DNA from: Capnocytophaga stomatis
GTDB lineage: Bacteria; Bacteroidota; Bacteroidia; Flavobacteriales; Flavobacteriaceae
DNA length: 64,000 nucleotides
Assembly (NCBI RefSeq): GCF_045110935.1
Contig: NZ_JBJGWJ010000009.1
Strand: one strand, 5' to 3'
Shown here: positions 1-64,000 of the stretch, in pieces
How the letters are laid out: every line of letters starts with the position of its first letter
Numbering within the stretch: the first letter of the stretch is position 1
The notes under the pieces: generated by a model
Seen by the model: the letters and a program-made list of their open reading frames with translations, nothing else
The model's database searches: none
Told to the model about the DNA's origin: nothing
Program-made: the position numbers and the translations under genes

Positions 1-1163
1 GTGCGTCAGAACTTGGTAACTCAAACATTGCATCAGTCAAAATACTTTCACAAAGCGAACGAAGCCCACGTGCCCCGAGCTTGTACTCCATCGCCTTTTC
101 TACGATAAAATCAAGTGCTTCCTCTTTTATTTCAAACTTGATTCCGTCCATTTCAAACAATTTTTTGTATTGCTTAATGATGGCATTCTTGGGTTCGGTC
201 AGAATCATTCGCAAAGTATGTTTATCAAGCGGATTCATATAAGTAAGAACTGGCAAACGCCCAATAATTTCAGGAATCAAGCCAAAATCTTTTAAATCTT
301 TCGGAATGATATATTGCATCAAGTTCTTTCTGTCAATAGTTCCTCCTTTTGATGAATTATAACCCACCGCTTGCATATTTAGTCGCTTGGAAATCAGTCG
401 TTCAATACCATCAAAAGCTCCTCCTGCAATGAAAAGAATATGTTCTGTATTTACCTCAATGTACTTTTGGTCGGGATGTTTTCGTCCACCTTTTGGCGGA
501 ACATTCACGATAGAGCCTTCCAACAATTTTAACAATCCTTGTTGCACTCCCTCACCTGAAACATCACGAGTTATGGACGGATTATCACTTTTTCGTGCAA
601 TTTTGTCTATTTCATCAATGAAAACAATTCCTTTTTCAGCCTTAGAAACATCATAATCAGCAGCTTGCAATAATCGTGAAAGGATGCTTTCCACGTCTTC
701 TCCCACGTAACCTGCCTCGGTTAAAACGGTAGCATCAACAATTGCCAACGGAACATTCAGTAACTTAGCTATAGTCTTGGCTACAAGCGTTTTACCGGTT
801 CCCGTTTCGCCTACCATTATCACGTTACTTTTCTGTATCTCTACATTATCTTCATTATCAGGTTGTTGCAAACGTTTGTAATGATTGTAAACCGCTACCG
901 AAAGAATTTTTTTAGTAAAATCCTGACCTATAACGTATTGGTCAAGAAATTCTTTTATTTCTTGTGGTTTTTTTAGTGTGATATCCTCTTTTGAAAAATT
1001 GCTGCTTTCCGTTCTGAAATTCAGTTCTTCCAGAAGAATTCCGTGAGCTTGCTCAATGCAATGATTGCAGATTCTTGCTTCTAATCCGTTGACGAGCAAT
1101 TCTGTTTCAGCTTCAGGACGACCACAAAATGAACAATAATTATCTTCTTGTTTTTTCGCCATT
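1..1163 (-). CDS. clpX: ATP-dependent Clp protease ATP-binding subunit ClpX (C-terminus runs off window start)
   Basis: Reverse-complement of 1141-1163 gives ATG GCG AAA AAA CAA... The product starts MAKKQEDNYCSFCGRPEAETELLVNGLEARICNHCIEQ, which is the ClpX zinc-finger N-terminus. Its start lies 3 nt after the clpP stop. The frame is open to the window edge. Confidence 0.9.
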
Positions 1164-1165
1164 TT

Positions 1166-1828
1166 CTATGCTTTTCGAACGAGAACCTCGTCAATCATTC
1201 CGTATGCTTTAGCTTCCTCCGCTTTCATCCAATAATCACGCTCCGAATCTTCGTACACCTTTTCAAAAGACTGTCTTGAGTGTTTAGCGATGATTTCGTA
1301 AAGCTCATTCTTTATCTTAAGCATTTCTTTCAAATTGATTTCCATATCAGTAGCTACACCTTGAGCTCCTCCTGAAGGTTGATGAATCATTATGCGAGCG
1401 TGTGGCAATGCAGAACGTTTTCCTTCGGCCCCCGCACACAAAAGCACCGCCCCCATAGAAGCCGCCATTCCCGTACAAATTGTTGCTACATCAGGCTTAA
1501 TGAACTGCATCGTGTCATAGATTCCTAAGCCAGCGTAAACCTCTCCTCCAGGTGAATTTATATAAATTTGAATATCTTTTGAGCTATCCAAACTTTCCAA
1601 AAATAATAGCTGAGCCTGTATTATATTCGCCATCTGTGAATGAACCTCCGTTCCCATAAAGATAATTCTATCCATCATCAATCGGGAAAAAACGTCCATT
1701 TGAGTCACGTTCAGCTGGCGTTCCTCCATAATGTACGGAGTCATACTCGCTACAATTTTATCATAGTATAAACTATTTACACCGTGCTTTTTGATGGCGT
1801 ATTTTTTAAATTCGTTTTTGTAATTCAT
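1166..1828 (-). CDS. clpP: ATP-dependent Clp protease proteolytic subunit ClpP
   Basis: 220-aa ORF with a ClpP-like core (…INSPGGEVYAGLGIYDTMQFIKPDVATICTGMAASMGAVLL…). It sits in the classic tig-clpP-clpX arrangement. Confidence 0.95.
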   Translation of the reverse strand: MNYKNEFKKYAIKKHGVNSLYYDKIVASMTPYIMEERQLNVTQMDVFSRLMMDRIIFMGTEVHSQMANIIQAQLLFLESLDSSKDIQIYINSPGGEVYAGLGIYDTMQFIKPDVATICTGMAASMGAVLLCAGAEGKRSALPHARIMIHQPSGGAQGVATDMEINLKEMLKIKNELYEIIAKHSRQSFEKVYEDSERDYWMKAEEAKAYGMIDEVLVRKA

Positions 1829-1909
1829 AGGTTTTATTGATTTTTATATTAGCTGAAAAGGCGTTAAACCAAATTTAACGCCTCAACAGTTATGATAGAT
1901 TTAAAGCTT

Positions 1910-3247
1910 TTAAGCTTCTTCTGTTTTGTAAACTTCTTTTATAAACTCGTCAAAAGTTACTTTTTTGTCGTTTATTTTAACATTTCCTTTGTAGAAGTCT
2001 AATAACTTATTGAAAACAAGTTGTTTGTTAATTCGTTCTACTTCTTCTCTGTTTTGCAGAATTTTACCTACAATTCCATCAACGTATGATTCGTCTTCAA
2101 TAGGCATTCCGTACTGTAACATTTGGTTTTTCACGTACGTATTTGCAAAACTTTTTAGCTCCTCAAAAGTTGGATGTAATTTATTATCGTTTAGGATTTT
2201 ACTTTCAATAAGCTGGTAACGAAGCCCTTTTTCTGAACTTTCATATTCGTTATTTGCTTCTTCCTCAGTAAGTTCTTTTTCACCTGCTGTACGCAACCAT
2301 TTTTTCAAAAATTCAGCCGGAAGGTCAAATTTCGTATTTTCAACCAAATAATCAGTTACTTCATTCAAGAAATGTTGATTTGACTGCTCAGCATATTGAA
2401 GTTCAGAGTTTTCCTTGATTTTTTCACGCAATTGAGCCTCTGAAGTAACTTCTCCTGCCGGGAATAATTTATCAAAAAGTTCTTGATTAAGTTCAGCTTC
2501 TTCACGAACGTTAGCTTCCTCCAAAGTGAATGTTACTTCCACGTCCAAATCGTGAGCTTCATCGTGTGAAACTTTCAAATAATGCATTAAGCTGTGAACA
2601 TCTTCAAACAACCCTTTGGTTTTCAATTGCAATTGGTCACCAATTTTCTTGCCAACAAATTTCTTACGATTTTTCTCGCTTACTTCTTCCAATTTGAAAG
2701 TAGCTTTGTTGTCGATATTTTTCTCTTCGTTGAAGAAAGTTCCTGTAATTTCAATATCGCTTTGGTCTAAAACTTCTCCTTTTGAAATCAGTTTACCGAA
2801 TTGCTTGCGGATACGCTCAACTTGCTTATCAACTTGCTCATCTTCAACAGATATTTCATAGCGAGTAATTCCTTTGGCTGGTTTTAAATCCAAATCAAAT
2901 GAAGGTGCCAAACCAATTTCAAACTCAAACGAAAAGTTCTCAGCATCCCAGTCAAAATCTTGTTTTGCCTTAGGAAGCGGATGCCCTAATATATCCAATT
3001 TTTCATCAACAAGATACTTATTCAAAGAATCTTGCAATAATTTATTCACTTCATCAAACAATACTGCTTTTCCGTACTGTTTTTTTATCATTCCCATAGG
3101 CACGTGTCCTTTTCTGAATCCGGGAATATTTGCTGTTTTTCTGTAATTTGTAAGTACTTTCTCTACTTTATCAGCATAATCATTTTTTTCGATAGCAACC
3201 GTAACCACGGCATTCAAAGCATCAATTTGCTCTTTTGTAATATTCAT
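1910..3247 (-). CDS. tig: Trigger factor (ribosome-associated PPIase chaperone)
   Basis: 445 aa with an N-terminal MNITKEQIDALNAVVTV…GFRKGHVPMGMIKKQYG trigger-factor signature. It lies upstream of clpP on the same strand. Confidence 0.9.
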   Translation of the reverse strand: MNITKEQIDALNAVVTVAIEKNDYADKVEKVLTNYRKTANIPGFRKGHVPMGMIKKQYGKAVLFDEVNKLLQDSLNKYLVDEKLDILGHPLPKAKQDFDWDAENFSFEFEIGLAPSFDLDLKPAKGITRYEISVEDEQVDKQVERIRKQFGKLISKGEVLDQSDIEITGTFFNEEKNIDNKATFKLEEVSEKNRKKFVGKKIGDQLQLKTKGLFEDVHSLMHYLKVSHDEAHDLDVEVTFTLEEANVREEAELNQELFDKLFPAGEVTSEAQLREKIKENSELQYAEQSNQHFLNEVTDYLVENTKFDLPAEFLKKWLRTAGEKELTEEEANNEYESSEKGLRYQLIESKILNDNKLHPTFEELKSFANTYVKNQMLQYGMPIEDESYVDGIVGKILQNREEVERINKQLVFNKLLDFYKGNVKINDKKVTFDEFIKEVYKTEEA

Positions 3248-3330
3248 TTTTTAAAATATTTATATCTAAAAATTTCAGTTTGCAAAGGTACGATTTTATA
3301 TGGAAACTAAAAAATTTTTAAATTACTTTC

Positions 3331-5541
3331 TTACTTGCCTTTTATCATTTGTTTAATGGCTTGTTCTAAATTCTTTACAAGTCCAAAAAGATAATTGAAC
3401 TGCTCCCAATAAAGATGTGTTTCTCGCATCGAAATAACTGGTAATGAATCGGTTGAATATTGAGATGAATTTTGCTGTTGCTCAACTATTTTCTGCATTT
3501 CCTGATTTAATTTTTCTAATGAGAAATCATTTTCTTTCAATTCTTCGGAAAAATTATCCGTGAACAATAACAATGTTCTTTTCAGAAGCGAAATTAGTGA
3601 ATCAATTGTTTCGTTGAATATTTCCTTCGGGAAAGTTACTTGCTTGGATTTCAGACGAACTCCCAAAGATGCCACAGAAGCCAAAAACGATTGCTGAATC
3701 ACGATAATTTCATAAATTGATGTATTATCATTTTGTTTTGATTTCGGTTCTTGTAACATTCGCTGAAAAGCAGCATTCAAATTTGATAATGCCAAAAAGG
3801 CTTCTTTTCGTGAAACTTTATATGTATTTGTAATTCCTTGATTTTCATTAAAAATGATTTTCACCTGCTTAAGATAATCAACATTTGCCTGTATTGATTT
3901 TTGCACTACATCTTGATATGTTCGGGATTCCCAACTCGGAAAAAGTAAATAATTTGCAACGAAAGCAAGCCCCACCCCGATGGCTGTATCGAGCAATCTA
4001 TCGTGTATCACCGAATATACATCGGGGCTAATCAATGCAAACATAAAAATAGCTGTGATTGTGATAAAAATCGATGCATACATATAATTTTCTTGCATCA
4101 ACCCGAAAGCAATCGGCATACACAAAACTCCAAAATACAGATACAAATTTGGCTGCGGAAACAAAAAAATCACCGCAAAAGCAATTACTCCGCCCAAAAT
4201 TGTTCCGTAAATTCGGCTCAAAGAACGTTCTTTAGTCAATCCAAAGCCCGGACGCATTATCAGAAAAATCGTTAAAAGAATCCAATATGCATTGCTTATA
4301 GAAAAATAATTCCCTATAAGATAGGCAATTAGCGTAGTTACAGAAAGCCGAATGGAATGCCGAAAGAAAGACGATTTAAAAGACATATGGTCTTTCAGGC
4401 GTTTCCAAGAATAATTCTGATAACTCACGAACTTTCTGTACGTTTTTTCATCGCGTTTTCCTGCATCGTGGCTGTAATAATTATCAAAAATTACACGGAT
4501 TTTTTCTATCGATTTATACTGATTTTCAATATAAATATAAAAATTCCGCAGTGTAAGTGATTTTTCTTTATCGGATTCGGTTTTAATTTGATTTTTTAGT
4601 TCCTCATTTTTCAGTTTTGCTTGCAAAAGTAGGTTTTTCAGAGAATCATCCAACTTAATTTGCTTGCGAGAACCGATGTAAACTGACATTTGCTGCAATT
4701 GTTTTGAAAGTTCTTGCAGAAAATCAGCATAAATTTGCAAAACATCTTTATTTTCTGCAAATTCTTTATCAATTTTTTCATATTGAACCGGATTTGCCAA
4801 CGCCAATTCAAAAATATCAACCAACTCTATAAACATTAAAAATTGCCGTTGCAGATAATCCGTTTTGCCCGATTTACTTCGTGAATCAAGAATTACTTCT
4901 CGTAATTTTTCATAATTCTCATTCAGATTAGTCTGTAAATCAATCATTTTTTTGAAACCTTCGGTTCTGTTTTCTGATAATAACAAATCCGAACGAACAG
5001 AGAAAAATTCTGATGTTAATGAAAAACATTTTCCCAAAAGCTGTTCGCTATATTGTCTGGGTTTTACCCATAAATAAAACAAAACCAATGATATATACCA
5101 CATTCCGCTGATAAAAATGTACAGCAAATACAAATAAATTCCTTTGCCCGTTTGGATATGTGACAACGTTGAAGCAATACAAAACAAACCTGAAAAAGCA
5201 ACCATCGAAGCACGAAATCCATAAAGTGAAATGTAAGCATTGAAAAACGTTAAAACGAAGATTGTCAGCTCAAGTAAATAAGGATATGGGTACGTTACAT
5301 TTACAAAAAAAGAACTAACCATCGCCAAAAAAGTAGCGACCAAAAGCCCTCCAATATGATGCTTTCTGTTACCCGGAATATCACTCGGAGAAATAGCTAT
5401 TATACTCAATCCCACAGGAATACCTATTTCAAGAGCATCGAAATACCAACCAAGACCAATGGGAAGAAGCACGGCAACCGTTTTCAGTACACCTTTAAAA
5501 AAAGAAAAACTTTTTAGAAAAGAGATGAGTTTTAAATGCAT
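3331..5541 (-). CDS. FUSC/YccS-family integral membrane protein (fusaric-acid-resistance-like)
   Basis: 736 aa. Two blocks of multiple hydrophobic helices are separated by a long coiled-coil-like cytoplasmic region. This matches FUSC-family architecture. Confidence 0.65.
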   Translation of the reverse strand: MHLKLISFLKSFSFFKGVLKTVAVLLPIGLGWYFDALEIGIPVGLSIIAISPSDIPGNRKHHIGGLLVATFLAMVSSFFVNVTYPYPYLLELTIFVLTFFNAYISLYGFRASMVAFSGLFCIASTLSHIQTGKGIYLYLLYIFISGMWYISLVLFYLWVKPRQYSEQLLGKCFSLTSEFFSVRSDLLLSENRTEGFKKMIDLQTNLNENYEKLREVILDSRSKSGKTDYLQRQFLMFIELVDIFELALANPVQYEKIDKEFAENKDVLQIYADFLQELSKQLQQMSVYIGSRKQIKLDDSLKNLLLQAKLKNEELKNQIKTESDKEKSLTLRNFYIYIENQYKSIEKIRVIFDNYYSHDAGKRDEKTYRKFVSYQNYSWKRLKDHMSFKSSFFRHSIRLSVTTLIAYLIGNYFSISNAYWILLTIFLIMRPGFGLTKERSLSRIYGTILGGVIAFAVIFLFPQPNLYLYFGVLCMPIAFGLMQENYMYASIFITITAIFMFALISPDVYSVIHDRLLDTAIGVGLAFVANYLLFPSWESRTYQDVVQKSIQANVDYLKQVKIIFNENQGITNTYKVSRKEAFLALSNLNAAFQRMLQEPKSKQNDNTSIYEIIVIQQSFLASVASLGVRLKSKQVTFPKEIFNETIDSLISLLKRTLLLFTDNFSEELKENDFSLEKLNQEMQKIVEQQQNSSQYSTDSLPVISMRETHLYWEQFNYLFGLVKNLEQAIKQMIKGK

Positions 5542-5619
5542 TTTTTAACTATATTCGCGACAAAAATACAAAGTAATTCTGAAATGGTATAATTTCGGAA
5601 TTTTTCGGGTTACCTAAAA

Positions 5620-6195
5620 ATGATATATAATTTTATGGATATCGACATAAAAAAATCAACTGAAACACTTATTAATGAAGGGGTTATATTGTATCCTACG
5701 GACACCGTTTGGGGATTGGGTTGCGATGCCACAAACGTTACAGCTGTTTCTAAAATTTTTGAAATAAAAAAACGAAATGAAAGCAAAAGTTTGATTATTT
5801 TGGTAAATTCCGTAGAGATGTTACAAAAATACACAACAGAAACACCTAATTTCGTACTGAATTTCCTTAAAACGATTCAAAATCCGACTACAATTATATA
5901 TTCCAACCCTAAAAATTTGGCAAAAAATGTAATTTCATCAGAAAATACAGTCGCAATACGGTTAATTCAAGATGAATTTTGCCAAAAATTGATAAAAAAC
6001 TTCGGAAAACCTATTGTTTCTACGTCTGCCAACATTAGCGGAGAGCCTGCTCCCCAAATTTTCAGCGATGTAAGTTCGTATATTATTGAAAACTGTGACT
6101 ATGTGGTAGAACATCGACAAAACGATACAGAAAAACGAAATCCTTCTCGGCTCGTACGTTTTGATTCAGAAGGAAATATAGAATTTTTAAGATAA
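5620..6195 (+). CDS. tsaC: L-threonylcarbamoyladenylate synthase (YrdC/TsaC family)
   Basis: 191 aa containing the YrdC signature ILYPTDTVWGLGCDATN. The size fits the single-domain TsaC. Confidence 0.8.
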   Translation: MIYNFMDIDIKKSTETLINEGVILYPTDTVWGLGCDATNVTAVSKIFEIKKRNESKSLIILVNSVEMLQKYTTETPNFVLNFLKTIQNPTTIIYSNPKNLAKNVISSENTVAIRLIQDEFCQKLIKNFGKPIVSTSANISGEPAPQIFSDVSSYIIENCDYVVEHRQNDTEKRNPSRLVRFDSEGNIEFLR

Positions 6196-6204
6196 GAAAA
6201 ACAT

Positions 6205-6639
6205 ATGAATAAACAGAATATCAAACAAATACGATACGACAAGGCTTATATGCGAATGGCTTTGGAATGGGCTAAGCTTTCTCATTGTAAACGCAAACAA
6301 GTGGGGGCTATCATCGTGAAAGACAGAATGATTATCTCGGACGGGTACAACGGAACTCCAACCGGATTTGACAATTGTTGCGAAGACGAAAAGGGCAACA
6401 CCAAATGGTATGTGCTTCACGCAGAAGCAAATGCAATTATGAAAGTCGCCTCCTCAACTCAATCTTCGTGGGGAGCAACGCTTTACATCACAATGTCACC
6501 TTGTAAAGAATGTAGCAAATTAATTCACCAATCGGGGATTAAACGCGTAGTTTACAAAGAAGCCTACAAAGATGATGAGGGAATCGCGTTTCTTAAAAAA
6601 GCAGGCGTTGAAATCGTACATCTTTCGGATGTAGAATGA
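6205..6639 (+). CDS. dCMP/CMP deaminase family zinc enzyme
   Basis: 144 aa with the HAEANAI … SPCKECSKLI zinc-binding motifs (H-A-E, P-C-x2-C) of the cytidine/deoxycytidylate deaminase fold. Confidence 0.8.
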   Translation: MNKQNIKQIRYDKAYMRMALEWAKLSHCKRKQVGAIIVKDRMIISDGYNGTPTGFDNCCEDEKGNTKWYVLHAEANAIMKVASSTQSSWGATLYITMSPCKECSKLIHQSGIKRVVYKEAYKDDEGIAFLKKAGVEIVHLSDVE

Positions 6640-6729
6640 TTACAATTAAAGCCGAAGAAATCAGATAAAAAACCATTATTTTTTTACTTTTAAATAAGTT
6701 TTATATTTTTGCCGACAAATTAAAGTATT

Positions 6730-9198
6730 ATGCCGAAAATTAAGCTTTTAATTATATTTTTCCTTTTTGTTGGAAGTTTTCAAACAGTTGTATCTCAAAA
6801 TAACAACGGTAATAACGTAAACATTGACCCTCAGCAAATTTCTTCAATAAATCTTGATAAAATATCAGATGAGCAGCTCAAGACTTATTGGATAAAGGCT
6901 CAAAGTCAAGGATATACGTTAGACCAGCTTATTACAGCTGCCAGAATGCGAGGTATGTCGGACATACAAGCTATGAAGTTAAGACAGCGTATTTTACAAC
7001 TTTCAACAAGCAAAAAGTCTGGTAATCAGGTTGAAGATTATTCTTTTCAGGACAAAGAGGAAGAATCTTTCGGATTTACAGGAAATGAAAATAAGGATTC
7101 TTTAGCACTCAAAAATAAGAAAGATTCTATTTTCGGGATGAATTTTTTCAAAAATCCGAAAATTTCATTCACTCCAAATATGAATATGGCAACTCCTGAA
7201 AATTATCAGGTAGGTCCGGGCGATGAACTTTTAATTGAGGTTTGGGGAGCCACAGAAGGTTCTTTCAAACAAAAAGTTGATACACAAGGAAATATATTCA
7301 TAAACGCTATCGGGAAGATTAATGTTTCGGGTTTGTCTTTTGAAGATGTCAAAACAAAAATCAATTCTTACTTGAAACGAATTTACTCCGGTATTTCGGC
7401 GCCTAATGGTAGTTATAACAAAGTTTATACGGGAGTTACAATCACCCAAGTAAGAACCGTGAAAGTGAACATAATAGGAGAAGTTACTGTTCCCGGAACA
7501 TATTCCTTGAGTGCTTTATCAACCGTTTTGAATGCCTTGTACGCTTGTGGAGGTCCAACGGAAAATGGTTCTTTCAGAGAAATTAATTTGGTTCGTAACG
7601 GACAAAAAATAGCTACTTTTGACGTTTATGATTTTCTGATTCACGGAAGTGAAAAAGGCAATTTACCTCTTAAAGATCAAGATGTTATCATAGTTCCTCC
7701 CTACTTAAATCGAGTATTAATTGAAGGAGAAGTAAAACGCAAAGGAGCATATGAAACTAAAGACGGAGAATCTCTGGCTAACTTAATTACCTTCTTCGGA
7801 GGTTTTACTTCGGATGCTTTTACTAACACTTTGGTTGTTGAGCGTATCAAAAATGCAAAACGAGAAGTAAAAGAAGTAGCTTTTGAGGATATTTCAAGCT
7901 TCTTGATACAAAATGGAGACAAACTAAAAGTACACCCAATTACAGACGAATATCAAAACAGATTAAGCATTGGAGGAGCTGTTTATCAACCAGGTACGTA
8001 CGAATTTAAAGAAGGAATGACTGCTTATGATTTGTTAAATCGGGCAAATGGAGTAAGAAAAGAAGCTTCTTTGGAAAGAGGACTGATATTCAGAACTTTA
8101 AATCGTGTAGATTATCAAACCATCAATTTTTCCGTAAAAGATTTAATTGAAGAAAAAAATAATATTCCTCTGATAGATAACGACAGTATTCATATTTTCT
8201 ATAAAGATTCTCTTCAAATGGCTCGTTTCATCAAAGTGGAAGGAGCTGTTAACAAACCGAAAGAACTTCCTTTTATGGAAAATATGACCGTTGGCGATGT
8301 TATTGCTTTGGCAGGAGGACTTTCGCAAGGGGCAGATGCTTCAACAATTGATATTTTCCGAGAAATTAACGATGGCGATTTCAGAAAACTTAGCCGAGAT
8401 TTCAAAGTTTCTTCTAACAATGAGTTAATACCGGCAGAAGGCGACACTATTAAATTGCAACCTAATGATATTGTATCAGTTAGATATATAAAAGGTTACA
8501 CACCAATGCAAACCGTTACTGTGGAAGGAGAGGTTTTATATCCGGGAATATACAGCATTCGCAGTAAAGATGAACGCATTTCCGACCTTATTGAACGAGT
8601 GGGAGGTTTTTCGCCTTATGCCTATGTTAGAGGTGCTACGCTCGTTCGGAAAAAATTAGATGAAGGTGACATCAAGCAAGAGCAATTTCTTGATGAAATG
8701 GTTATGGCAAGCAAAATCGGAAGTGACAACAATCAGGCTTTAAAAAAGATAGAAAAAAAATCAACCGAATATCGCATCGGGATTGATTTAAAAAAGATTT
8801 TAGAGAACAAACATAGTAAATACGATTTAATTTTGAGCGAAGGTGACGTTTTATTGATTCCTTCTGAAAAACAAACCATTGAAATCAAAGGAGAAGTTCT
8901 GGCACCATCATTGGTACGTTATGAAAGAGGATTGTCCTTGAGAGAATACGTAAATCGTGCCGGGGGCTTTTCCGACAGAGCAAAAAAACGTTCTATATAC
9001 GTGATGTATGCCAATGGAGATATTAAATCCACTAATAATTCTCTTTTCTTTAAGAATTATCCGGAGTTGGAACCCGGTGCTATAATTATCGTACCTTCAA
9101 AACCTGAACGTCAACGACTTTCAACTTCCGAAACTATTGGAATTATCTCTGCAATAACAACAATGGGAGTACTAATTTTTAATGTGTTAAAAAAATAA
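6730..9198 (+). CDS. wza: Polysaccharide export outer-membrane protein (Wza/SLBB family, long Bacteroidota form)
   Basis: 822 aa with a signal peptide and repeated soluble-ligand-binding beta-grasp (SLBB)-like segments (…GPGDELLIEVWG…, …GEVTVPGTYSL…, …GAVYQPGTYEF…, …GEVLYPGIYSI…). It is followed directly by a chain-length determinant gene. Confidence 0.8.
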   Translation: MPKIKLLIIFFLFVGSFQTVVSQNNNGNNVNIDPQQISSINLDKISDEQLKTYWIKAQSQGYTLDQLITAARMRGMSDIQAMKLRQRILQLSTSKKSGNQVEDYSFQDKEEESFGFTGNENKDSLALKNKKDSIFGMNFFKNPKISFTPNMNMATPENYQVGPGDELLIEVWGATEGSFKQKVDTQGNIFINAIGKINVSGLSFEDVKTKINSYLKRIYSGISAPNGSYNKVYTGVTITQVRTVKVNIIGEVTVPGTYSLSALSTVLNALYACGGPTENGSFREINLVRNGQKIATFDVYDFLIHGSEKGNLPLKDQDVIIVPPYLNRVLIEGEVKRKGAYETKDGESLANLITFFGGFTSDAFTNTLVVERIKNAKREVKEVAFEDISSFLIQNGDKLKVHPITDEYQNRLSIGGAVYQPGTYEFKEGMTAYDLLNRANGVRKEASLERGLIFRTLNRVDYQTINFSVKDLIEEKNNIPLIDNDSIHIFYKDSLQMARFIKVEGAVNKPKELPFMENMTVGDVIALAGGLSQGADASTIDIFREINDGDFRKLSRDFKVSSNNELIPAEGDTIKLQPNDIVSVRYIKGYTPMQTVTVEGEVLYPGIYSIRSKDERISDLIERVGGFSPYAYVRGATLVRKKLDEGDIKQEQFLDEMVMASKIGSDNNQALKKIEKKSTEYRIGIDLKKILENKHSKYDLILSEGDVLLIPSEKQTIEIKGEVLAPSLVRYERGLSLREYVNRAGGFSDRAKKRSIYVMYANGDIKSTNNSLFFKNYPELEPGAIIIVPSKPERQRLSTSETIGIISAITTMGVLIFNVLKK

Positions 9199-9200
9199 CA

Positions 9201-10295
9201 ATGGATAGTAATCAACATAAAAACGAAGACGAAATAGATTTGCTTGAACTATTTCACAAACTGTGGATTAAACGAAAATCTATTTTGAAATTCACATTAT
9301 TTTTCTTCATTTTGGGGATAATCATTGCTTTGATATCTCCGAAACAATACACAGCTGTCACGGTTATGATTCCTCAAACCTCTGGTGATAAAATGTCCGT
9401 TGGCGGATTGGGAGGGCTTGCGGCTATGGCTGGAATCAATTTAGGAGGGAGCTCAACAGAAAGTATTCCGTTAAACACTTATCCAAAAATAGTAGAAAGC
9501 ATTCCTTTTAGAAAAAAACTCATACAAACCCCATTAAAATTCAATGATTTAAACGAAGTCATTTCTTACGAGAAGTATTGTAAAGAATACGCAAAACCCG
9601 GAATTCTTGGCAACATTAAAAAATACACAATTGGTTTGCCAAGTTTGTTATTCGGTAAAAAGAATGATGAAAAGTCAGTAACTTCTGAAAAAACAGATTC
9701 TATTTGGTCTTTATCACTTGAAGACAGAAATATTTTAGACGGCATCAGCGGGCAATTAGCAATCGATATCGATGAAAAAGAGGGAATAATTTCTCTATCA
9801 TACTCAATGCCAGAGGCTTTGGCTGCTGCTCAAATGTTGCAGAGTACGCAAACACTACTGCAAGAAACTGTTACAGAATTTAAAACCCAAAAAGCCAATG
9901 AAGAGCTAAAATTCATCGAACAACGATACGAAGAAGCCAAAAGTGATTTTAAAGCGAAACAATTTGCTTTGGCTCAGTTTCAGGACAGAAACAGAGACCT
10001 TTTCGGTTCGTTGCCACAAACAAGATTGGAACAATTGCAATCTGATTACAATCTTTCTTTCAATGTGTACTCTGAACTTGCTAAACAGGTAGAAGCCAAG
10101 CGAATAAAAGTAAAAGAAGAGCATCCTATCTTCACGATTGTTGAACCTGTTAGTGTGCCAAACGAGCGTTCAAAACCTAAACGGGGAATGATTGTTGCCA
10201 TTTGGACTTTTTTCGGATTTATAATAGGAGTCAGCCTCGTATTTATCAAGGATTCCATCAAAAAAATCAAGAGTAATAATATTTATAATGAATAA
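9201..10295 (+). CDS. Polysaccharide chain-length determinant (Wzz/Wzc N-terminal type, no kinase domain)
   Basis: 364 aa with TM helices near the N- and C-termini around a coiled-coil periplasmic domain. The start is 3 nt after the wza stop. No Walker motifs are present. Confidence 0.7.
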   Translation: MDSNQHKNEDEIDLLELFHKLWIKRKSILKFTLFFFILGIIIALISPKQYTAVTVMIPQTSGDKMSVGGLGGLAAMAGINLGGSSTESIPLNTYPKIVESIPFRKKLIQTPLKFNDLNEVISYEKYCKEYAKPGILGNIKKYTIGLPSLLFGKKNDEKSVTSEKTDSIWSLSLEDRNILDGISGQLAIDIDEKEGIISLSYSMPEALAAAQMLQSTQTLLQETVTEFKTQKANEELKFIEQRYEEAKSDFKAKQFALAQFQDRNRDLFGSLPQTRLEQLQSDYNLSFNVYSELAKQVEAKRIKVKEEHPIFTIVEPVSVPNERSKPKRGMIVAIWTFFGFIIGVSLVFIKDSIKKIKSNNIYNE

Positions 10296-10370
10296 AAATT
10301 GAATAAACTTTTTCAAAAAGATGAATCTTTATTCTGATAAATAAAATATTATTGTATCTTCGCAACTTGT

Positions 10371-11366
10371 ATGAATATTTATGACATTGAAACTATAAAG
10401 TTATTGCTTGATAAGCGATTGAAAATAAGCATTATCCCTCACAAAAATCCTGATGGCGATGCAATAGGAAGTTGTTTGGGATTGTATCATTATTTAAAAA
10501 CTCATAATCAAGATGTTAAGGTAGTATCACCTAACGATTTCCCAGATTTTTTCAAGTGGTTACCCGAAGCTGAGAACATTGTGATTTATGACAATGACCC
10601 CAAAGCGGCTACTGAACAAATTGAAAAATCAAAGTTGATTTTCACATTGGATTTCAATTCACTCAAGCGAGCTGATACGCTAACCCCATTGTTAGAATCC
10701 TCGGAAGCTACTTTCATTATGATTGACCATCATCAGGCCCCTGAAGATTACGCCAAAATCACATTTTCCAATCCTAATGCAAGCTCCACGTGTTCAATGA
10801 TTTATTCTTTCATTGATGCAATGGGTGATAAAAACGCTATTAATCAAACTATTGCAACTTGCTTGTACACAGGTATTATGACCGATACAGGCAATTTTAA
10901 ATATGCCTCGACAACGAGCAATACATTTAAAATAGCCTCTTTTTTGATTGAAAAGGGTGCGAATAACAGCCAAATCAATAGTAATGTATTTGAGAATAAT
11001 TCCTATGACAGAATACAACTAATGAGTGTAGCTCTTAAAAATATGGTTTACCTAAAGGAACACAACACCGCTTACATTACACTGACTTCAGAGGAATTGG
11101 CTAATCATAATTGCCAAAAAGGTGATACTGATGGTTTTGTAAATTATGGTTTAACCATTAAAGATTCAAAATTAGCTGCCATTTTTATTCAAGAGAAAAA
11201 TTATATAAAAATTTCTTTTCGTTCTAAAAATCAGCACGATGTGAATGCTTTTGCACGCAGATTTTTCAATGGAGGCGGACATATCAACGCTGCCGGAGGA
11301 AGATTTGACGGCTCAATGGAAGAAGCTACTGCTTATTTTCTGAAAATATTACCTGAATTCCATTAA
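10371..11366 (+). CDS. nrnA: DHH-family phosphoesterase (NrnA-like oligoribonuclease/pAp phosphatase)
   Basis: 331 aa with DHH motifs (HKNPDGDAIGS…, IMIDHHQAPE) and a DHHA1-like C-terminus (GGGHINAAGG). Confidence 0.75.
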   Translation: MNIYDIETIKLLLDKRLKISIIPHKNPDGDAIGSCLGLYHYLKTHNQDVKVVSPNDFPDFFKWLPEAENIVIYDNDPKAATEQIEKSKLIFTLDFNSLKRADTLTPLLESSEATFIMIDHHQAPEDYAKITFSNPNASSTCSMIYSFIDAMGDKNAINQTIATCLYTGIMTDTGNFKYASTTSNTFKIASFLIEKGANNSQINSNVFENNSYDRIQLMSVALKNMVYLKEHNTAYITLTSEELANHNCQKGDTDGFVNYGLTIKDSKLAAIFIQEKNYIKISFRSKNQHDVNAFARRFFNGGGHINAAGGRFDGSMEEATAYFLKILPEFH

Positions 11367-11387
11367 CAACCTAAAAATAAATAAGTT

Positions 11388-11984
11388 ATGTTAAAAAAAT
11401 GGATTTTTTTGATTGCGGTAACGGTTTTGGGAATAGCTTGCAACGAGAAACAAGCTCGTCGTCCTATTTCTGTTAAAAGCGGTAATACTTTTCTGAAAGA
11501 GTCAGCGGAAAAAAATAAAAAATTACTCAGTTCGGAGGAAGCTCTCATTGATTCCATCATCAAAAAAGATACATTACACCATTTTATTGATTCACAACAC
11601 GGATTCAAGTTCTATTACACTCGGCAAAACCCTGAGGCTACTTACACAGCTGAGTTTGGGGACAAGGTAACTTACAACTACAGCATTTCCGACATCAACG
11701 GAAATGAAATTTATGAAGAATCAAAAGAAGGTGATTATCAATATTTTGTTGAAAAAGAAGAGCTTTTCTTAGGACTTCGGTCTGCTTTAAAAATTTTGAA
11801 AGAAGCAGAAAGTGGCGTTTTCTTTTTTCCTTCGGAAATTGCCTACGGATATCGTGGAGATAAAGACAAAATTGAAAGCAATCAACCCATTATTGCAAAA
11901 ATACGAGTAACAAAAATTGAAAAAAATAAAAATACACAGGAAATAATTAATAATCAAAAAGATACAATTCAGAAACCAAATTAA
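11388..11984 (+). CDS. FKBP-type peptidyl-prolyl isomerase lipoprotein (GldI-like)
   Basis: 198 aa with a lipobox (LGIAC) and an FKBP-like fold (…FFFPSEIAYGYRGDKDKIESNQPIIAKIRVTKIE). It is adjacent to a second PPIase, as at gliding-motility gldI loci in Flavobacteria. Confidence 0.6.
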   Translation: MLKKWIFLIAVTVLGIACNEKQARRPISVKSGNTFLKESAEKNKKLLSSEEALIDSIIKKDTLHHFIDSQHGFKFYYTRQNPEATYTAEFGDKVTYNYSISDINGNEIYEESKEGDYQYFVEKEELFLGLRSALKILKEAESGVFFFPSEIAYGYRGDKDKIESNQPIIAKIRVTKIEKNKNTQEIINNQKDTIQKPN

Positions 11985-12029
11985 ATCAATCAAATTTTAA
12001 AGTAAAATTTAATTAAAAATCAATATTTT

Positions 12030-13154
12030 ATGAAACGAATGAATGTAATTATGTTGTTATTTGCAACGGCAATTTTCTTCAGTTGTAAATCACAGAAAAC
12101 GTCTAACTTAGGAGATGGATTATTTGCTGATATTCAGACTAATAAAGGGAATATCGTCATAAAACTTAACTATAAAGAAACACCCGTTACTGTGGCAAAC
12201 TTTGTAACATTGGCTGAGGGTACAAACTCTTTTGTAAAAAGCGAATTTAAAGGAAAACCTTACTACAATGGTGTAATTTTTCATCGTGTTATCAAGGATT
12301 TTATGATTCAAGGCGGCGACCCAACAGGAACAGGAATGGGCGACCCGGGCTATCGTTTTGAAGATGAATTTGTTGAGCATTTAAAACACGACAAAAAAGG
12401 AATTCTATCAATGGCTAATGCAGGTCCCGCAACCAATGGTAGTCAGTTCTTTATAACTCACGTACCAACTCCTCATTTGGATGGCAGACATACTGTTTTC
12501 GGCGAAACCGTTGAAGGATTGGAAGTAATTGATTCCATCGCCAATGTAGCCACTGCAGAAGCTAACAGACCTGTTGAAGACGTGAAAATCAACAATGTTT
12601 TGATTATCCGCAATGGAAAAGAAGCTGAAAAATTCAATGCTACAAAAACTATCGAAGATTATTTTGCCAACGCAGAAAAAAGAGAAAAAGAAAGAGAAAA
12701 TAAAATCAAAGAAGCTGTAAATTCTTTCTTAGCTGAAGTAAAAGAGCAAGAACCTAAAGCTAAAGCCCTTCCTTCAGGAGTTAAAATTTTTACTTTGAAA
12801 GAAAGCAAAGGAGAAACTCCTAAACACACACAGCAAGTTTTAGTAAATTATGCAGGATATCTAACTGATGGTACGTTGTTTGACTCAAACATAAAAGAGA
12901 TTGAAGAGGCTTTCGGAAAATACAACATAGCTCGCGACAGAGGCAATGGATACACCCCGATACCTATGCAATACAGCAAATCTGCACAATTAATCCCCGG
13001 ATTTAAAGAAGCTTTACTTACCCTAAAAGTGGGTGAAAAAGTGCGTGTTTTCATCCCTTCTGCCTTAGCCTACGGAGAAAGAGGAGCTCAAGGAGTTATT
13101 CCACCAAATAGTGATTTAATTTTTGACATTGAGGTTCTGGGAATTGCACAATAG
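12030..13154 (+). CDS. Bifunctional peptidyl-prolyl isomerase lipoprotein (cyclophilin domain + FKBP domain)
   Basis: 374 aa with a lipobox (FFSCKS). The N-terminal cyclophilin motifs are [21 protein letters not shown] and [15 protein letters not shown]. The C-terminal FKBP motif is [23 protein letters not shown]. Confidence 0.8.
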
Positions 13155-13179
13155 AAAAATAGAATCTTTTTAAATACGA

Positions 13180-13217
13180 AACAGTAGTTATTAATTTAGC
13201 TACTGTTTTCTTTTTTT
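13180..13217 (+). terminator. Rho-independent terminator after the PPIase gene
   Basis: An 11-bp stem (13180-13190 / 13197-13207, one G-U pair) with a 6-nt loop. It is followed by TTCTTTTTTT. Confidence 0.6.
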
Positions 13218-13346
13218 GTCAAATCAAACAAAACTAAAAATTATAGTTTAAAAACTATAAAAAATAGTTGTTTAACTTATTTTTTTAGTTTACATTTGCA
13301 TCAAAATAAATTCGTTATCTCATTCATTAATTATAAGTATATAAAA

Positions 13347-13706
13347 ATGAAAAACTTAACATCAAAAGAGGAAGAAATTATGTCTTTTTTTTGGGAAGAA
13401 GGAAAACTGTTTGTAAAGCAAATTTTAGAAAAGTACGATGAACCAAAACCTCATTTTAACACAATTTCCACTTATGTAAGAGCATTGGAAGAGAAAGGTT
13501 TTTTATCACACGAGGCTTTCGGAACGTCATATCAGTATTTTGCCATCATTTCAAAAGAAGATTATCAAAACCGAACGCTAAAGAATGTGGTAAAAAAATA
13601 CTTCGGAAATTCATATCTGAATGTGGTAAATACGTTTATCAAGTCCGAAAAATTATCGGTAGAGGAAATCCGAAAACTATTAGATGAAATTGATAATAAA
13701 TCCTGA
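13347..13706 (+). CDS. blaI: BlaI/MecI/CopY-family transcriptional repressor
   Basis: About 119 aa from MKNLTSKEEEIMSFFWEEGKLFVKQIL… (winged-helix penicillinase-repressor fold). I chose the internal Met start; the ORF track opens at 13296. The gene precedes a BlaR1-type M56 peptidase. Confidence 0.8.
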   Translation: MKNLTSKEEEIMSFFWEEGKLFVKQILEKYDEPKPHFNTISTYVRALEEKGFLSHEAFGTSYQYFAIISKEDYQNRTLKNVVKKYFGNSYLNVVNTFIKSEKLSVEEIRKLLDEIDNKS

Positions 13707-15054
13707 TTATTCTATGGAAAATTTACTTTTATTTGGATTTAAAAACCTAATTTTCACAGGAGTACTATGGATTGCATATCGCTTTTTCATCAGTGGAAAT
13801 ACATTTCATCAAGCAAACCGAATTATCATTTTGTTAATTTTCGCGGGTGGAATTTTGCTTCCTTTTACGAAAATCCACTTACCTGAATTCAATTTTCTGA
13901 AAGAAGTACAAACCTCGTCAGATTTTCTGCTTCCACTTGTTGAAAAAAATGATAAAATCGAAGTAGGTAAAAACACCAACAACCAACTGATTTATAATAT
14001 TTTAATAACAATTTACGGATTAGGAGTTCTATTCTTTAGTTTTCGCTATATTATTGGTTTGGTGTCACTTATAAGAATTTTGAAAAACTCCCAAAAAAAG
14101 CAACTTCCAAATGGTGTTTTCGTGCATATTACAACAGAGAATGTGCTTCCGTTTAGTTGGTTCAAATATATTGTGCTTTCGGAAAAAAATCCAACGTATT
14201 ATTCTGAAAATGTGATATTTCACGAAATGGCTCACGCTGATTATCGTCATTCGTGGGATTTACTTTTTACTGAATTATATCGCATTTTATTCTGGTGGAA
14301 TCCGTTTGTTTGGCTACTCAAAAAGGAGCTTATGCAAGTTCACGAATTTCAAGCTGACCAAAAGGTAATTCAACAAACAAACGATGCTAATTTATATCGT
14401 AAAGAATTGATAATCCAGTGTGTTGGAGCCAAGAAAGTAGCCTTTGCACACAATTTTGAAACAAGTAATTTAAAAAAACGTATTTATATGACAATGAGAG
14501 ACAAATCAACAGGAAAAGCCAAATGGAGCTACGGAACGCTCATTTTAGCAACAAGTGCGGTAATGTTTTTATTTTCAAACGAAACATTACAAGCACAAGA
14601 AAAGGAGACAAAAAACACTTCTGAAATTGAAGTTGTTGGTCACAAAAACGCAAAAAATCAGGATATTATAAATGACCCTGAAGTTATTGTGATTTTAGAT
14701 GAAAAAAAAGTGGAAAATTCTGTATTACAGCAAATAAACCCTGACGAAATTGCAAATATTTCGGTTTTAAAAGACAAAAAATCTATTGGAGCTTATGGAG
14801 AAAAAGGGAAAAAAGGCGTAATCAAAGTAACTACCAAGAAACTTTCCACCGAGCCAAACAAGGAGGTTGAAAAATCAAAAATCACCAATGATGCGTTACT
14901 AATTGTAGATGGAAAAGAATTAGATATCAGTAATTTAGAAAAGATAGACCCTAAAAATATTGAATCTATAACCGTTTTAAAAAACAAAAAATCCACAGAC
15001 GCTTACGGAGAAAAAGGCAAAAATGGTGTGATTTTAGTTGTAACTAAAAAATAA
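13684..15054 (+). CDS. BlaR1-like M56 family membrane metallopeptidase with a C-terminal duplicated SusC-plug-like motif
   Basis: 456 aa with N-terminal TM helices and the HEXXH zinc motif (FHEMAHADYRH). The C-terminus carries two copies of …I(S/T)VLK(D/N)KKS(I/T)(G/D)AYGEKGK(K/N)GVI(K/L)V(T/V)TKK. The start could be the MENLL Met at 13714. Confidence 0.8.
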   Translation: MKLIINPDYSMENLLLFGFKNLIFTGVLWIAYRFFISGNTFHQANRIIILLIFAGGILLPFTKIHLPEFNFLKEVQTSSDFLLPLVEKNDKIEVGKNTNNQLIYNILITIYGLGVLFFSFRYIIGLVSLIRILKNSQKKQLPNGVFVHITTENVLPFSWFKYIVLSEKNPTYYSENVIFHEMAHADYRHSWDLLFTELYRILFWWNPFVWLLKKELMQVHEFQADQKVIQQTNDANLYRKELIIQCVGAKKVAFAHNFETSNLKKRIYMTMRDKSTGKAKWSYGTLILATSAVMFLFSNETLQAQEKETKNTSEIEVVGHKNAKNQDIINDPEVIVILDEKKVENSVLQQINPDEIANISVLKDKKSIGAYGEKGKKGVIKVTTKKLSTEPNKEVEKSKITNDALLIVDGKELDISNLEKIDPKNIESITVLKNKKSTDAYGEKGKNGVILVVTKK

Positions 15055-15191
15055 TTTTTACTACAACATAACATCTCTTCAAAAAACGCTACAATGTGGC
15101 GTTTTTTTATTTTTAAAGAATTTTATTCAAAAACAAATCATACATCAAAAGTTTGAATAAAACATTGTACTTTTGCTAAAAATCTGAAAAT

Positions 15192-16004
15192 TTGCAATTT
15201 CTTTTAAATATACGTCATTTTTACAAACCTTTTCAGCCGATAGCCCAATTCGCTGATAATGTTTCTTATACGGAAATTTTTCCCAATGAGAAGTTATTGC
15301 CTTTTATCTATTGTTATTGGCAACTCAAAACAGAACCACAACTTACTGAAAACTATCAACATAGAGTGATTTCCGATGGTTGTATCGATGTCTTTTTTGA
15401 GTTGAATAATCCCGAAGAGAGTTACCTTATGGGCTTTTGTAAAAGTTATACCGAATTTCCTCTGGGCAGGCAATTTAACTATGTGGGAGTGCGATTTTTG
15501 CCCTCTGCTTTTCCGTTGATTTTCAAGCAAGATGCTAAGGAATTGAGCAATAATGACATTCGTTTGGATTTAGTTTTGTCCGATTTGGCGACATTTATTG
15601 TACAAAAATTCAGTAACACACAAAATTTGCAACAGATTAAAAATAAATTAGATACATTTTTTATCAAATTTTTGGAGAAGGCTGATTTTAGTATAGACAA
15701 TCGATTTTCCAAAGCTTTGGAAATTATTCTAAAATCAAGAGGTAATACACGGATATTGAGAGATTTAGACACAGGAATTAGCCCTCGTCATCTCCGCCGA
15801 TTATTTGAATTTTACATTGGTGACACGGCAAAAACTTTCAGCCAAGTAGTTCGTTTTCAGTCTTTTATGAATAATAAAATTTCTATACAAAACACTGACA
15901 ATCAACTATTTTATGATATGGGCTATTACGACCAATCGCATTTTATCAAGGAATTTAAAACTTTTTATGGAGGAACACCAAGTAAAGTTTTTCAAAATCA
16001 TTAA
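15192..16004 (+). CDS. AraC-family transcriptional regulator
   Basis: 270 aa. The C-terminal HTH_AraC signature is …MGYYDQSHFIKEFKTFYGGTPSKV. The N-terminal part is a ligand-binding domain. Confidence 0.75.
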   Translation: MQFLLNIRHFYKPFQPIAQFADNVSYTEIFPNEKLLPFIYCYWQLKTEPQLTENYQHRVISDGCIDVFFELNNPEESYLMGFCKSYTEFPLGRQFNYVGVRFLPSAFPLIFKQDAKELSNNDIRLDLVLSDLATFIVQKFSNTQNLQQIKNKLDTFFIKFLEKADFSIDNRFSKALEIILKSRGNTRILRDLDTGISPRHLRRLFEFYIGDTAKTFSQVVRFQSFMNNKISIQNTDNQLFYDMGYYDQSHFIKEFKTFYGGTPSKVFQNH

Positions 16005-16013
16005 ATTAAAAAA

Positions 16014-16139
16014 ATGGAAAAATTTATCGATTATATACAAACCTTAGCTCCTATTCCTTCCGTACCCAATTGCCTTTATTTCAATGATGAAGATGTTTGT
16101 TATGGCGAATATTGCGAATTAGAATTTAATCAAGAATGA
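16014..16139 (+). CDS. Hypothetical 41-aa acidic Cys-containing peptide (MEKFIDYIQTLAPIPSVPNCLYFNDEDVCYGEYCELEFNQE)
   Basis: The ATG lies 10 nt after the AraC stop. I hand-translated this ORF; it is below the ORF-track length cutoff. A strong terminator follows it. Confidence 0.25.
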   Translation: MEKFIDYIQTLAPIPSVPNCLYFNDEDVCYGEYCELEFNQE

Positions 16140-16212
16140 AGAGATATTCATCTTGATAAAGAAGATTATAACATATATTTCACATCAAATCAACATATTA
16201 ACTTTTACAAAC

Positions 16213-16246
16213 AAAAAAGGACGTATTTTACACGTCCTTTTGTTTT
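16213..16246. terminator. Bidirectional rho-independent terminator (serves the + strand unit and the minus-strand rtcB)
   Basis: A 9-bp stem (AAAGGACGT/ACGTCCTTT) with a 7-nt loop. A T-tract follows on the + strand (TTGTTTTGG). On the minus strand it is followed by TTTTTTGTTTGT. Confidence 0.6.
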
Positions 16247-16303
16247 GGCTACAATGTTATTCGTAATTTATTTTCTTCATTTTGGTAAAAAATGCTCGCC
16301 GTA

Positions 16304-17695
16304 TTACGATTCCATTCTCACAATTCTGGGTTGAAAACGACCTAAAATATCTACCAAATCGGTTTGGGCATTCATCACCTCATTGATGTTTTTGTATGCC
16401 ATTGGAGCTTCTTCGGCATTACCTCCGATGAGTGTTACTTTCTTGTTTTTCAGTTCTTTTTTGATGTCGCTTTGAGTGAAAAGTGTTTTGCACGCAGCTC
16501 GCGAATGAAGCCTTCCTGCACCGTGCGATGCCGAACACAACGAATCGGTATTTCCTCTTCCGCGAACGATAAAACCTTTCTCCGTCATCGATGCGGGAAT
16601 AATGCCAAGTTCTCCTTCACCTGCGGGAGTCGCCCCTTTGCGATGAACGATAACTTCTTTGCCGTTGTGAACTTCTTTCCAAGCAAAATTATGATGATTT
16701 TCAATCCGTGCCTTGAGTCGCCCACCAATGGCTTTTATCAGCCGGCGATGAATATCGTAATGACAAGCCGAAGCATAATCTCCGGCAAGGTTCATCGCTG
16801 TCCAATACTCCAAACCGAGATGCGTACTGAGGTCGAGCCACGCAAATTGCTGAGCTTCTTTAGGTAACGGACATTGTTCTATTGCTTTTCGTACGTAATA
16901 TTGAGCAATTTCCGCCCCGAAACCTCGCGAACCACTGTGCGATAAAATGCCCAGATATTTGCCTTTCGGTAACCCGATTTGCGGGTCTTCCTCCAGAATT
17001 TCTACCTCTCCGAATTCCACAAAATGATTGCCTCCGCCGGAAGTTCCCATTTGCTTGATAGCTTTGCCTTTCAATCGTTTAAGGATTGGAATAAGGTCGA
17101 AAGTATCTCGGTCGAAAATTTCGTGTTCAATATGTGATTTATGTGTTTCATACATTCCAAACTTGGTGTGTTCCACGAGCATTTTTTCGTATTTGTCCTT
17201 CGCACCATCGAGATATGAAACGGGTACATCTAAGATACTCAAACACATACGGCAACCAATATCCAATCCCACGCCATACGGAATTACAGCGTTTTCTACT
17301 GCTAAAACACCTCCGATAGGCAAGCCGTAACCACTGTGAGCATCGGGCATCAACGCTCCGTTTACCGAGATGGGCAGTTTTAAAGCCGTGTAAAGTTGGT
17401 TTTTGGCTTCTTCCGAAATGTTACTTCCAAAGATTTTAAAATCAGCTCTTTGGGCATTGAGTTGGCGTTTTTCTGTTTTTTTGGAAGAAAGCAAGGCTTC
17501 GGCGATTTGCCCGAAAGTCAGATGTTTTTCAAAATCTTTCGGGTTTGCCAAAATTTCTTTCAATAAAGATTTTATATACGCCTGATTTTTATCGTTAAAA
17601 TTGCGTTTCATTACTTCCAACGCCACATTAACCGATTGATTATTAGGATATCCTAACTTTAATATATCTTTTCCTTTTAATTTTAAATTTCCCAT
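16304..17695 (-). CDS. rtcB: RNA-splicing ligase RtcB (3'-phosphate/5'-hydroxyl RNA ligase)
   Basis: 463 aa carrying RtcB metal/GTP-site motifs (…GGGNHFVEFGEV…, …HSGSRGFG…, …ASHGAGR…). Confidence 0.9.
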   Translation of the reverse strand: MGNLKLKGKDILKLGYPNNQSVNVALEVMKRNFNDKNQAYIKSLLKEILANPKDFEKHLTFGQIAEALLSSKKTEKRQLNAQRADFKIFGSNISEEAKNQLYTALKLPISVNGALMPDAHSGYGLPIGGVLAVENAVIPYGVGLDIGCRMCLSILDVPVSYLDGAKDKYEKMLVEHTKFGMYETHKSHIEHEIFDRDTFDLIPILKRLKGKAIKQMGTSGGGNHFVEFGEVEILEEDPQIGLPKGKYLGILSHSGSRGFGAEIAQYYVRKAIEQCPLPKEAQQFAWLDLSTHLGLEYWTAMNLAGDYASACHYDIHRRLIKAIGGRLKARIENHHNFAWKEVHNGKEVIVHRKGATPAGEGELGIIPASMTEKGFIVRGRGNTDSLCSASHGAGRLHSRAACKTLFTQSDIKKELKNKKVTLIGGNAEEAPMAYKNINEVMNAQTDLVDILGRFQPRIVRMES

Positions 17696-17716
17696 TGTTT
17701 TATTTTCAAATTGTTT

Positions 17717-18292
17717 TTACTCTATAAGTTCATCATAAGAACTTAAAAATCTTGAGGGAACTTCATCAGTGAGCCAAACACCATTTTCCGAAAGGTAGAA
17801 CAAATATCCTTCATTGAGCATTTTGCAAGTATCTATCTGAAAAACAAAAACTTCTCCGTGTCGGCTACCTACTTTTTGAGCGGTTTCCAAATCTTTGCTC
17901 AAGTGTACGTATTGTCTGTTTTGTTTCTGAATACCTTTTTGATAAATACTTTGCACAAAACGCTGAGCTGTACCGTGATACAAAATGGCGGGAGGCTTCT
18001 GCGGAAGTAACTCCAAGTCCACCGAAACCGAATGTCCTTGATTAGCTCTGATTTTGGTAAAATCAGCTGAGAAACTGTATCGTTGTTTGTTGTCAGAAGC
18101 GACAATCTCTTTGAGAATGCCCAAATCAATACCAAATTTCGGATAAAGTTTTTTTATTAAGGTTTCAGTATCTGTCCAGCCATTTTTGTCCAATGTTATT
18201 CCGATAATTTCGGGACTGTGCCTCAAAACCAAACTGATAAACTTACTGATTCTGTTATAATTATCTTTGTTTCTTAAATCTTTTTGCTTCAT
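17717..18292 (-). CDS. kptA: RNA 2'-phosphotransferase KptA/Tpt1
   Basis: 191 aa with the Tpt1 motifs ISLVLRHSPE, LYHGTAQRF and HLSKD. The gene overlaps its upstream neighbour by 4 nt. Confidence 0.8.
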   Translation of the reverse strand: MKQKDLRNKDNYNRISKFISLVLRHSPEIIGITLDKNGWTDTETLIKKLYPKFGIDLGILKEIVASDNKQRYSFSADFTKIRANQGHSVSVDLELLPQKPPAILYHGTAQRFVQSIYQKGIQKQNRQYVHLSKDLETAQKVGSRHGEVFVFQIDTCKMLNEGYLFYLSENGVWLTDEVPSRFLSSYDELIE

Positions 18293-18837
18293 TTTTCTAC
18301 TAAATTATCTATTTCTCTGTACTCCTCTTCATCGAAATAATCATCACAAATGGTTTGATATTTTTTGATGAGTGATTGCAAGGCGTTTTTGTAGCCCAAA
18401 TCCCATAAAAGTAAGGCAGCGTGATACACGATTATTTCATCAGTATATCTTTCATTTTCAGAATATTGTACAATCAAATTTTTCTCAATAAAATCAAAAG
18501 TTTCCGCTATCATCTCTGATTTTAACTCTGGGTTTTTGATAAAAAAAGAAATCAATCCTATACGCGTACAACATTCGTGGGTAATACTCGTGCCAAGCCA
18601 AGATTTCCAAACTTGCATTAGTACTTCATTATCAATGTAATAACTATTCATTACATCTAACAGAAAATTCGTTTTGAGCTTGTCATATTGGCTTAAATCC
18701 AATTTTGTATTCAGATATTCAACTTGTTTATTTACAGGAAGTTTCTGAAACTCAAAAAACAACCTATTCTTTTCTTCTTGTAGTTCTAACATTTGTGCGA
18801 TATAGTCTTTCATTTTTCTTAATTTTAAATTTTTCAC
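18289..18837 (-). CDS. Hypothetical protein (182 aa), translationally coupled within the rtcB operon
   Basis: Open frame with 4-nt overlaps on both sides. I recognise no motif in it. Confidence 0.5.
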   Translation of the reverse strand: MKNLKLRKMKDYIAQMLELQEEKNRLFFEFQKLPVNKQVEYLNTKLDLSQYDKLKTNFLLDVMNSYYIDNEVLMQVWKSWLGTSITHECCTRIGLISFFIKNPELKSEMIAETFDFIEKNLIVQYSENERYTDEIIVYHAALLLWDLGYKNALQSLIKKYQTICDDYFDEEEYREIDNLVEK

Positions 18838-19142
18838 TGTGTAACGTTTTTGATAATCGTTTGATATTCCGCTCCTCTGTCAGGGTTTTCATCGGATAAT
18901 ATCACTAATAATTTTTCTATTTCACGCATTACTTTTGTTTGGTAACTTTCTGCTTGTGATTGTGTTGAGAAAAAATCTGTGTGCATAAATTCTCCGTACA
19001 CGCCCAGCGTTACCGAAAAAGGAGCAGTCAATCCGTCTTTTTCTATCGTTATTCTGGCTCCGTCACTATGTTCTAAATCGGAAATAATAATTCCTTCCTC
19101 CGAACCTCGTTTTCCTATATTTTTTCTATTGTTTTTCCACAT
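18834..19142 (-). CDS. Hypothetical protein (102 aa), within the rtcB/prfH operon
   Basis: Open frame with a 4-nt overlap to the downstream gene. I recognise no motif in it. Confidence 0.45.
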   Translation of the reverse strand: MWKNNRKNIGKRGSEEGIIISDLEHSDGARITIEKDGLTAPFSVTLGVYGEFMHTDFFSTQSQAESYQTKVMREIEKLLVILSDENPDRGAEYQTIIKNVTQ

Positions 19143-19242
19143 TTTTATAATAGTTAATGATTTTTTGGCAAAACTACTGACAAATGTCTACGCCATCAAG
19201 AAATGAGCGTCTACAAAGTGTCTACAAGGTGATAATTAACAA

Positions 19243-19926
19243 TTATTCATCAAAATTGATTTTTTTATTTTTTGTTCGTTCTTTTTTGTAAGATTTATCC
19301 ACAAAATTCCGTTTGAAATCTGTTCCCGAAAAGGTACGAACCGCATTGCCTCTCGCTACTTGCTGATGATTGTTCCACTGATTTTGAGCCTGTTGCTTGA
19401 GTTTCTCCAATTCAAAAAGTTGCAATTTTTCTTTAATTCGGCTGATGGCTAACTTCTTGTTTTCCAATTGCGAACGCGTATCCTGCACAAAAACACTCAC
19501 TCCCGAAGGCTGATGCGTAGCCCGAACCGCCGAGTTTACTTTATTAACATTTTGTCCGCCACTGCCTTGCGAACGCACCATTTGAAACGAAATATCGCTT
19601 TCACGAAACACCGCTTTTTCCGATGGAGAAAGCTCAAAAACGCCAATAAACCAGTTCGACCGCTGGTGAAATTTCCTAAAAGTGGATTTTCCCACCCAAC
19701 AAACCGAACCGAGCCAATTCTTTAAAAAAGCCTGTAAATCAGTTCCTTTCAAAAGAAGTGTGACGGATTTTAAGGTTAAGTTTTCGTCGCCTTCTTCTCG
19801 GTGCAGGATTTCTGTTTGTATGCTATTTTCTTTGGCTTCTTGCAAAAATATTTTCAATACTTTGGCTACTACCCATTGGCATTCCAAAGGTCCTTTTCCT
19901 GAAGTTATTTGTATGATTTTTTCCAT
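19243..19926 (-). CDS. prfH: Peptide chain release factor H (PrfH, RF2-like GGQ protein lacking the codon-recognition domain)
   Basis: 227 aa. It has the GGQ motif (SGGQNVNKVNSAVRATH) and an N-terminus MEKIIQITSGKGPLEC typical of PrfH. Its short length fits PrfH. It co-localises with rtcB. Confidence 0.8.
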   Translation of the reverse strand: MEKIIQITSGKGPLECQWVVAKVLKIFLQEAKENSIQTEILHREEGDENLTLKSVTLLLKGTDLQAFLKNWLGSVCWVGKSTFRKFHQRSNWFIGVFELSPSEKAVFRESDISFQMVRSQGSGGQNVNKVNSAVRATHQPSGVSVFVQDTRSQLENKKLAISRIKEKLQLFELEKLKQQAQNQWNNHQQVARGNAVRTFSGTDFKRNFVDKSYKKERTKNKKINFDE

Positions 19927-20507
19927 TTTTCTAAGATTTTAAGTACAATTTCTTTGTTTTTTTTAATTTTGATAAAAGTCGGAAGTTTTGCCACCATCGT
20001 CATTCCTTTTCGAGGACGCAAATCCGAACTGATGTAATTTTCTATTTCCAACAAATGTTTATCATTTTTCGCCCAAAACAAATTCCCCCGAACGTTTTCC
20101 TGAAAGAAATAAGGCAACCCCAAAGTATTATCGCACATCAATCCGTTTGCTTTATCGGTATTGATTCTTTCAAAAATTGGGTCGTATTTCGGATGAACCA
20201 AGAGTGAATGATTGCATTTTTTGCATTTTACGGGAACAAACTGCTGTTTTTCCTTTATATTTTCCTGTTTTATTTCAATGGAATTGCCACAAAACGGACA
20301 ATTGAGCTTAATAATGAGGTTAAAAAGCAATAAATCGCCACTTTTTTTGACTAAACCACAGTGATTACACCTCAAAACAGAATGATTTGGGAAAGTTTCA
20401 CCCGTATGACGGATAACCGCACTTTTTTGACAATTCGGGCAAACCACCCAATTTCCGTTTTCCCACAAGTGAGTATATTTTTCTTTATATATCTTTTTCA
20501 TTTTCAA
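19905..20507 (-). CDS. Hypothetical multi-CxxC zinc-ribbon protein (200 aa)
   Basis: Four Cys pairs (CPNC…CNHC, CPFC…, CKKC) suggest two zinc ribbons. The frame overlaps the prfH start by 22 nt. Confidence 0.5.
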   Translation of the reverse strand: MKMKKIYKEKYTHLWENGNWVVCPNCQKSAVIRHTGETFPNHSVLRCNHCGLVKKSGDLLLFNLIIKLNCPFCGNSIEIKQENIKEKQQFVPVKCKKCNHSLLVHPKYDPIFERINTDKANGLMCDNTLGLPYFFQENVRGNLFWAKNDKHLLEIENYISSDLRPRKGMTMVAKLPTFIKIKKNKEIVLKILEKWKKSYK

Positions 20508-20512
20508 TACAT

Positions 20513-21277
20513 TTAAAGCATTTCTTCAAAAATAGAAGCAATTTCACTGGCGGAAAGCTTCATTTTTGATAAATTATTGTTCTTTAAGTCGTTGTATTTA
20601 TATTTTTCCTTGCCTTTTTTCTTCTCAACATCTTTCCATCCGTAACTTCTGCTGGCTATTTTCTTTTGTATGATGCCACGAACTTTATAATTGTCCAGAA
20701 ACTTATCCAACTGGGCAAGTTCTCTCTCCAAATCCAAGTCCAATGGGCGATAATGTGTTATCATATAAGGTTTTACACGCAACACAAATCGCCAAGGGTC
20801 TCGAAATTCGTAATAAGTTTCAAAAACTTTTCGATGCGGATTGTATTCTTCGGTTTTTATAAAATACGCTTGTTCCTTGTAGTTGAATTCCAATTTTTTA
20901 TACTTTGGAAATTGCCATTCGATGATTTTATGCAGCTTTTGTTCGCGTGGAACTTGTATTTTTTTGCCTCGTTTTCGTTTCTTTTTCAGAAACTTACGAT
21001 TATCGGAATATTGATAAGTATTGATTTTTTCTAAAATTTGATTGAAAAAATCGACACTTTTACTCCGAGCAATGTCGTCCCGAAGCACAAAAAAACGTAC
21101 AAATCCCTTTTGATAAGGTTCAGGCAGAGGCACCAAAGGAATGTTTCGCTTCTGATTCCAAAGTTTTCGCCACAGCTTATTTTGCTGGCGAACGTACTTC
21201 TCGAAAGCCTCTTTCACCAATCGTTTTCGTGTTCGTAGGCTTCTCAATCGAGAATTTTCTATAAATGAATTTCCCAT
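20513..21277 (-). CDS. Hypothetical very basic protein (254 aa, Lys/Arg-rich), first gene of the operon
   Basis: An open frame sits 5 nt upstream of the zinc-ribbon gene. It is highly basic (KKKRKRGKK and similar stretches), consistent with nucleic-acid binding. I assign no family. Confidence 0.5.
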   Translation of the reverse strand: MGNSFIENSRLRSLRTRKRLVKEAFEKYVRQQNKLWRKLWNQKRNIPLVPLPEPYQKGFVRFFVLRDDIARSKSVDFFNQILEKINTYQYSDNRKFLKKKRKRGKKIQVPREQKLHKIIEWQFPKYKKLEFNYKEQAYFIKTEEYNPHRKVFETYYEFRDPWRFVLRVKPYMITHYRPLDLDLERELAQLDKFLDNYKVRGIIQKKIASRSYGWKDVEKKKGKEKYKYNDLKNNNLSKMKLSASEIASIFEEML

Positions 21278-21399
21278 TACTTACTTTTTGATTATCAAAT
21301 GATTTTAAAAAGATATTCAGGGAATTTTGCAATAAAACTTCTTTTGCTAAGGATAATTTACCCCGATTCGGATAAAAAAGAGAAGTACCATAAACAAAA

Positions 21400-21440
21400 T
21401 AAAACCCGAAATCTGCTGACTTCGGGTTTTGGATATTTCG
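21400..21440 (-). terminator. Rho-independent terminator downstream of dgkA
   Basis: AAAACCCGAA…TTCGGGTTTT forms a stem of about 12 bp. On the minus strand it is followed by ATTTTGTTTAT. Confidence 0.5.
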
Positions 21441-21639
21441 TTATACTATTTTTCTAAGAATATGCAACAACACGAAGCCCTGCCACTAAAAATGGCAAAC
21501 AAACTGAGATATTTTGAATGAAATTAAGCATTTTTACTTCGTGTTTTTTTATGTTAAACAATTATTTTCTTTGTGTAAATCGGTGCAAATGTAGAACAAA
21601 TTACAGGAAATACAAATTTTTATCTGATTTTTTTGATTT

Positions 21640-21999
21640 TTAGAAGAAATAAGGATAATAAAGAATTGCCAAAGCTATTGTCGCTGCACCAACGGCAAAG
21701 CCTACAGCTCCTGCTGAAATATCTTTAATTGTTCCTATTTTTTTATGATAATCAGGGTGAATGAAGTCGCAAATTTTTTCTATAGCAGTGTTAAGGCTTT
21801 CAACAGTTAAAACAATGCCACAAGCCAAAACCTGAATCATCCATTCAGTTCTTGAAATTTCAAAATAAAATCCTAAAAAAAAGAAAAACAGAGTGAAAAA
21901 CGTATGAACAAGAATTGGAGGTTCTTTGCAGACCAAGTGCCAAACTCCCACCAATACGTAATATAAACTCCTGATTCTTCCTTTAATAAATGTAATCAT
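21640..21999 (-). CDS. dgkA: Diacylglycerol kinase / undecaprenol kinase (DgkA family)
   Basis: About 119 aa from MITFIKGRIRSLYYVLVGVWHL…, a three-TM DgkA-like protein. I chose the internal Met to avoid overlapping the upstream GT2 gene. Confidence 0.75.
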   Translation of the reverse strand: MITFIKGRIRSLYYVLVGVWHLVCKEPPILVHTFFTLFFFFLGFYFEISRTEWMIQVLACGIVLTVESLNTAIEKICDFIHPDYHKKIGTIKDISAGAVGFAVGAATIALAILYYPYFF

Positions 22000-22025
22000 C
22001 TTATTTGAAATGAGTGAGGGCAAAT

Positions 22026-22733
22026 TTAAAAAATATTTCGCAATTTCATAGCTATCACACCCCAAATAGCTTCTTTAATGATGCTTCCGTTCATCTTCGA
22101 TTTTCCTTTTGCCCTGTCGGTAAAAATGATTGGTACTTCCGTGATTTTAAATCTTTTAAGGTAAGCTTTGTATTTCATCTCGATTTGGAAAGCGTAACCC
22201 ACGAACTCAACCTTGTCAAGTTCAATGGCTTCAATAACTTTTCGGGAATAACATATAAAACCAGCGGTGGGGTCGTAAATTTTCATTCCTGTGATAATTC
22301 GTACGTATAAAGAAGCTCCGTAGGAAAGCAAAATGCGTTGTAAAGGCCAATTTACAACATTTACTCCCTTTACATAACGCGAACCGATAGCCATATTGCT
22401 TCCGTTTTCAGTACATTCTTTCCACAAACGTAATAAATCAGCGGGATTGTGTGAGAAATCGGCATCCATTTCAAAAATATAATCGTAATTATACTGTAAA
22501 GCCCACTTAAATCCATGAATATATGCTGTTCCTAAGCCTTTTTTCTCGGTTCGGACTTTCAAAAATAACTTTTCAGGAAATATTTGCTGTAATTCTCGTA
22601 CTTTTTCCGCTGTTTTGTCGGGAGAATTATCATCTACGATTAAAATATGAAACTTTTCAGATTGCTCAAAAACAGCTCTGATAATGGCTTCAATATTTTC
22701 AATTTCGTTATATGTGGGAATAATTACAAGCAT
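22026..22733 (-). CDS. GT2 glycosyltransferase, polyprenol-phosphate mannose/glucose synthase (Dpm1-like)
   Basis: 235 aa with the motifs MLVIIPTYNEIENIEAII…ILIVDDNSPDKT and a DAD-like motif (EMDADFSH). Confidence 0.8.
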   Translation of the reverse strand: MLVIIPTYNEIENIEAIIRAVFEQSEKFHILIVDDNSPDKTAEKVRELQQIFPEKLFLKVRTEKKGLGTAYIHGFKWALQYNYDYIFEMDADFSHNPADLLRLWKECTENGSNMAIGSRYVKGVNVVNWPLQRILLSYGASLYVRIITGMKIYDPTAGFICYSRKVIEAIELDKVEFVGYAFQIEMKYKAYLKRFKITEVPIIFTDRAKGKSKMNGSIIKEAIWGVIAMKLRNIF

Positions 22734-22764
22734 TTATTTTTTGATATGGAATTTCGTTGTAACA

Positions 22765-22810
22765 AAAACTTTGCCGAAGTTTCTTATAACTTGGCAAAGT
22801 TTTTTTATTT
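22765..22810 (-). terminator. Rho-independent terminator after the alpha-oxoamine synthase gene
   Basis: A 10-bp stem (AAACTTTGCC/GGCAAAGTTT) with an 18-nt loop. T-runs sit on both sides. Confidence 0.55.
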
Positions 22811-22835
22811 TGTAAATTTAATTTTTATGCTTGTA

Positions 22836-24098
22836 TTACATATGCCCCATTTGCTCTGCTAAAGATGCGTTTTGCTGGCGATATACACCACTTTCGAGTT
22901 TGCTTCGGATGGCAGAGAAAGCTTCCAGAGTTTCTTCGATGTCCTTCATTGTGTGTGAAGCAGTTGGAATCATTCTCAAAAGAATCATTCCTTTCGGGAT
23001 TACCGGATACACCACAATAGATAGGAAAATACGATAATTCTCACGCAAATCATTTACCATTGCCATCGCCTCCGGAATGCTTCCTTCCAAGAAAACAGGC
23101 GTTACGCAAGTGTTGGTATCACCAATGTTGAATCCGCGTGATTTCAATCCGTTTTGAAGTGCATTAACATTATCCCAAAGCTTTTGTTTCAATTCCGGCA
23201 TCGTGCGAAGCATCTCCAAACGTTTTAAAGCTCCTTTTACGTAAATCATTGGGAGGGCTTTGGCGAACATTTGCGAACGCAAGTTATATTTCAAATAATC
23301 GATAATTTCTTTGTCTCCAGAAACAAATGCTCCAATTCCTGCCATTGATTTGGCAAAAGTAGAGAAATATAAGTCGATTTGGTCTTGAACGCCTTGCTCT
23401 TCGCCAGCTCCTGCTCCTGTTTTTCCGAGCGTTCCGAAGCCGTGAGCATCATCCACCAAAATGCGGAAACCATACTTTTCTTTATATGAAAGAATTTCTT
23501 TGAGTTTTCCTTGTTGTCCACGCATCCCGAAAACTCCTTCGGTGATTACCAAAATACCGCCTCCCGTGGTGTCTGCCAATTTTTTGGCACGCTCGATATT
23601 TTTAGCAAAACTCTCTACATCATTGTGTTTGTAAGTAAAACGCTTCCCGAAGTGCAAACGAACCCCGTCGATAATACATCCGTGCGAATCCACATCGTAA
23701 ACAATCACGTCATTTTTGGTCACCAATGCATCAATGATGGAAACCATTCCTTGATAACCGAAATTCAGCAAGTAAGCGGCTTCTTTGTGAGTGAATTCGG
23801 CAAGATTGCGTTCCAACTGCTCGTGCATTGAGGTGTGTCCACTCATCATACGTGCCCCCATTGGGTAAGCCGCACCGTACTGGGCAGCTGCTTCGGCATC
23901 TACTTTGCGGATTTCAGGATGATTTGCCAATCCCAAATAATCGTTGATGCTCCAGTTTAGGATTTCTTTCCCCTGAAATTTCATTCTTGGTCCTAGCTCG
24001 CCTTCCAATTTCGGAAAAACGTAATATCCTTCGGCGTGTGAAGCCCAACGACCGATGTTTCCTTTATTCTCTTTTATGTGTTCAAATAAATCTCTCAT
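22836..24098 (-). CDS. Alpha-oxoamine synthase family PLP enzyme (Kbl/BioF/serine-palmitoyltransferase/cysteate acyltransferase type)
   Basis: 420 aa with the AOS-family layout. It has a PLP-lysine region (…FSTFAKSMAGIGAFVSG…) and a conserved TxGxxG-like loop (GILVITEGVFGMRG). Substrate specificity cannot be read from the sequence. Confidence 0.8.
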   Translation of the reverse strand: MRDLFEHIKENKGNIGRWASHAEGYYVFPKLEGELGPRMKFQGKEILNWSINDYLGLANHPEIRKVDAEAAAQYGAAYPMGARMMSGHTSMHEQLERNLAEFTHKEAAYLLNFGYQGMVSIIDALVTKNDVIVYDVDSHGCIIDGVRLHFGKRFTYKHNDVESFAKNIERAKKLADTTGGGILVITEGVFGMRGQQGKLKEILSYKEKYGFRILVDDAHGFGTLGKTGAGAGEEQGVQDQIDLYFSTFAKSMAGIGAFVSGDKEIIDYLKYNLRSQMFAKALPMIYVKGALKRLEMLRTMPELKQKLWDNVNALQNGLKSRGFNIGDTNTCVTPVFLEGSIPEAMAMVNDLRENYRIFLSIVVYPVIPKGMILLRMIPTASHTMKDIEETLEAFSAIRSKLESGVYRQQNASLAEQMGHM

Positions 24099-24757
24099 AT
24101 TTATTTATTTTTTCTTCGTTTTTGAGGCACAAATTTAAGAGTAAATTTTTATTTATCATTGAATTTTTCATAAACTTCTCAAAGTCTTTTTATATTTAGC
24201 GTTCTTTCTTTCAAGAAATAGCTCTTTTTAACAAGTTGCTTTTGATTTAATTTATTGAATTATAGATTGTTATTGTAATTAATTATTTCTGTATTGCATA
24301 TTATTCGGAAAACTTAAAATCTTGATGCAAAACCCAAACCAAGAAGCACATTTTGTATGCTGAAAGAAATCAACTAAATTTTGAATTCAATAAATGATTA
24401 TCTTTTTAAAATCTACCTTAGTATTTTATATTCCTTTAGCAATACAATAATTAATAAAAATATTCACACTAAATTAAGAAAATATATAATTTATTAAAAA
24501 GATATATTTAAAACAATATGATTATAATTAAAATATCTATTCTTTTTAACTTTGTGTTTAGAGTTTTATGATTGTGATTAATAAAAAATGTATATATATC
24601 TTTTTAAAAATATATATACATTTCCATTATTTTATATATACATTTTTATAGAGAAATATGTATACATTATTTGTTGCTTCTATTTGAATTGATAGAAAAT
24701 TATTTATGTAAATAGATTTTTATATAAATATTTCAAAAATGAATTATTGTTCTGTTT
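24099..24757 (-). promoter_or_regulatory. Extremely AT-rich 660-bp intergenic/promoter region carrying TGTATATATACA-type palindromic repeats
   Basis: By eye it is about 20% GC. Four copies of ATGTATA(TA)TACAT-like palindromes lie at 24588-24670. Confidence 0.4.
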
Positions 24758-25756
24758 TTATAAAAATCCTTGTTTTTTCATCCATTCGTCATTGTAAATT
24801 TTGCTCATATAGCGGGAACCGTGGTCAGGAAAAAGGATAACAACTATGCTATTTTCATCAAAAGTTCCCTTTTGAGCATATTTTTCTGTTGCAACAAATG
24901 CCGAGCCACTGGTATATCCGCAGAAAATTCCCGTTTCAGTAGTGATTTTACGAGCAGCCAAAGCACTTTCTTTGTCGTTTACTTTAACGAATTCATCAAT
25001 AATATCGAAATCGGTTGCAGTTGGGATAAGATTCTTGCCCAATCCTTCCACTTGGTATGAATGTAGTTCATTGGGGTCAAACTCTCGGGTTTCGTGATAC
25101 TTTTTGATGGCTGAACCTTCGGCATCAACGCCTAAAACTTTTATATTCGGATTTTTTTCTTTCAGGTAACGCCCTATTCCTGAGATAGTTCCACCTGTTC
25201 CGCTACAAACTACCACGTGTGTTACCTTGCCTGCAGTTTGTTCCCAAATTTCTCTTCCTGTGGAGTAATAGTGAGCGTCAATATTCTTCTCATTGAAGTA
25301 CTGATTAATATAAATGGAATTAGGAGTTTCATTGTGTAGGCGTTCGGCGGTTTTGTAATAAGAGCGAGGGTCATCAGCCGGAACGCTCGCAGGACAAACG
25401 TGCACTTCAGCACCCATCGCCCTGAGCATATCTATTTTATCTTGAGAAGATTTATCACTGATTGCCAAGATACAGCGATATCCTCTGATGGCACTAATCA
25501 TAGCGAGGCTAAATCCTGTGTTGCCAGAGGTGTTTTCAACGATTGTTCCGCCGGGTTTTAACTTTCCGGTACGCTCGGCTTCGTCAATTAAATAAAGAGC
25601 GATTCGGTCTTTTGCCGAATGCCCCGGATTGAAGGCTTCTACTTTGGCAAAGTAACGTCCTTTTAAGTCTTTTGTAATTTTTTCCAGAGAAACCAAAGGA
25701 GTATTTCCCATCAGTTCCAATACGTTATTGTAATATTGCATTTTATCCATTTGCAT
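24758..25756 (-). CDS. Cysteine synthase/cystathionine beta-synthase-family PLP enzyme (fold type II)
   Basis: 332 aa with a PLP-lysine motif (PGHSAKDR) and a glycine-rich loop (SGTGGTISG). It has no Bateman (CBS) domains. Confidence 0.8.
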
Positions 25757-25860
25757 TTTTTATAAATATGTGTCTGATTTAAAGCTTTTATGGATTGGAA
25801 TAAAAAACAAAAGCAGAAACTCTTTATATTGAATTCTGCTTTTGCATATATTTTAAGGAA

Positions 25861-26736
25861 TTATTTTTTAATGACTTCTGCCACTTTTTCTCCAATTTTC
25901 GCGGGAGAATCAACTACGTGAATGCCACATTCTTTCAAGATGCGTTTTTTTGCCTCGGCGGTGTCGTCGGCTCCTCCTACGATGGCTCCTGCGTGTCCCA
26001 TTGTTCTTCCTTTCGGAGCGGTTTCCCCTGCGATGAATCCCACAACGGGTTTTTTATTTCCGTTGGCTTTAATCCAGCGAGCAGCTTCAGGCTCTAATTG
26101 CCCACCGATTTCTCCAATCATCACAATACATTCTGTTTCAGGGTCGTTCATCAGAAGTTCAACGGCTTCTTTGGTAGTTGTCCCGATAATTGGGTCGCCT
26201 CCAATTCCGATAGCTGTAGTGATTCCCAATCCTTGGCGTACAATTTGGTCGGCAGCTTCATAAGTTAAAGTTCCTGATTTTGAAACGATTCCTACTTTTC
26301 CTTTCTTGAAGATAAATCCTGGCATAATTCCCACTTTGGCTTCTTCCGGGGTGATAACTCCGGGGCAATTAGGTCCTACCAAACGGCAATCTCTTCCTTT
26401 GATATAATTTGCCACCTTAATCATATCTGCCACAGGAATTCCCTCTGTGATAGTGATAATTACTTTGATTCCGGCATCGGCTGCCTCCATAATGGCATCA
26501 GCAGCAAAGGCTGGTGGAACGAAAATAATAGAAACATCGGCTCCGGTTTCTTTAACAGCTTCTTTTACAGTATTAAAAACAGGTTTTCCCAAATGAGTCT
26601 GACCACCTTTTCCCGGGGTGATGCCACCAACTACGTTCGTGCCATATTCAATCATTTGTTCTGCGTGAAAAGTTCCTTCACTTCCTGTAAAACCTTGTAC
26701 AATTATTTTTGAATTTTTGTTAACTAGTACGCTCAT
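25861..26736 (-). CDS. sucD: Succinyl-CoA synthetase alpha subunit
   Basis: 291 aa matching SucD ([33 protein letters not shown]…, phospho-His loop GHAGAIV). Confidence 0.95.
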
Positions 26737-26897
26737 ATCTTATGGTTTAAGTATTCAGCAAAGCTATAGTTTTTTATTGAAATTTCAAAATTATTTTTAA
26801 ATAGATATTGAAAGATAAAAAAATGATATTAATTTCAATTTGTAAATTTCCTAAAAACAGAGAATTATGAGTAAAAATAATTTGAAGCGTAAACGTA

Positions 26898-26931
26898 AAA
26901 ACTTTGCTAAGATATCCCTTAGCAAAGTTTT
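26898..26931 (-). terminator. Rho-independent terminator of clpB
   Basis: A perfect 14-bp stem (AAAACTTTGCTAAG/CTTAGCAAAGTTTT) with a 6-nt loop lies 29 nt past the clpB stop. TTTTTACGTTT follows on the minus strand. Confidence 0.7.
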
Positions 26932-26959
26932 GTTTCTGACTTAATTATGCTTAATAATT

Positions 26960-29545
26960 TTAGTTATTCCTGAAAACCAATTGGTTATCAAAAGAGTCTA
27001 ATAGTATAACGCTGTCTTTGTGTACGTTACCACTCAAAATTTCTTTTGAAAGTCGGTTTAGGACTTCTTTTTGAAGTGTTCGTTTTACGGGACGAGCTCC
27101 AAATTGCGGGTCAAAACCTTTTTCTGCCAAATAATCAATCGCTTCATCGGTTGCGTCGAGCAGGATATTCTCGCGAGCCACCATTTTGATGATAGAACGC
27201 AGCTGCAAGCGTACAATGCTTCGGATATTTTCACGAGTGAGTGGCGTAAACATCACAATATCATCAATTCGGTTAATGAACTCAGGACGAACGGTTTGCT
27301 TCAATATCTGTAATACATCATCTTTAGCAACTTCTGTAGCTTTTTCAAGGTCGCTGGCATATTTTTCAAAACTTTCCTGAATCAAATGGCTACCAATGTT
27401 GGACGTCATAATGATGATGGTGTTTTTGAAATCGGCAGTACGCCCTTTGTTGTCTGTAAGTCGCCCTTCGTCAAGTACTTGTAACAGAATATTAAACGTG
27501 TCGGGGTGAGCTTTTTCGATTTCATCCAGTAAAATCACCGAATACGGTCTTCTGCGTACGGCTTCGGTAAGTTGCCCGCCTTCGTCGTATCCAACGTATC
27601 CCGGAGGCGCTCCCACCAATCGGCTTACTGCGTGACGTTCCTGATATTCACTCATATCAATACGCGTCATAGCATTCTCATCGTCAAACAGATACTCGGC
27701 AAGAGCTTTGGCAAGTTCGGTTTTTCCGACTCCCGTTGTACCTAAGAAAAGGAACGAACCAATGGGCTTTTTCGGGTCTTGCAAACCTGCTTTACTTCGG
27801 CGAATGGCATCGGAAATGGCTTCGATAGCTTCCTCTTGTCCTACCACGCGTTTGTGCAATTCGCTTTCCAGTTTTAATAATTTTTCGCGTTCGCCTTGCA
27901 ACATTTTCGTTACAGGAATTCCTGTCCATTTGGCAACCACTTCAGCGATATTTTCCGCAGTAACTTCCTCTTTTATAAGCGAATTTCCCTGTGCTTCGTC
28001 CAATTTTTCCTGAAGAACAACCAATTTATCTTGCGCTTCTTTGATTTTTCCGTAACGAAGTTCGGCTACTTTGGCATAATCGCCTTCGCGTTCAGCTTTT
28101 TCGGCTTCCAATTTGTAATTTTCGATGGCTTCTTTGGTGATTTGTACCTCATCGATAACATTTTTTTCACTTTGCCATTTGGCGAAAATAGCGTTACGTT
28201 CTTCCTTCAAATTGGCTACATCGGCGTAAAGAATTTTGAGTTTTTCCTCGTCATTTTCACGCTTAATGGCTTCAATTTCAATTTCCAACTGCATTATTTT
28301 TCGGTCGAGAACGTCCAATTCTTCGGGTTTCGAATTGATTTCCATTCGCAATTTTGCAGCGGCTTCGTCCATTAAGTCGATGGCTTTATCGGGTAAAAAA
28401 CGATTGGTGATGTAACGTTCGGAAAGCTCCACAGCGGCGATAATTGCTTCGTCTTTGATACGCACTTTGTGATGTGTTTCGTACTTTTCTTTAATTCCTC
28501 GAAGGATAGAAATAGCACTTTCTGTATCGGGTTCTTCTACCATAACTTTCTGAAAACGACGCTCTAAGGCTTTGTCTTTTTCGAAATATTTTTGATATTC
28601 GTCGAGCGTAGTTGCCCCGATGGCACGCAATTCACCCCGAGCCAAAGCAGGTTTGAGGATGTTTGCGGCATCCATTGCACCTTCGCCACCACCGGCACCC
28701 ACGAGCGTATGAATCTCATCGATGAAAAGGATGATATTTCCGTCGGAAGAAGTTACTTCTTTCACCACAGATTTAAGCCGTTCTTCAAATTCTCCTTTGT
28801 ATTTTGCTCCGGCAATGAGGGCTCCCATATCCAAAGAGTAAATGACTTTATCTTTCAGATTTTCAGGCACATCTCCTTGCACAATACGATGCGCTAATCC
28901 TTCGGCGATGGCAGTTTTTCCCACTCCGGGTTCACCCACAAGCATTGGGTTATTTTTGGTTCTTCGCGAAAGAATTTGCAATACACGACGGATTTCCTCA
29001 TCACGCCCGATAACAGGGTCAAGTTTCCCGCTATCAGCCATTTGATTCAGATTTTTAGCGTATTTGTTGAGTGAATTGTAAGTTTCTTCTGCCGAAGCCG
29101 AAGTTACTCGTCCGCCTTTACGCAGTTCCTGAATGGCTTTTTCAATGTCTTTTTCCTTAACCCCTTGGTCTTTAAGAGCTTGTCCTATTTTGCTGTTTGA
29201 CTTAAAAATAGCCAAAATTAGATGCTCAATAGAAACATATTCATCATTCATCTTTTTGGCGATATTAGCCGCCTCGTTGAGCATTGTGTTTGATTCGCGT
29301 GAAAGCGACATTTGTCCGCCACTGACTTTTGGAAAACTTTGCAGTGCTTTTTCCAAAGTAATGCTTAACTGTTCTCTATTGATATTCAGTTTTTTAAGTA
29401 AGAAAGGCAAAACGTTTTCGTCAACTTCTTCGATGGCTTTGAAAAAGTGCTCGTTTTGCAACTCTTGATGCTGATACCCTTGAGCGATTTGTTGTGCCCT
29501 TTGTACAGCTTCTTGCGATTTGATAGTATAATTGTTAAAATTCAT
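26960..29545 (-). CDS. clpB: Chaperone ClpB (AAA+ disaggregase)
   Basis: About 861 aa from [18 protein letters not shown]… It has two AAA+ modules (GEPGVGKT and GTTGVGKT Walker A motifs) and a coiled-coil middle domain. The ORF track starts 15 codons earlier. Confidence 0.95.
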
Positions 29546-29811
29546 AGTTTTAAAATTAATTTTTGTGTGTTTCTGCATACAAATAGTCAAGTTTTATGCC
29601 GATGTGTATTATGTGACATTTTGTCTTTCTTTTTTACTGGGTATTTGATGGAGAAATTTCTTTTTCCCGTATAAGCTTCTAAAATGTAATTATTTATTTG
29701 ATTTTTATTCATTTGTGTAAATTTAATTGAAAATGACTTTTTGTCAGTTGAAAGCTTTTATTTTGTGATAATAATATGTTATATTATCTTTGCTAAATAT
29801 ATAATATCGTT

Positions 29812-30741
29812 ATGAAAGTAGAAGATTTTCGTAGGCTGGCGTTGGGAATATTAGTTTGTGTAGCAATTTTCGGGGGAATATTTATGCTGGTAAGATTTTT
29901 ACAGATACATCAAATAAGAACCTTGAAGTGGATTCCTATACTGATGACTTGTGTGGGATTTTATTTTGCTGCTCGCATTAACCGGAAAACCAAATTGCCT
30001 GCTTTGCTCCTTTTGCTTGTGGGGCTTTTTGCGTTTGTTCCGTTGCGATTTTTTTATATTCCGTTTGTTTTTGTGCTGATTTTGTGTGCTGTACTGGCTT
30101 TGTTGCTTTCCCGAAAAGAAATTTCAATAAAAATACGTTCTTTGTTTTTGCTTCTCTTATTGGGAATTTTTGGATATTTTCTGTTTTCACAACCATTGAT
30201 AATCAGGAAGAAAGGATTTTCTGTTGATGAAATGGGAAATTTGCACAATGTTAATGTATTGTGGGATTTCAGAGAATCATCTCCAACAAAATTACCTCAA
30301 TATACGTTCAAAAATATAAAAGGAAGAGAAGTGCAACTTTCTGATTTTGAAGGTAAAAATATATATGTTACTTTTTGGGCTACTTGGTGCGGACCTTGTA
30401 TGGCTGAAAAACCAAAGTTGGAAGAAATTAAGGAAATGTTCAAAAATAATGAAAATCTTATTTTTATTGATATTTCTTTGGATGCCAATCGTTCTGCGTG
30501 GGAAAAATATGTGTCAGAGAAAAATCCTGCGGGAATTCAATTGAATTCAACCAATGATGGGCAAACGAGGGAAACTTTCCAAATAGCAGGAATTCCTCAT
30601 AATATTGTGATAAGCAAAGATGGATACTATAAAAGTTTTAGCCGTTCTTCAAAAATTACTGAAAATCAGTTAGAAATGCTTAAAAATTCTGAAAAATTGG
30701 AAAATTACGTAAAAACTACTGTGAAATATTTTGAAGAGTAG
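29812..30741 (+). CDS. Membrane-anchored TlpA/ResA-like thioredoxin-fold thiol:disulfide oxidoreductase
   Basis: 309 aa with about four N-terminal TM helices and a C-terminal thioredoxin domain (YVTFWATWCGPCMAEKP). Confidence 0.7.
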   Translation: MKVEDFRRLALGILVCVAIFGGIFMLVRFLQIHQIRTLKWIPILMTCVGFYFAARINRKTKLPALLLLLVGLFAFVPLRFFYIPFVFVLILCAVLALLLSRKEISIKIRSLFLLLLLGIFGYFLFSQPLIIRKKGFSVDEMGNLHNVNVLWDFRESSPTKLPQYTFKNIKGREVQLSDFEGKNIYVTFWATWCGPCMAEKPKLEEIKEMFKNNENLIFIDISLDANRSAWEKYVSEKNPAGIQLNSTNDGQTRETFQIAGIPHNIVISKDGYYKSFSRSSKITENQLEMLKNSEKLENYVKTTVKYFEE

Positions 30742-30783
30742 CAAACAAATAAAATCCTAAATAATAAAATTGAAAAAATATCT

Positions 30784-32043
30784 ATGAATTTTGACCGAAT
30801 CAACGAAAAACTTTCCATATTAGCCGATGCTGCGAAATATGACGTTTCTTGTTCTTCCAGCGGAGGAAACAGAAAAAACAGTAAAGGAGGATTGGGAAAT
30901 TCTTCTTTTTCAGGGATTTGCCATACTTATACGGAAGACGGAAGATGCGTTTCTTTATTGAAAATTTTGCTTACAAATCATTGTATTTACGATTGCATTT
31001 ACTGTGTTTCCAGAAAAAGTAACAATATTAAGCGGGCTGCTTTCACGGTTGAAGAGGTCGTGAATTTGACGATTAATTTCTACAAAAGAAATTATATTGA
31101 AGGATTGTTCTTAAGTTCGGGCGTTTTTAAAAATCCTGATTACACAATGGAACGCTTGGTTCGTATAGCGAAAGAACTCAGATTAACACACAAATTTAAC
31201 GGATACATACACCTGAAAACCATTCCGGGAGCTTCCGAAGAATTGCTTCTTGAGGCTGGTTTGTACGCAGATAGATTGAGTATAAATCTTGAAATTCCTA
31301 CCGTTTCAGGATTGAAACTTCTTGCTCCCGAAAAAAATCATCAGGAAATGATGAAACCAATGGATTATGTTAAAAATGAGATTATTAGGCATAAAGTCGA
31401 AAAGAAAATCATCAAATCCACCCCGAAATATGCTCCTGCAGGGCAAAGCAGTCAATTCATAATCGGAGCAGCCGGAGAGACTGATATTCAGATTATAAGA
31501 AGTGCCGATTACTTTTATAAAAAATTTAATTTGAAGCGTGTCTACTATTCTGGTTATGTGCCAATAACTGAGGATAATAGGCTTCCGGCTCTTTCCACAC
31601 CCGTGCCTATGGTTCGGGAAAATCGATTGTATCAAGCCGATTGGTTGATGCGTTTTTACGGATTTCAGGCACAAGAAATCCTTGAGCCTAACAATCCTTT
31701 TTTAGATTTAGAAATTGACCCGAAATTGGCTTGGGCATTGAGGAATATAGATAAATTCCCGGTGAATTTACAAATAGCACCTTTAGAAATGATTTTGAGA
31801 GTACCCGGAATAGGGCAAATTTCAGCCAGAAAAATTGTAAATGCACGAAGATTTCAAACTATTGGAATAGAGCATCTTAAGAAGATGGGAGTGGCTGTTA
31901 ACAGAGCCAAGTTTTTTATTGATTTTTCGGTGTCTAATCCTTTCTTAAAACATTTAGATACAGTGTATTTGCGTCAAATTATTCTGAAAAACTCTCAATC
32001 AAAATATAAAAAGGATTTTTCGCAACAATTGAGTTTATTCTGA
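30784..32043 (+). CDS. Putative DNA modification/repair radical SAM protein
   Basis: 419 aa with a radical-SAM CxxxCxxC motif (CIYDCIYC). It is fused to a helix-hairpin-helix-like C-terminus and translationally coupled (ATGA overlap) to a UDG-like gene. Confidence 0.75.
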   Translation: MNFDRINEKLSILADAAKYDVSCSSSGGNRKNSKGGLGNSSFSGICHTYTEDGRCVSLLKILLTNHCIYDCIYCVSRKSNNIKRAAFTVEEVVNLTINFYKRNYIEGLFLSSGVFKNPDYTMERLVRIAKELRLTHKFNGYIHLKTIPGASEELLLEAGLYADRLSINLEIPTVSGLKLLAPEKNHQEMMKPMDYVKNEIIRHKVEKKIIKSTPKYAPAGQSSQFIIGAAGETDIQIIRSADYFYKKFNLKRVYYSGYVPITEDNRLPALSTPVPMVRENRLYQADWLMRFYGFQAQEILEPNNPFLDLEIDPKLAWALRNIDKFPVNLQIAPLEMILRVPGIGQISARKIVNARRFQTIGIEHLKKMGVAVNRAKFFIDFSVSNPFLKHLDTVYLRQIILKNSQSKYKKDFSQQLSLF

Positions 32044-32801
32044 TGGTACAAATGATTTATGACGGTAGTTTTGAAGGATTACTTACTGCCGTTTTTGAAG
32101 TGTTTGAGTACAAATATGATGATGTTGATATTGTAGATAATCAGCTTGTTACGGATCATTTGTTTGCTGAAAAACATTTCGTGATTACTAGTTCGGAAAA
32201 GGCAGAACGCGTTGTAAAAGGCATTGAAAAGTACGCAGGCAAAACGGCTGTGAAAATGTTACTTTTGGTTTTTCTGTCAGAAAATGAAATCCGAGAAAAA
32301 TTGATTTTGTATGCAGTAAAATATCTCGTTCAGGAAAAGAGAAATATTTTCCAGAATTTTGCAGATAATTATATAATGCAGATTTCCAAAATAATAAAAT
32401 CCGTAAGAAGAGAAAAACATCGTATGGAGGCTTTTGTGCGTTTTCAGCAACTTCAAGATTCTTCGTTTTACGCCCATATTGAGCCGGATTTTGATGTTTT
32501 GCCTCTTATCGTTCTACACTTCAAAAATCGATATGCTTCTCAAAAATGGATGATTTATGACCTTCGAAGAGCGTACGGAGTTCATTATGATTTAGAACAA
32601 ATTGATTTCTTTGTGCCTGATGCTCAGATGAAAATGAACCTTCACAATCCTTCACATCTTTTGCACGAAAAAGAACATAATTTTGAACTGCTTTGGAAGA
32701 ATTATTTCAATAGCACGAACATTAAAGAACGCAGAAATAAAAAACTTCATCTACAACATCTTCCCAAAAGATATTGGAAGTATCTCACAGAAAAGAAGTA
32801 A
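32043..32801 (+). CDS. Probable DNA metabolism protein (uracil-DNA-glycosylase-like domain partner of the radical SAM protein)
   Basis: 252 aa. The start codon overlaps the radical SAM stop. This conserved two-gene pairing is known from many genomes. Confidence 0.7.
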   Translation: MVQMIYDGSFEGLLTAVFEVFEYKYDDVDIVDNQLVTDHLFAEKHFVITSSEKAERVVKGIEKYAGKTAVKMLLLVFLSENEIREKLILYAVKYLVQEKRNIFQNFADNYIMQISKIIKSVRREKHRMEAFVRFQQLQDSSFYAHIEPDFDVLPLIVLHFKNRYASQKWMIYDLRRAYGVHYDLEQIDFFVPDAQMKMNLHNPSHLLHEKEHNFELLWKNYFNSTNIKERRNKKLHLQHLPKRYWKYLTEKK

Positions 32802-32805
32802 AATC

Positions 32806-33438
32806 TTATAAAAGCTCAATGCTATTTCTGTTGAGTTTTATTTTTTGCTCTTTTTCAAAATTTTTCAACAGTCGGGAAATAACAACGCGTGAGCTATTTA
32901 GCTCTCCTGCAATCTCTAGGTGTGTTTTGTTAATGATTTTTGAATTTTCAATTTTGCTTCGTTCTGTAAGATAGTTGTATAGTCGTTCATTCATATTCAT
33001 AAACGCAATGTTATCTATGGCAGAAAGTAGTTCCTCAAAACGATTGTTGTAACTTTCAAAAACAAAAGCTCGCCAACTTCTGTATTTTCCTGACCATTCT
33101 TCCATTTTTTGAATGGGAATCATTGCTACAATTCCGTCTGTTTCGGCAATGGCTCTGATTTCACTTTTTTTGTTTCCTGTGCTACAACCCAAAGTCATAG
33201 CACAAGTGTTGCCTTTTTCAATAAAGTAGAGCAATAACTCACCAATATCAAAATCTCTTCGCATAACTTTGATGGTTCCGCATAAGATTAAAGGTACCGC
33301 CTTGATGTACATCCCGATATCCATTATAACATCGTCCTCCTTAAATTCCACAAAGTGAGCGACATCAATTATTTCAGAAATTAATTCCTTTTCAAAGGTA
33401 TGATTATAAGCTTCTGTGACTAATTCTCTGTAAGTCAT
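32806..33438 (-). CDS. Crp/Fnr-family transcriptional regulator
   Basis: 210 aa with a cNMP-binding-like beta-barrel and a C-terminal HTH (…ELNSSRVVISRLLKNFEKE…). Confidence 0.75.
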   Translation of the reverse strand: MTYRELVTEAYNHTFEKELISEIIDVAHFVEFKEDDVIMDIGMYIKAVPLILCGTIKVMRRDFDIGELLLYFIEKGNTCAMTLGCSTGNKKSEIRAIAETDGIVAMIPIQKMEEWSGKYRSWRAFVFESYNNRFEELLSAIDNIAFMNMNERLYNYLTERSKIENSKIINKTHLEIAGELNSSRVVISRLLKNFEKEQKIKLNRNSIELL

Positions 33439-33563
33439 TTTGTTACTGTTTTAGTCAATAATTTATTCTGATTTTCTGAACTTATCAACAAGGAAAATTT
33501 ATAAGATAAATACAGAAAAATCTGCTTGTGCAAATTTACGATATTATCTTGAAAATGTAACAA

Positions 33564-33986
33564 TTAATGAGGTAATTTATCTTTTAAAACTCCGTACAGA
33601 TACGTTCCAATCAAGGCACCCACGATAGCAATCAAAATTGACCAAACACCAGCTCCTAACAATACGAACATTGGTCCCGGACAAGCTCCGACTAACGCCC
33701 AACCTAACCCGAAGAAAGTTCCACCAATTAAATAACGAGCAATTTTTCTTTCCTTAGGTGGAATAACAATCGGATTGCCGTCAAAATCTTTTTCGTTTGT
33801 TCGTTTTATGTATTGAATTCCCAATACTCCAACAGCTAAAGCTCCTCCGATAAATCCGTACATATGAAATGATTGAAAGTGAAACATTTCATAAATTCTG
33901 AACCAAGAAGCAGTTTCAGTTTTGTACATCACGATGCCAAAAACAATTCCTAAAAGTATGTAAACCAGATTTTTCATTTTATCCAA
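33564..33986 (-). CDS. YeeE/YedE family membrane protein (C-terminal half-type)
   Basis: 140 aa and hydrophobic, with a conserved GxCxGP motif (VGACPGP). Confidence 0.7.
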   Translation of the reverse strand: MDKMKNLVYILLGIVFGIVMYKTETASWFRIYEMFHFQSFHMYGFIGGALAVGVLGIQYIKRTNEKDFDGNPIVIPPKERKIARYLIGGTFFGLGWALVGACPGPMFVLLGAGVWSILIAIVGALIGTYLYGVLKDKLPH

Positions 33987-34530
33987 ATATTAAAGGTAAC
34001 AACAAATGAGACATTATAAGCCCTCCGATAAAGAAGCCTATTACAGCAATTAAAGAACCAAGTTGCAGGTCGCTAAGTCCTGAAATAGCGTGCCCTGATG
34101 TACAACCTCCGGCATAACGCGTTCCAAAACCAATAAGTAAACCGCCAATAAGCAGAATTAATATATTTTTTACGGACAAATCATTGAAAAGCTCTGAAGG
34201 TGAGTACATTGTGCCTGCACTTTCAAAACCAAGTTGCTTGAGTTCTACGATAGTTTCTTCGGAAATTGCAGGAACTTGATTATCAGAAAGGAAGTGAAAA
34301 GCAATTGTTCCTCCTAAAATTGAACCTACAAGAAATAATAAATTCCATCGTTGAGATTTCCAATCGAAATTGAAGAAACTACACGATTTGCCTGCTCCCA
34401 TTGCCGAACAAAGCGTTCTGAAATTAGAAGAAAATCCGAAACTTTTTCCCAGTAAAATGAGTAAAATCATTAGTAAGCCAACTAAAGGTCCGCCCACGTA
34501 CCACGGCCAAGGCTGCGTAATCCATTCCAT
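33979..34530 (-). CDS. YeeE/YedE family membrane protein (N-terminal half-type, sulfur-compound transporter family)
   Basis: 183 aa with a GGCTSGHAISG motif. It overlaps its partner by 8 nt. Confidence 0.7.
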   Translation of the reverse strand: MEWITQPWPWYVGGPLVGLLMILLILLGKSFGFSSNFRTLCSAMGAGKSCSFFNFDWKSQRWNLLFLVGSILGGTIAFHFLSDNQVPAISEETIVELKQLGFESAGTMYSPSELFNDLSVKNILILLIGGLLIGFGTRYAGGCTSGHAISGLSDLQLGSLIAVIGFFIGGLIMSHLLLPLIFG

Positions 34531-34635
34531 AAAAGAGTATTTTGTATTTTAATCGGCGGCAAAAGTAATATATCACAAACAATGATTCTGTAACAAAAGT
34601 TACATAGAGTAGGACGGGTGGAATGAAATGCTTAA

Positions 34636-35769
34636 TTGTTGAATATTTTTCTATTTTTGCGAAAAAAATCTGCAATGAGGAAAATATTTTTTTTACTGCT
34701 ATTAACTTTTGTTTTCAAAATAAATGCTCAGCAATCAGGCAATACGATGTCTCTTTTGTTTATGGGAGATGTGATGGGGCACAGTCCACAAATTGACGGA
34801 GCATATAATCCTGAAACAAAAACCTATGATTATCAGCCCGTTTTTGAAAAAGTGAAGCATTTATTTGAGAAAGTTGATTTTGCGATTGCTAATTTGGAGG
34901 TAACTCTGGCAGGAAAACCTTACAAGGGATATCCGCAATTTTCGTCGCCCGACGCTTTGGCAGTTGCTTGCAAAGAAAGCGGAATTGATGCTTTTGTTAC
35001 AGCAAATAACCATTCTTGCGACAGAGGTAAAGATGGAATAATCAGAACTTTAGATGTTTTGGATTCACTTGGAATGGCTCACACGGGAACTTTCCGAAAT
35101 CAAGAAGATTTTGATGAAAATAATCTTCTGATTTTGTCAAAAAATGGGATAACTGTTGGGATTTTGAATTATACGTATGGCACAAATGGTTTGCCTATTC
35201 CTGAACCTACCATAGTGAATTTGATTGATTTAGAGAAGATTAAATTAGATTTACAAAAGGCAAAAGAGAAGAATCTTGATAAGCTAATCGCGGTAATTCA
35301 TTGGGGAGTGGAATATCAGCAAAAACAGAACAAGAAACAGGAAGAAATTGCGGATTTTTTGTTTTCTAACGGAGTTGATATAATCATTGGAGGGCATCCG
35401 CACGTTTTACAACCGATGTATTACACCCCGATGACAGGCTTGCATAACGAACGTTTGGTGGTATATTCTTTAGGAAATTTTGTTTCAAATCAGCGAAAAA
35501 GTCCTTGTGATGGTGGTGCAATGCTGGAGATAACATTGTTTAAGGACGGGCAAGCAACTCAAATTATTGACCACGGTTATCATTTGGTTTGGGTGAATAA
35601 AACCCAGAAAATCAACAGTAAACATCATCTTTTTGAGATACTTCCTTGTAAGGAATATGAATCTGAAAACTTCAAAGATTTAGATGAAAAAGCAATCGAA
35701 TCAATGAATATTTTTATTGAAAATTCACGAAACTTATTTAAAAACAATATTTTAGTCAGAGAAAAATAG
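34636..35769 (+). CDS. CapA/PgsA-family metallophosphoesterase (poly-gamma-glutamate capsule synthesis-like)
   Basis: 377 aa with a signal peptide. The MRKIFFLLLL start at 34674 is more likely. Metallophosphatase motifs are GDVMGH, GGHPHVLQP and ANNH. Confidence 0.7.
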   Translation: MLNIFLFLRKKSAMRKIFFLLLLTFVFKINAQQSGNTMSLLFMGDVMGHSPQIDGAYNPETKTYDYQPVFEKVKHLFEKVDFAIANLEVTLAGKPYKGYPQFSSPDALAVACKESGIDAFVTANNHSCDRGKDGIIRTLDVLDSLGMAHTGTFRNQEDFDENNLLILSKNGITVGILNYTYGTNGLPIPEPTIVNLIDLEKIKLDLQKAKEKNLDKLIAVIHWGVEYQQKQNKKQEEIADFLFSNGVDIIIGGHPHVLQPMYYTPMTGLHNERLVVYSLGNFVSNQRKSPCDGGAMLEITLFKDGQATQIIDHGYHLVWVNKTQKINSKHHLFEILPCKEYESENFKDLDEKAIESMNIFIENSRNLFKNNILVREK

Positions 35770-35828
35770 AATTTATCAGAATATAAAGAGAATAGAGACA
35801 CCATATTTGGCGTCTCTATTTTATTATT

Positions 35829-36209
35829 TTATTTGTCAGGTTCTGAATAAGTTACAATATCTATACCGATGCCGTTTGGGTCTTTGATAGCAAAATGACG
35901 GTCGCCCCAAGGTTCGTTTCGTAATTCAATTTCAATGGGAATGTTTTTGAATTTCAGCTCTTTGTAAACCTCATCTACATTTTCAACTTCAATAGTCAGA
36001 TAAACGCCTTGATTTTGAAAAGGTTGCTGAAAAATAGGCTGTTGGCTCGGATGGTTGGGAAGCAAAAAACTGATTTCTGCCTCTCGGTTGGGAGTGTGAA
36101 GCAAAAGATAAAAATCGTTTTCGAAAGTTACGCCAAAGTTTAAAACTTCAGTATAAAAGGCTTTGGTCTCTGCTAATTTTTCGGTGATAATTCCTGCGTT
36201 AAGTTTCAT
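35829..36209 (-). CDS. VOC/glyoxalase-bleomycin-resistance family protein
   Basis: 126 aa with a beta-alpha-beta-beta-beta VOC module (…GVYLTIEVENVDEVYKELK…). Confidence 0.65.
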   Translation of the reverse strand: MKLNAGIITEKLAETKAFYTEVLNFGVTFENDFYLLLHTPNREAEISFLLPNHPSQQPIFQQPFQNQGVYLTIEVENVDEVYKELKFKNIPIEIELRNEPWGDRHFAIKDPNGIGIDIVTYSEPDK

Positions 36210-36585
36210 TTTTTCTGAATTTTAAATTTTTGCAAAATTATGGCGAGAAGTGAAACTAAAATAGGAAAAAAGGGACGAAAGTTATGGTTTGGAAATTTTT
36301 TCTTCTCTTACAAACCACATTTGACAAGCCTTTCCCGAATCGAAAGTTACTGGGCGTACGAACCTTATGCCGTGTTTTTCGGGTTTTATATCGTTAATCC
36401 AACCTAAATCAATACGACAAACAAACCATCAAAGAAGAGTTATATTTTGCATTAAAAATCTTTTAAAAATTCTACCTAATACCTATATTTTTCATTTAGT
36501 TGTAGATACTTTGTAGATATTTTACTTTGTAAAGAATAGAATTTATCATCTATCTTTGCGTTAGATAAAAAGAAATAAATAAAAA

Positions 36586-36993
36586 ATGAAGATTGGAAGG
36601 CTTTTTCAAAACCAAGAATTCGTATTTTCTGATTTTAACGGACAGAAAATAGAGCAATTAGTAGCTGTATATGATGATTCGCATTGCAAAAATGTTGTAA
36701 TGGTCTATCTTAAAGTAAAAAATCACTCGTGGCATCAATTCTTTTTAGATATTGGCATCGGTTTTTGGGAAAATTGGGGAGAAAATGAAATAGAAATAGA
36801 CGATAACTTTACTTATATTGATAAAACTAACGATTTTGGAATTAAAAATAACATTATTGATAAGATTTGGTGTGAAATTGACACAAATGACAATAGTCAG
36901 ATTAACATCAAACTTACTGATGGTAAACAAATTACTCTAAAAACAGTGTGTAATGCACATTCGGAAAGTGAAGATAAATTAGAAATCAAATAG
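36586..36993 (+). CDS. Hypothetical small cytoplasmic protein (135 aa), first of a three-gene array
   Basis: Open frame with no signal peptide. The next gene follows after 4 nt. Confidence 0.5.
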   Translation: MKIGRLFQNQEFVFSDFNGQKIEQLVAVYDDSHCKNVVMVYLKVKNHSWHQFFLDIGIGFWENWGENEIEIDDNFTYIDKTNDFGIKNNIIDKIWCEIDTNDNSQINIKLTDGKQITLKTVCNAHSESEDKLEIK

Positions 36994-36996
36994 AAT

Positions 36997-37473
36997 ATGT
37001 CAATAATTAACAAAATTTGGAAAACAGAAGAAAAGAAATTGCCTTGTACCAATTGTATTGTTTTTGGCAATGACAATGTTATTATCCTCGATTTTGTAAC
37101 ATACTATGAATCAAACACAAAAAAAAGCTCCGCCGAAATTTCCCCTCTGTGTGACACCACAATAAGCAGCATCTTAAAGTACAATCCGTGTGAAAATTGG
37201 GTTTGGGTGGATATATGGAATGAGTTAATCGCTGATGGCAAGCAAAAATTTGTTTGCGGAGAAGGTTCGTACGGTAATGAAGGTTTTGTTGCTTGTGAAG
37301 ATTTGGAAGGAAATTTGATTTGGGGAATGTTTTTTGACCAAACTAACCCGATTGCAGAGCTGAAAATCATTGATAATATACTAATTGGCATCACAGAACA
37401 TCGTGAATCACAGATAGAAATTAATCTGAAAGACATCACGGATATTAAATTCATAATTTATGACAGAGACTAA
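36997..37473 (+). CDS. Hypothetical small cytoplasmic protein (158 aa), second gene of the array
   Basis: Open frame with several Cys residues. It overlaps the third gene by 14 nt. Confidence 0.5.
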   Translation: MSIINKIWKTEEKKLPCTNCIVFGNDNVIILDFVTYYESNTKKSSAEISPLCDTTISSILKYNPCENWVWVDIWNELIADGKQKFVCGEGSYGNEGFVACEDLEGNLIWGMFFDQTNPIAELKIIDNILIGITEHRESQIEINLKDITDIKFIIYDRD

Positions 37474-37759
37474 TATTTTCAAATTTCGTAATTGGATTTA
37501 CACTAAAAAGATTCCAAACTTGGAAATGGAAATCAGATGCATTCACTTTGAAGAAGGAGAAACACGAACCAAATCAATTGTAGTTGATATAACCAACAAG
37601 AAATACGTTGGTCGTTTTACAATGTGGGAAGATAATAGTTGTGTTATGGAACTTATTGATATAGAATCAGAAAACAATATTTTATTTGATAGATTTGAAT
37701 TTTCCGAATTCGATGATTTTAAAGCCAAATACAATGAATTACTATCGTTCTTTACATAA
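37460..37759 (+). CDS. Hypothetical small cytoplasmic protein (99 aa), third gene of the array
   Basis: Open frame in a translationally coupled arrangement. Confidence 0.45.
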   Translation: MTETNIFKFRNWIYTKKIPNLEMEIRCIHFEEGETRTKSIVVDITNKKYVGRFTMWEDNSCVMELIDIESENNILFDRFEFSEFDDFKAKYNELLSFFT

Positions 37760-37899
37760 ATTTTAATGATTAACTTAAAATCGAATTGTATTTAGTAAAA
37801 CCTTATGATGAAAGAAGCCTATTTTCTTTCGTTCTTTATGATTTTTCGATGTATTTTTTATATCTTTGAGGCATTGGATTTTTAAATTTTCGAAATTAT

Positions 37900-39246
37900 A
37901 TGATAAAAAAATTATTTCTTTCGGTATTTTTCTTAATGTTTTTGAATTTATATTCACAAAATGAGCCTACTAACGACAGATTAGATTGGTTCAAAAATGC
38001 CAAATTAGGGATTTTCATTCACTGGGGATATTATGGCGTAAACGGAATCACAGAATCGTGGTCAATGTACCATAAACGTATTTCCCACGCCGATTATCTG
38101 AAGCAAGGAGAACAATTTACGGCGTCAAACTACAATCCTGAACAGTGGTTGGATTTATTTGAGAAGATAGGAGCTAAATATGTGGTTCTCACAACAAAGC
38201 ATCACGATGGTGTAGCCTTGTGGGATACGAAATACAGCTCTTTAAGCACTGTAAAACACGCAGCTGTAAAAAAAGATTTGCTCTCCCCTTTTGTCAATGC
38301 TGTTCGTAAAAGAAATATGAAATTAGGACTTTACTACTCGCTTTGTGATTGGTCACATCCTGATTATTCGCCGGTTACTTTTGAACGCGTTAAAAATACT
38401 AAAAAATTCTATCCGCAAAAAGGACAACAGAAATTAACCGCTTGGGAACGTTTTGTGAAATTCAATTTTAATCAATTGGGAGAACTAAATGCTTATCGTC
38501 CTGATTTATATTGGTTTGATGGCGATTGGGAACACAAAGCCGAAGAATGGAAATCTGCCGAAATTAGACAATTTTTACTTGATTGGAATCCGAATGTAAT
38601 TGTAAATTCACGACTTAATGAATATGGTGATTACAAAACTCCGGAACAAGGAGTTCCTATTGTTCGTCCTGAAGGTGCTTGGGAATTTTGTATGACGATG
38701 AACGATAATTGGGGCTACTTCCCTTCTGACAAAAATTACAAACCTGTGGCTCAAATCATTCGTACTTTCGTTGAAGTTATCAGTAATGGAGGAAATCTTT
38801 TGCTTAATATAGGTCCGAAACCTGATGGAACAATCGCAGAAGAACAAATCGAACGTTTGAAAGCACTTGGCAAATGGATTGAAAAACACAAAACAGCTGT
38901 TTACAACACTGAAGCTGGGCTTCCGTATGGGCATTTTTACGGACCTACAATGTTAAGTAAAGACCATAAAAAACTTTACTTATGTTTGTTCGACTCTCCG
39001 AAGAATTATATTCAACTGAAAGGCATTCAAACAAAAGTAAAGTCTGTTAAAGTATTGGATTCTGGTGAAAATCTCGCTTTTGAACGTAACGGAGGTGCAG
39101 CTTGGAACAATATTCCAGGTATTCTACGCATTTCTGTTCCTTCAGAAAAATCACTTGACCCTTACGTGACCATTTTGGAAATAGAATTGGAAGACAAACT
39201 CGTACTTTATCGAGGTCACGGAAATGCTGTGGAACTGAATATGTAG
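37900..39246 (+). CDS. Alpha-L-fucosidase (GH29)
   Basis: 448 aa with a signal peptide. GH29 motifs include GIFIHWGYYGV and VLTTKHHDGVALWDT. Confidence 0.85.
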   Translation: MIKKLFLSVFFLMFLNLYSQNEPTNDRLDWFKNAKLGIFIHWGYYGVNGITESWSMYHKRISHADYLKQGEQFTASNYNPEQWLDLFEKIGAKYVVLTTKHHDGVALWDTKYSSLSTVKHAAVKKDLLSPFVNAVRKRNMKLGLYYSLCDWSHPDYSPVTFERVKNTKKFYPQKGQQKLTAWERFVKFNFNQLGELNAYRPDLYWFDGDWEHKAEEWKSAEIRQFLLDWNPNVIVNSRLNEYGDYKTPEQGVPIVRPEGAWEFCMTMNDNWGYFPSDKNYKPVAQIIRTFVEVISNGGNLLLNIGPKPDGTIAEEQIERLKALGKWIEKHKTAVYNTEAGLPYGHFYGPTMLSKDHKKLYLCLFDSPKNYIQLKGIQTKVKSVKVLDSGENLAFERNGGAAWNNIPGILRISVPSEKSLDPYVTILEIELEDKLVLYRGHGNAVELNM

Positions 39247-39891
39247 TTAGCTATTTTTTAACCTTTTAATCGTTTCTATCGGATTTTCTGAGTTAAAAAC
39301 AAAACTTCCTGCCACCAAAGCATCGGCACCGGCGTCAATAAGTTGTTTGGCATTTTTATCACTCACACCTCCGTCAACCTCAATTAGAGCTTTAGAATTT
39401 GTTTTTGTAATGAGCTCTTTGGTTTGACGGATTTTTTTATACGTATTTTCAATGAATGATTGTCCTCCGAAACCCGGATTTACACTCATAAGAAGAACTA
39501 AATCAATATCTTGAATAATATCTTCCAAAACCCAAACAGGAGTATGCGGATTAAGAGCCACACCGGCTTTCATTCCCTCATTTTTGATAGCCTGGATAGT
39601 TCTGTGTAAATGTGTACAAGCCTCATAATGAACGGTTAGTATTTCGCTCCCTAATTTTTTAAAAGTAGAAATATAACGGTCAGGGTCAACAATCATTAAA
39701 TGTACGTCCAAAGGTTTTCGTGCGTGTTTGTTAATGGCATCAAGCACAGGCATTCCGTAAGAAATATTCGGGACAAAAACGCCATCCATTATATCAATGT
39801 GAAACCAATCGGCTTGGCTTTGGTTAACCATTTCCACATCACGTTGCAAATTTCCGAAATCTGCTGCTAACATTGAAGGTGCTAATATCAT
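39247..39891 (-). CDS. rpe: Ribulose-phosphate 3-epimerase
   Basis: 214 aa with MILAPSMLAADFGNLQRDV…HIDIMDGVFVPN, the Rpe TIM-barrel signature. Confidence 0.9.
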   Translation of the reverse strand: MILAPSMLAADFGNLQRDVEMVNQSQADWFHIDIMDGVFVPNISYGMPVLDAINKHARKPLDVHLMIVDPDRYISTFKKLGSEILTVHYEACTHLHRTIQAIKNEGMKAGVALNPHTPVWVLEDIIQDIDLVLLMSVNPGFGGQSFIENTYKKIRQTKELITKTNSKALIEVDGGVSDKNAKQLIDAGADALVAGSFVFNSENPIETIKRLKNS

Positions 39892-40014
39892 TTCTGTTTA
39901 TTTTTGATTTAAGATTAAGTTTACATTTTTAAAGAAAAAACACAAACTTTCAATCTCTTAAAATTCAGATTAAAAGCTTGTGTTTATTTATCATTTACAC
40001 TATTTATCAGTTGA

Positions 40015-40875
40015 TTACAAGTAAGTTTTCAAAATTTTACTTCGGGAAGTATGTTTCAATCGGCGGATTGCTTTTTCCTTGATTTGACGCACACGCTCGC
40101 GAGTAAGTTCAAAGGTTTCCCCAATTTCTTCAAGCGTCATCGCGTGTTGGTCTCCCAATCCGAAATACAAACGAATTACATCCGCTTCACGAGGTGTAAG
40201 TGTTTCCAAAGCTCGCTCTATTTCAGTACGTAAAGAGTCCAATATCAGCTCTTTATCAGGATTTGGTGACTCACTACTACGCAAAACGTCATACAAGTTC
40301 GAATCCTCACCCTCCACCAAAGGAGCATCCATTGAAATATGACGACCCGCATTCTTCATTGATTCTTTTACGTCATTTACCGACATATCCAACTCCTTGG
40401 CAATTTCTTCCGCCGAAGGAACTCGCTCGTGTGCTTGTTCCAAATAAGCATACATTTTGTTGATTTTGTTGATAGAACCAATTTTGTTCAGCGGCAAACG
40501 AACGATTCGGGACTGCTCTGCCAATGCCTGCAAAATAGATTGACGAATCCACCAAACGGCATACGAAATGAATTTAAATCCTCGTGTTTCATCAAAACGC
40601 TGAGCAGCTTTTATAAGCCCAAGATTTCCTTCATTGATTAAGTCAGGAAGTGTAAGACCTTGATTTTGATACTGTTTTGCTACCGACACCACGAAACGTA
40701 AATTTGCTTTCGTTAGTTTTTCCAAAGCGATATTGTCCCCAGCCTTAATACGTTGTGCCAACTCTACCTCTTCATCAGCTGTAATTAAATCCACCTTCCC
40801 TATTTCTTGAAGATATTTATCAAGAGAAGCAGTTTCACGATTGGTTACCTGTTTGGTAATTTTTAGTTGTCTCAT
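40015..40875 (-). CDS. rpoD: RNA polymerase primary sigma factor (sigma-70/RpoD, compact Bacteroidota form)
   Basis: 286 aa spanning regions 1.2 through 4 (…[28 protein letters not shown]…, and a 4.2 [30 protein letters not shown]). Confidence 0.9.
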
Positions 40876-40996
40876 TTAAAAATTATCCTTATTTTTGTGG
40901 TTTCTAAAAAGTACTTTTGTAATGATTACAACCCATTTTACGTTATTTGGGAAAGAAAAGTTACAAAAAGAATTAATTTTAACATTACTTTAACTA

Positions 40997-41992
40997 ATGA
41001 AGTATTCATTCATTATCCCCGTATATAACCGCCCCGAAGAAATTGACGAACTTTTAAGTAGTATATCAAAACAAACATATGAATCTGATTTTGAAGTAGT
41101 TGTTATCGAAGATGGTTCTTCCATTTCTTCAGAAGAGATTTGTAAAAAGTATGAAAGTAAACTGAATATCAACTATATTTTTAAAGAAAATACAGGACCC
41201 GGAGCATCGAGGAATTATGGAATGCAGCGAGCAAAAAATGATTATTTCATAATTTTGGATTCAGATTGCTTATTACCAGAACATTACCTTGAATCTGTTG
41301 ATGATTTTCTTCAAAAAAATTATGTGGATTGCTTTGGAGGTCCTGACACCGCCGATGATAATTTCACGGACATACAAAAAGCAATAAACTATGTAATGAC
41401 CTCATTATTAACCACTGGAGGTATTCGGGGGAATAACAGAAGCGTACAAAAATTTGAGCCACGCAGTTTCAATATGGGACTTTCCCGAAAAGCCTTTGAA
41501 GCTACAGGAGGATTTGGAAAAATACACCCTGGGGAAGACCCTGATTTGGTAATTCGCTTATGGCAGAAAGGATTTAAAACGGCATTCATTGAAGATGCTT
41601 TCGTTTATCACAAACGCAGAATTTCGTGGGCAAAATTCAAAAAACAAGTTAGTAAATTCGGGCAAACGCGTGCCATTCTAAATCACTGGTATCCACACAC
41701 TAAGAAAGTAACTTATTGGCTACCTCTGTGCTTTTCATTGGGGCTGATTTTCTCTGTTTTGTTTGCCTTTTTAGGGCGTCCACAGGGAGTTTTTGTTTAT
41801 GGCTCCTACTTCATTTTTTTAATGTTAGACAGTGCCAGAACAAATAAAAGTATAAAAATCGGCTTTTTATCTGTTTGGGCTATTTTGGTACAGTTTTTTA
41901 GCTATGGTTTTGGCTTTTTGTTTGCAACCGTAAAACTTTGTTTTTCTTCCAAAAAACCCGAAACGTTGTTTCCGCATCTGTTCTTCAAATAA
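40997..41992 (+). CDS. GT2 glycosyltransferase with C-terminal transmembrane segments
   Basis: 331 aa with the motifs FIIPVYNRPEEI…VVIEDGSS…DSDC and about three C-terminal TM helices. Confidence 0.8.
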   Translation: MKYSFIIPVYNRPEEIDELLSSISKQTYESDFEVVVIEDGSSISSEEICKKYESKLNINYIFKENTGPGASRNYGMQRAKNDYFIILDSDCLLPEHYLESVDDFLQKNYVDCFGGPDTADDNFTDIQKAINYVMTSLLTTGGIRGNNRSVQKFEPRSFNMGLSRKAFEATGGFGKIHPGEDPDLVIRLWQKGFKTAFIEDAFVYHKRRISWAKFKKQVSKFGQTRAILNHWYPHTKKVTYWLPLCFSLGLIFSVLFAFLGRPQGVFVYGSYFIFLMLDSARTNKSIKIGFLSVWAILVQFFSYGFGFLFATVKLCFSSKKPETLFPHLFFK

Positions 41993-42067
41993 AATATGGT
42001 GACAAAAGAAAAGATTCTGTAAGTCAATTTAATAACAAAAAAGATAAAAAAATCCTTTTATCTTTTA

Positions 42068-42826
42068 ATGGAATTTCATATCTTTGCACCAGAATTTAAA
42101 ATGCTAAGTATGAATTTAGAAAATAACACTATCGGAGAGATTGTAGCTCAGGATTTTAGAGCTGCGGCAATATTCAAAAAGTACGGAATTGATTTTTGTT
42201 GCAAAGGAGGGCGAACTATCGCAGAAGCTTGTGAGAAAAAAGAAATCAATCAAAATCAGCTAATAAATGAGTTAAAAGCCATTCCGCAAGGAGGAAATGA
42301 AAATCTGAACGTAAGTGATTGGCCTCTTGACCTTTTAGCTAACTATATCGTGCGAATGCATCATAGTTATGTACGAGAAAAAATTCCGTATTTACTGCAA
42401 TTTTTAGATAAACTTTGCAAAGTTCACGGAGACAGACATCCTGAATTACTTGAAATCAATCATCTTTTTACGGAAAGTGCTTTTGATTTGCAAAGTCATC
42501 TGGAAAAAGAAGAACAAATTCTGTTTCCTTTCATTGAAGAATTGGTAAAAGCCTCACAAAATGGTGGGAAAACGCCTGTACCTCACTTCGGAACGGTTGC
42601 CAACCCCATCAAAATGATGGAGCACGAACATAGTGCAGAAGGTGACCGATTTGAAAAAATCGCAACACTGACAGATGGCTACACCCCACCTGCCGACGCT
42701 TGCAACACGTACAGAGTTACCTTTGCGATGCTTCAAGAATTTGAAGATAATTTGCATCGACATATTCATCTGGAAAACAACATTTTATTCCCAAAAGCTG
42801 TTGCATTAGAAAAACAATTGCAATAG
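42068..42826 (+). CDS. Iron-sulfur cluster repair di-iron protein (RIC/ScdA/YtfE family)
   Basis: 252 aa with an N-terminal ScdA_N-like segment (…AIFKKYGIDFCCKGG…) followed by hemerythrin-like His/Glu motifs (…HHSYVRE…, …MMEHEHSAEG…, …HIHLENNILFP). Confidence 0.8.
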   Translation: MEFHIFAPEFKMLSMNLENNTIGEIVAQDFRAAAIFKKYGIDFCCKGGRTIAEACEKKEINQNQLINELKAIPQGGNENLNVSDWPLDLLANYIVRMHHSYVREKIPYLLQFLDKLCKVHGDRHPELLEINHLFTESAFDLQSHLEKEEQILFPFIEELVKASQNGGKTPVPHFGTVANPIKMMEHEHSAEGDRFEKIATLTDGYTPPADACNTYRVTFAMLQEFEDNLHRHIHLENNILFPKAVALEKQLQ

Positions 42827-42827
42827 A

Positions 42828-42885
42828 AAAAACGTTGGAAATTTCAAAAAAACCGAAATTTCCAACGTTTATTTACAATTTTAAT
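42828..42885 (+). terminator. Rho-independent terminator of the RIC gene
   Basis: A perfect stem of about 15 bp (AACGTTGGAAATTTC / GAAATTTCCAACGTT) begins 2 nt after the stop. TTTATTTACAATTTT follows it. Confidence 0.7.
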
Positions 42886-43007
42886 GGGGTTAAATACGCG
42901 AAGATTTTCAAGCAATTTCAAAATAAAATATCTTAAAATCAATTAAAATAAATATATTTTGAATTTTCGTCAGTTCGAGTAAATTTTATCGTAATGAAGT
43001 GAAGATA

Positions 43008-43041
43008 AAATTTGTATCGAGGACTTTTCTCCTCGATACAA
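43008..43041 (+). other. Isolated perfect 12-bp hairpin (TTGTATCGAGGA-CTTTTC-TCCTCGATACAA) in a 300-nt noncoding stretch
   Basis: The inverted repeat is seen directly. It is not needed as a terminator because the RIC terminator lies 130 nt upstream. Confidence 0.4.
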
Positions 43042-43173
43042 TTTGTTCCACTTCGTTACACAAATCACTCGGAGAGACGAGAGAATCTCAGTTTATTTGT
43101 CAGTAAAGATTAAGGATAATTTTTGGCTTTTAGCCTAAATTTTAAATGAATTAACCAATTTTTTTTCTTATTT

Positions 43174-43560
43174 TTGTCACCGTTGAAAAGAAGATTTTAC
43201 ATAGGTGTTTTATTTATAGCTTTTTCCGTGCTTTATAGTAGTTTACGGACAGGAGCGTATTTCACCTATTATCTCTTGGATAATGAGGGATTTACGGAAA
43301 TTTTCTGTCAGAATCAGGACAAACCCGAAATGCATTGCGACGGAAAATGTAAGCTTGCCGATGTAGCTTCTGAAAATGAGAAAAATAACGACTTTAATTT
43401 TGAGAAATTCGCCACAGACTTCAACTGGATTTCTCACGAAAATTTTTCGTATTCCATTTTTGTAAAACAACAACAAAACGCACAACACAAATTTCACTAC
43501 AAAAATCCTCATTGGGAAAAAATCCATTTCGCTATTTTTCATCCACCTATTTTTGTGTAA
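43174..43560 (+). CDS. Hypothetical membrane-anchored protein (128 aa, TTG start in the ORF track)
   Basis: Open frame with an N-terminal hydrophobic segment. There is no in-frame ATG until codon 66, so the call is weak. Confidence 0.3.
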   Translation: MSPLKRRFYIGVLFIAFSVLYSSLRTGAYFTYYLLDNEGFTEIFCQNQDKPEMHCDGKCKLADVASENEKNNDFNFEKFATDFNWISHENFSYSIFVKQQQNAQHKFHYKNPHWEKIHFAIFHPPIFV

Positions 43561-43739
43561 CTTTCTTCATTTTTGATTGATTTTTGTCATCAATATACTG
43601 ATTTTGTCAGGTTGAACGAAATCGAAGCCCCGACATTGCAAAACTCAATCTTTCAATATTTTGGAGATAAAAAGATATCTTCAAAGGGGTTTTATATTCC
43701 AAAAACAACGAAAATTATTAATTTAAATAGCAATTTAAG

Positions 43740-44699
43740 ATGAAAATAGCAACATATATCACCATTTTATTTACTTTTTTGATTGTTTCTTGCTCGAAAG
43801 ATGATAAAAATATCGAAAAACCGATTGAAGAAACAAAAAATATCAGTCCCGCTGCGCCTTCTGATGCTCCTACGTCTTCGGATAAGCTCAAAGAAGTGGC
43901 AAATTTCACCGAAAATAATCACTTAATTTCCGTAAAAACTGTCAATGGAGCTTTATACACAGGATATAATGATGTTTACATCACCATTACAGATGTAAAA
44001 ACGAGTAAAGCATTATCACCTGAAAAAATAAATTTCTTGCCTATGATGCGTATGTACGACAATGGCGATTCGAAAAAAATCAAGCATTCACATTCGTGTC
44101 CGCATACCGAAAATTTAACACAAGTACACAATAATCATTACCGAGGATACGCTGTCTTTCAGATGAATACGGGCGAACTTGGACATTGGGATTTGAATTT
44201 GAATTACACCATTTCAGGCAAAGAATTTCAGGTTAAGGAACAACGCATCGAAATTCAGAAACAACCTAAAGAAAGTCATCTGAAATTTACAAGATTCAAA
44301 GGAAAAGACGGAAAAATGTATATTCTGGCACTTATTAGCCCAATGCAGCACCGTAACGGACGTAATGACAATGTTATAGCCGGTTTATTCAAGGCCGAAT
44401 CGATGGTTTCTTTTCCGCAGGCAAAAGGTTTTTCACTTTTGTTAGACCCACGTATGCCCGGTGCTGATATGCAAAATCATTCTACACCTTTTGACGACTT
44501 TAAAGCCCTACCCGATGGCTTCCACAAAGCCAATATTAACTATTCAATGAGTGGTTACTGGGAATTGAATTTCCAAATAAAAAACACTGAGGGTGAAGTC
44601 ATTGCAGGAACGGAAATCCCCAAAACTCCGAAAACCAAAGAAGATTTTGATGCCGTTAGTGAGGTACATTTACGAATAGATATTCCGGAAGGAAAATAA
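43740..44699 (+). CDS. Hypothetical lipoprotein (319 aa) upstream of a TonB-dependent receptor
   Basis: Signal peptide plus lipobox (LIVSCSKDD). A His/Cys cluster (KHSHSCPH) may bind metal. Confidence 0.55.
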   Translation: MKIATYITILFTFLIVSCSKDDKNIEKPIEETKNISPAAPSDAPTSSDKLKEVANFTENNHLISVKTVNGALYTGYNDVYITITDVKTSKALSPEKINFLPMMRMYDNGDSKKIKHSHSCPHTENLTQVHNNHYRGYAVFQMNTGELGHWDLNLNYTISGKEFQVKEQRIEIQKQPKESHLKFTRFKGKDGKMYILALISPMQHRNGRNDNVIAGLFKAESMVSFPQAKGFSLLLDPRMPGADMQNHSTPFDDFKALPDGFHKANINYSMSGYWELNFQIKNTEGEVIAGTEIPKTPKTKEDFDAVSEVHLRIDIPEGK

Positions 44700-45045
44700 T
44701 TTTTTAGTATGAAAAGTATGGTAAGGTCTCTTTTTACTTGAAAAATCTTCAAAATAAAAATTGATTTTACCATATTTTTTAAAAAATGTGTTAAGTTAAT
44801 CATTTATTTTCATATATGTACTTTTGTCTTAAAACAAAAGTACCAAAAATTCAAGGCTGTGGATACTCTGCTAAAAATCAAATCATTTCACTGAAAATCT
44901 CCAAACTCGCTGACGCTCAATCAATGGATATTTTCTACGCTCCATTCATTGATTTTATTAACGCTCCGTCTCCAATGCCAGTAAAATCACAACAAAAATA
45001 CTCAAAATCAACACTTAATTACAAAATAAAATATGTATTTAAGTA

Positions 45046-47070
45046 ATGACCTCTAAAAATGTGTTACAACGAATGAAAAAAATTCTTTTCGGCATAACTG
45101 TTTTGTTATCAGGGATTTTGTTTGCCCAAAAAACGCAAGAAAAAGACAGTGTGGTTCATCTTTCGGAAGTGATTATCAAAGGTTTGAAGGAAAATCTTCC
45201 AGAGCAGAAAATAAGTCATTCTGTGGAAGATTATCTGCAATCTTCGCAAAATGTAAATTTAATCCGCAGGGGGGCGTACGCTTTTGAGCCTGTGCTGAAT
45301 AATATGTTTAGCGAGCGTTCGGTGGTTACCATCGATGGAATGCGGATTTTTGGGGCGTGTACGGACAAAATGGACCCTGTGACCTCCTATGTGGAAATGC
45401 ATAACTTATCCGACATCAGTATTAGTTCGGGGCAAGAGGGCAGTCATTACGGCACCACCATTGGCGGAAATATCGACCTGAAACCTCAAAAAGTGCATTT
45501 TTCGGCAAAACCTCAGTGGAAAAATACATTGCAAACCAGCTTGAAAAGCAATAATTTGGAACGTTTTGCGATGGGGAATACACTTTTTTCTTCTGGAAAT
45601 TTTGGGGCAAGTATCTCTTTTTCACATCGAAAGGCAGATAATTATCGTGATGGAAATCAGCAACTTGTAAAATATTCGCAGTACGAAAAAAGCAATGTTG
45701 CGGCAAACGTAGGTTTTAAAATTGGCAAACGTGATGTGATTCGTGGGAATGTGATTTACGATTCGGCTAAAAACATTGGTTATCCGGCACTTCCGATGGA
45801 CGTTTCAAAAGCCAGAGCCTTGATTTCGATGCTTACACATACACATTATTTTGAAAATCAAAACTTTGAACTTTGGGAAACGAAACTGTATTACAATGAT
45901 ATTTATCACGAAATGGACGATTCATTTCGGGAGGAAGGCGATAAACTTCCGGTGAAAATGGATATGCCCGGAAGAAGCGAAACCTTTGGTGGGATTTCAA
46001 AAATTCGTTGGAAGAAAAATCGTTTTTCGCAAGATATTCGCTTGAATACTTTTCATAATCTTTCCACTGCCGAAATGACGATGTACTACCGAACCGGCGG
46101 CACGATGTTTACTTACACTTGGCCTAAGGTAGCTACCAAAAATGTCAATATTTTTGTGGAAAATCAATGGAAAATATCTGAAAATCAAAAAATAACTTTT
46201 AATGGGAATTTGGGTTGGCAAAATAATTACGTAAAAAGCGATGTGGGCTACAATCTGAATCAAGTATTTCATCGGTTTGAGCGAAGTAAAAATAGGATTT
46301 TGCCCAGTTTGTATGGTTCGTACTTGTGGCAGGGTCAAGACTGGGAGATTTCGGCGGGTGCGGGTTGGGGACAGCGAGCTCCTTCTGTTTCAGAAAGTTA
46401 TGGTTTTTATTTGTTTAACAGCTCGGACGGATATGATTACATCGGGAATCCGAATTTGGGTAATGAAACTTCGTGGGAAGGAAATTTTTCTGCTCAATAT
46501 GCTAAAAATCAGTGGAAAGTTGCTTTTAAAAGTAGTTTTTTCCATATTCAGAATTACATCTTTGGGCAACCTTTCGGCGAACCTGCTTGGCAGATGACGC
46601 CCCTCGGAGCCGAAAAACGAGGTTTGAAAATGTACGAATCATTGCCACACGCCAATCAGCTTAATGTTTCAATGCAAACAGAATACAATTTCGGAAAATA
46701 TTGGCTTTGGAAAAACACATTGGGTTATGCTTACGGAGCTGATTTTAAAGTAAATCCGCTTCCGTTTGTGCGTCCGCCTTATTATTTATCGTCTGTAGCC
46801 TTTCGCAAAAATCGTTTTTCTTCGGAAGTCACTGTTGAAGGCGATTTGAAGCAAACCCGATTCAGTACGGCTTACGGCGAGGACGCCACTCCCGCATATA
46901 CGCTAACAAATCTTTCAGTTTCATACGTATTGCCTTTTGGTTCGCATCAGATTGATTTTCAACTAGAAGTAGAAAATCTACTCGACACTTATTACACCAC
47001 CTATGCCGACTGGAAAAACTTTCCCCGAATGGGACGAAATATCATTTTGGGAGTGAAGTATCAGTTTTAA
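45046..47070 (+). CDS. TonB-dependent outer-membrane receptor
   Basis: 674 aa with a signal peptide and a plug-like N-terminal region. It has beta-barrel-type alternating hydrophobicity and a C-terminal aromatic residue (…LGVKYQF). Confidence 0.85.
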   Translation: MTSKNVLQRMKKILFGITVLLSGILFAQKTQEKDSVVHLSEVIIKGLKENLPEQKISHSVEDYLQSSQNVNLIRRGAYAFEPVLNNMFSERSVVTIDGMRIFGACTDKMDPVTSYVEMHNLSDISISSGQEGSHYGTTIGGNIDLKPQKVHFSAKPQWKNTLQTSLKSNNLERFAMGNTLFSSGNFGASISFSHRKADNYRDGNQQLVKYSQYEKSNVAANVGFKIGKRDVIRGNVIYDSAKNIGYPALPMDVSKARALISMLTHTHYFENQNFELWETKLYYNDIYHEMDDSFREEGDKLPVKMDMPGRSETFGGISKIRWKKNRFSQDIRLNTFHNLSTAEMTMYYRTGGTMFTYTWPKVATKNVNIFVENQWKISENQKITFNGNLGWQNNYVKSDVGYNLNQVFHRFERSKNRILPSLYGSYLWQGQDWEISAGAGWGQRAPSVSESYGFYLFNSSDGYDYIGNPNLGNETSWEGNFSAQYAKNQWKVAFKSSFFHIQNYIFGQPFGEPAWQMTPLGAEKRGLKMYESLPHANQLNVSMQTEYNFGKYWLWKNTLGYAYGADFKVNPLPFVRPPYYLSSVAFRKNRFSSEVTVEGDLKQTRFSTAYGEDATPAYTLTNLSVSYVLPFGSHQIDFQLEVENLLDTYYTTYADWKNFPRMGRNIILGVKYQF

Positions 47071-47172
47071 GTTTTTATAGAATATTTTTCTTTAAAATAC
47101 ATATTTTTTAGTTTTTGACAAGTGTTTAAATAATGGTGATTATCGTTAATCGAAGCAGGTTAAGATATTTTT

Positions 47173-47205
47173 AAAGGAACGAGTAATTTCGTTCCTTTTT
47201 ATTTC
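47173..47205 (+). terminator. Rho-independent terminator of the TonB-dependent receptor gene
   Basis: A 10-bp stem (AAAGGAACGA/TCGTTCCTTT) with a 6-nt loop, followed by TTATTTCTTT. Confidence 0.7.
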
Positions 47206-47269
47206 TTTAATCTTCTTTCCAATTAAATTTTATTCTTTTCATTTGTAGTTTATTACAAAAAAGTTACAT

Positions 47270-48550
47270 TTGCGGTTCATAACCTCAATTTCAACAATGG
47301 CAAAACGAATCAAACCCATCAAATGTCCGCAGTGTGGTGGCACACAGGCAACCGAAACCAAAACCGATTATTACCGCTGCAACAGCTGTAAATCAGAGTT
47401 TTTTATTGATAATGACGATATTAACATCAATCATCGGCACAGTTATGATACGCCTCAGTTTTCGGCAAAACATCTAAAAGCACTCAAATTTTTAGGGCTT
47501 GGGATAGCCGTGTTTTTTCTGATGATGATGGCAATACCATTACTTCCTTCGAGAACAACATACTCTCCGTCTGCTGTTCAAGAAAATAAGCCCTATTGGG
47601 ATATTGAAGCAGTTATCCCCACAGCCAACAAAGAGGGCGAACCCATTGCCATAGCGGTGGGCGACATCGTTTCAGGGAATTATCCTAACCAAACTTACAA
47701 GCCCAATTTTGGATTTTTTCACGCCACAACCTTTAAAGAAATCGCTGCCGTGCCGATTGATATAGAAAAAGTTGGTGATGTTTCTTATAAAAAAATGGAC
47801 GAAGGCAAAACCTATATCGTCATCAATAAAAATCGCCTGTTTTTATTAGACGAGAACACATTGAGCATCAGTGAAGTAACACCGCAAACCATCGGACTGC
47901 CTGAATTTGAAAAAGGCTTTGCCGAAATAGACACAAACAGTGCCTATGAAAATTCACTTGAAATAACCAATAATTTAGGCAAAGAGTATTATTATTTTCC
48001 CAAGCTTAATCAGGCGATTTTATATGGAAATCGTAAAGAAATGGATCAGCTGATTGCCCAAAATCCGATTGCTCCACAAGGAGTAACTCGATTTGTTTTT
48101 TCAAGAAAAGGTGATGATAAATTACCTGAGCTTTTTAAAGTAAAAAGACAAGGACAAGTGGGGTATCCATATAAGAGGTATTTTTTTCGCTGGTTCAAAG
48201 GTGAGTTATATATAGACAAAGAGTCTCAAGTTGTATCTTATGAGAATTTTACCCCTGAACGATTTTATTTTAAACCTGAAGTATTGCACTATGATGACAA
48301 AGAAGTGTTTATCTATTTTAAGCACGAATGGGCAGAAAGTAGTCCCTACTTTTTTCAAGTGCTTGATGCTCAGACAGGCGAAGTGAAATTTACCTTGCAA
48401 AGTAACAAGGATATAACCTATCTAAGCTCGTCAGAAGTTGCCAAAATAAAAGAGGGGTATTTGGTAGCACCCTACGATGTTTTTCTGCTTAACATCCAAG
48501 AAGGAAAATTAGAAAAAAGCGAACTTAGAGAAAAATTAACCCAGAGGTAA
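47270..48550 (+). CDS. Hypothetical protein with an N-terminal zinc ribbon, one TM helix and a large extracytoplasmic domain
   Basis: A CPQCGG…CNSC zinc ribbon is followed by a TM helix (LGLGIAVFFLMMMAIPLL) and a soluble domain of about 330 aa. The likely start is MAKRIKP at 47297. Confidence 0.5.
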   Translation: MRFITSISTMAKRIKPIKCPQCGGTQATETKTDYYRCNSCKSEFFIDNDDININHRHSYDTPQFSAKHLKALKFLGLGIAVFFLMMMAIPLLPSRTTYSPSAVQENKPYWDIEAVIPTANKEGEPIAIAVGDIVSGNYPNQTYKPNFGFFHATTFKEIAAVPIDIEKVGDVSYKKMDEGKTYIVINKNRLFLLDENTLSISEVTPQTIGLPEFEKGFAEIDTNSAYENSLEITNNLGKEYYYFPKLNQAILYGNRKEMDQLIAQNPIAPQGVTRFVFSRKGDDKLPELFKVKRQGQVGYPYKRYFFRWFKGELYIDKESQVVSYENFTPERFYFKPEVLHYDDKEVFIYFKHEWAESSPYFFQVLDAQTGEVKFTLQSNKDITYLSSSEVAKIKEGYLVAPYDVFLLNIQEGKLEKSELREKLTQR

Positions 48551-48595
48551 AGTGCATATAATCAAATTATTAACTATTGCGAAATGATGATTTGA

Positions 48596-48976
48596 ATGAT
48601 GAAAATAGAAAAATCGGACAAACATACAGCCTACGATGATATAAAATTATTGCTCAATCAAGCGAGGAATAATGTTGTGGTTCAGGTAAATAGCATTTTA
48701 CTGAAAACCTATTGGCAAATCGGCAAAATCATCGTTACAGACGAACAAAACAATGCCGACCGAGCCGAATACGGCACAAACCTTCTGAAAAACTTGTCCA
48801 AACAACTCACAAAAGAATTTGGCAAGGGTTTTTCAAAATCTAATCTATTCAATATGAGGAGGTTTTATCTGTTATACCCAAAATTCCAGACACTGTCTGG
48901 AATTTTGAACTGGTCTCATTACGGCGAACTTTTTTCATTACAGACGACCACAAAAAGGGACGGAAGCCAAATATAG
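48596..48976 (+). pseudogene. 5' fragment of a DUF1016/YhcG-type PDDEXK nuclease gene (truncated after about 126 codons)
   Basis: The N-terminal domain resembles YhcG-like proteins (…AYDDIKLLLNQARNNVVVQVNSILLKTYWQIGKIIV…AEYGTNLLKNLSKQLTKEFGKGFSKSNLFNMRRFY…NWSHYGELFSL). The frame then ends. Full-length family members are about 340 aa or more with a C-terminal PDDEXK domain. Confidence 0.6.
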
Positions 48977-49007
48977 GTGCCAAAAAATCAATTTTTAAAA
49001 CAGTATT

Positions 49008-49328
49008 ATGTATATAGATTTAGAAGATAATCTAACCAAAAAATATTATAAAGAAATTGTAGAAAAAGCGATATTGATAGCCAAAGAGACGTGTGATTGC
49101 TCTCCGAATAATCCTATAAATATTTCTTTTTATAATCAACTGCTGGATATTAAAAATTCTGTTATTGACAACAGTGAAATTTACACCAAAGAAGAAGCCT
49201 ATAAAAAGTATCCGATGGCGGTAATTGTAACTAAAAATTTTATTGGAGAAGAAGGAGAAACTGATTATGCGAAAATGTTAAAAGATATTGTATGGGGTAT
49301 TTCATTGTATCCCAATATGTCAGAATAA
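49008..49328 (+). CDS. Hypothetical protein (106 aa)
   Basis: Open frame only, with no recognisable motifs. Confidence 0.4.
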   Translation: MYIDLEDNLTKKYYKEIVEKAILIAKETCDCSPNNPINISFYNQLLDIKNSVIDNSEIYTKEEAYKKYPMAVIVTKNFIGEEGETDYAKMLKDIVWGISLYPNMSE

Positions 49329-49420
49329 TAATATTATAGATTGTATTTTCCTAAATACCAAAAAGTTTATAACTTTGACATTACAGACAACATCGTTTTA
49401 AAAATAAAGTAGCTATAAAA

Positions 49421-49690
49421 ATGGAAAAATGCAAAGTGAATACAAGAAATAAACGCGTGTCGATGCTTTTGCTCTCAACCATTGGTTTTTTGCTGGGTGT
49501 GGCGGTCTATTTATTTGGTTTAATGGTCTCAAATTCAGAGACTTCATTGATAGACCCCACGTTTAAAGAATTATTGCGAAATGTTGATTATTTTATTTTG
49601 TTTGTGTACGGAATCATAGGCTTGGTAACGCTGTATATGTTGATAAAGTTATCATACCAATTCAAAAGAATTTATAGTACATTATTCTAA
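49421..49690 (+). CDS. Hypothetical two-TM membrane protein (89 aa)
   Basis: Open frame with two hydrophobic helices. Confidence 0.4.
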   Translation: MEKCKVNTRNKRVSMLLLSTIGFLLGVAVYLFGLMVSNSETSLIDPTFKELLRNVDYFILFVYGIIGLVTLYMLIKLSYQFKRIYSTLF

Positions 49691-49750
49691 ATTATTTGAC
49701 GAACATAATTTGAAAAATATATAGAATGGATGTTGACACCTTTAAAATAA

Positions 49751-50230
49751 ATGACAATGAAAATAAAAAATCTTAAAAATACCAATACAAGAGCGGTCTT
49801 ATTTATTGAGGCTACTAATGAGCGACCGCTTCCCGATGGTAACAAGGGCATATTAGGCAACAATGGTATTTTAAACCAAGTGATAAACGTTCATCGTCCT
49901 TTTGCTCCGAAAAATGGAGGTATTGGTGATTTAGGTTTTATCATCATCACCTCTAAAAAAGAGTATTTTTATGCTTTTGATTACTCAAAAGACTTACAAG
50001 GGTGGACATATCAAATAATGCGTGGAGCAGAAATTTTGGATATAAAAATTGGACAAATAAGAGAAAACCAATTTCAGATTTTAAATGGCAGTGTTTATTT
50101 ATTGTCGGATTGTGAGTTTGAAGGATATAATTTTTATACACAAGATGATTTTGGAAATCAGGTTGTTGATAAAAAAAGAAGGGCTTTAAATAAAGCAAAT
50201 GTGCTTTCTGAAAAAGATTTTATAAAATAA
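49751..50230 (+). CDS. Hypothetical protein (159 aa)
   Basis: Open frame only. Confidence 0.45.
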   Translation: MTMKIKNLKNTNTRAVLFIEATNERPLPDGNKGILGNNGILNQVINVHRPFAPKNGGIGDLGFIIITSKKEYFYAFDYSKDLQGWTYQIMRGAEILDIKIGQIRENQFQILNGSVYLLSDCEFEGYNFYTQDDFGNQVVDKKRRALNKANVLSEKDFIK

Positions 50231-50244
50231 AAACATAAATAAAA

Positions 50245-50598
50245 ATGACCATCAAAAAAATCTACGCCTGTTGGGTATATGTCAGCGATTTGGAAGTTTC
50301 TAAAAGATTCTTTCAAGAATTGGGCTTTGTGCTGAAATTTCAGCAGGAAGATTGGGTAGAATTTGATTTAGGGGCGACTTCTTTTGCCATTCTTAAACGC
50401 CCTGCCGAAAAAGGAAAGGTTAAACCACAAAAAACGCGAATTATGTTTGAAGTGGGCGACATAGAATCTCTTTACGAGGAACTAAAAAGCAAAAATGTCC
50501 GCTTTATTGGCACTATCCGATATGAAAATTACGGAAAACTGCTCACCTTTGAAGACCCCGATGGCAATTGGTTGGAGTTTTTTGAGAATAAAAAATAA
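50245..50598 (+). CDS. VOC/glyoxalase-family protein
   Basis: 117 aa with the start MTIKKIYACWVYVSDLEVSKRFF… typical of glyoxalase/bleomycin-resistance-like proteins. Confidence 0.6.
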   Translation: MTIKKIYACWVYVSDLEVSKRFFQELGFVLKFQQEDWVEFDLGATSFAILKRPAEKGKVKPQKTRIMFEVGDIESLYEELKSKNVRFIGTIRYENYGKLLTFEDPDGNWLEFFENKK

Positions 50599-50825
50599 TA
50601 ATGTTGTTCATTTTTATTATTTCTCTTGGATAAAAGCAAAAAAGGCAAAAAAAACTAAAAATCAGTTTTTTCTTAGGAGGATTTGTTGTATATTATAGCA
50701 TATTGGCAATTTTTAAACAAAAAGGACTGGAAAATGAAATTAATTTTATATCTTTGAAGATATAAGTTTTACACACTAAATGTAAGCAACCACAAAAAAT
50801 AACTTAACGATAAAATCAAAAAACG

Positions 50826-51827
50826 ATGAGCATACGTAACATTTTTAGTAATCAGCTTTCTGCTGTCATTGAGTGGAAAAATCCACAAGCGAACGTGATT
50901 TGGTGGAAATATCCGTCAAAACGCGATGAAATTATCAACGCTTCTAAACTCATTGTCGCTCCCTCGCAGGGCTGTGCCTTGGTGTATGAAGGGTCGTTGG
51001 TGGAAATCATTGAAGATGAGGGGATTTACAACCTAAAAACCGACAATCATCCGTTCATTACCACGCTTGTCAATCTGCGTCAGAATTTTGAAAGTGAGCA
51101 TAAACTCAAAATTTATTTTTTCCGTAAGGCACAGATTCTGAGTCAGCGGTGGGGAACGCCCAACCCCATTAAATTCATCGACAGCACCTATAAAATTCCT
51201 GTGGAATTGGGGCTAAACGGTAATTTTTCGTATAAAATCGCCAATCCGAAGTATTTTTATACCGAAATTATTGGCGAAACGGACGAATTTCTGTCCGAAA
51301 CAATGAGCGAAACCATCGCCGAACGTATTCCACAGCTTATCGCCCAAATCATTCACGAAAAGAAATATTCCTACATTGAAATAGACGGAAAAATTCACGA
51401 CATCGCCCGTGATATATCCTTGAAAATCAATGATGAATATCAAAAATTAGGACTGGAGCTTACCGATTTTCGCATCGTAGGAACGCAATTTGATGAGGCT
51501 ACCCAAGAGCGTATCGGTCGTGTTGCCGACGTGGCTGCCGATGTACAAGCCGCCAAAGAAGCGGGGCTGGATTATGTGGAGCTGGAAAAACTTCGTGCTT
51601 TACGCGATGCGGCTCGTAATGAGGGCGGACTGGCTGGGGCTGGACTGCAATTTGGGGTGGGAATGGAAATCGGCAAAAAGTTCAACGAACAAACCGACAC
51701 CATTCTTGCCACAGGCAATGCCGATGCCAGCGAAAAACTTCGCAAACTCAAAATCCTACTTGATGAAAACATCATCACGGCAGAAGATTTTGAGCTTAAA
51801 AAACAAGAGATTTTAAGGAAGATGTAG
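50826..51827 (+). CDS. SPFH/band-7 domain protein with a SHOCT-like C-terminal tail
   Basis: 333 aa. The N-terminus is …LSAVIEWKNPQANVIWWKYPSKRDEIINASKLIV… and the C-terminus is …ITAEDFELKKQEILRKM. Confidence 0.65.
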   Translation: MSIRNIFSNQLSAVIEWKNPQANVIWWKYPSKRDEIINASKLIVAPSQGCALVYEGSLVEIIEDEGIYNLKTDNHPFITTLVNLRQNFESEHKLKIYFFRKAQILSQRWGTPNPIKFIDSTYKIPVELGLNGNFSYKIANPKYFYTEIIGETDEFLSETMSETIAERIPQLIAQIIHEKKYSYIEIDGKIHDIARDISLKINDEYQKLGLELTDFRIVGTQFDEATQERIGRVADVAADVQAAKEAGLDYVELEKLRALRDAARNEGGLAGAGLQFGVGMEIGKKFNEQTDTILATGNADASEKLRKLKILLDENIITAEDFELKKQEILRKM

Positions 51828-51838
51828 GTTAATTTTTT

Positions 51839-51916
51839 GTCAGGCTGAGCAAAGTCGCAAAAGCGAGTATGTGCATCGAAGCCCAATTACAAGGCTTCGA
51901 CTTCGCTCAGCCTGAC
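51839..51916. other. Large GC-rich nested hairpin (19-bp imperfect inverted repeat with an inner 8-bp hairpin)
   Basis: GTCAGGCTGAGCAAAGTCG …40 nt… CGACTTCGCTCAGCCTGAC has one mismatch. The loop contains TCGAAGCC…GGCTTCGA. The element sits 12 nt after the SPFH stop. Confidence 0.5.
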
Positions 51917-51985
51917 AGACAGCTTTGATTTTCAAACAAACTCAAACCATTTTTAAACCATTTTCAAACTAAATATTATAGAAAG

Positions 51986-52234
51986 ATGAAATACATTATC
52001 GGAATCATATTTACGCTAATAGTTTTAGCCATTACGACCTATTTTTTAGCCGATTTATGGGAATACGACACCCTAATCACGCCCGAACAACTTAAAAAAA
52101 GTGCCATTACCGTGATGATAGTGGGCGTAGTCTCGGTTTTGCTGTTGATTTTCGTGCCGTTTTTCTTTAAAAACAACGCCAAAGGCTATGATGAAAATCA
52201 GGGCGGGGTTGTGCAGCCGAAGAAAAAGCAGTAG
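51986..52234 (+). CDS. Hypothetical small two-TM membrane protein (82 aa)
   Basis: Open frame with two hydrophobic helices. A terminator follows it. Confidence 0.4.
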   Translation: MKYIIGIIFTLIVLAITTYFLADLWEYDTLITPEQLKKSAITVMIVGVVSVLLLIFVPFFFKNNAKGYDENQGGVVQPKKKQ

Positions 52235-52310
52235 AAAGAGAAATATTGTCTCTTTAACAGGACATAGTTATGTTATTAAAGAGACTTTAAACCAAGTAAA
52301 ACGATTTAAT

Positions 52311-52348
52311 GGAGCAACATCAAATTTTGAGGTGTTGCTCCTTTTTTT
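52311..52348 (+). terminator. Rho-independent terminator
   Basis: A 9-bp stem (GGAGCAACA/TGTTGCTCC) followed by TTTTTTTGATTTTT. Confidence 0.55.
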
Positions 52349-52475
52349 GATTTTTCTCTGCTTGAATAAGCTGTGTTTGGTAATGTTTTCTAAAAAAAGC
52401 TTTGTAGGAATAAAAAAGTTGGAAGAGGGTAATTAAAGTGAAAAATTTCGGTTTTTACTCTATTTTAAATAAGCA

Positions 52476-54002
52476 CTAAGGTTTTATAAGCATATTAACT
52501 TTATTCCAATGTCTTTTCAATTGATTTTTTATTTTATTGTTAATCATTTTAGAAGAAGCTTTATTAACATAAGTCAAAAAATTTCCATAGTTATAACTAT
52601 CATAAGCTTTAAAAGATTTAGTATTTTCATCCCACAGTCTTTTTCTGGTTCTTTTTGCTCCTCTGTATGTAAATTTCTTTAAGATTCTGCGTTTAAAAAT
52701 TTCTTTTTTATGTATTTTAGAGAAATATTTAGCTCTACGAATATGCCTTTTCAACTTCCTGTAATATCCTGAAATACTTGAGTTTTTTAATAAAACAGAA
52801 TTACCATTAAACTCAAAACCTAAGTAAATAAAATTTTTATTCCAATTAGTTAAATTTTTAAATACCTGACCACATTTTAAAAAATTATCTTCTCTAACAA
52901 ATTCAAAAATCTGAGTTTTAGAATCTTGTATTTCTAATTTGTATTCGGAAATTTGATTTTGTATCAATTGTATAATATTATTCCTATTTCCTTTTGGTAA
53001 GATTATCACAATATCATCAGAATATCTCTTATAAAAACCATTTTGCTTAGTCACATATTCGTTAATGATTTTATCAAAATCTATCAAGTATATGTTTGCC
53101 AAAGTAGAACTTATTGGAGAGCCTTGAGGAATACCAAAATCTCGTTTTATAGTAGAACCATCTTTTTGTTTTATTGTTTTATTAGGTTTGATTAATTTAT
53201 GTTTAATTTTTAAAAAATCGGCTTTGTTACAAAATGCAATTGCATTTTGATTTCTCATAAATTTTAATTTGGCAACCTTCCGCTTTTTAACTTCAAGCTT
53301 TTCTCCTTTAGCATTTGTCTTTTGAGTTAAAATATTATCTTTAAACTCTTCAAAAAGGTCAACTATATCTATGTAGCTAAATCTGGTGATATTTTTAAAA
53401 ATATTGAAGTGGTCACTTGGTAGTCTTTCAACATCCAAAATTTTGCCCCACTTTTCTAATAGAATTTTATGATTTAAATTATCAAAATAACTTGTAATAT
53501 CAAATGCAATTACGTCAAATTCGGAGTGAGGAAAATTGTAAATTATTTCAAATACATCATTTGCGAAATCAATATTACACTTACACGGTGAATTGGATGC
53601 TGAGGATATTGGTATACTTCTATATGCTAAAACAACATCATTTAGATTGTTGTTTTTTATAAAGTATTCATATTTCAAAGATAATTTTTGAGAATAATAA
53701 CTGTATATAAGAGAATCTAAATGCGAGGCATAAAACAACTCTCGTTTCTTTTTGTCGGCAACCCTAATAGGATTCCCCTTTTCATTCAGAGAAATACAAT
53801 TACCACAACAAGGACAATATTTTTTTCTAAATTTTCTGACTAAGGATGTTTTATGGATGAAAGGTAAGAAAGAATGTTGGGAAATTTTTTCCTCATTACG
53901 AATATAAGCCTCAATTTTATTTCTGTCTGAAACACTTATTGGAGTATCTATATGAGGATATTTCTTTGTTTTGAACCAATCTTTTTTCTTTTTTTGAATC
54001 AT
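52476..54002 (-). CDS. Stand-alone reverse transcriptase (retron/Abi/DRT-like, about 508 aa from the first ATG)
   Basis: RT motifs are R-x8-D (KKKRELFYASHLDSLIY), motif A (AFDITSYFDNLNH), motif B' (GIPQGSPISSTLANIYL), motif C (YSDDIVI) and motif E (LGFEF). A long insert separates motifs A and B'. The C-terminal tail is basic. There is no endonuclease or maturase domain. The ORF track starts at a TTG at 54035; the first ATG is at 54002. Confidence 0.8.
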   Translation of the reverse strand: MIQKKKKDWFKTKKYPHIDTPISVSDRNKIEAYIRNEEKISQHSFLPFIHKTSLVRKFRKKYCPCCGNCISLNEKGNPIRVADKKKRELFYASHLDSLIYSYYSQKLSLKYEYFIKNNNLNDVVLAYRSIPISSASNSPCKCNIDFANDVFEIIYNFPHSEFDVIAFDITSYFDNLNHKILLEKWGKILDVERLPSDHFNIFKNITRFSYIDIVDLFEEFKDNILTQKTNAKGEKLEVKKRKVAKLKFMRNQNAIAFCNKADFLKIKHKLIKPNKTIKQKDGSTIKRDFGIPQGSPISSTLANIYLIDFDKIINEYVTKQNGFYKRYSDDIVIILPKGNRNNIIQLIQNQISEYKLEIQDSKTQIFEFVREDNFLKCGQVFKNLTNWNKNFIYLGFEFNGNSVLLKNSSISGYYRKLKRHIRRAKYFSKIHKKEIFKRRILKKFTYRGAKRTRKRLWDENTKSFKAYDSYNYGNFLTYVNKASSKMINNKIKNQLKRHWNKVNMLIKP

Positions 54003-54019
54003 AATACCATAAAAAAAAA

Positions 54020-54365
54020 GAGTAGTGGAGCCCAATGCGAAGCAGTGCCTTTTAGAAATAAATTTCCTGAATTATGTATGCTACACCGACATTAAAATGC
54101 CGCTCCGACTCAGTATGGGAACCAAAATATTGTTATTATATTTGTATTTCTATTTCTATTCTAACAGTATGAACAAATACAAATACTCTAACCTAGAAGT
54201 CCTCACAGAAGTTATTATACCTCTGTTTGAGCTAGTTACATCTCTTGGATTGACAAATAATCTCTCCTTGATTTGCATATTTGAAATACTCCCTCCCCTA
54301 TAGTTTTTCTTTCGAGCATATAGGGCTCTTAACCATAAAACACATAATTCGGCTCTCCACTACTC
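54020..54365 (-). ncRNA. Candidate RT-associated structured ncRNA (retron msr/msd-like or DRT template RNA) bounded by inverted repeats
   Basis: Inverted repeats GAGTAGTGGAGCC (54020-54032) and GGCTCTCCACTACTC (54351-54365) match at 13 of 15 positions. They bracket 318 nt of non-coding sequence immediately upstream of the RT ATG. The region is GC-richer than the surrounding DNA. Internal stems include an 11-bp stem (54139-54149 / 54175-54185). Confidence 0.35.
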
Positions 54366-54507
54366 AATATAAGTTTATCGCCTACAAAATTACAAAAAAA
54401 TCCATTTTCTCATAAACTTTTCGTTCCTTTCTCACGCTACTAATTAAATTTAGGATTCCAAAACCATTCAAAACTTGATACCTTTGCAAAAAAATAACTA
54501 ATCGAAA

Positions 54508-55050
54508 ATGAATCTCCATACGATTTTTACGGAAAACTTTTCCTTCGGAAAGGAAATCGTTATCCCAAGAGGAGCGTTTTTAAAAACGCCCGATACGAAA
54601 GATACGCACATTTATCTTGTGAAAGAAGGGAGTTTGAAAATCGGATTTTTTACTGAAAATGAAGAGAAAATACTAAGGTTTGGGTACGAGAATGATGTAA
54701 TCACGGCATTGGATTCTTTTATTATGGAGCAGAAATCCAAATTGTATATTCAGGCAATCAAAAAGTGTCGTTTGGCGGTGGTTTCCAAATCGGAATTTAT
54801 GGCATTTGCACAAAAATCTTCTGAAAACTTGTGGATTTATACCAAAATTTTAGAAAAACTACTTGTTGACCAATTGGAACGCGAACAAGATTTGCTCTTA
54901 CCCTCGCCCAGAGAACGCTACCAGCGAATTTTGAAACGCAACCCCCAACTTTTTCAGCAAATTCCGCACAGGCACATCGCCGTGTATTTGGGAATGACCG
55001 AAGAGACGCTTTCCAGACTCAAAAAAACATTGACGCCAATCAAGATTTAG
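54508..55050 (+). CDS. Crp/Fnr-family transcriptional regulator
   Basis: 180 aa with a cNMP-binding-like domain and a C-terminal HTH (…HRHIAVYLGMTEETLSRLKK). Confidence 0.7.
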   Translation: MNLHTIFTENFSFGKEIVIPRGAFLKTPDTKDTHIYLVKEGSLKIGFFTENEEKILRFGYENDVITALDSFIMEQKSKLYIQAIKKCRLAVVSKSEFMAFAQKSSENLWIYTKILEKLLVDQLEREQDLLLPSPRERYQRILKRNPQLFQQIPHRHIAVYLGMTEETLSRLKKTLTPIKI

Positions 55051-55060
55051 CACCTCCATT

Positions 55061-55630
55061 TTGCTGACCTTTGCCCCAAAAAAGATGGACAGAAAACAAT
55101 TGTTAGACACGCTTACCCAAATAACGCTGGAAAATAAAACCTTTGCAGAAGCACTGCTACTAAAATCCGAAATAGAACTCAGCAATAGCCCCAGTGATGA
55201 TAGTTGGAGTATTTTGGAATGTATCGAACACCTGAATTTGTACGGAAATTTTTATCTGCCCGAAATAGCTTCGTGTATAGCAAAAGCCGATAAAAGCAAT
55301 TGTAATCTGTTCAAAAGCGGATTTTTAGGCAATTATTTTGTGAAACTTATTCAGCCCAAACCTCGACTCAACAAAATGAAAACCGCTGCTAAAATGAATC
55401 CCAAAGGGCGTAGGCTCACAAAAAATTGTTTGGAGGTTTTTATCCGTCAGCAAAATCAACTCCTTGATTTACTACAAAAAGCCCACACTACGGATTTGAC
55501 TCAACTAAAAACCAAAATTTCCATTTCCAGATTCCTCCGACTTCGCTTGGGTGATACTTTGCAATTTATGGTTTACCACAATCAGCGACATATAGAGCAG
55601 GTGCGGAGTATAATGACTTCAAAGCTATAG
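55061..55630 (+). CDS. DinB/YfiT-like putative metal-dependent four-helix-bundle protein
   Basis: 189 aa with spaced His residues (IEHLNLY…, MVYHNQRHIEQV), as in the DinB_2 family. Only the pattern supports this call. Confidence 0.45.
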   Translation: MLTFAPKKMDRKQLLDTLTQITLENKTFAEALLLKSEIELSNSPSDDSWSILECIEHLNLYGNFYLPEIASCIAKADKSNCNLFKSGFLGNYFVKLIQPKPRLNKMKTAAKMNPKGRRLTKNCLEVFIRQQNQLLDLLQKAHTTDLTQLKTKISISRFLRLRLGDTLQFMVYHNQRHIEQVRSIMTSKL

Positions 55631-55849
55631 AATAACGGCACAGTCAAAGAGTAACATCGTGATTTGAAAGGTGTATAACCTTATCGTGTTTTCGTAACGA
55701 AATGATAAAACCATTGTATCGAAAACTCCCGACACGAAACCGCAGCAGATACCCACAAGTAAAAAGCTCTATATAAGGCTTCGGTAAGGAAAGATAAGAA
55801 CATCAGTGCCTACAACATCACTGTTGCTGACCTGTTAAATACTCATACC

Positions 55850-55920
55850 GAAATGCAGAAAATAAAATATATTTTTAAGGTTATGGATTATTTTATAAAA
55901 TTTTATTTTTAATAAATTGT
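55850..55920 (+). repeat. Copy A of a direct repeat of about 70 nt (partner at 57520-57590)
   Basis: GAAATGCAGAAAATAAAATATATTTTTAAGGTTATGGATTATTTTATAAAATTTTATTTTTAATAAATTG is about 85% identical to copy B. Confidence 0.55.
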
Positions 55921-55941
55921 CGAAAATAACACATAAAACAT

Positions 55942-55968
55942 AAAGGACTGCTATAGATGCAGTCCTTT
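55942..55968. terminator. Bidirectional rho-independent terminator downstream of the tlpA-like gene
   Basis: A 10-bp stem (AAAGGACTGC/GCAGTCCTTT) with a 7-nt loop. T-runs sit on both sides. Confidence 0.6.
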
Positions 55969-55977
55969 GTGGTTTTA

Positions 55978-57351
55978 TTAAATTCCGTTCTCGGTAAGTA
56001 GCTCGATGAGCTCAGGGTCAGAAGGACGTGGAGCGTCGGCACTGATAATGTTTCCTTCTGTGTCAAGTAATATAAATTGCGGAATTCCCGTAATTGCATA
56101 ATCCTTAACAAAATCTGTCTCCCAAGCATTATCGGCAAAGAGTTGTATGCCTACCAATTCTTTTTCTGTTACAAAGTTTCTCCATTTCTCGTGATTTTTC
56201 TTATTATCTACCGAAATGCTTACAAACTCAATATTTTTACCGTGATATTTTTTCTCAATTTCTTTCAAGTGTGGAATCTCTTCGATACAAGGTCCGCACC
56301 AAGTTGCCCAAACATCAATGTACACGAACTTTCCTTTTAGGTCAGCCAGAGCCGTTTTTCCTCCTTTGTGATTCTCAAAATTGAAAGTAGGCGAAGGATT
56401 TCCTTTTTGTAAAGCCTTAACTTTATTGTATTTTTCAGTGAATTTTTCTTTCATTTTACTATCGCTTACGTTAGCCATAAGCTCACTATATACCTTTTCA
56501 GTTACCGTACTTCCTGGTGAAATGTGAAACTCCAAATGCCTTTTTGCAATTGCATTACGAACGTTGTCACTTTTTATCTTTTTAAAATTATCCAAAGCTA
56601 TGTCTACATACTTTTCTTCATCGTGTTTATTGCCGAATTGCTGTTGATAAGCATCGTTATTGTTTTTTTCAAACAACTCTTTCACCAAATCTCGGTAAAT
56701 TCTTGAAAAACGAAAATCTTCAGCATTATCAAAGTCGGTTGTGTTTAACTTAGGAAAACTTTCCGAAACTTTAAAGTCTATCTGTTTTGTAAAGAAAGCG
56801 TGATATTCTTGGTATCGACTCAAAAGGAAATCAGCTTCGTAAGCTATGTTTTTTTTCTCCAAAACTTTAAATCCTTCTACACTGAAAGTAGTTTTATCGA
56901 GTAATTCTTTTTGCTTTGTGCTAAGCTCATTTACTTTTGCTACAAAATCTTGTTCTTCAAGCTTATATAACTCATACACATCTTCACCCAAAACATCTTC
57001 TGAAAGTTTAAATTTACTTAGAAGATAATTGTTTTCGGCAATTAAATCTCCTGAAATTTTACTCTGCTCTGGATTTTCAAAGTCTAACTCAATATTCAAA
57101 TTTTTACCTTTTTGCAAGTAAATATCTGTACGAGCAAGGGTATAACCTCCGTTGTGTGCCAACATTAGTGTATCGTTAAATGACTTATCGGCATTAAGCG
57201 GAATTTCTTTTTCAAAACCATCACCAATCAGTATGATTTCTTCATAATCATAATTACTTACCTTACCAGAAAGTATAGTATATTCTGGTGTTTTTTCGGT
57301 ACAAGAAGCCAACAAGGCACATCCTAATACGGGAATAATAAATCTTTTCAT
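55978..57351 (-). CDS. TlpA-like thioredoxin-domain lipoprotein (periplasmic thiol:disulfide oxidoreductase)
   Basis: 457 aa with a lipobox (LGCALLASCTEK). The C-terminal thioredoxin domain has a WCGPC motif (YIDVWATWCGPCIEEIP). It is the last gene of the nos gene string. Confidence 0.75.
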   Translation of the reverse strand: MKRFIIPVLGCALLASCTEKTPEYTILSGKVSNYDYEEIILIGDGFEKEIPLNADKSFNDTLMLAHNGGYTLARTDIYLQKGKNLNIELDFENPEQSKISGDLIAENNYLLSKFKLSEDVLGEDVYELYKLEEQDFVAKVNELSTKQKELLDKTTFSVEGFKVLEKKNIAYEADFLLSRYQEYHAFFTKQIDFKVSESFPKLNTTDFDNAEDFRFSRIYRDLVKELFEKNNNDAYQQQFGNKHDEEKYVDIALDNFKKIKSDNVRNAIAKRHLEFHISPGSTVTEKVYSELMANVSDSKMKEKFTEKYNKVKALQKGNPSPTFNFENHKGGKTALADLKGKFVYIDVWATWCGPCIEEIPHLKEIEKKYHGKNIEFVSISVDNKKNHEKWRNFVTEKELVGIQLFADNAWETDFVKDYAITGIPQFILLDTEGNIISADAPRPSDPELIELLTENGI

Positions 57352-57519
57352 AAAATAATAAAATTCGTTAATATTGCAAAAATAAAAAATTTTTTAAAAG
57401 TATTATTTTTTGAGTTTATTATTTATCCTCTTGTCTTGAAGCATAATATGAGAAAACAGAAGTACTATAACGAAAAAACGCCTTAAAGGCGTTTTTCATT
57501 TTTTTAAGAATTTCATAAA

Positions 57520-57590
57520 GAAATACAGAAAATAAAAATATATTTTTAGGTTATAGATTATCTTACAAAACCTTATTTTTAAAAATTTCC
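57520..57590 (+). repeat. Copy B of the direct repeat of about 70 nt (partner at 55850-55920)
   Basis: GAAATACAGAAAATAAAAATATATTTTTAGGTTATAGATTATCTTACAAAACCTTATTTTTAAAAATTTC. Confidence 0.55.
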
Positions 57591-57595
57591 TCGCA

Positions 57596-58378
57596 TCAAA
57601 AATCTTTTTTCTTTGCTTTACGATTGATGAAAAACAACAGCCCCATAATCCAAGTCAGAAGCATTGCCATTGAAGCCCAAAGCCCTAATTTTGAACCGAA
57701 AAAACTCTTGAAAATAGCCCCCGTGTAACCCATAAGTGCCGAAATATCCAACTTTAAAAGAATCAGTATCCTTGATAAATCAATCGGGTTGAAGAATGTA
57801 GCTATTAGCGAATATCTTTCAAGCGGATATTCCTGAAAAATAAGCAACGAAATCAGAAAAATACCATCGTAAATCACTGCCATAAAAAGCCATAAAAGAA
57901 TTGAAAAACTAAATCCTTTTATTTTATTTTCATTGTGCAGAGCTATCAAATATGAAAAGCCAACGAAGATAAAATTCAGGAAAATCCCCGTGATTATCAG
58001 CATCAAAAAGTTAAAAATTTCTCCCGAAAGCAAAACACCATATAACAAAAACGGTATTCCCATTCCGAAAAGCAAACTAAGACTTAAAGACAATGCAATC
58101 CCAATGTATTGCCCTACGAAAAGCGTGGTTCGCCTTAGTGGTTGTGCCAATAAAAGCTCAATGAACTCTCGTGAATTGTAGTAGTACATCACTCCGAATA
58201 TCGTAGCAATAAGCGGAATGAGAATAGTTACAATATTCATAAAAGTAATGATAGATTTGGCAACATCATTACTTAAAAAAAGTAAAATGCTACTAAGCAA
58301 GAGATAAAATCCTAAGTAAAAATACGACCAACTGCTACGCATCAGGTCAAAAAATGTATATCGAATAATCTTAATCAT
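57596..58378 (-). CDS. nosY: ABC-2 type permease NosY
   Basis: 260 aa with six TM helices. It overlaps nosF by 8 nt, in nos-cluster context. Confidence 0.8.
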   Translation of the reverse strand: MIKIIRYTFFDLMRSSWSYFYLGFYLLLSSILLFLSNDVAKSIITFMNIVTILIPLIATIFGVMYYYNSREFIELLLAQPLRRTTLFVGQYIGIALSLSLSLLFGMGIPFLLYGVLLSGEIFNFLMLIITGIFLNFIFVGFSYLIALHNENKIKGFSFSILLWLFMAVIYDGIFLISLLIFQEYPLERYSLIATFFNPIDLSRILILLKLDISALMGYTGAIFKSFFGSKLGLWASMAMLLTWIMGLLFFINRKAKKKDF

Positions 58379-59081
58379 ACGCTTGTTCTTTAAGTAATTG
58401 AGCTATGGCTTCCTGAAAATCTGTTTTTTGGGTTTTGTTGATGAGTTCGGTAATTGTTCCTCTGAAATAAATATTTCCTTCAAGAATAAAAAGTACCTCA
58501 TCGGAAAGTTCTTCTATGAAACTCAAAATGTGTGAAGTCATCAAAATGGTTTTGCCTTTCTGCTTTTCTTTTATAATCAATTTTTTGAGTTCCAGCGTGG
58601 CGATGGGGTCTAATCCAGAAGTAGGTTCGTCAAGTACAATACACGGAGTATCAGCCATAAAGGTAAGCACGATGTTTACCTTCTGTTTTGTTCCGCCGGA
58701 GAGATTTCCTAACTTTTTTTCCAGATGTTTTTCCAAATTGAACACCTCGATTAGCTCTTTATCATTGCAATTTTCGCCTTTTAGTTGCTTGATGAGCTTA
58801 ATGAGTTCTTTAACTTTCAGATTATTCGGAAAGTTCGCAATTTGAGGTAGATATGCTATTTGTTGGCGATAATCCCACTTATTTTTTATGGTTTTTCCTT
58901 GAAATTTAATATCGCCATCGGTAGGGATTACCATTCCGAGAAGGCTTTTTATCAAGGTTGTTTTCCCTGAACCATTGGGACCTAATATGGCAAAGATTCC
59001 GTTGCCTTCTATGGCGAAATCAATGCCTTTTAGTACGTGCAATTTGTCAAATTTTTTATGTACGTTGCTAAATTCTATCAT
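58371..59081 (-). CDS. nosF: ABC transporter ATP-binding protein NosF
   Basis: 236 aa with Walker A (GPNGSGKT), an ABC signature (LSGGTKQK) and Walker B (ILDEPTSGLD). Confidence 0.85.
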   Translation of the reverse strand: MIEFSNVHKKFDKLHVLKGIDFAIEGNGIFAILGPNGSGKTTLIKSLLGMVIPTDGDIKFQGKTIKNKWDYRQQIAYLPQIANFPNNLKVKELIKLIKQLKGENCNDKELIEVFNLEKHLEKKLGNLSGGTKQKVNIVLTFMADTPCIVLDEPTSGLDPIATLELKKLIIKEKQKGKTILMTSHILSFIEELSDEVLFILEGNIYFRGTITELINKTQKTDFQEAIAQLLKEQAYD

Positions 59082-59095
59082 AGTATATATTCACT

Positions 59096-60340
59096 TTATT
59101 TCTTGATTGGATATGGACGCATCAAAGGCGACGGATCTATTAAGTTTTCGGGGGTGAAAGACGGAGCTACTTTTTCCGAAAAGTTGATAATATCAATAAA
59201 AAGACTTCGTAGTAACACAACACTTTCAGGAGTTTTGTTGGCAATGTATGAAAACAGCTTCACGGGGCGGAAAGGCACATCACCGATGCCGTTTTTATCT
59301 AAATCGTAGCCCGTATAATCGCTCCAATAATTATTTTCAAACTTGTTATCGTGAACTTTATTGCTGTACGAAACATCAAAAGTGTTGTTTTCAAAATTAT
59401 TATGGAAAAAATTGTTCGTATAACACGCCCCACGTATGCGGATTCCCCATCCGTTTTCCGAAAATGTGTTTTCTTCGTAATCAATTCGCGTACAGCCCTC
59501 TCCGTTAATGCCAACGGTGTTCTGATGAAAGGTATTTCCGATGATTTTTGAATCGTAAATTTCTTTCAGAAGCAATCCGTAAGAGGATTTTCCCCAGTTT
59601 TTCTGGAAAATATTTTCTTTCATTTCAATGAACTTGGAAAACATCACCGCAACTCCTGCCCCATTGGCACGAAATTCATTTTTGTAATAAATGTTATTAT
59701 TCGAGAACATAAAATGCAAGCCATAACGAAGATTGTTATAACTTTTATTGCCTTTGATGGTGGATTCGGACACAAATTCAAAATAAATACCGTCACGCGA
59801 CTTTGACACATCATTATTTTCAATGGTTACACGATTGCAATACCATAAATGAATGGCATTTCCGGAATTGTACTCCTCTTTTGCTCGCCCAACGACTTGA
59901 TTTTGCTTTACAATGCCATCGTTGGACTTTTCTAAGAATATTCCGTAGTAAATATCCTCAAAGGTATTGTCCTCAATGATGAAATTATTGCTTTTTACAA
60001 GCCTGATTGCTGCATAATCCTTCGTGAAACTTTCTCCAACACCTTTAAAATGAAATCCTTTTATGACAATGTCAGAAGTTTTGGCAACAAGTATTTCTCC
60101 TTTTCGCTCTCCGTCAATAATTGGGCGATTTTTTCCTAAAATAACCAGTGGCTTATCAATGGTTAAATCGTGTACTTTATAAGTTCCCTTTTCAACAAGA
60201 ATAGTGTCATTGGGCTGAGCCATTTCAACAGCTTGTTTTAAGGTTTTTACTTGACAATTTTGGCAAACGGTAATCGTGTTTGCTTTGACAAAAAAGCCAA
60301 TTAACAGAAAGTGATATAAAAGTAATTTTTTTAGCATCAA
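59096..60340 (-). CDS. nosD: Periplasmic copper-processing beta-helix protein NosD
   Basis: 414 aa with a signal peptide. Parallel beta-helix repeats recur with Asn/Gly ladders (…NNFIIEDNTFEDIYYGIFLEKSNDGIVKQN…). It lies directly upstream of nosF. Confidence 0.85.
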   Translation of the reverse strand: MMLKKLLLYHFLLIGFFVKANTITVCQNCQVKTLKQAVEMAQPNDTILVEKGTYKVHDLTIDKPLVILGKNRPIIDGERKGEILVAKTSDIVIKGFHFKGVGESFTKDYAAIRLVKSNNFIIEDNTFEDIYYGIFLEKSNDGIVKQNQVVGRAKEEYNSGNAIHLWYCNRVTIENNDVSKSRDGIYFEFVSESTIKGNKSYNNLRYGLHFMFSNNNIYYKNEFRANGAGVAVMFSKFIEMKENIFQKNWGKSSYGLLLKEIYDSKIIGNTFHQNTVGINGEGCTRIDYEENTFSENGWGIRIRGACYTNNFFHNNFENNTFDVSYSNKVHDNKFENNYWSDYTGYDLDKNGIGDVPFRPVKLFSYIANKTPESVVLLRSLFIDIINFSEKVAPSFTPENLIDPSPLMRPYPIKK

Positions 60341-60580
60341 AAAAAGTGTTTTTTAATATGATTTTTCAGTAAAAAATATCGCAATGAAGGTGATTTGGTT
60401 TCTGATTTCTCTGTTTGATATTAAAATTTGAAAATTGTAAGAGAAATTCCATACTTTTGAAATGTCATTTTTCGGTATGAACAGAAAATATTTCTTATTT
60501 TAGACTTATATTTCATTTTATACAGAAAATTTTTCTAATTTCCCCATTGTTTTTAGTTATTTAATACTGTGACTTTGTTA

Positions 60581-60630
60581 TTTCCCCATCGGATTTACAT
60601 TTTCCCCTGTCGGATTTACATTTTCCCCCG
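60581..60630. repeat. Tandem direct repeats with C-tracts (2 x TCGGATTTACATTTTCCCC) inside the nosL-nosD intergenic gap
   Basis: 60589-60607 and 60610-60628 are identical 19-mers spaced by 2 nt. Further TTTCCCC/TTCCCCC motifs flank them. Confidence 0.55.
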
Positions 60631-60770
60631 AGCAACTTGCTTATTTTAGGCACAAAGTTAGCCATTCCCCCGAAAGGATTGGCTATTTTGTAGTAAAGTT
60701 TTCGTATTTTGGAGAGAAAGAAACCCTTTTGAAGAAAATTATTGAGTTTTTTTAGTCAAAACTGACTTAT

Positions 60771-61208
60771 TTATTCCGACTCTTCTTCCAAAAAATATTG
60801 CTTGATGGCTTCCCAATCGTATAATTTTCCGTCTTTTTCTTTGTGCATTTTCTCTGCATCGGCTTTATTTTCAAAAGCAGAAAGAAACGCTCCCATTGGG
60901 CTTGGAAGATTTTCAGAAATTAAAAAAGTAGCCTTTGTTGCATCGACCAACCTATCTTGTGACATATAATCGCAAGCCAAATAAAGTGCTACATCTTCCT
61001 TTTGGTCACGAAGCATACACTCTATGGCATCATAACGATAGGCTTTGCCTTTATTGGTTACCACTTCGGCAGCAAATTGCTTATCCACAATGGTCATTTG
61101 GCAGTAATCACACAAATGGCTTCCGTAATCGATGGGTTGTGCTTTGGGTTTACAGCTAATTACGCTTGTTATTATCCCGATGAAAATAATTATTCTTGAT
61201 ATGTTCAT
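60771..61208 (-). CDS. nosL: Copper chaperone lipoprotein NosL
   Basis: About 145 aa from MNISRIIIFIGIITSVISCKP (lipobox). NosL signatures are CDYCQMTIVDKQFAAE and …YDAIECML. The ORF track begins 17 codons earlier, at 61259. Confidence 0.8.
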   Translation of the reverse strand: MNISRIIIFIGIITSVISCKPKAQPIDYGSHLCDYCQMTIVDKQFAAEVVTNKGKAYRYDAIECMLRDQKEDVALYLACDYMSQDRLVDATKATFLISENLPSPMGAFLSAFENKADAEKMHKEKDGKLYDWEAIKQYFLEEESE

Positions 61209-61301
61209 ATTTTTAGTGTTTGAGTATTTTATTTTTGACAAAAAAATAAGTGTTGCCAATTATAGGATTATCATCAAATCAACAACACTTATTATAAAAC
61301 T

Positions 61302-61883
61302 TTAAGAGATATTCTTACGCCTGTAAACTATCATAAACGCCACGAAGGCTATAATACTTGCCAAAATCATTGCGTAAGTTCCCATATCGGGATATGATTT
61401 TGCAAGGAAATTCAACAATTGTTTTTCTCCTAAAAGCGGTGGTTGATAACTCATTCCGGGTATTTTAATTTGTGCCGTAGGGTTTAAATTATGCCCGTAA
61501 TCGTATTCCCACAAATAGAAGTCGTATATACCTAATGCCCCTAACACAATAAGTAGCAAGCTCCACACCAAATAAAGGATTTTCTTTCCTATGATGGCAA
61601 AAACAACTCCCAAAATCGCCAATCCGATGATTATATACGGAAAGTAAGTCAATTCAGGAATGCTTTCGGGAGTTATGGCTTTCATCCCGATGTAGTGATT
61701 TAGGATATTTACGTTTTGAAGCGTGAATTCGTCACTTCCTGTTATTTTGTTAATCCAAATATACATTTTTATCCCCTCAGGATACTGCGGAGCCTCCAAT
61801 GTAATGTTCCAGATAGGAAATGCAAAAAGCGACAGCATCAGCATCGAGGCGATAAACATCAGTACGCGTGATAGATTTTTCAT
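61302..61883 (-). CDS. NosB-like transmembrane protein (clade II nos cluster membrane component)
   Basis: 193 aa with four to five TM helices. It sits immediately downstream of nosZ, as in clade II nos clusters. Confidence 0.6.
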   Translation of the reverse strand: MKNLSRVLMFIASMLMLSLFAFPIWNITLEAPQYPEGIKMYIWINKITGSDEFTLQNVNILNHYIGMKAITPESIPELTYFPYIIIGLAILGVVFAIIGKKILYLVWSLLLIVLGALGIYDFYLWEYDYGHNLNPTAQIKIPGMSYQPPLLGEKQLLNFLAKSYPDMGTYAMILASIIAFVAFMIVYRRKNIS

Positions 61884-61944
61884 AACAGCTGGTTTTAAAT
61901 AAAGTAAGTACGCATTGTTACGTACTTACTTTACGGATTTGTTT

Positions 61945-63900
61945 TTATTCTTCACCTAAACTCCATTTGAGTTCAACATTCGCATTTTTGTCTGAAACAC
62001 GAATGTATCCTTGCATTTCTTGGTGCAAAGCCGAACAGAAGTCTGTACAATAGAACGGATAAATTCCCGCTTTCAGAGGCTCCCAATAAAGAGTTTCTGT
62101 TTGTCCCGGCATAACGAGCAACTCGGCATTTTGTGCACCCAATACTGAGAATCCGTGAGGAATATCCCAATCTTGCTCTAAGTTGGTTACGTGGAAGTAA
62201 ACCTTGTCACCTACTTTAATTCCTTCAATATTATCAGGAGAGAAGTGGCTACGAATCATTCCCATATACACGTGAACGATGTTTCCTTCACGAACTACTT
62301 TTGCCTCTGCGTCGCTTCTTACAACGTACGGGTGTTTATTATCTTTAAGCGGATAATATTTTACAGATTTAGGAGCTATTTTGTCAGCGTGAATACCTTG
62401 TGCATAGTGAGGCTCACCGATGGTTGGGAAATCCAACAAAAGTTGCATTTTATCTCCCGAAATATCAAACAATTGAGCTGATTGTGTAAGTTCAGGACCT
62501 GTTGGCAGATATCTGTCTTTCGTAATTTTATTCATAATCAACAGATATTTTCCGTCTGGTTTTTTGGAGTCTCCTCCCGGAATCATTAAGTGCCCCGGAG
62601 AGTAGTACACCGGCTGTCTGTCCACAATTTCCCAAGTACCTACTTTCCATTTGATAACTTCAGAAGAAATGAAAAGCGTAGTGTAAGCAAAACCTTTGTC
62701 GTCAAACTCTGTGTGAAGAGGTCCGAGCCCTGCTTCTTTCACGATTCCTCCAACTACTTCGTCCATTTTCAAGATTGGCATTCCGTAAGCCTCTCCTTCA
62801 AATTTTTTCTCTTCGATGGCTTTCAAAACTTTTGTGAAAGAGTGAACGGTCAAATCCGTAGAAAGTTTTCCGTTACCAACGATATATTCCCCTGTTGGGT
62901 CAACATCTACTCCGTGAGGAGATTTTGGTGTTGGTAGCAAATAAACCAATCCGGGGCATTCTTCAGGCGATAAAACTTTCACTTTGTTTTGTTTGGTAGA
63001 AGTCGCGATGTGTGTGTGTTCATCGTAAATGTTATGCATATAGCTTGCTTCTACCTCTTTGAACTTACCTTCTTTGATGAATTCTTCTGCTTTTTTCCAG
63101 TTTATGGCAGCGATGAAGTCTTTATCATTTTGAGAAGCCTCTACTTCCAGAAGTGTGTTAGCCTCTTCGGTGTTGTACGTTGTGAAGAACATCCAACCGT
63201 GAGAAGCTCCCTTACCGGAGTGAGCCAAATCGTAATTGAATCCTGGCATTAACACCTGAAATTCAATATTCATTCGGCCGGTTTGAGGGTCAACTTTGAT
63301 GAATGAAAGCACACCTTTGAATTTTCCTTTGTACTGATTGATAGCCACGTCTCCCTGCGGATAAGGCACTGCGAAACGAGTTCCTGCAACTATGTATTCG
63401 GTATTTTCCGTAGTAAAAGGTGAACTGTGGTTTCCGGCACTGTTCGGGATTTCGATAATCTCGGCAGTTTCAAAGGTAGATAAATCAATACGTGCGATAC
63501 GCGGCGTATTATTTCCGTTAATGAATAACCAACGTCCGTCCGTTTCTCCGTTTGTTTGAGAAAGTTCAGGGTGGTGCGAGTCGTCCCAAGGAATGAAACC
63601 GTGTGTGGTTTCCAACATTGGTTTTGTTTCCTCGTTGTAGCCGTATCCTTTTTCAGGGTCCTGAGAAAATACGGGAATCACTTTAAGCAAACGCCCGGAA
63701 GGCAAACCGTAAACGCTCACCTGTCCGCTAAATCCACCCGATAGAAAAGCATAAAACTCGTCGTGTTCACCGGGTTTTACATATACTTTTGATGCCACAT
63801 CGGTATCCAATATGCCTTGACCGTTTTTTTTGTCAGAGCCGCAAGATACTATTGCCGACAACAAAGTAACGCATCCAAAAAATTTAATTACATTTTTCAT
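61945..63900 (-). CDS. nosZ: Nitrous-oxide reductase NosZ (clade II, Sec-type lipoprotein)
   Basis: 651 aa with a signal peptide and lipobox (LLSAIVSCGSD). It has a seven-bladed propeller region and a C-terminal CuA cupredoxin motif (CTDFCSALHQEM). Confidence 0.9.
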   Translation of the reverse strand: MKNVIKFFGCVTLLSAIVSCGSDKKNGQGILDTDVASKVYVKPGEHDEFYAFLSGGFSGQVSVYGLPSGRLLKVIPVFSQDPEKGYGYNEETKPMLETTHGFIPWDDSHHPELSQTNGETDGRWLFINGNNTPRIARIDLSTFETAEIIEIPNSAGNHSSPFTTENTEYIVAGTRFAVPYPQGDVAINQYKGKFKGVLSFIKVDPQTGRMNIEFQVLMPGFNYDLAHSGKGASHGWMFFTTYNTEEANTLLEVEASQNDKDFIAAINWKKAEEFIKEGKFKEVEASYMHNIYDEHTHIATSTKQNKVKVLSPEECPGLVYLLPTPKSPHGVDVDPTGEYIVGNGKLSTDLTVHSFTKVLKAIEEKKFEGEAYGMPILKMDEVVGGIVKEAGLGPLHTEFDDKGFAYTTLFISSEVIKWKVGTWEIVDRQPVYYSPGHLMIPGGDSKKPDGKYLLIMNKITKDRYLPTGPELTQSAQLFDISGDKMQLLLDFPTIGEPHYAQGIHADKIAPKSVKYYPLKDNKHPYVVRSDAEAKVVREGNIVHVYMGMIRSHFSPDNIEGIKVGDKVYFHVTNLEQDWDIPHGFSVLGAQNAELLVMPGQTETLYWEPLKAGIYPFYCTDFCSALHQEMQGYIRVSDKNANVELKWSLGEE

Positions 63901-64000
63901 ATAGAAACTATTTAATATTAAACCTGTCTAAACTTTTTAAGAGGAAAATTAAAAGTTCCAAGAATTTTTAGCATTTTTGTTTTGCATAACAAAATGAAAA

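Follow-up and report, generated by a model that had tools for sequence, protein, structure and literature searches.

The locus analyzed here is best understood as a PrfH-RtcB ribosome rescue and rRNA repair system of the Flavobacteria type, organized in three layers and headed by a leader switch, a reading to which we give a probability of roughly 65%. It lies in a window of 64,000 nucleotides, i.e., the whole stretch of DNA analyzed, from a Capnocytophaga of the dog and cat mouth whose nearest relatives are C. stomatis, C. cynodegmi and C. felis. An earlier note on this DNA had placed seven minus-strand genes at 16304-21277. All seven open reading frames were found there (Table 1), but this interval leaves out a conserved leader element at approximately 21616-21396.

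Organization of the locus

The seven genes had been described as overlapping by 4-22 nt throughout. According to the ORF coordinates, three junctions do overlap (KptA/182-aa by 4 nt, 182-aa/102-aa by 4 nt and ZnR/PrfH by 22 nt, the end of the ZnR coding sequence covering the start of prfH), whereas the three others are gaps of 5 nt (ZnR/B254), 21 nt (RtcB/KptA) and 100 nt (PrfH/102-aa). A terminator scan placed terminator-like hairpins at both ends of the unit. Two start codons probably differ from those of the open reading frames: for ZnR, the ATG at 20501 is more likely because homologues begin with MKKIYK, and the true start of the 182-aa protein is probably downstream of the GTG, since its homologues are 171-178 aa long. 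The 100-nt spacer between PrfH and the 102-aa gene is kept in four relatives and contains tandem GTAGAC repeats and a Bacteroidetes-type -7 box, TAGTTTTG, at 19176-19169; the arrangement CTTG-N20-TAGTTTTG constitutes a candidate internal promoter.

Table 1. Coordinates of the genes and other features of the locus within the window.
Feature	Coordinates	Strand	Remarks
Promoter	21586-21616	-	Bacteroidetes-type: TTTG 21616-21613, 19-nt spacer, TACATTTG 21593-21586
Leader RNA	21396-21549	-	Long-range helix P1, two hairpins, intrinsic terminator
Leader reading frame	21454-21531	-	25 codons + TAG: MLNFIQNISVCLPFLVAGLRVVAYS*
P1 3' arm, candidate antiterminator strand	21469-21479	-	GGCUUCGUGUU, leader codons 18-21
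Leader terminator hairpin, then T-run	21401-21430	-	Terminator scan
B254, basic 254-aa protein	20513-21277	-	pI 10.1
ZnR zinc-ribbon protein	19905-20507	-	Two CxxC...CxxC zinc ribbons; likely start 20501
PrfH	19243-19926	-	Long PrfH-CT subfamily; GGQ, basic C-terminal tail
Spacer PrfH/102-aa	19143-19242	-	Conserved 100 nt, candidate internal promoter
102-aa acidic protein	18834-19142	-	pI 5.1; lineage-specific cargo
182-aa acidic protein	18289-18837	-	pI 4.9; lineage-specific cargo
KptA/Tpt1	17717-18292	-	NAD+-dependent RNA 2'-phosphotransferase
RtcB RNA ligase	16304-17695	-	Long form, 463 aa
Terminator-like hairpin 3' of rtcB	16215-16241	-	Terminator scan; hairpin on both strands

PrfH and RtcB

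The GGQ protein is PrfH and not a full-length RF2, as the earlier note had proposed: it is 227 aa long and scores 219.5 bits against TIGR03072, for a cut-off of 166.65. It matches the PrfH of C. gingivalis (PDB 9MOR) at 1.8e-103, with an alignment reaching through the C-terminal tail, and belongs with the long PrfH-CT subfamily described in PMC12829566. For the C. gingivalis protein, a dual rescue activity and a hand-off to RtcB have been published. The ligase matches PF01139 at 6e-80, yet scores under the cut-off of TIGR03073. Its residues D145, C148, H224, H253, H351 and H391 align to the metal and GMP-His sites of P. horikoshii RtcB and are invariant among the RtcBs compared; judged from these alignments, the active-site residues are intact and the RtcB assignment holds. 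In this long-form RtcB, roughly 95 aa at the N terminus form a conserved region, and the protein is 83-87% identical between genera in the tblastn table. After rescue, RtcB would reseal a break with 2',3'-cyclic-phosphate and 5'-OH ends in the freed 30S subunit. The locus is a rescue/repair operon with further genes, beyond the two-gene minimum, as previously claimed.

Recurrent partners of the core

The tblastn table and the gene orders of 80 related (B254) loci resolve the unit into a recurrent core (B254, long-form RtcB and PrfH), a frequent accessory (the two-zinc-ribbon protein ZnR) and a variable slot. Minimal forms are B254-PrfH-RtcB (L071) and B254-RtcB-PrfH (L078). The four proteins without assignment had been expected to co-occur with rtcB and prfH elsewhere; this neighborhood survey bears out the expectation for B254 and ZnR, which recur with them in many other genomes; the 102-aa and 182-aa proteins are lineage-specific. 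ZnR, whose conserved C-terminal domain closes with a basic helix, was found directly ahead of prfH in about a dozen loci, always in that place, including in Elizabethkingia, where B254 is missing. B254 forms a family of 880 clusters. Its distant members adjoin RtcB or lie in its vicinity, accompanied by WYL and Band_7 genes but not by PrfH. The RtcBs beside these distant members have the long-form N-terminal region in common. This association would make B254 primarily a partner of long-form RtcB. From gene context, charge and predicted structure, we infer that the most likely target of B254 is rRNA or the 30S subunit, where it would present the broken end to RtcB or aid RtcB turnover, and that ZnR would most likely be a helper of PrfH at the ribosome.

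B254 could instead be a regulator, or a nucleic-acid-binding toxin/antitoxin-like element merely travelling with rtcB. It is indeed very basic and always the first gene, its predicted structure resembled no solved structure and showed no known enzyme fold, and neither PrfH nor RtcB lies within 10 kb of it in two loci (L003 and L005), the latter being set in an immunity-like gene array. Together with its absence in Elizabethkingia, these two loci indicate that B254 is neither strictly required nor strictly linked. However, searches that included Pfam, NCBIfam, PHROGs and PADLOC detected no DNA-binding or toxin family in B254, its distant members retain the RtcB neighborhood where a separate WYL regulator exists, and its gaps of about 5-30 nt to the next gene fit co-translation with RtcB or PrfH. 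A role outside repair is hence improbable.

A variable slot filled with lineage-specific cargo

In the window, the slot between the core genes holds the 102-aa, 182-aa and KptA genes. In relatives it holds an RNase T-type exonuclease, DUF4304, DUF6794, a nucleotidyltransferase or a TPR protein and, in one related MAG, a NADAR enzyme; SUKH/SuFu immunity-type genes adjoin related loci outside the slot. In C. felis, a DUF6794 gene replaces the 182-aa gene. Among the 80 loci, L001 and L002 alone share KptA with the window, which restricts it to the nearest species, C. felis and C. cynodegmi. The 102-aa protein has the same distribution, with the addition of C. canimorsus (L081/L082), and the 182-aa protein is found in a few more Capnocytophaga loci. 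The 182-aa homologues form 11 clusters only, and every cluster with an organism name is from Capnocytophaga; in L083 the protein stands alone beside Barstar and Fic genes. Homologues of the 102-aa protein are carried by Mycobacterium and Pseudoalteromonas plasmids, in unrelated contexts with no repair genes nearby; the protein itself had no match in Pfam, NCBIfam, PHROGs or PADLOC. According to these distributions, the three proteins would be lineage-specific add-ons to a counter-toxin island rather than obligatory subunits.

The idea of seven genes as one fixed unit is therefore not supported. Its mechanistic counterpart is an integrated pathway with a speculative Tpt1 chemistry, in which a special substrate would undergo NAD-dependent capping or ADP-ribosylation and the four other proteins would serve as RNA- or ribosome-specificity factors of Tpt1. 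This view draws on the single strand, the tight spacing between two terminators, the close junctions of KptA with its two neighbors and its apparent catalytic competence; the NADAR enzyme, a different NAD/ADP-ribose enzyme in the same slot, also hints at a recurring theme. Against it, most Chryseobacterium and Capnocytophaga loci do without the three cargo genes, one C. canimorsus strain retains 254-ZnR-PrfH-102-176 with both KptA and RtcB absent within 8 kb, both the 182-aa and the 102-aa family are also found in unrelated settings, and the nearest relatives of KptA have no repair neighbors (see below). Such a pathway appears improbable, and the layered organization is preferred.

The novelty of an enlarged module had been overstated, since Burroughs and Aravind (2019, PMC6514570) already described, by gene context, how TPR, nucleotidyltransferase, zinc-ribbon and charged-helical proteins have gathered around RFH(PrfH)-RtcB. 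ZnR and B254 match their zinc-ribbon and "charged helical" accessory proteins.

KptA within the slot

The KptA/Tpt1 assignment stands. The protein scores 241.4 bits against NF002014 (cut-off, 239) and aligns to Runella Tpt1 (7KW8) at 1e-53, and its residues R24, H25, R71 and R126 correspond to the four essential residues of the Runella enzyme, R16/H17/R64/R119 (PMC6097658). With this tetrad intact, KptA looks catalytically competent, and its task may be to tidy RNA ends that carry a 2'-phosphate, or to deal with a different toxin lesion. Among the 80 metagenomic loci with the closest KptA relatives, none had rtcB, prfH or the 254-aa gene nearby (0/80), an absence that goes beyond the 2019 description.

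The 4-nt overlap of KptA with its upstream gene and its 21-nt distance from rtcB argue for co-expression, which leaves room for a real functional link.

Such a link could be that KptA heals ends for RtcB as a genuine partner, with the 102-aa and 182-aa proteins as passengers: by taking off terminal or internal 2'-phosphates left by mis-opened cyclic-phosphate ends or by another ligase, it would broaden the range of lesions that the island can fix. This is possible, though doubtful. The ends that RtcB joins must bear a 3'-phosphate or a 2',3'-cyclic phosphate, and the resulting junctions are free of 2'-phosphate (PMC6097658), so the 2'-OH/3'-OH product of KptA is not an RtcB substrate. Comparative studies do treat KptA as an RNA-repair clean-up enzyme, and some Tpt1 enzymes remove terminal 2'- and 3'-phosphates, but Runella Tpt1, the closest relative, is inept at this (PMC6573784). 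This nearest solved relative does belong to another putative repair cluster. Likewise, KptA is co-oriented with rtcB and adjoins it in three species, but no KptA-RtcB linkage was found outside this lineage.

A conserved leader ahead of the operon

The upstream element, absent from the earlier note, is probably a leader-peptide terminator switch that senses stalled translation, as suggested by its conserved RNA structure and reading frame. In at least 69 loci, a covariance model (R1) found this leader of about 150 nt ahead of the first gene of the operon; it scores 179.7 bits here and about 100 bits in the loci of Chryseobacterium and Elizabethkingia. In the alignment, which was fitted to the covariance model and hence favors the structure, 90.3% of the cells of 34 pairs are paired and both sides have changed in 17 pairs, a level reached by none of 500 shuffles; terminator helix 4 is 97.9% paired, with six pairs changed on both sides. 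The leader frame is open over 24-26 codons in 69/69 copies, which are phylogenetically related and so do not represent 69 independent events. Of the two remaining frames, one is open in 5/67 copies and one in 42/67; among shuffles, 24% have an open frame. The 45 distinct peptides are accompanied by synonymous third-position changes at many sites (CAG/CAA, TCT/TCA, GTT/GTA, CCN, CGT/CGC and CAT/CAC). Pattern scans placed a TAnnTTTG box at most 90 nt upstream in 69/69 related leaders; the 110 nt that follow the terminator have none (0/69).

Transcription would start at the promoter ahead of the leader, and the terminator would form when no ribosome is on the leader or when a ribosome has arrived at its stop codon. 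Instead, a ribosome stalled early in the 25-codon frame would hold helix P1 open, and the freed P1 3' arm could pair with the terminator 5' arm, resulting in read-through into the operon. Indeed, the GGCUUCGUGUU arm is complementary to the terminator 5' arm, and the two pair in 69/69 folds in which the 5' part was blocked and the transcript ended before the terminator 3' arm. Pairing reaches 93.3% over the 12 antiterminator pairs and no more than 62% in slid registers, and the covariation is small (9 cells). In full-length minimum-energy folds the terminator beats the antiterminator in every case, so the switch rests on co-transcriptional kinetics. If this scheme is right, translation damage turns on its own repair.

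The same thermodynamic preference is what would be expected of a free-standing trans-acting sRNA, in which the strong terminator would give a discrete RNA of about 180 nt. The only Rfam match of the leader, a weak one over its full length (25 bits), is to the Bacteroides sRNA family BTnc005. A small protein gene is another form of this explanation, as the peptide seems conserved at the amino-acid level and might have its own function. The operon would in both cases need its own unrecognized promoter, but no -7 box lies between the terminator and the first gene in any of the 69 loci. Moreover, the element always precedes the first operon gene directly and on its strand, even where this gene is rtcB (L086) or where the flanking genome differs (L081), and the conserved antiterminator complementarity would be purposeless in a simple sRNA. 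A free-standing gene is thus unlikely, and the terminator switch also has a precedent in Pseudomonas, where the PA5471.1 leader peptide controls armZ (RtcB-like) and prfH. This leader switch goes beyond the description of Burroughs and Aravind (2019).

Architecture and conservation of the operon

The operon is real and correctly annotated, with seven co-oriented ORFs on the minus strand of the window at the coordinates that the earlier note had given for them. The genes had also been described as overlapping by 4-22 nt throughout, which holds for three junctions (KptA/182-aa, 4 nt; 182-aa/102-aa, 4 nt; ZnR, the zinc-ribbon protein, with PrfH, 22 nt), whereas three are gaps (RtcB/KptA, 21 nt; ZnR/B254, the basic 254-aa protein, 5 nt; PrfH/102-aa, 100 nt). 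The 100-nt spacer is kept in C. felis, C. cynodegmi and C. canimorsus, and its -7 box and approximate -33 element point to a possible second, internal promoter. Terminator-like hairpins flank the unit. The best protein matches point to Capnocytophaga: ZnR shares 98% identity with a protein of C. stomatis, and B254 shares 93-94% with its C. cynodegmi and C. felis homologues. Searches of the four uncharacterised proteins against Pfam, NCBIfam, PADLOC and PHROGs returned nothing significant beyond generic zinc-ribbon hits, and PADLOC models run against all seven proteins matched no defence system, the sole hit being the RtcB N-terminus to PDC-S15 (16.5 bits, E 0.0012).

Features of the operon in the window and of the related loci (L handles) discussed in the text
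Feature	Sequence	Coordinates	Strand	Remarks
Promoter upstream of B254	window	21616-21586	-	perfect Bacteroidetes promoter, TTTG-N19-TACATTTG
Weak BTnc005 match	window	21398-21569	-	full-length Rfam match
Strong leader terminator	window	21430-21401	-	terminator scan; closes conserved segment, upstream flanking hairpin
B254	window	20513-21277	-	basic, 254 aa
ZnR	window	19905-20507	-	zinc-ribbon protein
PrfH	window	19243-19926	-	GGQ protein
Spacer elements	window	within 100-nt PrfH/102-aa spacer	-	Bacteroidetes -7 box TAGTTTTG, approximate -33 element, tandem GTAGAC repeats
102-aa protein	window	18834-19142	-	variable slot
182-aa protein	window	18289-18837	-	variable slot
KptA/Tpt1	window	17717-18292	-	variable slot
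RtcB	window	16304-17695	-	long form
RtcB residues 1-95	window	16304-16580		outside Pfam match
Downstream flanking hairpin	window	16241-16215	-	terminator scan
BlaI/MecI-like and BlaR1/M56-type genes	window	13296-15054	+	by eye
NADAR-domain gene	L004	3292-3852		Capnocytophaga MAG JAUNHN010000068
B254 and leader in small-ORF array	L005	1-16000		Capnocytophaga MAG JAUNKD010000011
Module without KptA or RtcB	L081	5510-8531		C. canimorsus CP029450.1
ZnR paralogue, 333 aa	L084	8001-9002		Capnocytophaga sp. oral taxon 324
102-aa homologue	L175	5001-5276		
102-aa homologue	L176	5001-5243		

A B254 scan with one genome per species gave 122 loci with a relative, the best 80 of which were kept (Chryseobacterium, Capnocytophaga, Soonwooa, Riemerella and other Weeksellaceae or Flavobacteriaceae) and compared by tblastn with all seven proteins and by ORF clustering per locus. 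Within these best 80 of 122, a core of B254, long-form RtcB and PrfH was found in almost all loci whose length allowed a judgement, with identities across genera of 83-87% for RtcB and 64-75% for PrfH. The genes are ordered B254-RtcB-(variable)-PrfH in Chryseobacterium and B254-PrfH-(0-5 kb variable)-RtcB in other Capnocytophaga, while Elizabethkingia has RtcB-ZnR-PrfH-TPR and no B254. Minimal forms occur as B254-PrfH-RtcB in C. granulosa (L071) and as B254-RtcB-PrfH in L078; several other Chryseobacterium loci have the minimal form plus a TPR gene only.

The position between the core genes forms a variable slot, occupied by KptA and the 102-aa and 182-aa proteins in the window. Relatives hold there a Pol-beta-like nucleotidyltransferase, a TPR protein, an RNase T-family exonuclease, a DUF4304 or a DUF6794 protein, further zinc-finger proteins, and a NADAR enzyme (4.7e-54) in the MAG locus L004. 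Among the best 80 of 122 loci, KptA and the 102-aa protein were found in L001 and L002 only, and the 182-aa protein in L002, L003 and L004. The earlier view of all seven genes as a single pathway is hence only partly supported: B254 and ZnR do recur with rtcB/prfH in other genomes, whereas KptA and the other two proteins are lineage-specific and stand outside the conserved machine. SUKH and SuFu immunity-type genes adjoin the related loci L003 and L005. The locus of L004 is rearranged (B254-NADAR-...-DUF6794-182aa-ZnR-...-RtcB-...-PrfH), its NADAR-domain gene following immediately after B254.

ZnR carries a pair of CxxC…CxxC ribbons, and its conserved C-terminal domain has a basic helix at the end. 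It was found in about a dozen loci and, wherever its flank was available, it directly precedes prfH with two exceptions, the MAG locus L004, where it stands before rtcB, and a long stand-alone paralogue. This 333-aa paralogue (L084) has no PrfH or RtcB nearby; it is 55% identical to ZnR over the first ~195 residues and carries an extra C-terminal part.

PrfH and the long-form RtcB

The three enzyme calls (PrfH, KptA and RtcB) were confirmed by curated models. PrfH scored 219.5 bits with TIGR03072 (cut-off 166.65), and the GGQ protein is not a full-length RF2, an outcome that the earlier note had considered: it has 227 aa and reached 112.5 bits with the prfB model, against a cut-off of 370. The motif SGGQNVNK is present, the RF1/RF2 N-terminal domain is missing, and the alignment covers only RF2 residues ~125-330. 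Residues 2-222 align to CgPrfH at 1.8e-103, basic C-terminal tail included (...KSYKKERTKNKK). The protein has the extra basic C-terminal tail, the length of 225-250 aa and the Flavobacteriia origin of the PrfH-CT subfamily, as defined in PMC12829566, and peptide release on damaged and on non-stop ribosomes has been shown for its C. gingivalis homologue. More generally, what PrfH and RtcB do is known from the homologues of E. coli and C. gingivalis (PMC9304027, PMC9223846, PMC12829566).

RtcB matched PF01139 (6e-80; 269.9 bits, cut-off 27). Residues D145, C148, H224, H253, H351 and H391 are invariant in A4, the RtcB alignment, and align to the metal-binding Asp/Cys/His residues and the GMP-accepting His of P. 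horikoshii RtcB. With the model of PrfH-associated RtcBs, TIGR03073 (release_rtcB), the protein stayed below the cut-off (138.6 vs 271.8 bits); it is a distinct 463-aa long form that is nevertheless PrfH-linked. Its first ~95 residues lie outside the Pfam match, yet they are conserved in all RtcBs that accompany B254.

B254, a candidate partner of RtcB

B254 is strongly basic, with a pI of 10.1 and 62 Lys or Arg among its 254 residues. An AF2 model built from a 50-sequence alignment was confident (pLDDT 85.4) and predicts that a long basic helix at the N-terminus is followed by an antiparallel beta core and then by helices at the C-terminus. No structural relative was detected; translin, the sole result of a profile search against PDB sequences (E 0.03), was rejected as a relative. 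The family is large, since an exhaustive profile search gave 880 clusters at E <= 1e-3, and still 536 with the limit at E <= 1e-10.

Four distant members were looked at. Three of them adjoin or neighbour a long-form RtcB without any PrfH, two of these with a WYL-regulator gene and a Band_7 gene, and the contig of the fourth, 5.3 kb long, stops too early for any RtcB to be seen. The RtcBs near distant members have the same ~95-residue N-terminal region as that of the window. These WYL-regulated RtcB/Band-7 loci, on Bacteroidota-type contigs, combine a B254 member with a long-form RtcB ~50% identical to that of the window, but they differ from it in being without PrfH, ZnR and leader; they have instead a WYL-domain regulator, Band_7 and, in some, PF04308 RNaseH-like genes. 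The proximity to RtcB without PrfH, together with the common N-terminal region, argues that B254 is primarily RtcB-associated, and PrfH would have joined the B254-RtcB pair in the Flavobacteriales. The link is not absolute, as Elizabethkingia has no B254 and, at L003 and L005, neither RtcB nor PrfH lies within 10 kb of B254. In L005, B254 and the leader are located inside a same-strand array of >20 small ORFs, among them SUKH (SMI1/KNR4) and DUF4304 proteins, with a ZnR copy 9 kb upstream; this array resembles a polyimmunity-type island.

A conserved leader upstream of the operon

A leader element lies upstream of the operon, beyond the coordinates covered by the earlier note, between a perfect promoter and a strong terminator. 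This segment is kept upstream of B254 in relatives, including C. canimorsus in which the flanking genome is different, and therefore travels with the operon. Searches with R1, a covariance model of the leader built from six Capnocytophaga copies, found it at at least 69 loci (E <= 1e-4), on the same strand and upstream of the first operon gene. The score was about 100 bits in Chryseobacterium, Soonwooa, Riemerella and Weeksellaceae; in Elizabethkingia the leader stands directly before rtcB, and at the WYL-type RtcB loci R1 did not find it. A -7 box was present upstream of the leader in 69/69 loci and between terminator and first gene in 0/69. Rfam provided no matching family, giving only a non-significant Phe_leader and a weak match to BTnc005, a Bacteroides sRNA family (25.1 bits, against 174.8 for gathering; E 0.015 with 7 kb searched, 0.00065 with 300 nt), which is not mentioned in the literature searched.

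Across the 34 pairs of the leader structure, pairing holds in 90.3% of cells and both sides change in 17 pairs, in an alignment that was fitted to the model and so favours the structure; none of 500 shuffles reached the observed level, and slid controls stayed at or below 56%. An ATG-initiated frame of 24-26 codons is present in 69/69 copies, encoding 45 distinct peptides and ending with TAG in 64/69. Of the other two frames, one is open in 5/67 copies and the second in 42/67, and shuffles are open in 24% of cases. At many positions of the ATG-initiated frame the variation consists of synonymous third-base changes, which suggests that this frame is translated.

The 3' arm of P1, the long-range helix of the leader RNA with ACGAAG in its 5' arm, corresponds to codons 18-22 of this frame and is complementary also to the 5' arm of the terminator. 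When the 5' part was blocked and the transcript cut before the terminator 3' arm, the alternative helix formed in 69/69 folds (-11 to -20 kcal/mol), and its 12 pairs are 93.3% paired vs <= 62% when slid. Full-length minimum-energy folds retain the terminator under every constraint and the antiterminator is seen only in truncated, co-transcription-like folds; the attenuator model therefore depends on kinetics. Promoter, short and apparently translated frame, and intrinsic terminator thus follow each other co-oriented upstream of the operon, with a mutually exclusive antiterminator formed in silico from the terminator 5' arm and a segment of the leader frame. The simplest interpretation of this arrangement would be a trp-like attenuator. 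Stalling of a ribosome in the early part of the leader would keep the arms of P1 apart, leaving the antiterminator strand free and permitting read-through, while the terminator would form with no ribosome or with a ribosome at the leader stop codon. A regulatory use of the Asn, His and Tyr codons in the leader, for sensing anticodon nucleases, was considered. AAT or CAT mostly stands at position 7, but given how AT-rich the sequence is, such a role is not claimed.

KptA and the other genes of the variable slot

KptA scored 241.4 bits with NF002014 (cut-off 239), and its closest solved relative is Tpt1 of Runella slithyformis (PDB 7KW8, 1e-53). Its Arg-His-Arg-Arg tetrad (R24, H25, R71 and R126) aligns with R16, H17, R64 and R119, which are essential in the Runella enzyme (PMC6097658). 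In a metagenome scan, the 80 closest relatives of KptA were 52-60% identical to it, with 46 loci of >= 8 kb among them, and none had RtcB, PrfH or B254 nearby. Besides, in one C. canimorsus strain dnaK comes next after B254-ZnR-PrfH-102-176, and neither KptA nor RtcB lies within 8 kb. Both observations argue that the link of KptA to this operon is a recent, lineage-specific accretion. A functional tie between KptA and the RtcB operon is nonetheless possible, as KptA is tightly placed before rtcB, another lineage has NADAR, a second enzyme of the NAD/ADP-ribose network, in its slot, and some Tpt1 enzymes take off terminal 2'/3'-phosphates, although the Runella enzyme does not (PMC6573784). A simple healing role would be at odds with the substrate requirement of RtcB, which is a 3'-phosphate or 2',3'-cyclic phosphate (PMC6097658), so that the 2'-OH/3'-OH end left by KptA would not be used. 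At five human-gut metagenome loci closest for KptA (L091, L093, L096, L097 and L098), a ZnR-like ORF with a weak match of about 65 bits and 27% identity was seen ~6 kb upstream of kptA, which may be due to chance or be a distant relative.

The 182-aa protein has 11 homologue clusters only, of which all named ones are from Capnocytophaga; one homologue is solitary, beside Barstar and Fic genes, and in C. felis a DUF6794 gene takes the place of the 182-aa protein. Homologues of the 102-aa protein (38-45% identity) are found on Pseudoalteromonas and Mycobacterium plasmids (L175 and L176) with no repair genes nearby. The one on the Pseudoalteromonas megaplasmid is near a YafY/WYL-family gene, and those on Mycobacterium/Mycolicibacterium plasmids lie within runs of small hypothetical genes. 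Both proteins are regarded as cargo, perhaps immunity-like. Their acidity (pI about 5) and the Barstar and Fic neighbours are circumstantial points for this reading, while neither protein gave a significant Pfam, NCBIfam, PADLOC or PHROGs hit that would place it among polymorphic-toxin immunity proteins (SUKH, SuFu, Imm, Barstar).

Functional interpretation and relation to known systems

To our knowledge, PrfH-RtcB is the only system that repairs ribotoxin-cut ribosomes instead of discarding them. We put at roughly two in five the probability of a joint reading, in which the Flavobacteriales PrfH-RtcB operons would be governed by an undescribed, family-wide leader-peptide attenuator, with read-through driven by ribosomes that rRNA or tRNA damage stalls on the conserved 25-codon frame; B254 would be a new-fold, widespread cofactor of long-form RtcB, also outside PrfH systems; and the slot (KptA/NADAR) would provide a second, NAD/ADP-ribose-linked arm of nucleic-acid damage reversal. 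If this is true, attenuator and B254 would together define the sensing and targeting of ribosome repair in bacteria. The questions addressed are how PrfH-RtcB is switched on and what helps RtcB to find one broken phosphodiester in the 30S subunit. The interest of the locus comes chiefly from two candidates that are directly testable, the leader as a sensor of translation damage and B254 as an RtcB cofactor from a large uncharacterised family. The presence of different enzymes (KptA, NADAR, exonuclease, nucleotidyltransferase) in the same slot is a natural experiment, and its contents may reveal the RNA lesions that competitors inflict on oral and environmental Flavobacteria.

One of the nearest described systems is PrfH-CT/CgRtcB of C. 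gingivalis (Tian et al., 2026, PMC12829566; PDB 9MOR/9MQ4), which is alike in its PrfH alignment and in having RtcB in the same operon. The job expected of the window operon is that of the C. gingivalis pair and of E. coli PrfH-RtcB2 (PMC9304027, PMC9223846), i.e., rescue and then religation of ribosomes cut in 16S h44, and the PrfH tail adds non-stop rescue as an expected job common to the window and PrfH-CT. In the passages of PMC12829566 that were searched, however, the C. gingivalis system consists of two proteins, whereas the window adds B254, ZnR, the leader and the cargo genes.

The earlier note had the expanded operon as its headline, but this is not new, because accessory proteins around RFH(PrfH)-RtcB were already listed by Burroughs and Aravind (2019, PMC6514570, section 2.4, Fig. 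4G-I). These passages describe a TPR protein and a new Pol-beta nucleotidyltransferase, a protein that combines one or two zinc ribbons with an unknown domain that ends in a positively charged helix, and a homologue-less protein with highly charged helical regions. The first three correspond to our clusters c3 and c4 and to ZnR, and the last is probably B254. The same passages make no mention of KptA, the 102-aa and 182-aa proteins, NADAR, the exonuclease or the leader, and do not report the charged protein pairing with RtcB independently of PrfH. In the literature searched, we found neither the PrfH-independent B254-RtcB pairing and the lack of a structural match for B254, nor a family-wide leader element, nor a cassette-like slot with KptA here and NADAR elsewhere.

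For the leader, a parallel is offered by P. aeruginosa, in which the leader peptide PA5471.1 controls armZ (RtcB-like) and PA5470 prfH by a proposed stalling-dependent attenuation (PMC12057347). Both have a short frame and downstream terminators ahead of an RtcB-like/PrfH operon, and ribosome stalling is proposed to restructure the Pseudomonas mRNA and permit read-through (PMC12057347), the same idea as for the window leader. However, no sequence relationship was detected between the two, which come from different phyla. Unlike PA5471.1, the Flavobacterial peptide has 24-26 aa with apparent amino-acid-level conservation, and the window locus has no link to the efflux-pump anti-repressor role of the Pseudomonas system. 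As for KptA, Runella Tpt1 (PMC6097658) is a Bacteroidota enzyme with the same tetrad that likewise lies among nucleic-acid repair genes, but its partners are HD-Pnk, an ATP-dependent ligase-like protein and an MTase-HIT protein, not RtcB or PrfH.

Genomic setting

Regarding mobility, the operon showed no convincing flanking direct or inverted repeats, no tRNA gene and no marked GC shift, and a plasmid search gave no B254 homologue. The module occupies a different genomic place in C. canimorsus than in the window. In C. canimorsus CP029450.1 (L081), leader-B254-ZnR-PrfH-102-176 is located between a fucosidase gene and dnaK, a site that differs from that of the window, so the module has either moved or been partly deleted. 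In the window, just past the AraC-type gene that flanks the operon, what by eye is a BlaI/MecI-like repressor gene overlaps that of a BlaR1/M56-type sensor with a HEMAH motif, in which two C-terminal repeats resemble TonB C-terminal domains.

What the first reader, a model, noticed from the sequence alone, without database searches (positions are those of the whole stretch)
52476..54365. Stand-alone reverse transcriptase with a retron-like inverted-repeat-bounded non-coding region immediately upstream
The RT (all core motifs present, YSDD catalytic variant, no maturase/endonuclease, basic C-terminal extension) is not followed by an effector gene.

The 318 nt directly 5' of its ATG are non-coding and GC-richer than the flanking DNA. 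They are bracketed by 13/15-nt inverted repeats (54020-54032 and 54351-54365). The proximal repeat abuts the RT start, exactly the a1/a2 geometry of retron msr-msd loci.

Internal stems such as the 11-bp stem at 54139/54175 could be msd- or DRT-template hairpins. The protein is longer than typical retron RTs and has a large insert between motifs A and B'. It may therefore be a single-gene defence RT (DRT/Abi-like) that uses its own ncRNA.
Basis: partly seen in the sequence, partly recalled or inferred. Interest (0 to 1): 0.85.

Follow-up and report, generated by a model that had tools for sequence, protein, structure and literature searches.

The report
DRT2 defence reverse transcriptase with hidden gene
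This is a type 2 defence-associated reverse transcriptase (DRT2) cassette in Capnocytophaga stomatis whose upstream non-coding RNA carries a scrambled, stop-free "neo" gene; the system type is known, but this copy shows that a divergent Bacteroidota branch keeps the same trick with its own promoter type and jump signal.

Summary
A 508-aa reverse transcriptase (RT; 52476-54002, minus strand; YSDD) follows a structured non-coding region closed by an inverted repeat. It is not a retron.

The RT is a DRT2/UG2 enzyme. It scores E=1.5e-140 against PADLOC Drt2. Its best solved relative is Klebsiella DRT2 (9c0i), by sequence (E=3e-55) and by fold (TM 0.81).

The ~350-nt ncRNA is conserved upstream of homologous RTs.

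A 159-nt segment (54288-54130) lies between two UAUUU(C/U) copies. Concatenated and read antisense, it gives one stop-free 53-codon frame. The repeat junction assembles a Bacteroidota promoter, TTTG-N20-TATATTTG, followed by an ATG.

With boundaries taken from homologous alignment columns, 19 of 23 relatives show periods of 135-162 nt. All 19 periods are multiples of three and stop-free.

The full signature is present in 28 of 54 loci, against 7 of 2160 shuffles.

Proteobacterial and Desulfobulbaceae relatives instead rebuild sigma-70 promoters.

Most likely mechanism (inferred): rolling-circle reverse transcription that synthesises a toxic neo gene on infection.

Verdict: a new member of a known kind, with clade-specific features not described in the literature I could search.

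The parts
52409..54399 (-). Self-contained DRT2 cassette (promoter box, ncRNA, RT gene, about 67 nt of 3' tail)
   Evidence: This block is 87.5% identical over 2011 nt to loci L081, L083 and L084, which encode an RT 88% identical to this one. The flanks on both sides are unrelated.
52476..54002 (-). DRT2 (UG2) reverse transcriptase gene, 508 aa, YSDD active site
   Evidence: PADLOC Drt2 E=1.5e-140. Pfam finds RVT_1 only. Klebsiella DRT2 9c0i matches at phmmer E=3e-55. The AF2 model (pLDDT 74.9) has 9c0i_A as its best hit, E=9.4e-33, TM 0.81.
54385..54392 (-). Candidate -7 box (TAATTTTG) of the promoter driving the ncRNA and RT; predicted start of transcription near 54380
   Evidence: It is an exact match to the Bacteroidota consensus TAHHTTTG (consensus from PMC6847099). 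L081 keeps it as TACTTTTG. It lies inside the conserved cassette. This is an inference and was not tested.
54011..54366 (-). Structured ncRNA (about 355 nt, from the 5' closing helix to the 3' U-run)
   Evidence: It is conserved upstream of homologous RTs that share 54-88% protein identity. The consensus has 41 pairs in 9 helices. 93.1% of cells are paired against 82.4% in shuffles (0/500 shuffles reach it) and 34-46% when the partners are slid. 28 pairs carry compensatory changes. No Rfam family matches the region.
54351..54365 (-).
   Evidence: It pairs with 54020-54033. The window reads GAGUAGUGGAG/CUCCACUACUC, while homologues read GAGCAGUUGAAG/CUUCACUGCUC. 10 of the 13 pairs of H1-H3 (helices 1-3 in the table) show changes on both sides.
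54020..54033 (-).
54340..54350 (-). 5' strand of the long-range helices H4/H5
   Evidence: It pairs with 54069-54079. 8 of 11 pairs show changes on both sides.
54069..54079 (-). 3' strand of the long-range helices H4/H5
54297..54324 (-). 5' hairpin H6, just upstream of the template (by position, the analogue of the Klebsiella '5' handle')
   Evidence: All 6 pairs show compensatory changes and 97% of cells are paired. The analogy to the Klebsiella handle is an inference from PMC12039810.
54130..54288 (-). Predicted template region of the ncRNA, 159 nt (53 codons)
   Evidence: It lies between the two UAUUU copies. It is the least conserved and most AT-rich part of the ncRNA. The same homologous columns give periods of 135-162 nt in relatives. 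In 19 of 23 the period is a multiple of three.
54283..54288 (-). 5' copy of the jump microhomology (UAUUUC), analogue of ACA-1
   Evidence: The same short sequence recurs at 54124-54129. The motif changes in both copies together between clades: TATTTC, TATTTTAC, TATACC, CTATACC.
54124..54129 (-). 3' copy of the jump microhomology (UAUUUU), analogue of ACA-2, abutting the conserved 3' scaffold
54130..54288 (+). One neo repeat unit on the strand opposite the ncRNA: MNKYKYSNLEVLTEVIIPLFELVTSLGLTNNLSLICIFEILLLYLYFYFYSNS
   Evidence: The concatemer has exactly one stop-free frame. 2.5% of dinucleotide shuffles of the unit are circularly stop-free in at least one frame. The protein is hydrophobic: GRAVY 0.78, with a 19-aa stretch at Kyte-Doolittle 1.98.
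54137..54144 (+). -7 box TATATTTG of the promoter that is completed only in the concatemer
   Evidence: It matches TAHHTTTG. The homologous box is kept in 17 of 19 relatives with a stop-free unit.
54272..54275 (+). -33 element TTTG, at the far end of the unit; after concatenation it lies 20 nt upstream of the -7 box
   Evidence: The TTG-N20-TAnnTTT(G/A) arrangement across the junction is found in 17 of 19 relatives. Among full-signature solutions, where 19-21 nt were allowed, the spacer of the highest-microhomology solution is 20 nt in 25 of 28 loci, and an N20 solution is listed for all 28.
54169..54171 (+). In-frame ATG of neo, about 20 nt downstream of the predicted start of transcription (~54149), with A at -3
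   Evidence: The A at -3 and the lack of a Shine-Dalgarno sequence fit Bacteroidota translation initiation (PMC6847099). In the unpermuted genome this ATG opens only a 44-aa ORF, 54169-54303.
54087..54102 (-). 3' scaffold hairpin H8, whose loop varies in length between relatives
   Evidence: 7 pairs, of which 4 show compensatory changes. Some clades carry loop insertions.
54054..54067 (-). 3' scaffold hairpin H10
   Evidence: Single-sequence folds of 20 of 23 homologues put a hairpin at this position (not L013, L016 or L010), with different stem sequences (AUUAGG/CUAAU, UUUGGG/CCAAA, AACCA/UGGUU). This was judged by eye and not scored.

Best explanation
The locus is a DRT2 (UG2, class 2 defence-associated RT) anti-phage cassette of Capnocytophaga stomatis. 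Steps 1, 2 and 5 rest on sequence and comparative evidence obtained here. Steps 3, 4, 6 and 7 are inferred by homology with Klebsiella DRT2.

1. One promoter transcribes a ~355-nt ncRNA and the RT gene.
2. The ncRNA folds into a scaffold closed by long-range 5'/3' helices, and the RT binds it.
3. The RT copies the 159-nt template, 54130 up to 54288 in window coordinates.
4. At the 5' UAUUUC copy, the nascent cDNA end re-anneals to the identical motif just 3' of the template. Synthesis continues, giving head-to-tail concatemers (rolling-circle reverse transcription).
5. The concatemer sequence itself follows from the genome. Once it is double-stranded, each junction joins TTTG to TATATTTG with a 20-nt spacer. 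This is a Bacteroidota sigma-A promoter that the genome lacks. An ATG and an endless 53-codon hydrophobic repeat ORF (neo) follow it.
6. [quoted passage not shown]
7. Neo expression arrests the cell, an abortive-infection outcome.
For: RT identity:
- PADLOC Drt2 E=1.5e-140; the next family, UG17, scores 1.6e-23.
- Klebsiella DRT2 9c0i matches at E=3e-55 by sequence.
- By fold it is the top hit at TM 0.81, E=9.4e-33; the next hit, DRT9, scores 5e-11.

ncRNA:
- It is conserved and covarying in 23 loci.

Hidden gene:
- The window's unit is 159 nt with a single circular stop-free antisense frame.
- Boundaries taken from homologous alignment columns give periods of 135, 150, 153, 156, 159 and 162 nt in 19 of 23 relatives. 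All are multiples of three and each has exactly one open frame.
- The window differs from its nearest relative by an in-frame 6-nt tandem duplication.

Promoter:
- TTG-N20-TAnnTTT(G/A) spans the junction in 17 of 19 relatives.
- The full signature is present in 28 of 54 loci against 7 of 2160 shuffles. It requires a -7 box, an ATG, a TTG at 19-21 nt, microhomology of at least 4 nt, a period divisible by three and a circular open frame. The spacer of the highest-microhomology solution is 20 nt in 25 of the 28, and an N20 solution is listed for all 28.
- The motif and its geometry match the published Bacteroidota consensus of -33 TTTG and -7 TAnnTTTG at -12 to -5 (PMC6847099, PMC9723704).
- The host is Bacteroidota: NosD in the window is 100% identical to C. 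stomatis NosD.

Control:
- An analogous search using ACA...ACA boundaries on Klebsiella-like proteobacterial loci recovers the published architecture: period 120 or 114, TTGACA-N17-TAnnnT (PMC12039810).
- Desulfobulbaceae members of the window's own clade rebuild TTGCGC-N17-TATGCT/TATTCT. The promoter type therefore tracks the host.
Against: - Nothing here is experimental. No cDNA, transcript or phenotype data exist for this clade.
- The window's open frame alone is only modestly unlikely: 2.5% of shuffles are circularly stop-free, and 1.5% reach a 288-nt antisense open span.
- Neo sequences evolve fast. Most codon differences are non-synonymous, and codon periodicity is weak: pairwise difference 0.50/0.42/0.53 at positions 1/2/3. 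Selection appears to act on openness and hydrophobicity rather than on sequence.
- One subclade (Cyclobacteriaceae; L008, L009, L011, L012) does not fit the homologous boundary. It gives a period of 148, and its template limits remain unresolved.
- I found no covarying basal stem joining the template ends, unlike SL2 of Klebsiella.
- The candidate 3' pseudoknot has no covariation support.
- Tang et al. noted that Neo annotation was difficult in divergent DRT2 clades and raised the possibility of alternative mechanisms (bioRxiv 10.1101/2024.05.08.593200, section 9).
Confidence: 0.8

Rival explanations
1. It is a DRT2-family RT and ncRNA that makes repetitive cDNA, but the cDNA itself is the effector (for example a decoy, a sponge or a nucleic-acid signal). 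On this view the open frame and promoter are not used to make a Neo protein in this clade.
For: Tang et al. left alternative mechanisms open for divergent clades (10.1101/2024.05.08.593200, section 9). The Neo sequence is poorly conserved and mostly non-synonymous between relatives. Other class 2 DRTs (DRT9, DRT10) act through non-coding DNA products (PMC12483538, PMC12632851).
Against: Non-coding cDNA would not need periods that are always multiples of three across at least five different lengths. It would not need one frame kept open in 19 of 23 relatives. It would not need a junction-spanning promoter with a fixed 20-nt spacer plus an ATG. Nor would the promoter type switch with host phylum.
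Confidence: 0.1
2. It is a retron: the inverted repeats are a1/a2, the region between them is msr-msd, and the RT makes branched msDNA.
For: An inverted repeat brackets a structured non-coding region directly upstream of an RT on the same strand. This looks superficially like retron geometry.
Against: Retron RT models score about 1e-12, against 1e-140 for Drt2. Retron RT structures are remote in the fold search, at about 1e-7. No effector gene is present. The region holds a 159-nt permuted ORF and a split promoter, which no retron has. The ncRNA is about 355 nt, much longer than a typical msr-msd (the typical length is from my own knowledge).
Confidence: 0.01
3. It is another class 2 UG/DRT system (DRT9- or DRT10-like) that uses the ncRNA for protein-primed homopolymer or short tandem-repeat synthesis.
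For: These systems are also single RT genes with an upstream ncRNA. UG17 is the second-best PADLOC family. DRT9 is the second-best fold match.
Against: The margins are very large: 467 against 81 bits, and TM 0.81 against 0.41. The template features match DRT2, not short-repeat templates.
Confidence: 0.03
4. It is a decaying or inactive copy that no longer functions.
For: The window lacks a small GNRA hairpin present in most relatives. The RT gene is much more AT-rich than the genome. One relative, L002, has a frameshifted neo.
Against: The RT keeps every column that is invariant in the 24-sequence alignment, including YSDD. All covarying helices can form in the window. The open frame, both promoter boxes, the ATG and the microhomology are intact. 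The missing hairpin is also absent from L010, L015 and L019, which otherwise have intact signatures.
Confidence: 0.05

Closest known systems
Klebsiella pneumoniae DRT2 (Tang et al. 2024, bioRxiv 10.1101/2024.05.08.593200; Wilkinson et al. 2024, PMC12039810; PDB 9c0i)
   Same: The RT is a homologue (31% identity, TM 0.81). Both are single-gene cassettes with the ncRNA upstream on the same strand. Both have a template flanked by a short direct repeat. In both, the unit length is a multiple of three, the antisense frame is endless and stop-free, the promoter halves sit in the wrong order in the genome and are joined across the repeat junction, a start codon lies just downstream, and the repeat protein is hydrophobic.
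   Different: - The RT is 508 aa rather than 425. The region aligned to Kpn residues 190-226 is about 32 aa longer (Lys-rich, residues ~218-286), and a further segment of about 16 aa lies near residues 60-80.
- The ncRNA is about 355 nt rather than 280. Its 5' end pairs with its 3' end in long-range helices, instead of the 28-nt 5' handle hairpin alone (PMC12039810).
- The jump motif is UAUUU(C) rather than ACA.
- The unit is 159 nt here (135-162 in the clade) rather than 111-129.
- The junction promoter is TTTG-N20-TAnnTTTG (Bacteroidota sigma-A) rather than TTGACA-N17-TATAAT.
- There is no Shine-Dalgarno sequence.
- The Neo sequence is unrelated.
Other class 2 UG/DRT systems with ncRNA (DRT9: PMC12483538; DRT10: PMC12632851)
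   Same: Each is a stand-alone defence RT that reverse transcribes part of its own upstream ncRNA.
   Different: Those systems make protein-primed homopolymers or short tandem repeats that do not code for protein. Their RTs are only distantly related to this one.
Retrons
   Same: The RT is preceded by a structured ncRNA whose ends are closed by an inverted repeat, and the system serves in anti-phage defence.
   Different: The RT belongs to a different clade. There is no effector gene. The predicted product is a linear concatemer that becomes a gene, not a branched msDNA.
Telomerase (a conceptual analogue, noted by Wilkinson et al., PMC12039810)
   Same: Both add repeats from an internal RNA template, re-aligning the product on a short repeated motif next to the template.
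   Different: The unit here is 159 nt rather than 4-8 nt. The product is a transcribed, translated gene. The lineages are unrelated.

Membership tests
DRT2 (UG2) | The RT belongs to the UG2/DRT2 clade | tested here: met
   PADLOC Drt2 models score 1.5e-140 and 4.6e-96; the next family scores 1.6e-23. 9c0i matches at E=3e-55. By fold it scores TM 0.81, E=9.4e-33, which is 22 orders of magnitude ahead of the next hit.
DRT2 (UG2) | A single RT gene with no fused or neighbouring effector | tested here: met
   Pfam finds RVT_1 only. The conserved cassette ends about 67 nt after the stop codon. The neighbours are unrelated housekeeping or unknown genes.
DRT2 (UG2) | A conserved structured ncRNA directly upstream on the same strand | tested here: met
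   (conservation). (41 pairs, 93% of cells paired, 28 compensatory pairs, 0/500 shuffles reach the observed values).
DRT2 (UG2) | A template flanked by a short direct repeat that allows the template jump (ACA-1/ACA-2 in Klebsiella) | tested here: met
   A direct repeat is present at the homologous positions, but its sequence is UAUUU(C), not ACA. The repeat changes in both copies together between clades. That the jump actually occurs is inferred.
DRT2 (UG2) | Repeat unit length divisible by three, with one stop-free frame in the reverse-complement concatemer | tested here: met
   The window's unit is 159 nt with one open frame. 19 of 23 relatives satisfy the test at the same alignment columns.
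DRT2 (UG2) | Promoter halves out of order in the genome and reconstituted across the repeat junction, with a start codon downstream | tested here: met
   TTTG-N20-TATATTTG followed by an ATG. The signature is present in 28 of 54 loci against 7 of 2160 shuffles. The promoter is of the host's type, not sigma-70. A sigma-70 scan of the region is at chance level.
DRT2 (UG2) | A pseudoknotted 3' scaffold that grips the RT thumb | tested here: inconclusive
   The candidate ACCCAG/UUGGG pairing is 82% compatible but shows no covariation. The crossing long-range helices H4/H5 are well supported.
DRT2 (UG2) | RT-dependent concatemeric cDNA, phage-triggered second-strand synthesis, a toxic Neo protein and phage defence | not testable with these tools
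   These require experiments.
Retron | The RT belongs to the retron clade | tested here: not met
   Retron RT models score about 1e-12 over the core only. Retron structures score about 1e-7, TM 0.3-0.4.
Retron | An msr-msd bounded by a1/a2 repeats, plus an accessory effector gene | tested here: not met
   An inverted repeat is present. There is no effector gene. The enclosed region is a 159-nt coding template plus a DRT2-type scaffold.
Group II intron | Intron RNA domains and a maturase/X domain | tested here: not met
   No Rfam intron family matches in 51500-55500, even at E<=10. Pfam finds RVT_1 only.
Diversity-generating retroelement | A template repeat / variable repeat pair | tested here: not met
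   No second copy of any part of 54003-54507 longer than 34 nt occurs in the 64-kb window. The DGR RT is remote in the fold search, at 9e-7.
DRT9 / DRT10 (UG28 / UG17) | The RT belongs to that clade | tested here: not met
   UG17 scores 81 bits against 467 for Drt2. DRT9 structures score TM 0.41.

The most novel reading that the evidence does not exclude
The window represents a distinct Bacteroidota subtype of DRT2. On this reading, the divergent DRT2 clades in which Neo could not be annotated do build a neo gene, but with re-tuned parts.
- The jump motif is UAUUUC-type rather than ACA.
- The unit is larger, at 45-54 codons.
- The ncRNA is closed by 5'/3' helices.
- The junction promoter has co-evolved with the host's sigma factor: TTTG-N20-TAnnTTTG in Bacteroidota, and sigma-70-type in Desulfobulbaceae and Proteobacteria.

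A corollary is that this cassette should synthesise cDNA but fail to express Neo in E. coli.

A bolder side reading is that this Neo is a chain of membrane-spanning segments, since each repeat has a 19-aa stretch at Kyte-Doolittle 1.98. That would contrast with the soluble helical solenoid proposed for Klebsiella Neo.
Probability: 0.65. Interest if true: 0.55.

Novelty: new member of a known kind. Interest (0 to 1): 0.45.

Why it matters
DRT2 is the only known system in which a cell writes a new gene by reverse transcription. Experimental work has so far concentrated on Klebsiella-like proteobacterial homologues. The discoverers reported that Neo was hard to annotate in divergent clades.

This locus and its relatives give a concrete, testable neo prediction for a large Bacteroidota clade; more than 2500 related proteins were retrieved. 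The split promoter has been re-invented in the host's own promoter dialect. That is strong comparative evidence that junction-promoter reconstitution is the selected function. It also gives practical guidance: host-matched promoters are needed when these systems are tested in another species. Finally, it flags that gene callers already annotate the unpermuted fragment of neo as a hypothetical protein.

Tried and rejected
- Rfam scan of 51500-55500 at E<=10. Nothing matched in the ncRNA, and only chance hits appeared elsewhere.
- Sigma-70 promoter and terminator scan. Results were at chance level, as expected for a Bacteroidota host.
- Retron, group II intron, DGR and DRT9/10 readings. All were rejected.
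- First automatic searches for the jump repeat by longest exact match near loose anchors. These picked spurious repeats in many loci, including a tie at period 130 in the window itself. I replaced them with boundaries taken from homologous alignment columns and with a promoter-anchored full-signature scan that has a shuffle control.
- Search for a basal stem joining the template ends, as an SL2 analogue. The linker 5' of the template is purine-rich but too variable, so I did not pursue it.
- Candidate pseudoknot ACCCAG/UUGGG. It is compatible but has no covariation.
- Template boundaries in the Cyclobacteriaceae subclade. I found no consistent solution.
- Codon-position test for protein-level selection. 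The signal was weak.
- A covariance model of the whole ncRNA was not built, because the alignment exceeds the 400-column limit.
- A multi-repeat Neo structure prediction was not attempted, because a concatemer is not a contiguous window sequence.
Full report
**Observation**

The minus strand carries an ORF that ends at 52476. The ORF listing starts it at a TTG at 54035. All homologues begin at the position of ATG 54002 (MIQKKKKDWFK...), which gives 508 aa.

The protein has FDI at residue 167, GIPQGSPIS at 290 and YSDD at 327. Its C-terminal 110 residues are strongly basic, with 32 K+R against 4 D+E. Pfam finds only RVT_1.

The inverted repeat is real. 54020-54030 and 54355-54365 are 11/11 complementary. 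A second perfect 9-nt pair, 54069-54077 with 54342-54350, lies just inside them.

The non-coding region is GC-richer than its neighbours: 35.5% against 26% for the RT gene and 27% for the spacer. The excess sits in the two scaffold parts (41-42%), not in the middle part (28%).

**What the RT is**

PADLOC's two Drt2 models match at E=1.5e-140 and 4.6e-96 over the whole protein. The next family, UG17, scores 1.6e-23, and retron RT models score about 1e-12 over the catalytic core only.

Among solved structures the only strong sequence match is the Klebsiella pneumoniae DRT2 RT (9c0i and related entries), at E=3e-55. It aligns in two blocks, query 8-217 and 287-498. The region between the blocks is about 32 residues longer in the query.

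An AlphaFold2 model built on 24 homologues (pLDDT 74.9) has 9c0i_A as its best PDB match. That match scores E=9.4e-33 with TM 0.81 normalised to the target. DRT9 (5e-11), group II intron RTs, retron RTs (~1e-7) and a DGR RT (9e-7) follow far behind.

The window comes from Capnocytophaga stomatis or a very close relative. Its NosD protein (59096-60340) is 100% identical to the NCBI C. stomatis NosD.

**The ncRNA**

I collected loci encoding relatives of the RT: 80 genome loci and 8 metagenome loci. The region upstream of the RT is conserved in relatives that share only 54-88% protein identity.

RNAalifold on 23 sequences predicts 41 pairs. Counting on that structure gives the following:
- 93.1% of cells are paired, against 82.4% in column shuffles (0 of 500 shuffles reach it).
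- When the 3' partners are slid by 1-3 columns, only 34-46% of cells are paired.
- 28 pairs have changes on both sides.

The window reads GAGUAGUGGAG/CUCCACUACUC, while most relatives read GAGCAGUUGAAG/CUUCACUGCUC. The second repeat forms helices H4/H5.

Other elements:
- A hairpin (H6, 54324-54297) sits just 5' of the variable middle part. All six of its pairs are compensated.
- Two further hairpins, H8 and H10, lie in the 3' part.
- The window lacks a small GNRA hairpin found in most relatives. Three other relatives with otherwise intact signatures (L010, L015, L019) also lack it.

No Rfam family matches the region.

Between the window and loci encoding an RT 88% identical to this one, homology runs from 54399 to 52409 and stops on both sides. 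The mobile unit is therefore a 2.0-kb cassette of promoter, ncRNA and RT.

**The hidden gene**

In Klebsiella DRT2 the central part of the ncRNA is copied again and again. The RT jumps between two ACA motifs. The concatemer, read antisense to the ncRNA, carries a promoter assembled across the junction and a stop-free ORF called neo (PMC12039810; bioRxiv 10.1101/2024.05.08.593200).

In the window, the strand opposite the ncRNA has a 288-nt stop-free span, 54013-54300. Only 75 of 5000 shuffles of the intergenic region reach that length.

The variable middle part is bounded by the same short sequence on both sides: UAUUUC at 54288-54283 and UAUUUU at 54129-54124. The two copies are 159 nt apart, which is 53 codons. 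The reverse-complement concatemer has exactly one open frame.

Using the same alignment columns as boundaries in all 23 aligned relatives gives this result:
- 19 have periods of 135, 150, 153, 156, 159 or 162 nt.
- Every one of these is a multiple of three.
- Every one has exactly one open frame.

The window's extra 6 nt relative to its nearest relative is an in-frame tandem duplication, TATTTC twice at 54145-54156.

The boundary motif differs between clades but changes in both copies together: TATTTC, TATTTTAC, TATACC, CTATACC. This is what a template-jump homology would predict.

**The promoter**

Read in the neo sense, the genome shows TATATTTG (54137-54144) first and TTTG (54272-54275) last. 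In the concatemer they become TTTG-N20-TATATTTG.

This matches the Bacteroidota sigma-A consensus, -33 TTTG and -7 TAnnTTTG at -12 to -5 (PMC6847099, PMC9723704). It places the start of transcription near 54149.

An in-frame ATG follows at 54169 with A at -3. No Shine-Dalgarno sequence is present, as is usual in this phylum (PMC6847099).

In the unpermuted genome the -33 position reads GTAT, and the ATG opens only a 44-codon ORF.

The TTG-N20-TAnnTTT(G/A) arrangement spans the junction in 17 of the 19 relatives with a stop-free unit.

I then ran a scan that demanded all of the following together:
- a -7 box;
- a nearby ATG;
- a TTG placed 19-21 nt upstream of the box after permutation;
- at least 4 nt of microhomology at the junction;
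- a period divisible by three;
- a circular open frame.

It found a solution in 28 of 54 loci of the clade, against 7 of 2160 dinucleotide shuffles. The spacer of the highest-microhomology solution is 20 nt in 25 of the 28, and an N20 solution is listed for all 28.

As a positive control, I applied an analogous search with ACA...ACA boundaries to Klebsiella-like proteobacterial loci from the same search. It recovered the published design: period 120 or 114 and TTGACA-N17-TAnnnT.

Two Desulfobulbaceae members of the window's own clade (43% RT identity) rebuild TTGCGC-N17-TATGCT/TATTCT. The promoter dialect therefore follows the host, which argues that junction-promoter reconstitution is itself the selected function.

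**Neo protein**

The predicted unit is MNKYKYSNLEVLTEVIIPLFELVTSLGLTNNLSLICIFEILLLYLYFYFYSNS. It is hydrophobic, with GRAVY 0.78 and a 19-residue stretch at Kyte-Doolittle 1.98.

Neo sequences diverge quickly. Most codon differences between relatives are non-synonymous. The second codon position is the most conserved, with pairwise difference 0.42 against 0.50 and 0.53. Selection seems to preserve openness and hydrophobic character rather than sequence, much as reported for Klebsiella Neo (PMC12039810).

**Mechanism proposed**

Shown here: the RT family, the conserved covarying scaffold, the direct repeat, the period and the frame. Also shown: the split promoter and the ATG, and that these features are conserved.

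Inferred from Klebsiella DRT2: RNP formation, priming, rolling-circle reverse transcription with a jump between the UAUUU copies, and phage-triggered second-strand synthesis. Also inferred: transcription from the junction promoter, Neo translation and growth arrest.

I put this at about 0.8.

**Weak points**

- Four relatives from one subclade (Cyclobacteriaceae) give a period of 148 at the homologous columns. Their antisense ORF continues through the 5' hairpin. Periods of 210 and 216 work for two of them but not convincingly for the others.
- One Nanopore-derived MAG has a frameshifted unit.
- I found no covarying stem joining the template ends.
- The candidate 3' pseudoknot, ACCCAG 54120-54115 with UUGGG 54036-54032, is compatible but unsupported by covariation.
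- The 5' end of the ncRNA is uncertain. A perfect TAATTTTG box lies at 54392-54385. In many relatives, however, a similar box abuts helix H1.

**Comparison and novelty**

By every defining feature I could test, this is a DRT2 system, and PADLOC's Drt2 model already covers its RT. It differs from the characterised Klebsiella system in these respects:
- a larger RT;
- a longer ncRNA closed by 5'/3' helices;
- a different jump motif;
- a longer unit;
- a Bacteroidota-type junction promoter.

In the papers I could search, Neo annotation in divergent DRT2 clades was described as difficult and alternative mechanisms were left open (10.1101/2024.05.08.593200, section 9). I found no description of Bacteroidota DRT2 neo genes.

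I therefore file it as a new member of a known kind, with a clade-level comparative result of moderate interest.

Noticed in passing
L086:1796-1963 (minus strand of that locus): A called 55-aa 'gene' inside the ncRNA of a homologous locus is the unpermuted neo-sense ORF (MKYSIAKLILTVIILLGQLMTSDTSETNSVIPCISEIPSPQ...). Gene callers are already annotating fragments of hidden neo genes as hypothetical proteins.
   Followed up: partly
L086-L088, downstream of the RT: In these metagenome loci the DRT2 cassette sits next to an N6_N4 methyltransferase and a ResIII helicase (type III restriction-modification-like), which is a defence-island context. The window itself has no such neighbours.
   Followed up: no
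L008, L009, L011, L012 (Cyclobacteriaceae): The template boundary of this subclade does not fit the rule that works elsewhere; it gives a period of 148. The antisense ORF runs on through the 5' hairpin. Periods of 210 and 216 are open in two of the loci. A longer template that includes the hairpin is possible.
   Followed up: partly
L034-L039, L047: Two microhomologies occur in swapped order at the two template ends: CTATACC-AATTTC at the 5' end and CAATTTC-TATACC at the 3' end. They give alternative periods 12 nt apart (141/153 in L034). Only the longer period gives the 20-nt promoter spacing.
   Followed up: partly
L005, L006: Their junction -7 box is TATATTGT. This matches the TAnnTTGY variant motif (SM5) described in Flavobacterium psychrophilum rather than TAnnTTTG, still with a TTG 20 nt upstream (PMC9723704).
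   Followed up: no
window 52476-54002 compared with the whole window: The RT gene is 26% GC against 35% for the window, which is consistent with recent horizontal acquisition of the cassette.
   Followed up: no
window 54145-54156 (+): An in-frame 6-nt tandem duplication (TATTTC twice, giving the YFYFY run) accounts for the 159-nt unit, compared with 153 nt in the closest relative.
   Followed up: yes
window 48596-48976 (+): This 126-aa ORF matches only the N-terminal domain of DUF1016 (YhcG-like nucleases). It is probably a truncated remnant, which suggests a variable region upstream of the cassette.
   Followed up: no
window 52308-52348: A strong GC-rich hairpin followed by a T-run scored as a chance Rfam hit to plastid psbA 3' UTR elements. 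It is most simply the terminator of the + strand ORF 51986-52234, and it lies outside the DRT2 cassette.
   Followed up: no
window 57596-60340 (-): A NosD gene (identified) is followed by two ORFs that look like an ABC ATPase (NosF-like) and a membrane permease (NosY-like). The last two names are my own reading of the translations and were not tested.
   Followed up: partly
L002: The neo unit of this Prolixibacteraceae MAG is frameshifted and has stops. The MAG's name suggests a long-read assembly, so indel errors are as likely an explanation as real decay.
   Followed up: partly
window 53999-54010 (-): A four-codon upstream ORF (ATG GTA TTA TGA) overlaps the RT start codon by ATGA. It is not conserved in the closest relative.
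   Followed up: no
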